A stretch of DNA of 62,807 nt, filler included, from Platydemus manokwari (taxonomy: Eukaryota): assembly GCA_037951405.1 (NCBI GenBank). It is 5 parts of 5 records of this genome, joined end to end, with 100 filler letters (N's around TTAATTAATTAA, not from the genome) between each part and the next. Parts side by side here need not be neighbours in the genome. Positions count along the whole stretch, not along the records: positions 12,184 to 25,038 come from JBBMOY011940271.1; 4 more parts are not named here. One strand, written 5' to 3'. The position numbers and the translations under genes are program-made. The first letter of the stretch is position 1; each line of letters starts with the position of its first letter. The notes under the pieces were generated by a model, which saw nothing but the letters and a program-made list of their open reading frames with translations, was not told the origin of the DNA and ran no database searches. Below, one piece after another: positions 1-62,807 of the stretch.

Positions 1-3000
1 AATAACAATTCGAAAATAAATTAAGAACTAGTATATTAATTATATTATATGCATTTCTTTTTTATTAGATGTGATATAAAAATCGAAATCATAATCTGAT
101 TGACAGTACTTGGAAAATTATTGATGATGGATGTTATCTTTCTTTGACAAAGTCAGTAAAGTTAACCAAATGTTTATTAATATTGAAAAGTAATAATTAA
201 ATATACTTTTGAATAATTATTTTCTAAAAATTTATCAAAATATCGTTGCAATCTACTTTTCCTCCTGCATCTTAAATGTTTATCTTATTTCAAGACAGAA
301 AAATTTTACTTTTTACTGCATTAGTACCAGAATTAAGTAGTAAAACTAGAGAAATGCCTTTATTCCGTACTGATAGACTGAGCTTCACGTAAAATTGCCT
401 TTAACATGCGATAATGTAATGCAAGTTCGACTGAATTTTGTGAAATATAATTTTTAAAAAATCCATTCTTCCACTGGTTACATAATAGTATACCAAACTG
501 TAATGGAATAGAAATAGGAATTTAAAAATAACTTTTTTCTCTGTTGGCTTTTTATAATCATCTGTGCTTTAATTTGTAAATATTTTACTATATTTTATTA
601 AAATTATTTTCCTTAACCATGGTATTTAATTTTAAATGTGGCGTTATCCATTTGGTTATAAGAATGGATTTATTTCCCAATGATTAAAAATGTGATTAAA
701 TCTCATGGCTTAATAAATTGGAAAAATTTTGTATTTAGTTTTAATTTATGTTAAAGGTGGTGCAATGAGTGCTGTTTGGAAAATAAAACAGGAATTTATG
801 ATAATGATAAGGGACAATAAATTATCAAAAAGGTATGTAGAGATTCATTCTTGTACAAATTGCACAGAAGAACAATAGAAGCGGCAACTAATTAATTTAC
901 CAATTATAAATTGATTATAGACTGCATTATTGCTGACCTCTCTTTATTCCAATGATTGCTGCAATGATTTTCCATCAGTAGATTTTTAATTATTTCTTTA
1001 ATTAGTTTTATTATTTAGTTATTGTGATTTATTATTTCTATTTATTTAATTGTTTCGTAAAATTTTTGTAATTTATTTTATTGTTGATGTCTTCTATTGA
1101 TTTTCACGTTTATTATCAGCTCAAGATTCAAGGCTATAAAAATAACTCCTGTCATAATTATTAACCACACAGTATTGTTTAATCGTCACTGTCCAGTTCC
1201 CTTGCATCTTTTCCTCTGGTTTTGTATTGCTCTCTTAATTCAATTTTAAGATTATAGAACCAATTAAACAAATAGAAATACGAATATACATTGCTACTTA
1301 ACTGTTTCTGACTATACGTTGATATTAGGAATTGGATTATGAAGCAACACCTTTGGGAGATTGTTATTTATTATTTTTATGATTATTCTCGACACATTTC
1401 CTACGTGATTAAGATAATTCAGTGAGTGATACAACTCAGAAATTATTGTTTTTCATTAAGAAATTAAGGGAAAGAAGGATCTAACTAACGATAAATCTTG
1501 TCATTTTAAAAGCACACTTTAGATTTGTATAAATCAATAAAAATGATCACTTGGTATTAGTTATCTTTTATGCATTACTTTCAGTTTGGAAGAAAAATAT
1601 GCACACATTATTGTTGTGGTAAAACTCTTCAAATATTTATGATGTCTGTAAAATTGTCAATAATCGATACCAAAATTTAATAAATGTTCTCAATTAGAGA
1701 TTCTAAAATTAGGAGATCTGATTTAAAACACTAAACACCGCAGATTTGATTACAATTTCAGTTATAAGATAAATCAATCTAAACTAACTATTGATAGACT
1801 AATCTTCAAACCCATATGAGATTAATTAATTTCTTTAATGGCGTTTTTAAGCATATTTCCAAATTTTTCCAGAACATGGTGGCATTATTGGAAATACACC
1901 ATAAATTCAATTATTTGTCAAATCGAAAAAAATTGGTCACATGTTACTGATTCTGTAATATTTTTGTTTCAATATTCATCTAATCGAAAATCATTTAAAA
2001 TCAATTTCAATTATTCGTAAACATTTTTGCATAATCAATATTTCCATTATCAATTAAAATTGAATTAAGCTAATTGATTTTTGGATTTAAGTTCTTTTAA
2101 AAGATTATTTCAAACGTTGTAAATAAACATTGCATTTGAATCAAGGAGGATTATATTTCCCTTTCATTAGTTCTGGATATGTACTAAATCATTTAACCCG
2201 ATTACAAAATCAAGCAAAATTACAATCAATATTGTATTTAAATCATTTTATCTTTTATTTGGCAAAATTACTAATTCTTGATTATTTTACAATATTATTG
2301 ACCAATCGAATTTTATATGCTCTAAGTAAAATAAAATAATGAATGCTACTTTTTAAATAGAAATTGTAATAGGTTTTGTAAAAGTTTCTGTCAACGACAT
2401 TCTTCAAAATTGATTAAAGCTCCTATAGACTTTGTTTAAAAAACTGTTGTGTTCCAGTGCATCTAAAGGAGATATTTTTGTGCGAAATTTTATGATAGCT
2501 TCGCCGTTTATATACTATCTGATTTGTGAATAATTTTCATTTTTACCAAGTCGATTTACTGCGTTGCCGTGGTGACAGAAATTTAATTTTAAAAACCTAG
2601 GGCATTTAATGAAATTCCTACGGCAACGGGTTTTTCTCCAAATCAGTCATTGGTGATTTAAATTTTATTCTTATAGGATTTACGCCTATATTGGCCTTAA
2701 TTAATTTTTTATATATTATGTATATAATTTAATTATTTTAATTAATTATACATATATTTATGTATATTCATCTATGCCGTTATGACTTATACATCTAAAA
2801 ATATTAAATATGTTGTTTTACTCTTATGATTTACTTTTATTTTTATATTAATTTAGATTTATTTATTTTGTGTCACTTTTTACTGTTGTTTTTCTTTTTT
2901 GGTATTTGTTTTATATTAAATATTGATTTGTTATTTCCCCTTTACCATTAATAATTATTTTAAATTATGTGATCTATTTGTAGATTTATTTTAATCTATT

Positions 3001-3984
3001 TTTAGGAAAATATTTATTTAATAATTATCTTCTTACTAGTGGGATCTGTTATCAACAAAACTTTGGATTTGTAACTGTAATGTTAAAGATTTATGGAATA
3101 AAAGAATATTAAATTACGTACTTATATAGCTGGAAGCATAAGAAGCCATCGATTTCAAAGAACTAAATACATATTGCAGTATTAACTAAGTGGCATAAAT
3201 AGAAAATATTTATTTAATCATTAAAACAACACATTGCACGAATTAAGAATGTTCCTCATTTATATTGAATGTATTTTTTGAGAACATTTTAGGTTAATTT
3301 TTGGAAGTAACTCAATAATTTTACATTTAATTCACTATTCTCTAGATATTCAAGGGAAAATAATTATGTTCTCATCGCTTTTTAAAAAATTCAAAAATAT
3401 CTAAAACTTTTCTTATCTTGTAATAATTGAAAAAGCATTCCACTGCGACGGTAGTCTTAGAGGTCGCTTTTAATCACATTTTTTAAAAATCAAACGTAGA
3501 GTGATTGATAAATCAGATCATTATAGCAACCTAAACAATGAGAAAAAAGTATACACAGGCGATGATTTACAAATTAAAAGTATTCAATCAGAAATTCTAT
3601 TAATTAACGACTGCTATTAATCGGACCTTCGTGGTATGTTAATAAAGAATAAATGTTAAAAACCATGGTTTATTATTTTCTAATACTGTACCTGTAACAG
3701 ATAGAAAAGAATCTTATTAATTTTAAAAACAAATTTATTCAAAATCCTATTAAAAAAGCTCCTTTAAAAAGAAATGAATTTATTTTTAAATTAAAAAAAT
3801 TATAATTGTTGTTGGAATATCATAATAAAAATCCTAAATGAACTATTTTCTTATTAATTAGGTCGTTCATATTAAGTTACGTCATTCGAAATTGCAATCG
3901 TAATATTTATTCTATAAACAGAACTGATCCATAAATCATTTATTTAAACAAATATAACGTGTTTGTTTATTTAAACATGTTATT

Positions 3985-5900
3985 CGACTCCTCTTAAGGT
4001 CCGCTTCATCTTCTCAGCTACTCAAGTCGTCTGGATTTATCGCATAAGGAAATTGAATCTCCCTATGTCTGTCTGATTTGAACCCGGTAGTTGGATGGAT
4101 GCCTTCGTACTGGTATCCATTCTTCTTCCTCTTATGGGAATCTACTCTAAATTGCACCTTCAGCCCACCTAAAAGATTCGATGAATTTGTATTCCCTTGT
4201 CTTGGTTAGACATTATGTTGGCTGTCACCTTAGAATGTTCTCTAGCTGCTGCTATAATATCACCTCGAGTCTGGCTCTTGTGACTCACATCCGTATGGAC
4301 ATTGATATTCCTCCCGTAAATAATCTCGAAAGGTGAGATTGATGTTGTTGATTGATGGGATGCGTTGATGCAGAACTCTGTCCTTGGCAATAATTCACCC
4401 CAACTTTTCTCGGAGCTCTTGCCCTTTAAGGAGGATGCTATCACATCTCGTACGTCTTGAAGACACTCTCCACTATTCCGTTCGATTGATGTTGGTATGG
4501 TGAACCGAATTCTTGTTTGATTCCATATTTGCCTAAAAATCTTTTGTTGTTATCAAATGGAATGCACTTTAGCTTTCCTGGCGGTAATGACTACTAGTTA
4601 CTCTTTGTTACTATGCACCTTGTTTATTTGAACAATGTCCACTATTTGCTCTTGAAATTCAGAACCTAACCAAGGAAGTAGAAACGCCTTTGTTCTGAAT
4701 TGATCAACCTTTCTCTTTGCACAGCTAGTTTGCCGCATTATGTCTCGTCTCGCACTATTAACATAGTGTCTCGTTGATCCTAGACAATCCATCTGAATTC
4801 CTAGGATTCTCACCTTTTCTGGATCTTAAATGGAAATCGTATTCTGACAGAACCACCATCCTTGTTTGAAATCGAGAGCTGAAAAGCTTTCCGTGTCGAG
4901 TTCAAGAATTGAAGGGTCTTGTGGTAGGATCTTGCCACGAATTTTTTTCCGTACAATTATTGTCTAACGTAAATAATAAACAGTGTAGAAGTTGATGGAT
5001 ATCAGGTATAGGGAAACTAAATTTTTCTGTCACTCCATTGAGTCTTCGATAATCCACACGCATATGAATGAATCAGTTCTTTTGTCCTACGATGCCTAGG
5101 GGTAAATTCCAAGCACTCTTATTATCTTATTACTCCTATATTGAGCAAGTTTTCTATCACATCATCGATTTTTGCTTCTAGGGACATAGGTTGTGTTCTG
5201 TGATTCTGTGAAGTAGGATTTCCGATAGTTATGATATCGTGAACAACTAAGTTGTTTTTGCTTAGATACAATTTTGAAGTCGTGAATATTTTTCCATATT
5301 CTTTGATGAGTCTATTCATTCTACCCGCATTCCCAGTCTTGATCGTTTCGAGTGCGTGTTTCGACCTTTCTTCATCTGTATATTTGTCGTTCCAGTATGA
5401 GGAATCAATTATGACCAAATTCTTTTTACCAGTTTCTTTTTCTTTTCTTTTCAATCAGCAAGCACTTCTGCATAGCTCAGAGGGAGTTCGGCACCCGTTT
5501 TAAACACTCCACTAAACGTAATGAAGCTATCTTGTAATTTTGGGCTTCCCACTTTCTTACAACACCTCTTGTTCATCACTGTGAAAGTCGCCCTTAAATC
5601 TCACAAGATCTCTACTTCAGATCCGTTGATTATCACGTTACTCCGCATCCTAGCGTCGTCCTTCTTAAATATCTATTCACATCTGATTTCATTTCGAATT
5701 TTCTTGTTGACTATTGATTAAACCCTACTAACAAAATATATACAACGGAATTTGGTGGGTTTTTTAGTCTTTAACCTCGTGCATCACTGAGTCTTCGATT
5801 GAATCAAATTGTTCCTCGGCTTCGCGCTGAATGAATAAAATTCTATCTTCTTCTCCATGTCTGGCACCTCGTATTAAATGACACAATATGAAATGATGGC
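3985..5900 (-). mobile_element. Decayed Ty3/Gypsy LTR retrotransposon pol remnant (RT, RNase H end, integrase), with internal deletions
   Basis: Minus-strand peptides across frames: KIDDVIENLLNIGVIR / KSAWNLPLGIVGQKN..MRVDYRRLNGVTEKFSFPIPDI (Gypsy RT), and GIKQEFGSPYQHQSNG..DVIASSLKG..SWGELLPRTEFCINASHQSTTSISPFEIIYGR (rve integrase). Stops and frameshifts are present. No LTRs were identified, so the ends are approximate. Confidence 0.88.
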
Positions 5901-7159
5901 TTTCTAGTTCGCTTATTAAACATTTGTGCCATAGAGGATTTTGGCTTCTCTAGCGTCCTCTTTCTCCACAGCAGAAGCAATTAACCACGTTACTTATTAT
6001 GTCAGGATTTAAGACGTCTTATAAAATATACGATGACATTAATACGACGACATTAATACGACGACAGTGTGAATCTAGGAATTTTGTTTTATCAAATGTT
6101 TCTCTTATCATATTTAAAGAAAAATATAACAATCTTATTTTTATCTTGGGCAACTCGAAATTGATAATATATGTTGCAAAAATTATATATATGCTAACTA
6201 AATTTATTTATATTTTATTATTTTTATTTTTATTTCTAAGAAACATGGATTACGAGATGGAATTATTCATATATTTTCATATATTTCTGTTATAACCAAT
6301 GAGTGATCGAATCTAATCAAATTAGTATCATAATCAGATATGGATTGCTGAATTGATATTTTGAAATAATATTTTCTCTATTTCGATTTATCTAACTCTG
6401 GAATCAACTTGAAATTCTTAAAATATTGTCGAATATGATGCCATAGCAAAACTAAAAATGTCTGAAAGTTTCTCAAATTACATATTATGGCCTCGTAGAG
6501 ACAACAAATACAACAAATAATTCTCACTTGTTTGCAACCAAAAATAAAATAATTATAATTAATAATTATTTTATAATATGATGCGAATAATCAATATTTT
6601 TACAGCAAACCAGTATTTCATTTCGTATGTTTGCCAAGATAAAATGTGTCGTTTAAAATAAAACCCTTAATATTATCCAATGATAATTAAGCTGAATACG
6701 GTATATCAACCTCACAAATAATCAGTAAAAGACCAATAATATTTCAGAAGAATGTAAAAAATAAAGTAAGAAACTAAAACCAATTAAAATCTGACCAAAC
6801 TTATCCTATTATATTGTGAGTCAACAAAAGTAATAAACACAACTTGGTAATCATGATCATAACACACCCATCATCGAGGCAACAATAGATATTCAATTTG
6901 TAATAAACAGGAAAAGAAAAATGAAGTAAGTTGATAGCTTACAAATGTAGTGAGGAAGGTATAAAATAAGTTTTTCAAAATTTCAAAAACTAGGTTGACT
7001 AGTATATAAATAAATTCTATACTAAATGGAATTATTATTATCTACAGAGAATTTTGAAAGTTAGAATTCGTATTTATTAAAAACCATTAAAAAATTATAA
7101 AGAGCAACAGTCGGAATGATCATATCAAAATCCATGCTTCAAATTATAGGGAAATTCTC

Positions 7160-7175
7160 TTTTTCTCTCTCTCCC

Positions 7176-7201
<26 letters not shown>
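7160..7201. repeat. (CT)n followed by (AT)n microsatellite
   Basis: ttctctctctccc followed by about 12 AT dinucleotides. Confidence 0.9.
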
Positions 7202-7207
<6 letters not shown>

Positions 7208-9149
7208 GCGGAGTACATGACAAATATAATAGTACTGACGTAATTATGGATTCTTAATTCAATTATTCATTTATTCAGGTGTGACATTTATTCATTACTT
7301 TGGATTTTCGACTTAAATTGAGATGATGCGTCGAAGGGTTAAATTTAAAAAAGTCGGTAAATGTTTTACGCGATTATTTTAATTAATATTTCTTATGATA
7401 ATACGATACATGTGCACACGAAAAAGTAGATTTGGCGTTATTTTTATTTTTATAAATTGGTAAATTATTAAGTAGTTGAAACTGATTCTCCAAGTAATGA
7501 GGAAAATAACTTCGAAATATTTGTATTATTATTATTATTATTTCCTTTGAATATTAATTGGAATTAATTATGGTGTAGAATTGTGTCATTTATTCAGTTT
7601 TAAGGAAACTCTCATTATATTGTTAAGAGAGGCTATAAGCACAATTTTGTGATGGCAATATTTCGTAAAATAACTTCATTAGCATCGATAAATATTATAA
7701 TTTGAAGCTGTTATCTATTGTTTATTTTGTAGAATTGTGTTTTCAGTTTCTCAAAGTGCTATATTGAGATTAGCACCCAACTAAATTATTGAATTTGTTT
7801 TGTCATTTATTGATTATTTAGAAGCTAAATATTATTTTATCTACAGAGTTAATTTTAACACATTTTCTGAAAACCGAGTTAGATTTTTTGTTATGATTTA
7901 TTCGGACAATAATATTAAAAAAAATCAAGTATTCTTCCAAAACATTTTAACGCTTTGAGATAAAATAACATACATTTCACTTTTTTTGCTCATTAATTAG
8001 TGATAAATTAAATATTTATACAATTTTTCCCAGCATTGTTTCCAGATGATTATAATTATAATGAACTGAATTTTACGTTTCGAATAGCTACGACGTAAAA
8101 ATGTTTAACATTCTTATGCGAATAGAGAGGTATTGATAATAAAAAAATATCATATTTTTTTGGTGCTCGTTGGTGGATTACAAAAATTGATGAACATTTT
8201 TCTATATAGTTAGATAGAATAAATACAATATTGATATCATAAATTGTGCCACATTAATTGTCGAGTTGATAATAATTAGTAAAATAATATTGTGCTTGCG
8301 TATTTCTGGTTTGGATTTACAGGCTTAATAAAATGTTTGAAAACAAAACTTCTTTAACAAATAAAATAGTCGAGACCATCAGAATAAATCGTCTCCATAT
8401 TTTTCAACTAATATTAAAATTTTAAAATATAGACGATAATGACATTAAATATTCTGGAAATGCATGAAATATTTTATCTCAAAACTGTCGTTCGACCAAT
8501 CAAGGCAAACAGTAATCAGTGAAGTGGACATATTTTATAAAGTGTAATCTATATAATCAACATCTTGTATTATCTCCATCGTTTCGAGTGATTATTGAAA
8601 CTGTATGTTTGAATGATCTAGGATATAAATAAATTTTAAATATAAACATTTATCATTGGAATTTCTATTTATTCACAGAAATGATTTCGAAAATGCATGT
8701 CAATTCTTTCAATCATTGACGTAATTAATAAAATTTAACATTAAAAAATTATAAATTATTTAAATCGGATTTTCGTTTTAAAGACTAAGATATTATTATT
8801 AAGATTTAGTAGAAATTTTTTGAGTGGTAAAATATAATATTATAGAACAATTTGTTTAAATGAATCAATTTAATAATATATGTACGAACATTGTAAAAAC
8901 AGACCATTATTGACAATAACTGCCAGTCGTTATAGGTCGCTAACCTTCATTCTGTTCTGTAACTTTTGTCTGACACCCAATCTTCTTGGTTGTCTTCTGT
9001 TCTGTAAATTTGTTGTTTTGTATAATTTTATATCGTGTTGTAGTACGATTTTAATGGTATCTGCTGATGAGTTGAGCATGTGATTCTTTGTAGTTGAAAT
9101 AGTATTTTTCAGATTTCATTATTAGATAATATCTTACAATTCTAAACAT

Positions 9150-11820
9150 GACTACAACAGAACATTCTTTCACACATCAAATTTTCGAATCCCTCTTCTT
9201 TATCTATTTTCCTCAAACATTTTATTTTGAGGTTACCTCTGAATTTTCTCTTACTTAAAAAGGAAATTTGTCCGATCAAAAAAAGTTAATTTATCATAAG
9301 GGAACAAAATAAAATATTAAATCAGAATTGCAACTGTTGAGAAAGACAAAATCTTTCAAAAGAATAAAGGATTTGCACCTTGGGATCATTGTTTTAGCAT
9401 TTAAAGAATTTGCATACCTACCCAACTATACTGACATGGCAATCATCAAACCACAACTAACTTAGATGAAACAACAATTTGAATAAAAGGCATAGCCACA
9501 CAGTATCACACACATAGGGATCGACCAATCCTGTATATACAAAAACTAACAAGTCCAATAGAAAAATGACAAAATAAAGATAAAATCGGAATGTGATATA
9601 AAAGTGAAACGAAAATTGCACATAGATTACGGATATAAAAACCTATGCAAATATGGTCAACTGCCAGTTGGAAGTCAAGTTTTGGTTGTATTTTTGAGAT
9701 ACTGTTTTGAGTTTTTGAGTCGTGCTGATTAGGACTTGTAACAGAAATAAAGTTTACAACCTTCGAAATTTTAGTGTCAGCAATTATTTGGTTATCCAGC
9801 ATTTATTACCATCACAATAATAAAATAAATCTCATTCAAAAATAAAATCACAATTGGTCTCAGCACACTTAAGAATAAAAGAAGCAAAATTTCACATGAA
9901 TGATTGACAATTTTTTGCTCTGAGTCCAGTCAGAATAAAATGTAAATTTTGGATGTATTGATCAGTGTCTAGTTCATTGATTTTTATTTATTTTAGATTT
10001 TTAAGTCCTGCTAGTTATATTCTATTGGTATGACTCGATTAGAAGTTGACATAATGTAAGAGTGATGTTCGAGGAGTACCTGATTACCTACTGGGATAGT
10101 GAGTTACACCTATTAATGAAGTCTCTTTCAAGACCTAATTTCAGAATTTTTATGCAAATTTGAGTTATGTTTATAACCACTCGATATAACAGAAATTAGA
10201 GGTTCCCTTGCCGTAAACTGATCAATTGTAAAATCAAACATGTTCAAGAATGCAATATCTTATCGTGATAAAACATTGGTATACATAATTCAATATGTTC
10301 TTGATTTAAAAATGTTTTACTCATCTCTTATGAACAAATCGACACAAACAAACAGATAGGAAATGATGAATAGATACAAACAAAATTGCCTGAAGAAAAT
10401 AATCAAGAAAAATTTGGTTACATAAAAGACTTAATAAGGCATAAAAATTTAAGATGAAATTTGAAAAAAAACTTGTAAAATTCTAAAAATGAATTTTTTA
10501 AGCAAATTAAGAGTTGATAAGAATAATTTTTAATGGTTTACAAAAACAAATACAAAATTTATTTGTAAATAGAAATGTTCTATTTTTATTTCAAAATATT
10601 TTGCAATAAAAAAATTAGAAATTATAGCCATTTCAACATAATAAAATAGTGTACATGGAGAGGGACTTATTCCCGACAATCAGTAAAAAGAGAGGTGAAA
10701 TGAGTACAGAGATCTTCTTACTCATTTATGTACAAACAAATTATTAAATCATTTGATAAATTGTAATTGTGGAGAGTACTGTTGAGGGAGTTATAAGCGT
10801 TTGTGGATGGTTCATCACTAAATTGAATCGATAGGTAATGAAGCGTCATTCAACGAATATCAAATATCTAGATCTGTTGAAATCTATCTTTTAATTAATG
10901 AAGAGTTTATAAGGAAAATGTACTCTAGTTGTCCTTATAATTTTTATAATTAGCATACACTTTAAATTGAATTGTACGTGTTTGGATGTTTGTAATTTCG
11001 ATGAGAATTGAAGCTGTATACATTTTTATGAAGTACAGTTTAGGACAATTAGCTCATGTCTTTAATCTGAGGACACATAACTAATTAAACCAGTTAAGTC
11101 TAATTTAACAAATTAACGGATGGTTGATCAAATGTGAATTATCGATAAAAACCATGCATTGAGAATTTGGTAACATTAATTTTTAGATGTAATTTGAGGC
11201 AATTTTCTTGAGCATAGATTCCTTTTAATTTTACCCAGTCCCGAACCGTTCGAACTACAGGCTGTGCAAGTGCCTGTGTTTGATAAACATAACCAAATTT
11301 TAGCATGAAACCAATATTTAAACATCTTCCATATAAGCCTGCTTTAAAATGGTTTGCATTTGCCAATCAAAATACTTTTCGATTTACCAAATTTATAAAT
11401 TCACCAATTGAAAATTACCTCGAAATTCATCTTCTCTTGTTTTGATATTAATTCGACACTCATAAACTTACGGTGTGAGCAATATTCACAAAACCTTTTG
11501 CAAAATATCTGAACTAACAAAATTATTTTATTCAGTAAAAAATCAGTCTCGTACTCAGGTCTTAGTAAGTTTTCTTTAGATCATTTTATCACAAGAATTA
11601 GTATTTGTGTATCCAAGGTCAATGAGTTTTTAAAACCACTCCCTCTCCACAATATAAACAATTGCAAAAAGGTAATCCCCTACCATATTTATTACGCCAC
11701 ATTCAATAAACCTAGGGTCTTCATCGTCATAAATTGGTATATTTGTATATAATGCGCTAGTAAAGCACGCATTGAAAACTAACTGAAAAATCGCCATACC
11801 AGATAATATTCAACATGCAA
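9150..11820 (-). pseudogene. Heavily decayed membrane-protein gene, possibly adhesion-GPCR-like (signal peptide, ectodomain, multi-TM)
   Basis: Signal-peptide-like MAIFQLVFNACFTSALY near 11800. Hydrophobic segments such as CIGFYIRNLCAIFVSLLYHIPILSLFCHFSIGLVSFCIY lie near 9500-9650. Many stops and frameshifts; the family assignment is a visual guess. Confidence 0.22.
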
Positions 11821-12083
11821 TTATTTAAAAAAATAAATATTTTATAAAAATATCTATTTAAAATCCTTCAAATAAAATTATTTTCAAATCCTCATAGTAC
11901 TGATGCTATTTTTTCAGACTCCAAAATTCTACATATTCAAAATCGATAATGCATGTACTTTTCATTTGAAATTTTATTTCTCCATGTTATATTATTTTAA
12001 TGAATCTTTATTTAATGAATATTATTTTGGCTCACGGTCGATTTCAAACCTTGGCATTGTTCCCTGATATTAGATATGCCTCT

Positions 12084-12183
12084 NNNNNNNNNNNNNNNNN
12101 NNNNNNNNNNNNNNNNNNNNNNNNNNNTTAATTAATTAANNNNNNNNNNNNNNNNNNNNNNNNNNNNNNNNNNNNNNNNNNNN
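12084..12183. other. Artificial contig linker (44 N + TTAATTAATTAA + 44 N)
   Basis: An identical 100-bp six-frame-stop spacer occurs four times. Confidence 0.97.
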
Positions 12184-13479
12184 AATAGGAATAATCGATA
12201 ATAATCATCGAAAATAAAGAAAAATTGTTCATAAAAACACTAAGTATCTGAATACCTTATATTCATCATTATTATGATTGGATGAAATAAGTCCACATCT
12301 TATATATTAATCGATGTAAACCATTAATACAGAATCAGGTGACCTGAAGAGCCCTCTGAAAGATGTAGCTATTCAATCAATATTTGAACGATTTATCGCA
12401 ATTGCAAATAAAGATTATTTAAAAACTCAATTGCTTCTCTATAAATCATTGGTCGGAAGTTAACATAAAGACGTTGATGTGATGGGAATACACACGATAT
12501 AAAGAATGTAATACAAAAAAATCTTGGAGAGTTTTTGTTGGAAAATTAAATGAAAAACTTTTTGACCGATAATACAATGAAAAATCATTAAAGAAAAATC
12601 GTTATATCGATTTTGTTTTCTATATAGCATTCAACATTGACATTTTAATCGTTTTTCTTAACAATATAAAAGTGAGTGTGGAGAGCCCGAAATTTCATTA
12701 AAAGTTCCCAATTATATTTTGACATTTAAAGTATTGATTTTGATGATGATTGCAAAGATGATCACCAGATGCAAATGTGGAAATACTTCGGAATTAATAA
12801 CCAAATAATCTTAATCAATATTTTAAAATGTACTCGTAAAATGTTGAGTTTGAAAACCGGTAAATATAAGGTCACCATTCAAAAATTATCCGTGAGCAAG
12901 AAAAATGGTTATTACTTACAAGAATAAGTTCAATATCCAATGGGTTGTCAGTCTCATTCATTTCAATTAAACAAGTATCTTTCCCGTGATTTTATGGAAC
13001 ATCGTACCAGAGTCAATCCCGGTTAAATATTTATGTGAAAACACTTTCGGTATTTATCATACAGTTGGTTAGTTGCCGAAATTTCTTCATTATTGATATT
13101 CAAATCAAAAGTCATGTTTACAACGGAACAAAAAATCTATTCGTCAATACATCAATTTTTAAACAAAATTTAAACAATAAATTTAAATTTATTTCCATCT
13201 GATTTGTCTTCACTTTTAATTCAAAATAAAAATGTCCACGTTTTTATATTACATCTTATTTTATTAAAAGATTTAAATTTTTGTTTAATGATTTTATTAA
13301 TTTAAAAACTGAGAGGTTGACAGTATTTTTTAATCGAGATCATTTTATAAATATTAATATCGTGTATTTATTTTTATTAAAAAAATTTCAAAAACATCTT
13401 TTAACTTAAATTTTTATAATTTTAATCTCAAGCAAATTTTAATTGTTTATCGCATTTTTAAATAAACTTCACACTATTA

Positions 13480-14930
13480 TTGTTGTCATTAAACAATGTT
13501 ATTGTAGCCTGTTGTTTGTAACCAGAAAAGCGATTAATATTTCTGATGATATCCAGTCACAAATCAACTAACTTTATTGATTTGAGATTGTTTTATAATA
13601 ATATAAAAACGATTTGTGGAAAATATCACGAACGAGATCGAAAGATATTTCTTATTGAGTTTGATCCATTTGTGATTGGATAATAGCATAGCGATCAATG
13701 TTCAACGAGTTACTGAAATCTCATGTTGAAATGAGAATAATTGTCGCTGACATGTAAACCAGAATCACTAAGTATTTTTACAAAAATATAATCAATTCGA
13801 CCAGCTCATTACCTTCAAATATCTTAAATGAGAACGGAAATGTGATCGCATAATTCATCTCAGACCCGTTTTGATATGAATCCATAATAAATCAATAAGT
13901 ATCAAATCAGTATGAATAAAATATAAAAATATTGATAGTAAAAATTATCGAAACATATCGACAATGTTTTAAATTGGCAGCAACAATTTGATACAAGTTT
14001 GGTAAATGAGGTAAATTATATTCAATCAGTTCGTTTTCCCGTGGCGATACTAGTTGGTTTAATAATTGTGGATTGTCGAAATTTCTCAATTGAAAATGTT
14101 AATTTTTAGTTTGGACAAAAATTTGGTGGAAAATTTCATCGATAATGGGAATCGATGGCGAATTTCAGTAAATTTCTACGATTATTTCATGACAGATAAA
14201 TAATCGATGATAGCATTTGATGACGATTTTTTTTCTGACAGAATATATACTGATAAGTATATTTCATAATTCCATCAACGATCATAATCTTCGGGAAGGG
14301 CTTCAATAATAATATTCATTGATTTCTTTCATTAAAAATGATACTTTGGTAATTTGATTTCTCATTGAATTCGATTCCAATTTCGTTCTGGTTCCAGTCG
14401 GATTACAGGCAAAATATAATTGACATATTTCCTGTGAATCAATCGATTTGCATGTTGTTGTCTGATTTGCGTTGAATGTCACAGACACGGTCAATGTTTT
14501 ATGTGAATTAATTCCGAAATTGATATCAATAATTGATAAATCAATACATCACTGCGTTACCAAGGTGATTATTCATTGGAAACCATTTGACACACAAAAA
14601 ACATTCAAAATCAAGAGGAAAATTCGAAAAATTCAATGCGGCAATTTGTTTTTATCGAGAATTTTTTTTTATTGGGAAGCATAATTTTCAAAGAATGTTT
14701 ATTCTTGTGTGGGAAATAAAATCGGACCGGAATGGAAGATTTGAAAAGACTTATCGGTGAACATTGTGTTGATTAATAGACACATATTTATACGAGTGTT
14801 GGGCGGGTCACACATCGGTAAGGAATTTATCGCCCTTATCAGAACATGTCGCCTGCAAAAATGTTTACAAATTTTCAAAAGCTTCTGCAAAAATTCTAAA
14901 CGAGACAATTTTTTGTTTAAATTAGTGTGA
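13480..14930 (-). pseudogene. Decayed coding region of unknown family
   Basis: Successive 60-70 aa minus-strand ORF pieces (14699-14908, 14303-14494, 13907-14089) with protein-like composition, broken by stops and frameshifts. No family recognised. Confidence 0.3.
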
Positions 14931-17479
14931 GAGAAGGCAGTTGAGATAAAAACAAATAAATTTCAATATAAATAATCGATCACAGATTTTGATTTTATTC
15001 ACGATTTTTGGCTTTACTAGTATTTCTAGAAATATAAATAAATTTATATCAATTATTATTTATATAAATTCAAACATCTGGATTGTGTTGTATATCATTT
15101 GATGTGAGGAATATTTAGTCCAGTGGAGACTACTGAATACATTATTCTCGAATTAATATTGCCGCTGACATTGTTGTATCATATTAAGTCTAAATATAAA
15201 GTAATTTCTGACACTATCCGAGAATTACAAGACTTTATATCTAATAATAATAATTTATTATCATAATATTATTATTATTTGTTGAAAATGACTAAATATT
15301 TATAATTTTATTTACACATTTAAATCAATATTTAAATAAATTTTCAATCAATAAACGAATTTTATATTGGCTTTATAATTCAACAAAAGTCCTTAAATAA
15401 CACTCGCAATAATATCTTTGAGGCTAAGATAATAACCATTGATAAACACCCCATTCACAATGTCTAACAAGGTTATCAGAAATGTAATTGTATTGATTTT
15501 TTTTGAAAAACTTTGGACCAATCAATTAATTTCAATTCTAGGAAGTCGTATTGCGTAAGAAACAACCGCGTGAGATATTCGGTCTTACTCTATCATATAG
15601 TGCTTTGTCCGCTAGCGATAATTCAGAATCAGAGGTTTATATCAGTGCAGTAAGTTGTGATTTCATTTTAAAATAAAAAAACGATCCAAATTAAACCGGC
15701 TGATCCTGTTACAGATGTATCAGTGAACGTCGATATTTATCCAATCTAACACTGGCCAGTATTATTCATTAGTTTACACACAGTGACACATACATACAGA
15801 GATACACACAGACATCATATAACTTTATGCATTAGTGATATAAAGTTGTTAGACACCTGGTCCAATTATCCGTGCACTTGATATGTCGATTGTAGCCCTG
15901 CACAAAAGTCTCGTGTATCCAAATAGACAAGCGAAATCAGAAAATCGCCCCTCAATATCAGGCCGCGATCACGAAAAATATTTTTTTATTTGGATATAGT
16001 TTTATATCAGATTTCTTTCTTGATAAACGGTTGAGGAGAGCGACATAGCAGTGAATCTCGCCCAACATTGAAATAATGCGCGCGTTTTTTGTCTGTGTTG
16101 ATTGATGTTTTTAAATATCATCAATGCATTGATCTTGAATGATTTCCTTGATAATAATTATCGATCTAATCTTGTGGCGCTGTTTGGAACGGAAAATCTA
16201 TAGTGAATTTTTCAAAAATCATTTGTGAAAACCCTACAATTTGGAATCAATAATATAAACAAATAATTTTGATTTCAAAGACAATAATCGATTAATGTTT
16301 ATTTTTTTATTATCGTGCAGATTTTTCTATTTTTTTACAAATGAAGTTTTCGTGGACTTATATTTTGCTGAGATTCGTAACCTCGATACTGGTGCGGAGG
16401 AACCAGAGAATTTTTTGTTTCCTTCAATTTATCAGTCTCTATTGGACAGCCGCCCCTGGGGCAGCTGATTAAGACTAATCATGACTTTAAGTTTCGATTG
16501 AGAGAAAACGATTACTGAAAATCTCGTCAATTGTACTGGATTGCGAATTAGCTGCTAAGGGAATCGAATTTGCATCAGATGAAATTTTTCGTTATATTTT
16601 TGCAAAAGAATTAACTCAAACATGGCTATTTTTTTTCTTGTTTAACAAATGTTCAAAGCCTTCATGAAAATTTGATAACAGATGAATAACAGGAACATTG
16701 ATCGGTTTGAATTAATTGCTCCAGTTCGGTGATGGGAGTCACATTTCATCTGGTTGCATCTGTTGAAATATATCAGCAATTTTGGTTACATTCGATACCA
16801 GCTCTACCCACTTCGTACTCCCTCTTGGATTTCTGTTTGTTTACTTTCTTAATTACTAATCTATTGTCAATGGATTTTCATGACAATATCGTAACGAATG
16901 GAAAATCTCATTAAAATTAGTTTTTTGTGATTGGTTTTATCAATCATTTTGAGTCAACGACGGAACAATAATATTCGTCATCAATCGCTATTGTTGAGCT
17001 CGCTTATATTTACAATAACCCAATAAAATAAAAATGTAATTGATTGATCAATATATGAGATGTGATAAAATACATCAATTCATTTGGGCAACGATTTTTT
17101 ATATTTATCATAGAATTTTTCTGCATTTTTGCAGTCATGGAAACCAAACCAAGCGAATATTTTTAGTGTTTTGGACCAATAGAATCATTCTTATTTTGTT
17201 AGTAATGATAATAGAGAAGTCTAAAATCTTATTATTTGTCGGGATAATCGATAGTTTAATAAATTTTGGGAAATATTTTATTAGTAGATGGATTCAGTTT
17301 AAAATTCGAGTTAATTTATTTTATAAAATACTAATGCCATGCTATCAATGGGAACTTTGCTCAATGTCGTTCACTTGAAACCAATTTTTAAGATATTTCG
17401 AGTATATGAGTCATGGTAATGAACCCGAAAAGATATTCTACTTCAAACTTTAATCTCCATAAAAGTAAAATCAATACAC

Positions 17480-18156
17480 CAGACATAAAATCGCCATCAT
17501 AAAATCTTTCAAAGTCAGCAATAACTTGTCAATATGGGGTACGAACGGCTATTTTATTGACACGATATCCGATGAATATTTCCAACAATTTCATACACTG
17601 ACTAATTTGGGATGAACCTCATAGGTTTGATTGACAGATTTATCTTGAGCCGGTGTCATGCAAATGAATCATTTAAGCCACATCAGAATTAAAAAATACA
17701 CACGAACGTCAAACGGTTTATTAAAATAGGAAATAATATTCATTCATTGACAGGACATGTCGACTGCTCGATCCGAATCGACATATCCAAATAATTATAA
17801 GCTAGTGAACATTATCAATACAATTTAACAATAAATCTGATCAACAAGCAGAATTTTATCCATGGTAACAATAACTAGACTCTTTCAGACATTAATTCCA
17901 CTAAAATAATGATATACACGACGGATAAATAAATCGATTTAAAAAATGCCAACAGCAACCTCATACCGGATATTAATTTTATGTTGCTATGTAGATCGAG
18001 CCAAACAGTGTTGCGAAAAAAGAGCCCAATATTCATCTTGGAGACCAGATTTTACAGATCAATAACGTTGATGTTCATTCAAAAGCTCAAGTTGTTTCAT
18101 TGTTTCAAAAATGCGGTCTGGAGGTTCGGTTACTGCTGGGACGTCCAAATATCATT
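17480..18156 (+). pseudogene. PDZ-domain gene fragment (PDZRN3/PDZRN4/PDZD4-like), probably decayed
   Basis: Clean 162-nt exon 17995-18156 (tag|...|gtgagt) encoding IEPNSVAKKEPNIHLGDQILQINNVDVHSKAQVVSLFQKCGLEVRLLLGRPNII. This resembles the PDZRN3-type PDZ ([33 protein letters not shown]). Upstream PDZ-like sequence (LSIWGTNGYFIDTISDE; DINSTKIMIYTTD) is frameshifted and lacks a GT donor. Confidence 0.6.
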
Positions 18157-21100
18157 GTGAGTGGAATTTTTGTTTGAATTTATTAGAAATTATTAATATT
18201 TCTGTCATGAAAAATATATTTAAACGATGACAATGGACCAAATAATCATTGTAATCATTAATATGGATTATCAAGTTTAACTCGTTATTAATATTGATGA
18301 AAAATGATTAACAAATTGGACATGAAGTGAATGAAATATATATCATTGGAAATTTTGAATAAATTATCGATTGACGGGCTAACTTATTGTTTTATCCAAA
18401 CTGAATGCCACAATCATCACAACCAAAATTGATCATTAATAAAATAAATTGCAATCAATCGATAAATCAAATTTTATTGTCATAATTTTTAAAATTTATC
18501 TTTCTTAAGTGATGATATATAATCATGTATCATACTGATAATATTAATAATAATAATAAACAATTATAATAATAATTTATATGATTTATAATAAATAATT
18601 ATAATTATTCGCTGTCATTATTTTTATAAATAAAATTTTTAATTTTTTGAGTGTTTTGCAAAATTCTATATAGTTTATTTAATTATATTCTTTAAAAACA
18701 TTTTGAATTTTTTATTTAATTATTTAAGAAATCAAGTAAATAAATAAATACACCAAACTTTAAAATCTACTAAAATTTTATTATTTGAAAAATGGATAAA
18801 AGTAGGTCGAATTGCAATTTATTGAAAATTAGCGAGGACCCCTTTTTAACATTAGAAGCAAATTGAGAGATAATATCAATTTTTACAATTATTTTATAAA
18901 AATAAGCAATGATATTATTAAACATGTCTGTAATTAACTAACTCGAGTTATAATTATAAAAATTTAGATTTAAAAACTCAAATAATCATATAGAAATGTT
19001 GTGATTAGAATGGGAACTTGGTTTTAAAACTATGTTTTGTCAATATTAGATATCTTTAAAAATGAGATATTAACTGAATTATACGAATAAATCAAACATT
19101 ACAATTATATATAAAATAAATTTATAAAATTATGTCATGCGCGAAAATTCATTATAACAAAAGTATGTCAAAGGACCCTTTTTCTTAACTTAATCCCAAT
19201 TTTCAAAACATCAATTTAAATTGAAAATCAAAATTTAAACAACTTATCTAAAACCAGAGCATATTTCTAAATTTTAAAACACATTTAATTTATAAAATAT
19301 AAAAAATTTATAGTATTATAACTATTTTTATCCAATAAAATTATTTATCCAAATAAATTCTCATTAAATATTTTTCTGCTGTAGTTTCGAATTTTGATTT
19401 TAAAATCTTAACACATGGAATTGATAAAATTAATAGTATGAATGATACTGAGACCATCCCAATTGAATCGCTATTATAATCTTACTATGGTAAACTTCTA
19501 CAAGCCCCGATTAAAATTAATTTTATTTCATTAAAATTTATCTCGTTACTAAAAGTAAAATGCTTTATATTTTCATTTTTATCCCACAGAAAAGTCTTTG
19601 AATAATTTTAGATAAATGTCCTTCAAAAAAAACTTAACTGATAATAAATCTTTCATCTAATGAATTAACCGTTAAACCGGGTGACAATGAACTGACAAAT
19701 TGTCTAAAATTGGACTAAGGGAAAAAATCCCATTGAACACTATTATGCAAAAATAATTGATTCGTTCCGTAGTTTATTAATTTTTACTGATATTCAATAA
19801 ATTAAGGAAAATGCATTCCAAATCATTATCAGCTTGATCATTATCGAAATTTAGTTATTTCAATTAAATGCCCTATCAAACTCTTTCATAAATTCAGCTA
19901 TGATATTATAATTTATCACAAATTGGAGTTGAAGATATATTTGTAATGAAATGAGTTTTCCTCGACATTATAGAATAATAAAGTTATAACTAGATATCGA
20001 ATTGTGATATAAAATAAAATCTATCTCACTGTGAATATTATCCTATTAAATTAATATTTTATTCATGTAATCGTTATATTATAATAATATTTTTTTCCTT
20101 ATCTTTGTTGAGACTTTTATTAAATTAATTTTTACAAATTAATATCTTATTGGTCTTTCTTTTGTCCTTATTTTACGGGATTAATAAATTTCTTAGCATT
20201 ATAATTGCCACGGTAACTAAAATAAAAGATAAATATTTTGTAAGTAATTTTAGAGAAACTAATCAAAATATAATAATCGAGGTCTTAAAAAATAATTGAT
20301 TTCCGATGATACCACTATTTTTTCAAGAAGTTTATAATAAAAAGTTCGTTTGAAAATGTTTTGTCATTGATAAGGTTTTGTTAGGTGAATTGGATACTTT
20401 GAACTTTCTCAATATTTGCTATAGTCACTCAATATTGGGTTTCATTCCAGTTTTTAATCAAATTAATTTTAGATGAACTACGAAGCTACTTTTTCGAAGA
20501 TTTGGAATAATCAATCATTTTTACTTAATCGATTATCGGACCTGAGATTGCTGGAAAATATTGATCTGCTATGTATAAAGAAACAATGCAGTTAATCTTC
20601 TTATCCAGAACTTTCTATGCTTGATGTATGGAAGATGCCTCAGCATCTGTCATAGGCAAGTAAGCAATAAAGTTGAAATAGAATATTTTTCTGTCGCTGA
20701 TTCCAAAGTAATATTTGAATAAAAATGATGACAAAAATAAAGTTATTGTAAAACATATATTTATTTATATAAATGGTAACTATAGTATCGATAGATGCTG
20801 CACGCCATTAACTTAGTTAACATAAAGCCAGGAAAGTTACATAATATTCACAAAAAAAATTTTATGGAGATGTTTTGCATTGTCAACAAACTAGTTCAAT
20901 TTTCGCAATTCAAGATCAATAAACGAAGCAACTCGGTATTCACCGCTTTATCGCATATATCTAATATATACGTATTCACTCATCAACTTAGAATTTCTAT
21001 CACCAACATCATAATTAATGAATGAAAAAGATTATGAAACCACAATGAAAAAACGAATGAAGGAAAATATATTAACATGTGCAATTGAATTTGAAGTTTA

Positions 21101-23067
21101 AACCAGTTACCACAATAAGAAGGCATAAAATCGCAGAATTAAGATAGTAGATGAAGTAAGAGGCCATACGAAGTTGTAAAAGTATCTGACACTAATTTGT
21201 TCAGTGGTTCACATAAACAGGTGCAAAAGGTAGAATAAGAGCAACCAATCGTTAATAAGAAAAATAAACCTTAAGAAAACAGCAAGCCACACACAAAAAT
21301 ATGTTCTAAACATAAATACAAAAGGGAAGGACAGTAAAGAAAATTATAAAATGAAAGCACGAAAGATGTTAACCAAGATAATCCAAGTAATAATTGTATG
21401 TGCAATAATTAGTTTACTAATAAATCTAAAAGGCGTACAAAATCATATCATTCAGGAAGAATAAGTTCTAAGAATAATAACCAAAGTAAAGTAAATGTAC
21501 CAGTAATCAGTAGGCCTGTAGAAACAGTAAAGAAAATCACAACTACAATAGCAATATTGACAAAGGAGACATCGTACATCACATAAACATCTCAACCAAC
21601 TGTGAAATCGTATATCAAAGAAAGTCAAGAATACATATAGAAAGTAATAAATCAAAATTAGAATTACAACATGAGTGGAATTAGAGGAAATTGATAGATA
21701 TAATACAATTAAAAAATAAAAGAAAAATAGTAGAGATCATTATATAGGAATGTGTAAGAAATTATAAGCGAGAGAAGTTACAATTCATAACTATAGTATG
21801 AAAATGGGAAAAAAGACATCAACAATATCTAATTTTATATAAATAATAATGTATATTTTTTACACAATTAATCGTCATTTACAAACATTGATCAATTCTT
21901 TACAAATAATTAATCGTTCGTAAGATAATCGCAAGATAAATATGAAGGTCAAAATCAAGAGTCAAAAATTGTATGTCAAATATTCATAAGTCAAATTTTT
22001 ACAAATGTTTGATAGTAGATATGCAGATCAAATGAATATTGGGTGGATTTGGAGATTTTGGGATCGTAGATTTTGCGGATCGAATGAATGTTTGGATTGA
22101 AACAGAATCACCAGTATTTATTTGAATCTTCCATTGACCTCAAACTTCTAAACCCATATTCCAGTTCTTCTTTCCTCGCGTTTTCCACTGTCGTTTGAAA
22201 TGTGGGTCACTATCAGCTTCTTGAGCACTGCCTCTTTTTGACACTGTTTATTTATGGTTTGAGATACTTGTGGTGTTATTTGTGCCGTTTGGGATTGAGA
22301 TATTTGATGTATTATTTCTGTTGGTTGAGATTGGAATGCTATTTGTAGGAGTTTTATATTGGTTGTTTTACTCTTTCATGCACCTTATCAGCTGATGGTG
22401 ATGGAAATCTTTTCATCTTCGCTCTCCTCATTATCTAAGTAGAGCACTAACCGGTCTATGGTTTTCCAGCAATATAATATAACTCGTTTGACTGATAACA
22501 CAAGAGAAATGACAAGAGTAAATTGCTTAAACCTATAAAGTTTGCAATAAAACCATCAATAACCTATATACATCAAATATTATTTAATTTAAACTTGAGA
22601 ATATACTAATAATTTCAGGTACCATTTCAAATGACCTTTATATATCATATGTTTTCAGGTGGATTTAAATACATTCCAAATGGAATTTGAAATCTAGTAG
22701 AAATATACTTTTAAATAAACTGAACGAAAATATAATTAAACAGCCTATTAATTGTCAAATATTTACAACTGCAGTTGTTGGATTAACTGGCAAAAAAATA
22801 CTCCACATATCAACGTATATCCTTCTGTGATCTAAAAGTCTCTAATAAATATTTATTATTATAAATAGCCAATTTATTTCATTAATTTTAAAATATAAAT
22901 CTTCTTACTAATTTATTGTTTTCTATAATTCATAAAGAATATTTTTTTACCATTAATAAAGTTTTCAAATAAAAAATCAATAGATTTTCCAAACACATTC
23001 CTAAAATTCTAGTCCCAATTCGAGTGATATATATTTTTTGCCTTTCATCTATTGATTATTTTTTCTA

Positions 23068-24766
23068 TTATTTTCCTATAATATAATCTAACACTTTCAC
23101 TTTTTTAAGTGTTTTCAATAAATATTCCATTTCATGGCGACGATAATCAGACATTTGGGAATTCGATGTACTGGTTTTAGATGATTTGCTCTCAGAAGAA
23201 GAATCAATTGATTTCGTGAGATCTATTGCTGGATTATTAGTATTCAAATTGAAATCCGATGTCGTATTTTTCATGAGATTTACTGAATTATTTATTTTGT
23301 TTTTTATCGATTTACTTTTATCGGATTCATTTTCCTTATCCAATCGATTATCACCCATGTCTTGATAATCGACTTTCAATTTCAAGATTTTATTCTTTAT
23401 CTCTTCAAATTCCAATTCTTCCATTCCTTCTTCAACATACCAATGAATGAATGATTTTTTCCGATATAAACAATCGAATTTTGTATTGATTCGACTCCAT
23501 ACTTGTTCGATAGCTGATGAATTACAAAACATGGTACAGTTCTTATTTGAAAGCGCCAATTCCTTTCCAATAGCCGACGGTGGCATTGAACTGATACCAA
23601 CTTTAAAACCCGTTGGACACCAATCCACGAATTGGATGTTCTTTTTTTGTTTAATTTCCTGCAACGCTCCATTGATTTCTGTGGGAAGCACCAAGCCACG
23701 GTATTGCAAACAACAAGCCATATATTTGCCATCGTTGGTATTGCATTTGATCAATTGATTACCGGGATCAAACAGATCATGAGTGATATTAATTGTCGTT
23801 ATATTATCATGATCGACTTTCACCTGGTCGGACATGGGTGAAAAATTAATGAATGGAAAATGCAATCGGGGATATGGAACCAAATTCGTTTGCAAATGTG
23901 TCAAATCATGATCGAGCGATGAACCGAATCGAAGAGTAACCGTTAATGAACTCAATATTTGTGATACAAGTCGATTGACATTGGTATATGTTGGTCGATA
24001 GACATTCATTTTACTAAAACAACCCTCAAACATGGCTTCATTGTCAAATAACAATGCCAAATCGATTATTTCGATGGACGTTATAGCGGATAGGATACAG
24101 TTATACGGTTCGACAACAGCTGTCGATATGTGTGGAGATGGGAAAATTATTGCGCCGACTTTGGTATTTTTGGGAAATTCATTACTCATATAATCGAGAG
24201 CCAAATTGGAAAACCCTGAACCGGTGCCACCACCATAACTATTAACAATCACAAATCCATGAAGACAATCACAGTTACGAATCAGTTTAGTCAATTGAGC
24301 TATAAAATCATCGATTTTTCGTTTACCAATGGAAAAATAACCGCGAGCAAAATTATTTGAAGCATCTTCAATGCCACTCATTAACATATCAGGATGCCAT
24401 AAATTCCTATATGGTCCAGACCGTATTTCATCTACAAGATAATCCATATTCATCAATTTGAATTGAAGTGAAAAATTTATAACCAATAACAGTTGGTTCG
24501 AGATCTAAATTAATTGATCTCGGAGTGAATTTGTATGGTTTGGTTTCTTGGAAAATAGTATGTAGGCCAGTGAAAAAATCATCTTTATTATGAAGACTTT
24601 CAGTTCGACTTTGACCACAACAATCTAAGCCGTGTTCTACACAAAATAATTCCCAAACAGCATCACTTATTTGACAACCAGCTTGACCAAAATTTAAGCA
24701 GATTATTTCTTTCTGAACAACAGAGTTTTAAAGGAATTACTCTCAAAGATATATTATTACTATCAT
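23068..24766 (-). CDS. Divergent alpha-tubulin, 532 aa, 3 exons: complement(24761-24766, 24484-24712, 23068-24431)
   Basis: Spliced protein [108 protein letters not shown]. Introns of 48 and 52 nt are GT-AG and lie just after the start codon and within the D76 codon, as in many animal alpha-tubulins. Total length 1599 nt is in frame. The alpha-specific S9-S10 loop insertion is present. Confidence 0.95.
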
Positions 24767-25038
24767 ATTAGATATTAGATATTAAAGTCTTTGTGGATTT
24801 CAATAAATCTATATTCATTCTATTGATTATTATTTTACCAACGCGACTTAAATATTAAATTCAATTGAAAAAAATATAACAGTATTGAAGGGAAATAGAT
24901 AATTATAAGTTAATTTTTCTCATAGAAGGCACTTAAATAAAATAATAATTATTAAAAATGATATGCATTGACGAATTCATGAGAAATTACATTATAACTA
25001 GTTTTATAAATTCTCTTATTAGAATGATAAAACAAATT

Positions 25039-25138
25039 NNNNNNNNNNNNNNNNNNNNNNNNNNNNNNNNNNNNNNNNNNNNTTAATTAATTAANNNNNN
25101 NNNNNNNNNNNNNNNNNNNNNNNNNNNNNNNNNNNNNN
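25039..25138. other. Artificial contig linker
   Basis: 44 N + TTAATTAATTAA + 44 N. Confidence 0.97.
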
Positions 25139-27709
25139 AAGGAGGAGCTAGAGAAACACTATACCAAGAAACAAGAACCTCTTTTTGTATTACCAGAATG
25201 CCAAGAACCATGTAGTAAGGCGTGTAACAAATTTTGCGAACTAAAGAAATATACAAAAAGAGGCCCTAACTTCTCCTTCAGACGGATCGACATTGATGTA
25301 ATATACAGAACGATCAGGCAAAAAGACCGGACGGCTCCAGGACGCAACAACATTGGGTATAAAGACATTATTTATGGTGATCCGGAATGTCTCTTGCTCA
25401 AAATATTATTGGATAAATGCCTTGATGAATTGGAAATTCCTGAGGAATGGCGAATATATTCTACAACTATGATTCCCAAACCAATGAAGGAAGGGCATTA
25501 TAATGAGGTTGGTTCCTGGAGGCCGATTGCTTTACTTGACTGCTGTTACAAGATTCTTACTTCGATCTTGTGCCAGCAGCTCAGGTCCTGGACGGATGAG
25601 AATAATCTAATCCACCCATTGCAAAAGAGTCTTGGACCCACGGATGGGTGTGCTGAGCACAACTTTTTACTCAGGACTCTTCTTGAGGCTTATTCTAAGA
25701 AAGGAAGAGACGATATTCATATTTCATTTATGGATATTGAGGAAGCCTTTCCTTCAATAAGCATCAAGGCAATGATTGGACTTTTGAAACACATGGGTCT
25801 TGATTCTAACTCCACCAAGTTCATTAAAAGTCTCTATAGAAACTGCAAGACCACACTGAAATGTGGTGACTATGAGACGAACCCAATCGAGATGAAGCGC
25901 GGGGTCCGCCAAGGGTGCCCTATATCAATGCTGCTTTTAATATTGCTATGAACCCAATCTTGGTCAAATTGGAGAATAACAAGCTTGGAGGGCTACTCGT
26001 GGCGAATCACAAAATATCTTGCGCTGATCGGGCGGAATGGAGATAGTATTCAGGACATGATAAATGAGGCCACTGACCTAGCCACGATTTTGGGTTTTAA
26101 ATTCAAGAAAGCAAAGTGTGGCTACGTCTATAATGTAAGGAAAGGATCCCTCCTTGATAAGATTAAAGTTAACAAAGAAGAGATACCAACAATTACCTTG
26201 GAAGACCTTGGGGTTAACTTTAGTCTCAAATTACACAATTCAACAGAGGGACTGTTTAATGATCTTCAACTTTCTATAGGAAAACTATCCAATTCAATCC
26301 TCCTTCTTTGGCAAAAATTAAGAGCCTTGGAGCTTTTTATTCAAACAAAATCTATTTTCTACTTAAGAAATTACTACATAACATTCGCGCGCCTGCTAGA
26401 GATGGATGTTATGATGCGGAAGTACATTAAGAACATATTAGGGGTTCCGAAATACTGCAGTACAAACTACCTGTACGTATCCAAATCAAGTGGAGGATGT
26501 GGGCTTAGAAACTTGTGTGAAGATTACACTACGCAATCCATCATGCATGTTTTCTACCTACTGACGAGTAAACTCGAAATGACAAGACAAGTTGAGATCC
26601 GTTCTCTATGCCAGGGTGCGAAAACAGAAACATGCACCGACACTTGTAACATATCGCAAGCACTGGAGTGGATAAACACACACATGACCCAGATTCAGAG
26701 AAGTAAAACATGGTGGGGCAAAGTCCGCGAGTCGATCAAATATGCGGCAAACAAATTAAACACTAAGGTCCAATTCATATACGTTAACGAAACCATCATG
26801 CTCCGAATCGAACAAAACATACATGTAGAAAATAGGGTCTTTTCTCATTCCGGAATCATAGAGCCCAAGAAATTCAAGGAGGCGCCAAAGTTGCTGAGAA
26901 GGTGTTTCGTTCAATCTTACCAGATTGAATGGACAAAGCAAGTGAGAAGTGGGAGGTATAATACTTTTTTAGGTACAGTAAGCCCACTGTGGAGCAAGAT
27001 TATTTTTCATGGGTATCTATCGATTGCCGAGTTCCACTTCATTCACAAAGCAATAACCGACACACTGCCAACACTCAACAAGAAATTCATGAATGGTATG
27101 GCATGTCGAAAGTGCCTATATCCAACAGAATCACAAACTCATATCTTTACTATGTGCCCTCCTTCAAGTTCTTTTAAAACATACAGGCACAATAAGATTG
27201 TGGATATAGTTGCACGTTTTATAGAATATAACACGGACTTTAGAATTTTTATAGATGAAAAATGCCAGTTTGTTGATTCCAGCCTACGAGTAGATTTAGA
27301 GATAATAAATGAGCGTAAATCAACAATTATGCTCATTGATATCAAGTGCCCAATGGATGAGCCTAAGTTAATAGATGAAACAGATAAGAAAAATCTGTCA
27401 AAATATAAACAATTGCGTAATGATATAAAATCAAAATTCCCCAAATTCGCGATGGAATTGTATACTTTTATAGTTGGAGTATTGTGCACTTGGGTTAAGA
27501 CTAATGATTTAATATTGAGAAAACTCGGGTTGAGTCAACAACAAATCAACAAGCTGGCAATGAAATGTATTAAATCAAATATTAGCGCATCGTTCCCCCA
27601 ATTGCAGTTCCACACGGGTAAGTGGAATGTCAACATACCAAGGTCAAGTAAGATCCATCCGAACTTATCTTTCTCGGCAAGTGAGGGGGAGGACGATGAC
27701 GCTGAATAA
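25139..27709 (+). mobile_element. R2/NeSL(R5/Utopia)-type non-LTR retrotransposon ORF (RT, CCHC, restriction-like endonuclease); 5'-truncated by the contig edge and inactivated
   Basis: Frame is open from 25139: TAPGRNNIGY (domain 0), WRPIALLDCCYKIL, GCAEHNFLL, FMDIEEAFPSI, GVRQGCPIS. A frameshift occurs near 25935 and YADD is missing near 26015. Then follow GGCGL, CRKC..ESQTHIFTMC, RHNKIV, LRVDL..IDIKCP and K..KY (REL PD..D/ExK-type motifs). Confidence 0.93.
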
Positions 27710-27829
27710 CTTTTAATCGGACTTTGCTTATTTTTATCTGACGTTGACTTTTTGGTATTATGTATTTTGTTATTATTTATTCATTGTTATTTTGGTATTG
27801 TATTTTTTGGTCTTTGAATTTTATTGAAC

Positions 27830-28315
27830 TTATAAGTTTAGAACTATGAGTTCTGACTTGCGGGCTCGGAGCTGTAACCTCGGACTTTTATCTTTTCGAA
27901 GTTATGATTTTGGACTTGTGAGTTCTGACTTGTGGTTTTGGACTTGTATTTGGTTTTTGGATTGAATTTTAGCGAAATTGACTTTTTATGGACATGTGAT
28001 TTCAGACTTATGAGTTCGGACTTGGAGGTTCGGAACTGTGGCCTCGGACTTTTAACTTTCGGGGTTGTGGTTTCTGACTTGTGGGTTCGGAGTTGTATTT
28101 TTGAAGTCATATTTTGTATTTGGTTTGGAATTTGTGGAAATGGCCGTTTATTAACATGTGTTTTAAAAAATAAAACTTATGAGTTCGGACTTGCGAGTTC
28201 GAGACTGTAACTTCGGAATTTTTTCTATCTTTTCGGGGTTATGGTTTCGGACTTGTGGGTTCGGACTTGCGAGTTCGGACTTGCATTTTGTGTATTGGAT
28301 TAGATTCTGTAGATA
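27830..28315. repeat. Tandem repeat: three diverged ~165-bp units built from 14-bp subunits (gagttcggacttgc-like)
   Basis: Units start at about 27845, 28008 and 28177, each beginning (t)tatgagttc(g/t)gacttg and continuing ..ctgt(aa/gg)c(c/t)tcgga..tttcg(gg/aa)gtt(a/g)tg.. Confidence 0.88.
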
Positions 28316-28464
28316 TGAACTCTGTCAAAATAATCATGTTCGGAACAACAAGAACTCCAAGTCACCAAGAAACTTTGAAAATAGCCACCTGTGATACTAG
28401 AAGCCGATCTTTGGAAAGGAGTCTAGATTTAAGTCATACTTGTATGACTTTTTGGATATACATT

Positions 28465-28600
28465 NNNNNNNNNNNNNNNNNNNNNNNNNNNNNNNNNNNN
28501 NNNNNNNNNNNNNNNNNNNNNNNNNNNNNNNNNNNNNNNNNNNNNNNNNNNNNNNNNNNNNNNNNNNNNNNNNNNNNNNNNNNNNNNNNNNNNNNNNNNN
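28465..28600. other. Scaffold gap (136 N, no linker motif)
   Basis: Run of N without TTAATTAATTAA. Confidence 0.95.
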
Positions 28601-29089
28601 GAAGAGTTTGGTCCTCTGGAATAGATCGTTGTTGATATTGAGCACTTTGAGGAATTTATGACTAAAAATAAATATTTGTGGGCTATTGTAGATAGATTCA
28701 GTAAGTCAGTAAGCTTAGTGCCACTTATTCGAAAAGACAATATCAGTATTTCCAAGTCTACCATTGATAATTAAATCTATAGGTATGGTTCTCCAAAATT
28801 AATGTTCACTGATCAATGTGTAGTCTTCGAAAGAAGGGAAATGAAGGAATTAACGATATGTTTTGGAATAAAGCAAGAATTTACCTCTCCATACCAACAC
28901 CAGGGAAATGGATTGGCCATAAGGATGAATAGGACGGTCCGAGACATGGTGGCAATAATACTGGCATCAGAAAAACGGGCTTGGGATAAATTAATACCAC
29001 GGATAAAATTTATCATCAAAGCAACATATCAGAAATCATTTCAACATTCTCCTTTTGAAATAATGTTTGGACGAAGAACTAATATGTGA
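28601..29089 (+). mobile_element. Decayed Gypsy integrase (rve) fragment
   Basis: IVVDI..KYLWAIVDRFSKSVSLVP..YRYGSPKLMFTDQ..FGIKQEFTSPYQHQGNGLAIRMNRTVRDM..WDKLIPRIKF..SPFEIMFGR, with in-frame stops. Confidence 0.9.
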
Positions 29090-30137
29090 CGGATTACGAC
29101 TAAATGAACCAAGCCACCACGACCAGATCATCAAAGAAACGAAAAACCAGAAATTTAAGGAAATTCGATGCTATAAATAGAAGTTGTAGAATTTTCGTGG
29201 TTGGAGAAGAAGTTTTAGTGAAGTAAGAACGACACAAGATAAAGAAGAACGGAGATCGATGTGAAAGTCCTCAGATAATTTTGAAATTTTTAAGCCCACA
29301 CCAAGTGATTCTTGATTTCCAGGGACAACCAAAACCTCGAATAATTGGGTGGCTAAATAGAATCTCAAAAACAACGGGAGAGGGAAGTTAGATAAAAAAA
29401 TATTTGTTTTAATATTAAAAAAAACAAACGCGTATGATTTTTAAATAAAATAAACGATTGATGGAAACAACTTATGTTTTTACTGAAGTATTTCGGAAAT
29501 AATCAGACACAATATATTTATTCCAAATAAATTGATACAATGATGATTCCAGAATAATGGTAAAGAATAAATATAAATACCTGTTGAATAAATCTGTAGA
29601 TGAGATTCTAGTATAGTAGGAAATGAAATAAATATTTAGATGAAATTTAGTAATACAAAATTGCGCGGACAAACGTCAGAATCAATTGGAATTTATCTTT
29701 AATGAATTTATCAATATAAATTGGTACCAATAAATATTATAATTAAATCGAAATTACCAACAGTGAAAGGAAATTATTAGCTCAAATTTGAAATAGATGA
29801 AAATCAATTAGATTTACCAGACGGCATGAAAAGCCGCCTAAATACCAGCGTGATTTTTTTTCAATTTGGATAAGTTGCTTTGAAATTTACTTAGTGCCGT
29901 TGGTGGCTACCTCATTTAAATTCTAAATTTCGCTAGAGTTAGTCATTAGTACGTTTTGAGGTTATTAGAATTTTGGGATTAAGTAAAGAAAAAGGGTTCT
30001 TTGGCCCCATTTTAAAGTAATGACTTTTCGTGAGTTATTTGATATTAAAATTTATTTGTAATTATTTTTTAATGAAATTTTTACATAAAATTCAATTTTA
30101 GATTAAAAACTAAAAGTCAACTCTAACAACCAAAAAC

Positions 30138-30262
30138 CATGTCTTCGATGAGCGCTACTATATTTGGCACTTTCTAAACATTTCTCGCAAATATTTAGAC
30201 CTGGAATTATATTTCTATGCCAAGATATTTCTTCATTGGCAAGGAATCCACAAACTTTGAAC
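30138..30262 (-). other. Isolated exon-like segment of unknown gene
   Basis: ttatttag|G TTC AAA...CAT G|gtttt, an open 125 nt encoding FKVCGFLANEEISWHRNIIPGLNICEKCLESAKYSSAHRRH. No family recognised. Confidence 0.25.
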
Positions 30263-33200
30263 CTAAATAAATAATTTTAAATTCTTGGTTATATTTTAAT
30301 AAAAATTGTCATCATTTGCTGATTGTTAGTTTACTAATGAATATCATTTTATAAATATAACTATTTTGTGTAAGCCCCGTGAACCAAAAATACCTTATTC
30401 AGAATGTCGAAAAGAGGTAAGGCTGAATTGTTGAACCAAGTCCCTATGTGTGACATCTTCACCTGTACGATTTATTTGATTTGGATCAAAACTTCATTTC
30501 ATTACAGCATCAACAGGTTTGGGATCCATGTATCCAATTAATATACTTCTTTTGAGAGAAAACACAAGTACCTTGTTCCTGGCACTCTTCAATAATTTCG
30601 AAGTCACGTTTTTTAAAAATAATTCTAAAAACCTTAGACATCATTCCATTTGCTTCTAATGTTAAAAGAAAGGGTCATCGCTAATTTTTTTAGATTTTAA
30701 AAATCACATGTCTATATTATTTGATTTTAAATAACTAAAATTTTTCTCCAGTACTTAAATAAAAAATTCAAAATGTTATTAAAGAATTTAATTAAATAAG
30801 CTATATAGATTTTTGCAATACACTCCACAAATTAAAAAATTTATTTTAGAACCCTTTATTAACTTTAGCCAAATTTTTAAAGATTAAGTTGTACATTCGT
30901 GTTTTTTCCTTACAAATCATAACAATATTTTATATGATATTTTTGAATGGTAATAGAATAAAATAATTGTATTCTTTAATAATATTCGTATAACCAAAAA
31001 TCTTGATATAACACTTAATTTTATATCGATAATTATCAATGCATTTTTCCTGACAAACAGTTGATGAAACATTGACCAGACCATGCATATAATTGTTTAC
31101 CGTTTAAATTTATTGTGGAATATTCTTTTCAAATATTATATTCTACAAAAAATGTGTTTCGGGATCTTGGAAGAATTTAAAATTCTTAATATATTGTTAC
31201 AATTAATCGATAGACATTTGTCTTGTAAGGGTGATTAAAGAAATTAAAGGTTGCCATTAAAGCTGTGATACTCAGCGCATAATAACCATAACCACTTGAC
31301 TCCAAAAAATACAATTCGAATAATCTAAAAGCAAATACCAAGAAATCTCAGCCTCGTTATTTATACTTGAATTTTGAGATTATTTTTTGTGTCACATTTT
31401 AATTTGATATTTCATTTTTCCAATTCCAGTTATTTTCTATAACCATGATAGGTCTATTACCATGTGTTTGTTGCTATGTAGGTTGCTCCTTTTTCGAATC
31501 GGAAACCTGAATGTATGTCTTCTCTGATTGTCTGGTTACCATACCAACATGGTCGTAAATGCATGCATATGTACAAAACGTCAAAACAAGGATGTATGAT
31601 ATTCATCTAAACTCAACAGTCTAGGCAACAACATTTATGTGCAAAAAACATCAATAATGTTTTATTATATCAAATATTAATAATAATAAACATTATAAAT
31701 ATTTAGCATTTATAAACCGATTCAGATGAACATTCCGTTCTTTTCCCAGGTTGCTATGTTACTTGATCTCTTGTAGTAAGACAAATAATCATGTAACTAA
31801 ATAATATATTTCAAATATTGAGATATCCATGTAATAATAAATAGGGGGTGAAGAAAATTTTAATATTTCACTCTAATTGATTTCGAAGCCGGTTAAGTGC
31901 ACAATCTCTTGATAATTTATCCCCTTTAAATGATTACGTAATAATTAATGAAACGTTTGTGAAATATTTATAAAAAAAATATCATTAATATTTATAAAAA
32001 TTTTTAACGATAGCAACGAATGCTGTTTGTGTGAAATTTTGACTCAGTTGTGTACAGAATACCATGTTAGATTTGGTTCACGGTATTTCGTAGTGGTAAA
32101 TTCCAGATATTATTTGTTTGTCGGATTTTAATTATTCGATTTGGAAAAAGATACTTTCAACTGTCATTGCAATATCTCTGTGACAATTTTAAAGTCAATA
32201 ATTGATAGTTTAATTGATTATCTTAAATAGAAAATATATTCATATCAAAAAATATATTTGTATCAAAAATATATTTGATCGAATTAATTTACATTAATAT
32301 TGTAATTAAATATTTTGCTTTGGTTGAAATTTTTAAATCGATTTCATGGCTTAGTTAATGAAATGGTAGTCAGTGGAGAACAGATTCAATTTGTAAATGT
32401 TTTAAATAGATTTTTGATTATTTTTTTCAATGGTTTGCATATTAAATCCGTCCAGTTTCTATTGTTAGTATTTGAATTTAAAATTTCCTATTTTGGCTTT
32501 GTTAGCTATTACTATTACAAAAAAGACACACCGAAAATGAACTGAATGGACACGATAATAAATTATATATTCAAATACAATTTAGTGCTTCATAAACTCG
32601 TAGAGGCTTACATGGTGACCACACAATTGGACTCAAATCGGTGAATGTCTATGGTGTGCAAATATAGAATAGGAGAAAATTGGGATTTTAAATGTAGGAG
32701 ATAAGGAAAAGATTATGAATAATATGGGTGAAAAATAAATTAAAATTATTAATGTAGACGGATTTGTAAAATAATTTTAAAATCTCAAAGGGAAAAATAA
32801 AATAATAAACAAAAGTAATTATTTATAATCCGTCAAAGAAAACACTAAATAAATAATGGAAAAATCATAAAATTTGATCTGCAAAAATGACTTCTAAAAG
32901 ACAATCTCGAAATCACGATAATAATTCTGTAAGTAATCAGGATACTAATTCGTGCTAAGTGCAATTTTAATAAAAGTTCACAGAGATGGCTTTTGTCCAT
33001 ATTTTTAAATCTATATTTATTCATATTTTTCAACAGAAAGAAGGTTCATTATCAGAGACTTTCTTAGTTGACCCTCGTTTTTAAACTGTGTGATTCATTA
33101 AATTTGAAATATTGAGTGATTGAGAAATTAAGTGTGAAAGGGAGTTGAAATATTTTTATTGTGAAAAGAAATTTGAAATATTCAAATTGTAGAATTTTGA

Positions 33201-34199
33201 TAGAGTCAAATAAATTATATTATTACGTTTTTGTTTATAATATTTTAGAGCACACACCTACCGGATTGACATTGCTCTTCAACCGGTAGTATTGAACTCA
33301 CAATATAATTAAAACAAGAAATAATAACCCCAACAATATTATAAAAATTCAATATTATATTTTGAAAAGATCATTTTAATAAATTGGCTTTAAAAGATAT
33401 CATATTATTACCAACTTTCCAGGAATTCATATTGTTGTTTAATCATCGTTCAATTATAATAATAAGTAAATCAAATTCAATAAAAGAAAGATATAATAAA
33501 TAATCACTGCCGGCATACACTGGTTTTTTATGAAAATCACTAAAGTATTGTCATGTGCACAATCTGACACACGATAATATCAAAACCCTAAAAATAAAAA
33601 TGGCATATAAACAATGGGGGGAATAAGAAGACACTTTGAAAATGCTTTGCAAATCTCTCTTATTAAGACAAGAATATGGATAAAATCGGGATAAACTAAA
33701 ACTAGTAAAAAGGAAGTAATTGAAGAAATTGAAACAATGGAGGAGTCAAGTAATAACCAGAAGTACTTATGGAACAACATCGCCTTAGATAAATAAACGT
33801 TATCAGCTTATCATTAGAAAATTTTATTTTAAAATTTAATAACATACTGTGTTTTAACTCGATTGTTCTCTTAATCCATTCTGTTTATGTTAACATTGAG
33901 AGAAAGCAAAGCTTCAGTCCAAATGCCTGGGTTTATATATTTTTTAACATGGGGATGTAAGTGTACTTACCTGGATATTTTATAACCAATAAGCGAATTA
34001 TCTGCTGGTCGCTACAAAAATATTTCAGAAATATTATATTTACTCTAAAATACGGCATCGTAAATCTAATTAATTTGTTATACTAAATACTAAACCAGCC
34101 ATTTAAGTTTTTCAAAACTTGTAAATTATCTTATTAAAAATATTATTCGACGTCGATAATTTTGTGGACAACCTTTTATTTGAGTATATTTAATAAATG

Positions 34200-34299
34200 N
34201 NNNNNNNNNNNNNNNNNNNNNNNNNNNNNNNNNNNNNNNNNNNTTAATTAATTAANNNNNNNNNNNNNNNNNNNNNNNNNNNNNNNNNNNNNNNNNNNN
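34200..34299. other. Artificial contig linker
   Basis: 44 N + TTAATTAATTAA + 44 N. Confidence 0.97.
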
Positions 34300-34816
34300 T
34301 AAGCAAAATCCTTTTATAAATATTAATATGGTATATTTATTTTTAATATAATTTTTTAAAAATATCTTTTAGATCAAATTTTTATAATTTTAATCTTGCT
34401 TGAATTTTAATTATTAATCATATTTTTTAAAATAAACCTCACGGTAACACTACTATCAATTATTTGTTATATGATAAACCAATAGGATTTTCCCATAACA
34501 TAATTGTTCTCAATTTTGCCGAAATTTTTCCTTTCGATACATCGTAAAGTATTCAAACAATCCATAGCGAAACCCGAGTACACATATCGTTTAATCGAAT
34601 GCTTTTAATAAATCTAACAAAAACTTGAACCCAATTTTTGGAGAGAACAAGATTGATGTTATCTCATTAATTTTAAATTGAAATACCGAAACAATTTATA
34701 ATTATTTTCAATCATTATAAATCATTTGTTCCGAATTTGTGAAATATAAATAGTTTACTGATAATTTTTGAAATATTTTATTTGTCTAAAAATTGTTAAA
34801 ACACAATAAAAATTAC

Positions 34817-37800
34817 TCTGGGCCAAAGATGTTGACAATATTCGAAATCACGTGATGGAAGAATTTCATTTTCTTGATCAGTGATTAGAAATAGCAAACA
34901 CTGAATGCAGTGCACCAAAGTGTTGAGCTGCTGAGCGGTGCATTGACCTGATATTTCACCCAATGTTGCCTCGAGCAACCATCCGTATTCGATGAGACCA
35001 TCTGTGAACATGGCATGTCCACGGATTTGTAAACCTTCGAGAACCAGTGAACCACGATTTAAAGACATCACAACATCACGACGTTCCTGGAAATAAATTC
35101 ATAACCGTTTTCAAACTAACTGAAAAACAACTTCAAATACAAGTCCAATAAAATTGGTATAAATATTTATGACCTGTTACGTCAGTTTGTATTTTTATTT
35201 AATATAATTGTTTTCTTTATATGTACCTCATGTAGAAATGTATAATTTATTAAACAAGAAAATATTTTGGGTTGGTGCAGTTTTTTAAAATTATGAAAAA
35301 TGCATACAGACCAAGAGTAAAAAAATGCAAAAAATTCCAGATAAAATGAATTTATGAAATCATAAGAAAAAACAAATATCTCAATCTCAATTGGTGAAAT
35401 ATTCTCCACCACAATCTATCACTTCCTTCCACCGTTCTGACAAAAGCTTGGTGATTTTGGTCGAAAAATTCTTCAATCAATTTCTCATCATCTGGAAAGG
35501 AAAGATTGATGTTGCTGCACAGTAGATTAATGGCGAACGAGTAAAGGTGCAGAAATCGAAACATGTTGATTTTAGCAACTTTCTTTAAGAGGTGAGGTAT
35601 CCCTGATCCAAGCTTTTGAACTGTTCCAATTTTCTTGAGATGTCGAGAAATAGTGGTGTGATCACAATCCATGGCTTGTTCAAGCGCTCTTGTTGATTGA
35701 AACAGATCATCATGAATCAATTGGTTCAAAGAGTCTTTATCAAAGTCACTAGGTCGGCTTGACCGAAATGGATATTTTAAATCAAATTTTCCATCGCTAA
35801 ATTTCGAAAACCCCTTTTTTTGCTGTTCGTTCACTGATTCCCTTTTCTCTATCAACGCAACAAATCATTCTCGTCGGTTCTGCAGGGTTTAAATGTTGAT
35901 TAAAATATAAAAGGAGTAGATGCCGGAAATTTGCATTTTTATCTACCTGACACTCCATTTTAATTAGGGCAATGAAAGTGAAAGTTAGTCTAAAATGAAT
36001 TAAATAGATAATTCAGCTGAATGAATACAATTCAAATAAGTTAAAACAAGAAGTTGGTGTGTTTTCTTTTCGACCAATAAAACTGCACGAATTTATGCAC
36101 CAACCCAATAGTTAAAGCAAATAACTGAAAAATAATTGGTTGAATTTATTTATGGAAAATAAATCTATGATAAAAACCGAATATTGAATGACCAATTTTT
36201 CAGAAAGCATAAAACAGAGTCTAACTCAGTTAATATTCTCCCAATCAGCTTCTAGAAAAACAATGATATTCCTTTAATTTATTATTAATCGGATAACATA
36301 ATAAAATACATAGGAAATTCATTTCCAATCATCGAATCTAATTTTGAATATCGAATATAATTTCAAACAAACGATATTATTCTCGATCGAAATCACAAAA
36401 ATACTGTAAAAATAAACATCCGAAATTCAAGATATATATCATATTTAAAAATTTATTTTTCACAGATATCAATCGACATTCATTATGATGCCATCATTAT
36501 TTGTTTCATACGCTAGACTAATAATCATATATATCGAAAAATCTATAAATAAATTGATCAACGGGATATGTTTTCTGAATCAAATTATTATTACAAAACC
36601 AGACTAAAGATAGTTGCTATTATTAACATGAATATATTATTATTATTATAGAATATTAATCGTTAATAATAACAAATTTAAAGCAATAATAATTATTAAA
36701 AAAACAAATAAAATGGAGAGATATATGCCTTTATACGAATTTTACAAATTGATGATCATCCAAATGTATGTGTGAGTGTATATATGGGTGTGTATGTGTG
36801 TATGTATGCATGGATACAAGTATCCGAAAAAACTAGTTTGGCATTATTAGATCTGAAATAGAATTTTTTTCAAATACGAGCAGTAATCACGGAATGGCAG
36901 TAAAATGGGTTAAAAATTCATAGCGAAAACAGTAATTATTTAATCCAAATGGTCCTTGAAATCAACCCAAATGAAAACATTTTCTTTTAAAATTAACATT
37001 ATATGCATTCATGACAGCAATTTTCTTCCATCATATGTTTGCCAAATTTACTTGAGCATAATCTCAATCTACTGTAAAATTTCTCACAATAAAAATACTC
37101 GCCAAAGAATTGGAGAATTGAATGATAGATAAACCAATAAAAATATGGAAATGTACCATATTATCTGGTGAAATCTGTGTATGAATAAATCCGCTATCTA
37201 TTCAGCTTCCAATAATATTTAACTATCATTAAAATATTATTACTTTTTTCAAATTATTCGCACCTGACCCCTGATATGAAAGTTCTCAATGTTTGTATAA
37301 TACAGGTCACGGATCAAATAAGCGCTTTGAAATACGTTAATTTTATAAGTTTAATATTGCGAAATATTTTACAACTGTGCTCTGACCCAGAGCTTTCCCA
37401 TTGGTATCCCCAATCAATAGATGCCTCTCCTTTGTGATTTAAAGAAAATCACAATTTTTATGATTGGAGTAGAACTCATAATATATAGTAGAACTCATAC
37501 GGAAAATCGAGATTAATTCGATACACTTATTTCCTAGTTTATCATAATAGAAATTTATCACAAAAGAAAATTTCCAAAAAGAATATGATAAAGATGATGA
37601 CGGATTATATCCAAAAATGATGGATCTTCATTTAATTTTATGTTTTAAACTATCTTTCAGACAATTTATTCTGATTTTATGGAATGATGAACTCGACTGT
37701 CATATCTTTTTGACATCAATAAATCAACCCTCCAAACCGACCAATTTCAGAAATATAATCCTTCTTCAACAATAATTTAGACAACTTTCAAAGGCTTGAA

Positions 37801-40800
37801 CCAACTATAAAATAAGCTTGTTTAATGGAATACATTTTTGTTCCTTCAATATTTTTTACCTAAGAGCTCTCCATTATAATTTTCATGAGATTGAGCCATT
37901 TTCAAAGAAAAAAAACCTTCAAACAAATCATCTATTCTTCTCCTAATTTGATACACAATAATACAATCAAGTCCCTTACTGTCAGAACCGTATTATATCT
38001 CGATCACCGATTAATATTAAAATTATATTGTATATACAGATAATATAAGCGGTTTATCTTCATTTTGTAAAGAAGAATATTCTTCAATACAATAAAAAAT
38101 GGGAAAAAAACCCAAATATTATTATATTGATATTATATTCATTATTTTTAGTTGCCTTTAAATTGATATTTCATTTATTGTTTGATTGGATCGGCGGTAT
38201 CTATTTTCGAATCATTTATTATAATTAACTTCACATCACTTCACCGTGAAGTGCGACGATTTGTTTAAGAAATGAATAAATATATAGCAAAAATCTATCG
38301 CCGAGAAAGATAATAGAATATTAAAATAAAATCATTTGTTGTGCATAAAAATAGCTCCGTGTTTAGCTGATAAAACAATTTTCATTCCTTAGATAAAATT
38401 TACCCAAACATTGAAAAAGTTCGATCAGTTGATGTCGAAGCAGATGTGAATGCTCTTCCAAAGAAACAGTTTGAAAAAAATATTACTGTTCTCCGATCAA
38501 TCGAAAAACTATATTGGGCCATGTATATGTATAATTGCTCTTGTCTTATGTCTGAAGGCTCACGTTGGTTAATTATTTTGCAATGACTTCTATTAATCTC
38601 TTTGTGGACAGCTTTTTTGGTTTATTGGAAAATCATAACAGAGTCACCGGAAAATTAATAATACTGTAAAAGTGCGCGATTCAAACTAAGATTCCTATCT
38701 TGTAACAATTGATATAGGAGGTTTGCTAGTAGCTGTAAAATCTGATTCACAGATCCTATTTTTATTGTGACTACTCATCGAATTCCTTAAACTTCATTTT
38801 TATCTTTAGATCACAATGGTGCAATAGGTAAACAAAACATAGAAGATGAAATATCTTACGATAAAAATTCTTAACCATTTACCATGTGAACTTATATAGG
38901 GAGTAGAATCTGATATCAACAAAAGAAAATTATTTCGATTTGCACAAATATAACCTGGAATGTAAGAATAACACTGGGAGAACTCACCATTTGAACAGTT
39001 AGGTAAATAGATTTTTGAAGGTTCAATCAGTAGTCCTACGTTGAGAAGTATCATATCGATTAAATCGCCTAACACAAGTGAAAGGTTTTGGTTTCTGAGA
39101 ATTGAGTGCAACTTTTATTCAGCTGATTTTACAAAACAACTAACATGTTGGCTCAGAAGTCAAGAGATTATTTATTTCAGCAAAAATCCTTCTTAATGAT
39201 TGATAGAGAAGTTTATAGAGTGGAATATATGCAGCGATTATAGCTTTACTAACATTGGTTGTGAATAAATCCAGAACTAAAATGAAGTTCTCAATGACAA
39301 ATAGCTGTATCAGCTTTTTCCAATTCAAACTGTGTCTGTATTTATCCATGAAAAATTTACATCATAAACGTTTATGTTTATGAAATCATCAATTCGGTAC
39401 AGTGATGCTGAACACAAGTAGCAACTTTAGCTATACCATTTGGTTTTGTCTTTGGAATGCTTTATGAGAAAATTGCCAAAAAGTATAAACTAAGAACCTC
39501 AACACAAAAATTTAAAAAATGTGAGCGTACAGCAAGAATTTCATCGATTATTTTTAGCATTTTAATTATAATTTTTGCTAATTTAGAATAGCTAGAAATA
39601 TCTTATTGTATAATAAAAAATTAATAAATCAAAAAAACTTGATCCGAGTTATTTTGAATAATAAATTTCGAAACTTACTAATTGTCGTGATATTCATTAA
39701 GCACCGGATAGGATTCATTAATATTGTTATTACAAAGTTATTAATCGATATTCGAAATTATTTACAATGGTATTCATCGATCCAATATAAACAAAATAAA
39801 ATATTTTCGTTTTATTTTACATTTCAACAAAAACAATAGTTTTTGTCTCATATCGACCTGATAGAAAGCGACTGAGATATCGAATGTTTGGTATAAATTC
39901 CGATTTTATTTGTGTGTATGTGTACAGTTAGACCAGGATAATATCAACTCGCTAGCTGACGATTGATTCGTTTTTTTACCAAAGGTTACTAATCAATTCT
40001 TTCGATTAATATCAATGTTAGTCTGATTTAGTTAAGAAATTTTAAAATTTCGTTTTTGGAAATTTTTAACATTACTTTAACAAGTTTATCTAAATTAGAT
40101 TGGCCTGATTGAAAGAGGGAATGGATTACATAATTTTTAAATATTTTGCTATAATCTACAAGATTCAGCTGAAGATATAAACAGCAATTTCAATTTTGAT
40201 TAATACGGTTTTGTTCTGGAATGGATGGGATGATATTAATCGATTTCGATTACATACAATATATTATTGGCTTCATTCAATTTATTAATGTGTGTGAGTT
40301 TAATGCAAAGATTTATGTGAACCAAGTTTACAAAAAATAAGCAAAATAACGAATAGTAAGTGAAAGCGAATCACATAAGTGAGACAATTGTTAAACAGTG
40401 TATTCGTGTTCCTATCGATTTCTGATGAGTAGAAAGAATTATAAAAACAGTTTATCATTAGATTACTTACCTGAATTGCATTTTAGTCCACTAGCAACTC
40501 TTATAACCTTTATATATAGCACAATTGTTTCAGAAAATTTGCTAATTAAAAGTATCAATATCTTATCTTAAATTTCTAATGTCAAAGCAAAATTTAAGTT
40601 TTTGCTCAATAGACTCATATCTACTAATGATATCAAATATAGACAGTATTCAATTAAAAGCACCATAAATAGCGTTTTATATTAAGAGAGCATTTCTGGA
40701 TATCGTTTGCATTAATTTTTATTCTTTAAATCTATATTGAGCGATATTGACCAGACTATTAAAACCCACACCGTTTCCATCAACAGTTCATATTGTACAC

Positions 40801-43800
40801 ATACATTATGGGATTATCGTTACTACTTTAATGAGAGGAATAATTGAAAAAAATAATAAAATACATAAATTTTTAATAATAAAATTTTATTGTATAAATA
40901 ATGTGTTTCGGCTTAATATTCCATCAAGTATTGGTGTATTTCAAAAAATAAGCGTTTAATGAATTGTTTTGGTTGTTACAAGTAAATGTAGGATTGGAAC
41001 GAAAGTCTTGCCCGATAGAAAATAATATTTATTTAACCAATAAAGACAATATGTAAATTGAGAAATCTAAACCAAACTTCATTCGTCTGTAAATCTAAAA
41101 TGTTGAAAATAGTCATCTTTAAGTTCCACACACTTTCACCAGCATTCTCGAAGTAGTTTTATGCCGTTTCCATAGAAATCCGCAGGTTTTGAAGCGAACC
41201 ACTTTTCCAAATCATCGTTAACTTCTTCAGCGAAGTTCTACGTTTTCCTATGAAGTAAGTCTTTCATAGGAGTAAATAGGTAATAGTCTGAAGGGGTAGA
41301 GTCTGGGGAGTATGGTGGATGCGGTATTACTGTAAAACCGATTTCAGCAAGCTTATTTTGAGTCAAACGTGCCGTAAGCAGTTGGGCGTTATCGTGAAGG
41401 AAATAGAACTTTTCAAAATTGTTTCCACACAACCGATGCCTCTTTTCTCGATTGATGTTCTGTTTATATTTCCAATTTACATATTGTCTTTATTGGTGAG
41501 ATAAATATTATTTTCTATTGGCCAAGACTTTCATTCCAATCTTATATATGCATAATTATAATTAAAATCAATACTTATTTACAATATAAGTGTCATCATT
41601 CCAATTAATAATTATCAAGTGAATTTCGGTAGTTGTTCCACAATCACAATTTTATCATGTGATTCTATGTAAATAAATTGAAAATCTTAAGTGATAACTT
41701 CGATCAAAACTTATATCATTTGATAGTGACGTATTTATTGAACAAAGTATCAAGATCGAAATATACCAAACACAAACATCTCAATTATTTTCGACATCAG
41801 CAACCTTTTCATGGATAATTTTAATACACACAGGCCATAATTTTCATTTATAATACACAATAATTATCGCAGCTCAACTTTGACCAATGGCATTCTTATA
41901 TTATCAGATCTTATTTCCATTCGACCATGACATATTGATATAATGAAGCAGATCAACCGTGAAATGAAATGTTTACAAATTCATTTATTCGAATCTTACA
42001 AAATAATCTTCATCATGAAGCTTCATAAGACCGAAATTCGTAATTTATTTATTTTTATCTAGTTCCTATCTGCTGAGACATAGCACAGTGATGATATATT
42101 TGAATCGATTTATAAATTTTTAAATATCGGTTTTATATCCAATCAAAATCAAAATAAATTGTCCCATATTGAGGAAAGTTTTTCTTTGATATCAAATTTT
42201 CGACAAAAAATGGCTTAGTTGATAAAATATTGCGATTAGAAATGTATCCATAATTTAAATCAATAAATAATTATCATTGTAAAATTTATAAATGGACCAG
42301 TGATTTTCAACCTAGGTTCCGCTAAATTCCTGCACTACGGACAATCATTTGTTACTCAACTTGTTTCCAGTTAGAGACAAAAATAAATCAACAGTTTTCT
42401 ACACGGAAAACATCATTTAAAATAGCATTTTCAGTTGCTTATGTTAGGTTAATTGAAATGAATAACTAAACTACTGTGACCAGGTATTTTTTTACGAGAT
42501 CGCTTCGTTATTGATACTTTAACAAATAATATTTTTCAACATATTTACAAGTATTATTCACATGAAAATTTTAAGAATAAGATGAGTGCTATGGAGTTCC
42601 GCGTGGAACTAGGTTCGAAAAACACTGGAACAGACTCTATATCTCATAATTTTCATATTGATTTAATTACTTAGGTTTGAATTTTGAATCGATAAAGACT
42701 AAACATGAAGTGAACAAAACAAAATGTCAAATATTCACATTTTTCCAGTCCTATATTTAAAATTTTGCCTATCACTGAAATGATTACCACCAGTAAAATA
42801 ATCAAAATATTATATTTACCTGATAAGAATCGAAAACCACAACGAGTATAGGTGAAACTAAAACTTGTAATTGTGTTTCACTGTGACCCTTATCCATTTC
42901 AAATCCAATACAATCGACGAAAACAGTAGGACAGAACGTTCCATCAGATGAACTGTGCTGCATTTGGAAACAATTTCATTGTAATTCAAATCATCATAAT
43001 CCCACTTATTACCTTAAGCAGATGACCTTGAACATTATGAGCGCTGAAATTGATTTTTGCCGCAAAAGGTCGATAATCACGAGGATCAATGATTGTGTTG
43101 CTGGTTCGTGAGCGAATGATGTCGGCTTGTTGAGTAGATGAAATTTGTGGACCGTTGAAATTGGTCGGTATTTGATTTTCACCAAAATAATTCTCCTATT
43201 AATCAGTAGTATTCAATCAACTTCAATTATAATAGACATTACAAACAAAATCATTTTGGTATGCATGACTGACTTTATTGATCTTATGCTTTACTCTATA
43301 CCATACAATATTTTATTGAACAAAATAGTAACTCGCCATTTTATTATTTATTGGTTGGTTTCAACAAATACTCCAGGGGATTCAGAGATTTTGGGAGGAT
43401 AAACAAAGAAGAACCAGAGGCATCTGTGCTAAACTCAATTCCAATTAGACAAAAGAACAAAACAGGGACTGCATTTTCAAATAATTTTTCTACACGATAA
43501 CATCCTTTACAGTTTTCTTTCAAAAAGGCATTTTCGGTTGAATTGTTTTAACCCCATAGAAATGAAAAACTAAACTAAAGTTAGAAAGTGCATTGTTATG
43601 CATTTTTCAACATATTTACGACTATTGTTCACACCTAATTATAAGAATAATGTGAACGGTGTCGGGGTTCCAAGACGAACAATGTGTTCGTAAACGGTTC
43701 CAAACCGACGAAACAGTTGAAAAACTTTAATATAAGACGGATAACTGATAGATTTGAATGAAAAATACATGTTAACTCTTCATAAACAGATATTTCCTTG

Positions 43801-46800
43801 ATAATTCAATAATATGCAATTTCAAGGCTCATTTTTCACTGGTGAGTATCGATAGAAATATGAGAAATACATGAAGATTATCTGTACATACTCAATTACT
43901 TAAGAAAAAATATAATTCTTCTAAAATCCATCGAAATCCCTATGCTGGGAAGCTTAAAAATTCTCAATTCTTAATATCGGTTGAGAAATAATACTAATAA
44001 TAATATTTTTAAAATGATTAGAAAACCCGATTTTTCGATTTGTGTGTGTGCGTGCAAGGATTACTTTGAGAATATTGATGAAATATAAGTTAAAGAATGA
44101 AGGAGAACTTTTCTTTTCTTAAGCATATTATTGAGGAAATACATATCTATAATTGATTTGAATACTCTCTCAATATGAATAATATAGTACCGGAAATAAT
44201 CATTTTCAGTCTTTCAATGCTAAAGTAAAATTCATTCCACAAAATTGAGTTAGACAGTGCGTATATGAAATTATTGTCGTAAATCAAAAAATTCATAATA
44301 TCTCGGATATGAATAACAGTTCAATGTGACACGTTTCTACTTCTATCTCATGATCATAAATCAACTAACAGGTTACAAGAGAACATTAAATGCATTAGAA
44401 TTCTATGACAAACAACAATGATCACAATAATAGTTATAATCTGTATTATAGTAATATCATTTAACTATCTTATAATACTTGGAATAATGATCTACAAAAT
44501 ACTTGAAGAGAATTTCTAACGAAAAATAATTCCTAATTATAATATCGACGTATTTGTCAGATGGATATTTTGCTGGAAAATATAATCAATAATTCTGAGA
44601 CTGGAAAATATAATCAATAATGCTGAGAATGGAATAAATCAAAAAATCAATTAAGTAAATAAATAATGTTAATGAAAATAATAATAATTATTATTATAAC
44701 GTCACGGTAACTATAGAATTAATTCTGTTATATTCTGATAATAGCCCACAAAATTATTGAGCTCTGAAAGAATCACTAACGGTATAATTGGTCTGTAATA
44801 GTAATTCGAGATAATTGAGCACTGACAATGAATAAAAGCAACGAAGAAATTATGAAAAAAATAGAAAAAAGAATAAAAACGAAAAGAAAAGATATTTCTT
44901 CTGGTCTTTTTCATTGAAGGATTTTCTTTATTTCTATTTCATTTGATTCTTTACATTATTCTCTCTAAAATCATCATTTTTTGTTTGCTTTATATATTTA
45001 ATATTCCATTTCGGTTTTCTTCTCACATCAATCTATTCTCACTATTTTCTTATTCTCCATTGGATTGTATTATATGATATATACCATGTAATATATGATC
45101 ATCATTCATGTGTTTAAGCACTCTCCACACATTTTTAAATCGCCCACCCATTCAGAACCCTTAAACACAATTGACTACAATTCAATTTCAACTCGATCCA
45201 AAACTCGTGCATACAAGAAAATACCAAATATATCAGTGATTCCATAAACCAATTTGATATTGATGACATTGCAGGCAATTTCTTTACTGCACGATAAGAG
45301 TTGATATAAAACGTTTCCTAGATAATGATGAAAAGAATTTAAAATCATTTAGTGATATTTAGCAATGGATTTTTATTTGAGTCACAAATTTTATGGTGAA
45401 AAACAAATTAGGGCCGTCCTGTGATGCTAACCAATAAACCCAAGGCATTCTCAACTATTTAAGTAGCACAAAACCCTTTGTGAATAGAAGATAAAATAAA
45501 TAATTAAACACCTTGATGTGTAAAATATGTCTGAGGAGGGAACCATAAATACAGACGATTCCTGACGATATTTTTACATTCAATTCCAACAGATCCGGTT
45601 CCATGTACGATGCATCGAAACAAGAACTTTTCAAAAAATCCAATGTCGGACCAGTTTGAAGTTGGCCTTCCGGACGTAAAGAACTAAGTGGATCTTCGGC
45701 AAGCTAGAATAAAAACACAATAAGTACTCTTTGAAAATAAAATGTTTTTTGTCAACCGGAACGGATGGATGCTTGTTCAGTACTGCGAGATTCATCATTT
45801 CAGGAGGCATGAATTCCCAAAAGTTTTTCACTTTATACATTGAATGATGATAATATCTGATATCTACATTAACTTCCGGAGAAAATATACAATCAATCCA
45901 GTGGATTTTCCGCCTGTGACATTAAACATATGGTTTCATTTGTAAATATAAATATCATTTGTAGAATATACCTTTTATTAATCGGTTTATGTTCCTGACC
46001 TTTAACATATTCGGTGGTTATTTTGAACAAATCATCACTTGGCATTGGTTTACAATCACCATCAACTAATCTCATGTGACTATGCAATTCTTTGGTGATG
46101 AACAACGATGTACTGGTTTCTGGAATGCTCAGTTGACAAATGACATGAGACGCCTATGAAATGTCATAATAGACCAATCAATTCAATCAATCGACAATGA
46201 AAAGCTCTTACATTCAATTGTATGTGATAAGGAATACTTTCTGGGAGAAAATCAATAAATGGCATTGTAATGTGGAGCAAAGCATGTTGAGCTCTGAATG
46301 CCACGTGAGCTGAGAAATGAAACGTACTTTTACAATTGTATATCGATAAACAATACAAAAATATTGTATGAAATAAATAAAAATCTCATTAATAGGTGGA
46401 AATTTCTCGATTACGAGAAATTCGAACAAAATTCTATTACATTGAAAAGACAATAACTTTTTTGCAATTCTATAGCCAAGTTTATTTTCATATACCAACA
46501 ATAAAACGTAAAACAATAGAATAAACAATATGAAGAAGCAGTTCTAAAATTATTTAGCAGCAATATTGATCATCGCGTTCTATTTTAATAACTCCTTGGC
46601 TTATGAGTATTACGTATATCAGATTTTATGAAATATATCAGTTCGCTAGAACCATACGTACCATGTTACCATCAAAAATTCATTTGTAATTATATAATTG
46701 TTTTGATTTTACTACACAAATTATAAAGATCACGTCGATTAGCATCTCAAATATGTGAAGCAAGCATGATTAAAATTGAAAAACGGTTGAGGACTGTTAT

Positions 46801-49800
46801 TAATCACATACGATTCATACTTGATTTGCCTATCTAGCAACGTGCATCAGTGATGGTTGTTCACAAGTTGACTCCATGTTCATGTCGTATAGCTCAGCCG
46901 AGACATTCATTAGAGTGAAAACAATCAAACGAAAACTTAACGCAATCTCTTCAAAGATTTTTAACACAGAAATTTTTTTAAAATTCCTAAAAATAGGCTG
47001 TTTGATTTGATTTTTCTTTTATTTGAGCAGTTCTATCATATTTTTATGAACACAATTTGCTTGCATTTTTGTCATCTCTGAGGTATATCAACATCCAATG
47101 AAAATGAATTAAATTGTTAATATTATCTATAACTCATGACGAGTTATTATCCTACTAAAAATGAAACTCCTCAAATGTTTCAAACGAAAATGTAATTGTT
47201 AGGAGTATTGATATTTATAACTATTCCGTCATAAAGATGAAAAATCATCCAAATAGACAACAAATAGAACAACATATTGTGATACATTTTCGATTATATT
47301 ATATTTATAACTCGGAGAACTGTGCAACATATTTGCGGTAACTATTTACAGGGTATGTATGGAACACATTATAAATATCCTGACTTCTAATTCAAAAAAC
47401 CAATCAAAAGAATTTCCATTGAAAGGTAATTATTTTCTTTCAACTGTTGCCTCTAAATGGTTGGTAACATGTTTGAAGTCAGAATGAGTACTGTAATTAC
47501 AATTTTAAAACGAAAAAAATCTTTGGAAAATCAAATTTTATTAATCCAACCGTCTGAAAAATTCGATTCGTAAATATACGAAAAACAAAGTCAACGAAAT
47601 TAAAATTAGAGACAGATTAGAAAACACATGACAATCAACACGCGCAGACACGCATGTAAACCCACTTACACGCACACATGTCTATCTATGTTAAACATGA
47701 CGTGTGTCCAATCAACGTAAAGTAGCCCGATAAAAATTATTCGATATTCTGAAATCAGATATTTTTAAGAAACCGTATTAAAGGAGATTAATAAATTTTT
47801 AATTAAAAGAATGGATATTTTCATCTTATTTGATTTACACCACCGTGAATATCGATATAAATTTAATCGAACATAAGCTTCCATATATCATAGAAATGAA
47901 AAGAAATAATTCGAAAATAAATCCATTATTTTCGTTTATCATGCCAATGGAATCTGCCAATCCTCCAATATCGTTAATTGATAATAAATCAAAACGTCTG
48001 TCAAAAATTAAATGGTGTAACTTCCTCTTATGTAATATTGGTATATCGTTGCATAATATGAAGACATCTATAGCATTACAATTATTAGAGCACTAATCTT
48101 TTGAATAAAATTATATCTTTCATGGTATTTAAAATACTGCAACGTAAAATTATGCTATCTTGTAACCGAGGTTTTATTGAAAATCACTTTATTTATTTAG
48201 CCATATATATGGTTTTCACAATACGACATTTATAATTGTAGATATGTAAATATCTTAGTGACCTGTCTGGTTATTTTTATTTTATTTATATTGACAAATT
48301 CACTTATACTATAAGAACGATGTCATCACGTCTACCTTTCAAACATTGATTTGACATGTCCAATAAATGTATATAAAGAAAATCACTTTTAAATTGATTT
48401 GATAACCTGCATTCGATTTTTTCTACTTATACAACATGTTAACTTTGATTTCAGTAGTGACTTCATAATATTTTATGCGAGTTCGAATGTAGTCGAAATG
48501 AAATGGAATAATATAGTGAAAGAACAAAAGAAAAAAATCGTTTATTAAACTGGATTATTATATTGATTTCTTTAATATTGTTGCGATCATCATTGGTGAT
48601 CGTGCCTTTGTCAATTGCAATAAGTAGCACCGGGAATTTTAATAATACTACTTCTAATCATTGGCACCTATTTTCATCAGAATTTGGTTCCTTATTAGAA
48701 TATTTTTACTCACTCTTATTATTTTGACCATAAAATATTTCAAATACATTTCAAAACAAAGTGCCCGTGTCGAATCGAAACAAATGGTTTAAATGAGAGT
48801 TTATTATTAATATATTTATAATCCTGTTCCAGTCTTAATATTGGCCATAGATTATTTGATTTAGATTTTGAATCATTAGAAGGAAAAATCAATAATTACT
48901 TTCGAAAATTAAAACAAAGATTACTAATGCAGTAAATGACTAATAAATAGAAATGTGACAGAAAACCTGGATAAGATTATCGATTTATTTCCCATATTTT
49001 AAAATATCCAAAACCTCTAAAATAATTAAAAAATAACCTCCTCTTGATAAATTAATGCCTTCGATTATCGAAAAAGCTGGACAAAAAATAAATCCGTCGA
49101 TTAAGGGAAATACATTACTTTAACTTGTTCATTGGCTGGATTCGATAAAAGACGTTTATCCGGATAAAAAACGACTTCAGAAATGATATTCTTACTGGTT
49201 AAAGATTTCAAAGATAATGCCAACAATACATATTTGGTTTATCCTGATGAAAACCACCCGATATTTCAATAATTCCGAACAATATTACTATCGAAAATAG
49301 AAATTTCATTTCTATATCAAATATCTGATTTTCAAAGCTCTCCAAACGGATATTTAATATCAATAAAATAATTAAATTTATTACAAAAAATAATGCAATA
49401 AATAGATATTTATTCGTGGTGCTTTTTACCAGTTTGGAAACGTATTGTTTGCGGATTTACCAGCGAAACATTAGCTTTTAATGACCAAATTATTAATGTG
49501 ACGTATTGTGGAACATTTGTGACGACTTAAAAGAGGATCTGGTGTATGGCACAAATTCATAATCGAAGCATCAACATAAATCTCAGACATGAGTTAGTTG
49601 GACTGTCTGTTAAGATCATCCATAGAAATCATAGCCAGTACAGTGAACATTAATGCTAATTATTTTACATCATTCAGACAATAAGAAATCATGTTATTGA
49701 TTATTTCTTCAAAATGGAAGATAATAATATTAAAAAAAACGTACAGATTCATTGAATCAAGATCCGGAATGTTAATCAATAAGAAAAGTCATTCACTTAT

Positions 49801-51718
49801 CTCGTCTTTTACCTGAACGCAAATTTCCCATATGGGCCTTTGAAATTAGCTAAATGCACTTGATGAAGTTGCATGTGCTTTCCTTTATGGATGAAATTCA
49901 CATCACGATATAACTAGAACTATAAAAGGATATCCCCCTACAAGTTACTCGGTTTATTAGATACAATGGACTTTTAATGTTGTTGAAAATATAAAATAAT
50001 TCGTTAGATTTGCTATACAAACCCAGTGATAAATAAATTATATAAAGACAATTACATAATAAAAGGGGAAATGTATTAAATAATTATTACGTTAATTAAA
50101 TGAAACAAAAACATGAATCAGAGCACCCAACCAACTCCTTTGATATTATCATAATTAAAAACCAATTCTCCGCTTAGTATCGATTTTATATTAATTTATT
50201 TCGATTGATATCGTCGCTTTTAACTACCTCTTGTTTATAAAGAGTTTCATGATAAAAAGCAAAAACAATTCCCATTATATTTCCTTCATGTAATACTGTG
50301 GTTTGTGTCTCATTTTATTTCACAGTTTCAACATAAAAGTCGATTTTTGTTGATAAATGGTTTTTTGCCATCGTTCCAGAGTTTCAAAACAACTAAAACA
50401 GTCACATACACAAAGCAGTAAATCTCAAAGCTCATATTTGAAAACCAAAAACTGAAAATCATCAAAGCTTCTATAAAACATAAAAGCTATTTAAAGTGTT
50501 AAATAATGGCGAGAAAAAAAATATAATATCGTTAGTTTCACGAAAAATGATCATTTAATTATAATTTTGATAGCTCTAGTTCAACTAAGCTATTGTTGAC
50601 TCTAAGATGTATCATTGGTTGATTTCGGTTTTTGAATAATGTTTATCGGCTTTTTTAATAGGTTCTTTTTTGAGCCGATGACGTGACATTAACCGACCAC
50701 AACTCTTTCAATAATTTTAAAGTCAGAGTTTAGTAAAATATTAATAAAATATACAGACGTTATTTTATTGGTTCGTTTCTCACTAATGTCTATCCTAATC
50801 AAGGTACTGTTGAGCTACATGTCGTTCAATATCCGCATACATTCTCATTCAACGGCTGTTCACAATTAAGCGACAGTTGTAAGTTTGATAGCATAGACTT
50901 TGTCGTTTAAATACCGGCATTAAAAGCTTATTTGTACGAGTTAAACGCAGGAGATATTCTATGAAATCATTAACGAGAATCCATGTGGTGGGTAAGATGA
51001 TGTCAATGATCTAACAACGTGAAAGTATACTGTGATCCTCAGCTATCTTACATTAACAACACAATAAAATGTCTGTAAATTCTATTAAATTCTTAACTAG
51101 AATTATTTATAGCCTGCAAACATTTTTGGAAAACATTTTATTAATATAGCAAAATCAAGGTTATTGTGGATATATCAATTAAGTCACTGATAAATGACTA
51201 TTACGAAATTTCGAACAAAATTACCATTCTCGTCACTGGGTGCAATCCAATTGTAGTCATTGGCATACAATATAAACAAGCTATCTTTAGCGTCGATTTT
51301 AAAATCATAAACAAACGGAACAAATTTGCACAGATCAGCGTATTCATCGGACACCCAATCGTTGATTAGATCTAAACGAGTTGAAAAAAGATTTAAGAAG
51401 TCAAATATGTTTTGTGAAAATAATTCCAACAAACACACCCATGAAAAAATTCTTATAATCAAATACGAGTTTGCACCGGGCTTTGGCAAGTTTGAAATCA
51501 AAGTTCCACGTTTGCATAGCATTCCATACACGGGGATAATGCATTTCAACTTTGAGATCCAATTCTTCAGTGGTGAGGAAGTCTGAACTTAGATGCGATA
51601 AGTTGCATGATGAATGGGGAAAGCTGCCTTGAATTGTAGATGTATAACCTTCTTCTGGAACGGTCCATGGTATACAGATATCAACGAAGCATTTATTATT
51701 TGATTCCAACATCATTGT
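34817..51718 (-). CDS. BLTP1: Bridge-like lipid transfer protein 1 (KIAA1109/tweek/Csf1 family), partial: nine internal exons
   Basis: Exons (minus): 51439-51718, 51225-51371, 46212-46309, 45972-46153, 45757-45913, 45512-45703, 43013-43195, 42820-42957, 34817-35086. All are GT-AG and phase-compatible. Peptides matching KIAA1109 in order: IPWTVPEEGYT..YPRVWNAMQTW..KNFFMDLINDW..FVPFVYDFKI..ANDYNWI; MPFIDFLP; IYGSLLRHILHIKENYFGE; CPTVFVDCIGFEMDKGHSETQLQVLVSP; GLQIRGHAMF..IEYGWL..CQH. Confidence 0.92.
35265..36110 (-). mobile_element. Internally deleted mariner element in a BLTP1 intron
   Basis: TIRs ttgggttggtgca.. (35267) and ..aactgcacgaatttatgcaccaacccaa-TA (36081-36110). ATG at 35958 gives MECQVDKNANFRHLLLLYFNQ (mariner HTH), then RSSRPSDFDKDSL..STRALEQAMDCDHTTISRHLKKIG..GIPHLL joined directly to C-terminal IEEFFDQ. 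The DD34D core is missing. Confidence 0.9.
38330..39520 (-). mobile_element. Decayed hAT-superfamily (DUF659/CGGBP-like) transposase remnant
   Basis: VSKAIIAAYIPLYKL (cf. LC.ALLAANIPL.KL), NFLLLISDSTPYISSHGKWLRIF (cf. VLLFVTDAAPYMVKAGK.LKVF) and TSTDRTFSMF (cf. TSVDVERSFS..K). Many disruptions. Confidence 0.65.
40989..41544 (-). mobile_element. Non-autonomous mariner derivative (556 bp) with ~95-bp terminal inverted arms
   Basis: Arms ta(g/a)gattggaa(c/t)gaaagtcttg(c/g)cc(g/a)atagaaaataatattt..accaataaagacaatatgtaaattg.. are inverted at both ends. The interior encodes FLHDNA..TQNKLAEIGFTVIPHPPYSPDSTPSDYYLF..WFASKPADFYGNGI (mariner YSPDL motif region). Confidence 0.92.
42298..42627. mobile_element. 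hAT (Charlie/Buster-like) MITE
   Basis: TIR CAGTGATTTTCAACCTAG..CTAGGTTCGAAAAACACTG. The 8-bp flanks aaatggac / gaacagac match at 5 of 8 positions (degenerate TSD). Subterminal g(g/a)ttccgc motifs are present. Confidence 0.7.
43560..43735. mobile_element. Partial relative of the 42298-42627 MITE
   Basis: tttttcaacatatttacgactattgttcacacctaattataagaataa is similar to 42532-42580 tttttcaacatatttacaagtattattcacatgaaaattttaagaataa. It ends in ..gttgaaaaactt. Confidence 0.5.
44573..44635. repeat. 28-bp tandem duplication
   Basis: ctggaaaatataatcaataa(t/t)(t/g)ctgaga occurs twice. Confidence 0.85.
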
Positions 51719-53691
51719 CTGAAATTTAAACGACACTGTTATCATTCTTTGGAAATAAGATGACGGAGAAATTTTTTCGATTATCAAATTTTCTTTATTT
51801 TTCTTAGACATCATTCTCTTGAGTCATAAGACAATAGTTTGTTACGTACAGTTGCATCCCTCTCTCAACCCGTAAGATCGGATTAAAAACAAAATTTGAA
51901 TATATTTTTATATTTTTTCAATGATAATTTATAATTATATTCTATCAGAAAAAACCATTTTTCACATAATTTTATATTGTTAAATAACGATGTTTAATAT
52001 CGACGGATTTAATATTTTATTTTTGTAATTGCACTTTGATAAGATCAATCCTGCTACTCAGCCAATCGGATTCTCACCAATCTGACCAGGGTGCCTGCAC
52101 ACATATAGTGCAAGCCAATTCACCAATTGAGCAGATTATTGCCTATTGGAAAACATTTGTCTAATCAGGAAGCAATTCGATCCTTTCTAAGTTATACAGC
52201 CAAGCCTTTTTGGCTGATTTGTATCTATCCTATTTGTCATATATCAATGATATGCTGTTAATATTATTTTCAATTTCCAAAAATCAGGTCAGTAAGACCT
52301 CCATGAACTGTTCATGCATTAGTGATTATGTTGATGCTAATGAAAACGGTGTTACTTGGTAAAGAATATGCAGTGGCTTGTGAAAATTATTATTAATAAC
52401 TGGTTATTAAATCGATAAGTTTAAAAGTACATAAAAATACGTACCATTATTTCCATATCGACAAGGAACAGAAAAACAATGGTTATTATTCGCAGGAAAA
52501 TTATGTTCTTAGTTAGGTTGATCAAAATGGGTATTATTGTACTATACTTGGTATAATCATACAATTTATAATTTCAACAAGCTATAAGCAAACAACAAGA
52601 ACTACCAATTCCAATGCACCAAAGGCAACTTAATTGATAAAGAAGGAAAACAAAAGAAAAACTGTTTCGAAGACTTAGTTCAATTTGGATCAATTAATTT
52701 AATTATTTCATGCATTTGCACTTGAATGTTAACATGTTTATGATTTTTAGATAGAAATAATCGATATTTTTATAACAAATTGAATTTCCCCTTATTGAAC
52801 CTTTGGATATCCTTCTTAAGATATATTATATTAAAAAAAATTATTTTTTACATAAATATCTGCTCTAATTCCAGTAAATACGCGGAAAAAAAAATACTTT
52901 TTAAAAGCCTCATCTATTCACCATTACAGTCAATTGAGATACTCAGCTTTAAAATTGAATTTTGGGAAATTTTAAGAATATACTTGATAAAATTCAATAA
53001 AATATAATCAAATTCCACAGCTTAACTAAGGAAACCAGAAAATTGGAGAAATGTCAATAAAAAATAAATAATATTCATTTAACTCTAATCATAGAGTAAT
53101 ATTTGTGACTAACAGGAACTGATATCAATATATCAAATCAAAAACAAAGCAAGTTTCATGATATATCTAAACGAATGATGATAATTATTATCTGCATGTT
53201 TTATTTTGTATTTCAAATGTCTTGATCAACATTTTAACCGATGAATAATGAATTATCTGACAAGATATTTGACTTTTCCAATAGAAAAATATCATAAATA
53301 ATTACCACGATTAAAACCGTCACACCGGGTGTTGAACATTTATTAGAACATGTTTCGAATAACTACGAGAGAATAAATATAATTGGTTTTAAATGTGAAG
53401 ACGATTTAATATAATTATCTAAATTATTATTACCAACTATATATTGATTTCTATCAATTATAAATTGATTAATAATAAATATACATTGATTACCATCAAT
53501 TAACAGTTATGATCGATATGGTTAAGGTTAATAATTTTAAAATATCAATTAATTAATTTATATTTTAATAAAAATTGAATCGATTGATTATCGATTTCTA
53601 AAACAATTGAATTATTAAATATTTTTATTAATGGAAATTTATTAATTAATAAATTAATGATTAACAAAAATGGCTTATAGATGAGATTCAT

Positions 53692-53791
53692 NNNNNNNNN
53701 NNNNNNNNNNNNNNNNNNNNNNNNNNNNNNNNNNNTTAATTAATTAANNNNNNNNNNNNNNNNNNNNNNNNNNNNNNNNNNNNNNNNNNNN
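53692..53791. other. Artificial contig linker
   Basis: 44 N + TTAATTAATTAA + 44 N. Confidence 0.97.
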
Positions 53792-54447
53792 ATAACTAAT
53801 ATTTATTATTTAATAACAAAATGTTTTTGAGAGCTTTAATGAAACTTCACAAATTAAAGTTTCGAATATCATCTTAAGAAATAATTTAAATATATAAATG
53901 AATTTTTAAAAGGATAATAAATAATTATAAATGAATTCAAAAGGGATAAAATGTTTGGAAGATTTTGTAATAATAAATTAGCAGTAATGTTAGCCGCTAC
54001 TATTTTGAAAACTACACATTATAAACGAACTGAACTGTCAAGACACCACAAATCTATTTAAATACGAATATTTAAACAAATACATTTAATTTTGTATAAT
54101 TATATCGATTTTTCTAAATTCAATGTGTTTTGATTTCTGAATTACTTTGAAAATATAATTTCTACTAAGTTTGAATTGTTATTATAATGTAATGTCATTT
54201 ATATTTGAGGTGAACTCTTATTAAATGTGAACCTTCATCGTGAATTGTTCAGTTTAATGTTTATCTATATTTATTATTTGTGTTTTACAAAATTCCAAAA
54301 ATATCAATACAAAATTAGAACATAAAATGAAAATCTAATATTAAACAGCTTTACAATGAACGAATCTAGTAAATTTACAAAAATCTTTTATTTATTTAAT
54401 TCCATGAATGCGGTATACATTTTTTAATATTTTGCTTCGTGTTTCAG

Positions 54448-57400
54448 TCTATCATTTGGTATCAAAGAGAAAATTCCATCAAATCGAAGTTTTGGAAGAA
54501 ATTGAATCATTGATTGCCATTTCAGGAAGAAGTCACAAAATCCAACAATATTCACTTGAATGTTTCAGTGCTCGATTATTGGATAAAGATTATGTTAATA
54601 AACTAATCATTATTATTGTATGAGATTATCGATTTGACTTTAGGACAAAAATGCTGAAGTTTTTAATATCGGTGAAAGTTTTCGTGATGCCATCCATTTC
54701 AAAACTGGTAATAATACTTTTGGAATTATGACGTAACAATTTTTTGTCATGAATATCTTAAAATAATCATGACAGTCAGTGAATGATAAATATTCGATAA
54801 TATTTGTATGGTGATTCATCAAGTTATTTTCAATTATAAACATATGATTATTTTCATTAAATATTGAAAATTTGTGTTCATTATCATTGAGCTTAAAATT
54901 AATCAAATTGGGTGATTAAGAATTTTTTATATTATTTTCATATTTTTCACAGTCTAACCGAGAGTAAACTCAATTTTTTTTCAATGATTAGATTGTTTAC
55001 ATAAATTATTACGATTATTTATATATTTTGCAACACAAAAAAATCCATATTGGATGCTATTGAAATTTATACGTTTGATTTTAAGATACAGTATTCCTCT
55101 TCCTAACCGCCACATTTTCCAATGATTTAAAAAATAAAAAGTTCATTTGATTGTTCTCTGTTATTTTATTATAAAAAACTCCTCTTAACTTTCACTGATT
55201 ATGAGGAATACTGTACAGTGATAATTTTAATGAATAATTAAATTCGTGGTGAAAATATTTAAAAGATAAAGAAATATGAACATATTTTATGTAAAATGTT
55301 TAGAATTAGGTGAAATTACTTTAAAACAGATTTGTAAACAGTTGGAATTTCATTCTATCATTCACATAATCAATAATGATCTTTTGTATTGAATTGATTA
55401 TACAATGTGTGACAAAAGTAACGCAAAACCTGAAATAAAAATAATCGATAAAATATATGCTCAACGTTTGCTTTTGAAATCAATTTATGCTAAGCACAAT
55501 TTGAAATTCAAATCAATTCTAGATTCCTGAACGATCTTTAAACGTATGATTGGAGCCATAAAATAATCGTTCAAAGATTTTGCGTTATTTGATTGTATGT
55601 TTATTTTCTTAATAACTATCATTCGTGTTGAAATTATCATCGATAAATAGTGATAATATTGATATTAATATGCGATACATAATCATCGATAATTGTTTTT
55701 TCATCTAATATTATGTTGAGATGATTTATAATAAGTATGATCAAACAAATCATTTATCATTGTAATCTATCCTGATACTATAAATGAAATTATAATATAT
55801 TCTGATTATTATTCATGATAATACATGTTACATCATTTCATATGATAGCTAAAATTGGTTTTCATCTATCTATCAGTTATTATGGGTATCAAGTAATTTA
55901 TTTTATTCTGTTATCGAATTGTTACTGAATTTCGATATTAATTAAGCTTCTAAAATCAATTTCAATTCTAATGTGCACAAATCAATATAATTTAATATTT
56001 GAAAAATTATTATATGAAACATCTTATTTTTCAGTTAAATACAAGGATATCATTTTCCTGATCGTTGCTTTGCCGAATAGTATTGCTATTTACAGTTGGG
56101 CACCAAGACCTTTTCAAAAATTTATGGAATACAAGGTTGCTATTATTATTAATTGAATTTTAATTGTTTCATTCATTTTTTTCAATTGAACTATAATACC
56201 TCGTTAATGAAATAGGTTTTTGTTAAATTTAATTTTGTATTTATTGGTCAGAGATTATTGATTTTGATAATGAATATTGTTATTATGATGACCATTGATC
56301 TAGATAAATAATAGGTTTTATTTCTTATTTTAAATTAAAAATAATCTGAAGGACTATTTTTAGTAAATATTGAAAAGTACAGCGTATTTTCATTTGATAT
56401 GACGAATAATTATGATTAATTTTCGTTTTGTTTTCGGGAATTCAATGGTTTAATTTTGTTTTTCCTGTGTATGGATTTATTAAACAAAATTTCGAAATGG
56501 TAGTAATTTTATTATAAAAGAATCAACAAATATTTATATGCATTAAGATTATTATGGCTCAAAAATTAAAACTTATAATCTATTTTATATGGAATATTAG
56601 AATATTAGACCGGAATAATATAAGTCATAATATTTACGTGTATTAAATTAACATATTAATTTATCTAAATACTCAATGAATATTTGGATTGATTATATGA
56701 ATAAATGTTGCGTTTTACATGCTTATTTATGTACGATGTTTTATAAATATTCCATCAATGAAATATTAATTTATTGTGAATATTTCACAGTAGTGATTTT
56801 TGTGCATAAACGATCTTACTGAATCCATTGTATTCACTGAATAATATTGATGTCTGATTGTTTAGATTTCATTGGTTTAAAAAATTATTATTTTCTAAAA
56901 TAAAGTGTATTACTAATGATACTTGCGCATATCGCAAACGTGAGCACTTTTGCTCACCGTTGTTAATATCAAATTATATGGTCTATAATGGAATCATATT
57001 TGAATAGAACATTATCGGATTGCAAAAATTTCATTTATGGATATCATTGTGCAATTGGTATTTAAATATTTTCACTGTTTGTGAATTTGTTTTGTATTCA
57101 AATATATATATGCTGGTATATGCATTTTCTTTACAAATATCAGTGATATTGCTTACAAAATCGACTATAACTGCGAAATAGAACCGTTTTGTAATATTTT
57201 ATGCACCTATGTTGCGTGATTTATATAATTTATTGAGCTTCAATCTCAGAGAACATTATCGATATTTATTTGAGCTTCCCCAATCATATATTGAAAGATA
57301 ATAATTGTGTCTATGAATTTGTTTAGCCACTCTTTGACACAACATGCCCGTACTTGATTCGTGTTTATAAATGAAATTTATTGATTTTTATGACTTGACA

Positions 57401-59424
57401 AATATTTTTCAACACTTGTTGTTTTATTTTTAATATATATTTAATAAAAGAATTTGATTAATATTTTTAGATAATTTAGGAATACATTTATTTATTTCAA
57501 ACTAAATGTTATTGATTTAACCATGTAAGATTCCATTATAAGATATTTTTTTAATTTGGAACACTTGTTGTTTAAGAGATGACAGATTATCATCGTATGA
57601 ATTAAATCTGATTATAATAAGATAGCTACTTTGTTATCCCGATGTACTAGGCTCTCTATCTTTATCCAATATTTAGATTCCTTAGGGTACTGGATTAAAA
57701 TGCAAGAAATCCATAGATTTCAATCCAAACCTTTATTGGATTTATTTTTAATGATCTGCTTACTAAATATTTTTAATATTCGAAAATTATATGTTTTCAA
57801 AATAACGAGTTTTTTACGTGTTGATAATAATAATTTCAATTATGGAATTGCTATTGTTTCTCATCTAATGAAATATGTATATTGTTCTGTACTTTTTTTA
57901 TTTATTATTATATTTTGATGATAAATGTTGTCGATGTTATCCAAGACAGGTGGAATATTTGTTTTATATTGATCTTAAAAATTAGATATTGTTAAATAAT
58001 GAAGAGACAAATTTAACAAAATTTATTCACGTGCAGGAAATCCAAAAAATTTCATTTTTTGTTATTTATAGATATTGAATATCGCTTGTAAATTAAAGTA
58101 ATCGCCTTGACATGCGTTAAAATTGTAATTACATCATCCTACATCCGCCTATTAAAATTTTCTGTGAATAATTCGTTAGAGATAACCTAACATGCAACTG
58201 TAATGGATGATCAATAAATTATTTGTTATTGTGTTATTATCTCTATTAATACGATTTTTTAACTGGTTGTTTTTTTTAAATTAGAAATACGATGATTTAT
58301 ATTGTCAACCACTGCTCGTCAATTTAACAATTGAGAATCCTAATCAGATGAAAATTTTATATGCAACGAAGAAGGGTTTTTACGCTATTAATATAAATGA
58401 TAACAATCAAATCGATCTCTACATTCCATCACCAGTAAAATATTTGATGTTATCATTTTTATATTGGATTGATTTGTTTGTATAATTAGCCCATGAATCC
58501 ATATGCCATTTTAATTATTCCCGGTTCTTCTGGTACCAATCTTCTACTTTGTTATAACAGTAAGTTTTTAACATACTTATTTCATATATTTGAAATTAAT
58601 TTATCGATTTCTCTACTGCACTTTTTATTGGATATTTGGTAGATCGAAGCTCATCTGCTAAATGATATCTGAAAATTTAATTAACTTTGTTCTATTTTTA
58701 AATAACAACCCAAGGGCATGTATTTTCTTAATCGCACTTAGATGTTGAGTCTTGCCGACCAAATAAATTGAATATATACATTCTAGAATATTTATTCCAA
58801 TTCCATATTATATTAGACATGAATTTTACTTTGAAGATAAGCGTTAAAATTTATTTGAGCTATTATTGATCAAAGCTCAGAGACCACAAGATTGAGAAAT
58901 TGTTCGCTACTCTGTTAGGTCTTGTCCAAAAATCATAATATTGTTAAAATTCTTTTTCCGAACTCTAATTACTGAATAGATTATCATCATCGACACAGTG
59001 TCCAGGAGGTCACCAACAAAATTAATTTGACAGGCCAGCAGTTTAATGGCATTAATAAATGTTTATGTCTACAAATATAGACATTCAAACTGCTTATCTG
59101 AATTGATAAATCATTTTTTTCTATCTAGGTGAAGCAGTGTATGTTGACACAAACGGAAAGACCATAAAGGATGTCATTCTAAAATGGTCTGGTGACCCTG
59201 TCACGATTGCACCGGTGTCTCATGATCAGTTCATTGTATGCGGTCATAAAGCTATAGAAGCTCGGTTGCTAAGCACTGGAGAACTAAAGGGTATACTCCA
59301 GCACAAAGAAGATTATAAGGAAAGATTTCTATGTGAACAAAACGGAAGAATAGTTCATTCATTATACAAGTCTAATTCATCGCAACAAGTTGGCATTAAG
59401 AATTTGGCAGCCTTAAGATGGTGA
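54448..59424 (+). CDS. MAP4K4/MINK1/TNIK (misshapen)-family gene, 3' part: CNH domain, six exons
   Basis: Exons 54448-54593, 54644-54707, 56035-56135, 58285-58434, 58490-58559 and 59129-59424, all GT-AG and phase-consistent. Peptide VYHLVSKRKFHQIEVLE..ISGRSHK..VKYKDIIFLIVAL..IYSWAPRPFQKFMEYK..PLLVNLTIE..DLYIPSPPMNPYAILIIP..LLCYNSEAVYVDTNG..KDVILKW..GHKAIEAR..FLCEQNGR..W* is colinear with the GCK-IV CNH domain. Confidence 0.93.
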
Positions 59425-62400
59425 TTTTCAACATGTACATTTTTATATTAAAAAAAAACAATATTTGTACGCGAACTTTGTTTTATATTTTTTCAAATAT
59501 TAAAATAATTAACTATTTATTTCATTGACCACTCAATTGATTTGGAAATAATTTTTCGAGTATATTTCGACGATAATCAATGATTGACAGATAAATCACA
59601 GTTAATAATAACTTGGCATTGTTTTTTATAGAAATAAATTTCAAATAAAAATCAGAAAAAAAATATGTTTTATGTTGGTACTAATCGATTTATGGCTGCT
59701 GATAATTTGTTTTCTAAAATGTTAATAAATGTTGCATTAACATAATACGGTAGTGGGGCAGGTAGTAAATCAATATTTTACTCGGAGTGTTATGAGTCAA
59801 AAAATATTTAATTCAATTGCATATTCAATTTTGCTGTTTATTTGAGATTACGTAATATTTTCTATCAATCCAGCCAATCAAACTGCATCATATTTAATAA
59901 AGGAATAGTAAACACTTTCTGAAGCGAAAATAATTATTTATAATTAAATAAATTGAACGATAAATTGATATTCGGTTAAGGGTAGATTTCAACCGATTTA
60001 TGTAATATGGATTGGATTTGTACTTAATATTGTATATTTGAAACTTCGAACAGAGTCTACAGTGTTATTTCTAATTTATTATATTAATACTTAACGGGCT
60101 TAAACCAAATTAATATAATAATTCAAGTGAAATCAGTTGTCTGATGTTTTAAAATGACTTTAGGAATAAATTTCCCATAAAATTTTTAATTACAATCCAT
60201 TTGTACAAAAGTTTTTTCCTTCATTAGAAAAATAGATAATTTGGATTTTATTTATAAAAAATTAATTTGGATTCGATATTTATTAAGTTATTTGACTCGA
60301 ATAAAGTGTATAATTCATCTAATTTTCAAATGAAAATCAATATTTAAGCTTTTGTTTAAATATTTTTACAAAAACGAACGTTAATTTAACTGTCACAAAG
60401 TCATTGCAAAATTTTGAAACTCTCAACACCGATGAAATTTCTATGATTGATTACATATTACCGTGTTTGTTGAATATTATTTTTTTCTCTAGTTTTCATT
60501 CGTACACATTCAATAAAACATTCTAATTTAAAATGAAAAAGATAATTTGATATGACGATTTTTTTTAATTTTCATATAATTAAATTATAGTCCCGAATTA
60601 TAATTGTATGGGGTAATTAGATTGATATTGAAATTCCATCAGTTTCATTTTTAAAAATAGTAATTTAGGTATTGTTAAATCGGTTAATGCGACCAATATA
60701 ATCAGTTTGTAAGGATATTTGAAAGACTTAAATTTCTATAAACGTATGTGAAAGTTTTACAAATGCTATAAGCTGAAGTACGCCCAATTAGACGAGTTGA
60801 ATTCATAATATTATATTTACTAAGTGCAACCTACATCAATAATAAAGTTTGGGATATAAAGCAGCCAGGTTTAGGGGAAAATATTTTTAATATTACTTAA
60901 ATACTTTTTCTTTTATCAATTTCTCACTTTTATAACAAATTTTAAATATTATTTATTATAATTAATCAATAAACTCAATATATTCACTTTATCCCTTCCT
61001 ACTGAAAAACTTTCAAATCATGACAACTTTATTCATGAATTATTTTATTGAATATATTTATGTGAAATAAAATTTTGTTGTGTCAAGATATTTTTTTTCT
61101 GCATTTTTGATACACAGCCTAATTGTCCCACTAGGAGTTAGAAACTTGGTGGGAGTTCTCTACAACTACTGCATTCATCCAATTATATAACCAAATAATT
61201 TTGATAGAATTCTATTGTTAATATTTACATTATATAACTCTCATTTTTAATTAAAATTACTCTTTTTTCTATTGATCCTTGATCAAGATTGTAGCTCGAT
61301 TGTGGTTCCATCCAGAGTTTAAGACACTTAATCATAACATAAGTCATATTTTTAATTTGTTGTTTACAATTCGATTTCGATATAAATATAGCAATTAAGG
61401 AATAGAGATATTTATTGATGTTTCTAGCAGTAATGCCAGACATGATTTACATTTCTATCAATTTTTTAGGAAGTTGCTTTAAATATTGTATTACTTTTCA
61501 CTCAAGTTTTATGTATATCCAATCAAATTTCTGATCACAATAACTAGTATTTGAAATATTTTCTCTAATATTTCTAAAAATATTAATAAATAAAACATCG
61601 ATATTATTTATTCTCTCTGATGTTTATGATATTTTTACCATGTATTGGTTAGTTATCCACTCTATAGTTGACATCTCTGAATTTTAATTTTGTTTCTTAA
61701 TATTAAAAGTAGCTGTAACGAAAGAACCTATAAATATAACCCAGTCAATTATTTGAGAACTCAAAATTGAACTTTTATAAGGACTCAGTGATGTATTTAT
61801 AGAATTGATTCCACATATTATCTCATCGTCATTAATAGAAACACCATGACTTTACTCAATTGATGGATGCCATCTGTTCTATATCCTTTGAAAACATGTG
61901 GTATTATTTATTAGCAACATGTGGTATTTATTGTTTGAAGAGAGCTCATGCCTTAAATAATACTTACAATCGAGCTTCACAATTCACTCATATACAACAC
62001 TAAAGATTGTTCTCCAAATTGTCACTGTACTTATTAATTTAATAATATATCGAGACACTTCATTTTACAATTATCTGAAGTTTGTTTCAAGAGTTTTTCT
62101 AATGATATTCCATGATATTTAATCATTATTTATTTATGTGGAAATGATATTTAATGGTCATAATAATATCGGCCATTAGTCGCCATTGGACCTTGATTAG
62201 GCCTTGAGCAATATGATGATATGTGTAAATAAATGAACCCTTTCTTAATTTGTTCTGCATTATTATCTTTGTTATTTTATCTCAAGAATGTTTAACAAGA
62301 AAATGATTTGAATCTTTAATTATCGAATGATAAATCACTAAATGAGATTAACATTTCAAGCATTTTATTAAATTTTTATTAATAATCTTGTTTTATTGCT

Positions 62401-62496
62401 ATTATAATAATAATTATATATAATAATATTATTATTATTTTTGTTTTTGTTTTTATTATAACGGTCCATAATTTTGTTATAACCCGTTTTATTAAG

Positions 62497-62685
62497 AAAG
62501 TTATGAAAGTATTCTGACTGAATCATTGACCGATGCTTTATATACACCACCGATAGACTCGTTTCGTATTCCTTTATCGTGAGTATCCGAAAATCATTTC
62601 ATATCCACTATTTAATTATTGATTCATTGGTAGATTTGAAGCCAAGACTGTGTCACTTACTTTCTGGAACACTCATTTATCATAG
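62497..62685 (+). CDS. Two putative terminal exons (62497-62578, 62634-62685) of an unidentified gene
   Basis: 55-nt gtgagt..ggtag intron, typical in size for this genome. Spliced peptide SYESILTESLTDALYTPPIDSFRIPLSFEAKTVSLTFWNTHLS*. Confidence 0.35.
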
Positions 62686-62807
62686 GCACTTGTTATAATT
62701 GAATTTTGGTTTCATATCACAATACCCATTACAGTTATTATTATTAGAATTATTATCAATATTGTTATTTATATTATTATTGTGATTTTTATTGCTACTA
62801 TTATCAT

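Follow-up and report, generated by a model that had tools for sequence, protein, structure and literature searches.

The window (the whole stretch of DNA analysed here, 62,807 nucleotides of Platydemus manokwari sequence joined from five parts) carries in its piece 12184-25038 a minus-strand alpha-tubulin gene, read by translation as the exons 24712-24484 and 24431-23068 with one intron between them (Table 1). Spliced together, these exons form an in-frame sequence of 1593 nt that codes for 530 residues, and the 531-codon frame runs without a stop or frameshift through DNA of 28% GC. The surrounding piece is AT-rich (GC 0.20-0.36) and nearly devoid of long open frames other than the one on the minus strand at 23068-24504, the others rarely exceeding 100 codons. 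That the gene is intact, as the first-pass annotation had claimed, is borne out by a frame that stays open from 24712 to its TAA and by a 52-nt intron whose removal restores the frame.

Looking at the start of the gene, the exon at 24712 opens directly at an acceptor site (ttgttcag adjoining AAA GAA, Lys2-Glu3, at 24713/24712), so the Met codon should lie on a small upstream exon; no in-frame ATG was found upstream in the open reading frame that runs through 24712. We infer a start at the candidate ATGATA, which would give M-I-K-E-I-I, while a first exon beyond the edge of the piece is also possible. The N-terminus reads KEII, or (M/I)KEI after the candidate Met, in place of the canonical MREC. 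The related protein P0074 reads ..FQKEII at this point, as if reading through the same acceptor that precedes Lys2 in the window.

Table 1. Features of the alpha-tubulin gene and of the neighbouring sequence, in positions of the window.
Feature	Position	Strand	Basis or remark
Candidate first exon, ATGATA (Met-Ile)	24766-24761	-	Sole ATG followed by a GT donor (GTAATA) in the ~100 nt before the acceptor
Candidate intron 1, 48 nt, GT..AG	24760-24713	-	Read from the sequence
Exon, residues 2-77, ending LEPTVI, phase 1	24712-24484	-	Translation; Pfam Tubulin, E = 5.3e-11
Intron, 52 nt, GT..AG, phase 1, before DEIR	24483-24432	-	Splicing restores the frame
Large exon: remaining GTPase domain, Tubulin_C, long C-terminal tail, TAA	24431-23068	-	478-codon open frame
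T4 signature GGGTGSG, intact	24234-24214	-	Same in all aligned clade members
Remodelled T7 loop and start of helix H8, RFGSSLDHDLTHLQTN for canonical RFDGALNVDLTEFQTN	23884-23931	-	Translation
Retained D251, GAT	23907-23905	-	
CAT (His) in place of the catalytic Glu254 codon	23898-23896	-	Sequence and alignment
C-terminal tail, 98 residues after the DY of H12, net charge +3, 35 Ser/Thr/Asn	23364-23071	-	Translation
Conserved motif RRHEMEYLLKTLK near the C-terminus	23104-23142	-	Aligns with RRNEIRHLLKTLK of P0009
Stop codon TAA	23070-23068	-	
Candidate polyadenylation signal AATAAA	22912-22917	-	~150 nt past the stop; putative, read from the sequence
Tandem repeat of 36 bp, 2.1 copies, 76% matches	22259-22333		~0.7 kb past the tubulin stop
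Strong excess of A over T, AT skew 0.23-0.27	20684-22183	+	Otherwise unskewed DNA
60-codon open frame matching PDZ (PF00595)	17995-18174	+	E = 2e-06

Outside the gene, the plus-strand PDZ match probably belongs to an exon of an adjacent gene on the same strand, and among ten other open frames of the piece Pfam recognised the PDZ fragment only. The skewed tract and the short tandem repeat are further features of the piece (Table 1).

Evaluating the identity of the encoded protein, we found the Pfam domains PF00091 Tubulin (8e-30 in the large exon, with a further match in the exon before it) and PF03953 Tubulin_C (2.5e-36). Alpha chains made up 60 of the 60 solved-structure matches listed, the best at E ~1e-127 and ~55% identical from residue 77 to 447; the alpha-specific S9-S10 insertion (before S10) could be aligned in the protein as well. 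Phylogenetic trees placed it in a clade within metazoan alpha-tubulins, with beta-tubulins separate (support 100), and on these structure matches and trees a beta-tubulin or other tubulin class was rejected. Beta-tubulin carries Lys254 there, a residue without catalytic function that leaves the N-site GTP unhydrolysed, but the window protein is clearly alpha. With canonical metazoan alpha-tubulin (TUBA1B, PDB 3j8x chain A) the protein shares the fold, the domains, GGGTGSG, the N-site contacts checked and D251. At 18 positions that we take to be N-site GTP contacts (in the T1, T2, T3, T4, T5, N206, Y224 and N228 regions), all 18 residues are the same as in canonical alpha-tubulin. AlphaFold2, run on a 4-sequence alignment of the exon-3 product, gave an unusable model (mean pLDDT 36.8).

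The difference lies at the residue that makes microtubules dynamic. In alpha-tubulin, Glu254 triggers the GTP hydrolysis that drives dynamic instability, and mutants of this residue are the field's main mimic of the GTP cap. The window protein has His254 for Glu254 and a T7 loop of GSSLDH for DGALNV (D245G, G246S, A247S, N249D, V250H). Neither the catalytic Glu nor the T7 motif GxxNxD is present, the loop reading SSLDHD with G246 -> Ser and N249 -> Asp. These readings agree with the first-pass annotation, which had reported a CAT codon for His, a replaced T7 stretch and the retention of both the GGGTGSG loop and D251, all four of which we recovered on the minus strand (Table 1).

To assess whether this residue could be an error, we compared the gene with public sequencing runs and with its relatives. 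One run alone contains the stretch: its 5747-nt contig spans 22950-24850 with 0 differences at a depth of ~12, and because this contig retains the intron the run is DNA. An artefact of assembly or sequencing behind the CAT codon could draw on the fact that this single run may itself be the source data of the window assembly, which makes it weak as independent support; against that stand a separately built contig identical over the whole gene and, above all, the same residues in independent proteins of other species. The main support against a sequence error is in fact these relatives, which carry the same remodelled loop. We consider an artefact to be hardly credible, and the earlier argument that the change is no sequencing error holds; sequencing error at the His codon was rejected on the identical contig and the relatives alike. 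Other contigs of the same run (X1) match short conserved tubulin stretches at 23101-23133, 23408-23447 and 23594-23638 with 90-95% identity and then continue as unlike sequence. These partial matches are consistent with further tubulin paralogues in the organism.

The relatives came from several searches. A word search identified two UniParc proteins, P0009 and P0074, whose loop is the same, with His at 254; P0009 is 62% identical to the window protein overall and 67% in the core. A second word search limited to the T7 region returned 4 proteins only, 2 of them ordinary Glu254 tubulins. Dugesia ryukyuensis A7M6D9 (P0041) reads RFGSSLNHDLLQLQTN with Gln at 254, and a profile search added P0055 (Gln), P0142 (Gln), P0121 (Gln), P0122 (His) and P0091 (Gln, acidic tail). 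Four of these profile-search relatives come from one sample as short genomic contigs, two of which (L001, L002) have the phase-1 intron before DEIR, in position and phase as in the window gene. The remodelled T7/H8 motif is common to P0009, P0074, P0122, P0041, P0055 and P0121, and within the clade 56% of the T7/H8 columns are invariant compared to 36% overall. Two of the proteins, P0009 (residues 1-220) and P0142 (residues 1-163), have long non-tubulin N-terminal extensions that are probably fused neighbour genes or mis-predictions.

In the maximum-likelihood tree, the nine non-Glu proteins (the window protein included) form one clade (100/100) on a stem of 0.67 inside the animal alpha-tubulins. 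P0091 (Gln) branches first, followed by a Gln group of P0121 and then P0055, P0041 and P0142, with a sister His group composed of the window protein and P0009, which are sisters (support 100/99), and of P0074 and P0122. Parsimony on this tree suggests an ancestor with Gln at 254 and a single origin of His. The codons at this position are CAT in the window gene and CAC (His) or CAA, CAG and CAA (Gln) in the paralogues, and together with the branch order they indicate that the two-base change from Glu to His was made in two single steps, GAR -> CAR -> CAY. The two-base change that the first-pass annotation had used to argue against an error is real but arose stepwise, via Gln. In the same way, the proposal of a naturally evolved non-Glu isotype holds with respect to its conservation, together with a remodelled T7, in orthologues and paralogues and to its purifying selection, but the gene is no isolated isotype; it belongs to a multi-paralogue flatworm family. 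A published description of this flatworm non-Glu254 clade was not found in the literature searched, the coverage of which is incomplete.

How widely such proteins are spread depends on the depth of the search. In a first set of relatives, Glu was found at 254 in 159 of 169 tubulin domains, the only real exceptions being members of the clade itself, besides two mis-joined gene models. An exhaustive profile search, with position 254 scored in the aligned domains of the best 150 representatives, gave Glu in 105, Asp in 16, Gln in 11, Lys in 4 (beta-tubulins), Val in 3, Ala in 3 and other residues in 8. Among divergent alpha-like tubulins, Glu254 has thus been lost less rarely than had been assumed at the outset. 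Among them are proteins of Fasciolopsis buski (KAA0189647, Gln), Paragonimus westermani (KAF8569058, Ala) and Sparganum proliferum (BHF84084, Gln), and several further non-Glu254 matches are UniParc entries whose accessions belong to the series of P0009. Part of the clade's derived residues (Y103F, G246S, F255L, N356S) recurs in the fluke proteins, and a quick tree joins most of the divergent proteins to the planarian clade, though at moderate support (85-91) and on long branches. A flatworm-wide family, including the trematode and cestode proteins without E254, appears likely. Outside flatworms, ~700-residue proteins annotated 'tubulin alpha chain-like' in Penaeus monodon, vannamei, indicus and chinensis (the P0171 cluster) have Asp254 and read RFDGDLNVDLRDFKTNL, the same change as in the engineered slow-hydrolysis E254D. 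In the cestode Schistocephalus solidus, the gene model P0078 joins a canonical alpha-tubulin to the first part of a second, divergent tubulin-like domain (residues ~452-638), which suggests a tandem tubulin gene pair.

The loss of Glu254 is accompanied by changes elsewhere in the protein. Seventeen of 188 near-invariant canonical positions differ in every member of the core clade (G17, Y103, F138, F141, K164, H192, V235, G246, V250, E254, L269, S277, D322, K326, D327, N356 and A426), and 7 of these 17 fall in T7/H8, H10 and 345-356 (odds ratio 5, one-sided Fisher p = 0.005), regions that we take to be the face meeting the beta subunit of the next dimer; the enrichment is significant but indicative only. 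Shared derived residues present in the window protein are Y103F, F138x, F141Y/L, K164x, H192x, G246S, V250H/S, E254H/Q, D322L/A, K326R/T and N356S, and in H10 the protein differs from canonical alpha-tubulin by D322L, K326T and D327E. Several acidic residues of H12 are lost, and Lys40 is absent, position 40 aligning to Ser. The canonical tail of ~18 residues is strongly acidic and ends in EEY, whereas the tail of 98 residues here is non-acidic, rich in Ser, Asn and Lys, and ends in IIGK without a terminal EEY. Even so, this tail alone aligns to that of P0009 (E = 2e-05), the motif near its C-terminus included (Table 1).

Selection on the gene was evaluated against the four paralogues with available DNA, for which pS was 0.73-0.95 (saturated) and pN 0.29-0.34, and the one pair with a finite estimate gave a dN/dS of ~0.14. 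For the dN/dS check that had been proposed for this gene, these values show long-term purifying selection on the family; with dS saturated, the branch of the window gene alone may have relaxed recently. A simple pseudogene was rejected on the open frame, on a pN far below pS and on the conserved T7/H8. A related reading is a redundant duplicate that drifts towards a pseudogene and has no present function. Such drift would fit the long end branch of the window gene (0.40 changes per site), differences at 56 out of 194 positions where canonical alpha-tubulins do not vary, and the finding of the gene in no RNA run (the one public run that matches being DNA). It fits poorly with a 531-codon frame kept open in a piece where other frames rarely exceed 100 codons, with a branch of 0.36 for the orthologue P0009 that is about as long, with pN far under a saturated pS, and with the conservation of both the derived T7/H8 motif and the C-terminal motif. 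We regard drift as very improbable.

We instead interpret the gene as a functional, fast-evolving member of a flatworm family of divergent alpha-tubulins, with a probable loss of GAP activity, stable polymers and use in a particular tissue, a reading to which as a whole we give a probability of roughly 0.6. The sequence analysis itself establishes the integrity of the gene, its place in the family, its conservation and the order of the substitutions, while the loss of GAP activity, the polymer stability and the tissue are predictions. In the family Glu254 was replaced by Gln and then, in the branch of the window gene, by His, along with a re-optimised T7, changes in H10, an altered H12 surface, the loss of Lys40 and a long non-acidic tail. 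Given the intact N-site and core, from which dimerisation and polymerisation are inferred, the protein most likely pairs with beta-tubulin and enters the lattice. There it would trigger GTP hydrolysis on the beta subunit below either very slowly or not at all. The outcome would be intrinsically stable, GTP-like microtubules with altered binding partners, probably in male germ cells.

Engineered human tubulins give the closest biochemical comparison. The E254A mutant does not hydrolyse GTP; it is a strong nucleator and gives stable GTP microtubules (PMC7018511). E254D is a slow hydrolyser with hardly any catastrophes (PMC7018511), and E254N is also hydrolysis-deficient (PMC7018511, PMC11893814). 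E254Q, called 'the smallest possible modification', is likewise hydrolysis-deficient with stable GTP microtubules (PMC11893814), and Gln is the very residue found in the sister paralogues and reconstructed for the ancestor of the window gene. The first-pass annotation's reading of a GAP-dead protein is strengthened to this extent, in that the E254Q state of the sister paralogues is deficient in human tubulin (PMC11893814), and by analogy the window protein probably builds very stable microtubules. The engineered mutants, however, carry one substitution in a canonical protein, while the natural flatworm proteins have a co-evolved loop, H10, H12 and tail.

Weighing against a complete loss of GAP activity, His can act as a general base, and some activity may remain with D251 retained. 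The window protein might on this account be GTPase-competent but tuned (slower or pH-dependent), the step from Gln to His having partly restored an activity that was lost in the Gln ancestor. His is derived from Gln and is kept in two paralogue lineages with the synonymous codons CAT and CAC, which suggests selection for His itself, and E254D shows that intermediate hydrolysis rates are possible (PMC7018511). The remaining T7 loop is altered as well, however; the E254 variants assayed in the cited work are A, D, N and Q; and Gln and His paralogues coexist in one sample, such that the loss of catalysis is clearly tolerated in the family. On balance we think such a tuned activity unlikely.

A further departure from hydrolysis-deficient microtubules would be that the protein enters no ordinary lattice at all and acts as a cap, a template or a non-canonical polymer, e.g., in a flatworm sperm-specific structure missed by standard anti-tubulin antibodies. 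The interdimer face, the M-loop, H12 and the tail have each diverged strongly, and with Lys40 and the terminal EEY absent the usual antibody epitopes, and many contacts to MAPs and motors, would presumably be lost in the window protein. The N-site residues, T4, T5, His283 and most of the core are nonetheless as in alpha-tubulins that polymerise, and we place this possibility below that of a tuned GTPase, as rather improbable.

For the tissue in which a stable, GTP-like microtubule might be used, the best lead comes from another planarian. In D. ryukyuensis, the testis expresses two alpha-tubulin transcripts, TR27538 and TR45012, that rank with the most strongly sexual-specific genes (PMC6467871). 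Their published primers translate to RGHFTV and (S)WQRL, peptides found in 4 (RGHFTV) and 7 (WQRL) of the 310 proteins compared, all of them without Glu254. Searched against the contigs L001-L004, the D. ryukyuensis primers gave no match within 3 mismatches save in one generally conserved stretch. The translated primers suggest indirectly, through six-residue peptides of other paralogues in another species, that the testis-specific planarian alpha-tubulins belong to the divergent assemblage.

The closest published case lies far from the animals. Coccidian alpha3-tubulin (Toxoplasma TGME49_231400, with homologues in Hammondia, Neospora, Besnoitia and Cystoisospora) has D251 -> Thr and E254 -> Gln/His, together with a very long tail at the C-terminus and a changed N-terminal regulatory motif (PMC10056924), and is proposed to serve in non-dynamic microtubules, possibly in sexual stages, with GAP activity that is weak or missing (PMC10056924). 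The flatworm proteins share with it the non-Glu254 residue (Gln/His), the long tail and the altered N-terminus, but the flatworm clade keeps D251, so that the double loss of D251 and E254 is not seen, and it has many paralogues. Because the flatworm clade lies inside the animal alpha-tubulins, the resemblance is most likely convergent, with alpha3 compared here by its description. Naturally occurring, long-tailed alpha-tubulins without the GAP residue are thus already known from coccidians (PMC10056924), and the flatworm family parallels them, apparently independently.

Extended to the phylum, one may speculate that triclads, trematodes and cestodes possess multiple paralogues of hydrolysis-deficient alpha-tubulins that build permanently GTP-state, antibody-invisible microtubule-like structures of the sperm (e.g., the rows of cortical microtubules or the unusual central element of the 9+'1' axoneme), with the Gln-to-His step as a further tuning, a proposal that we put forward as a doubtful one. 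What the family would offer at a more immediate level is a natural experiment: a conserved animal family that has long been without Glu254, in which tubulin itself, and not MAPs or modifications, could make microtubules non-dynamic. Some of its members carry exactly the engineered E254Q change, and the family displays the changes that accompany the loss of Glu254 in the T7 loop, H10, H12 and the tail. In parasitic flatworms, these divergent tubulins may matter for reproduction and for differences in drug binding.
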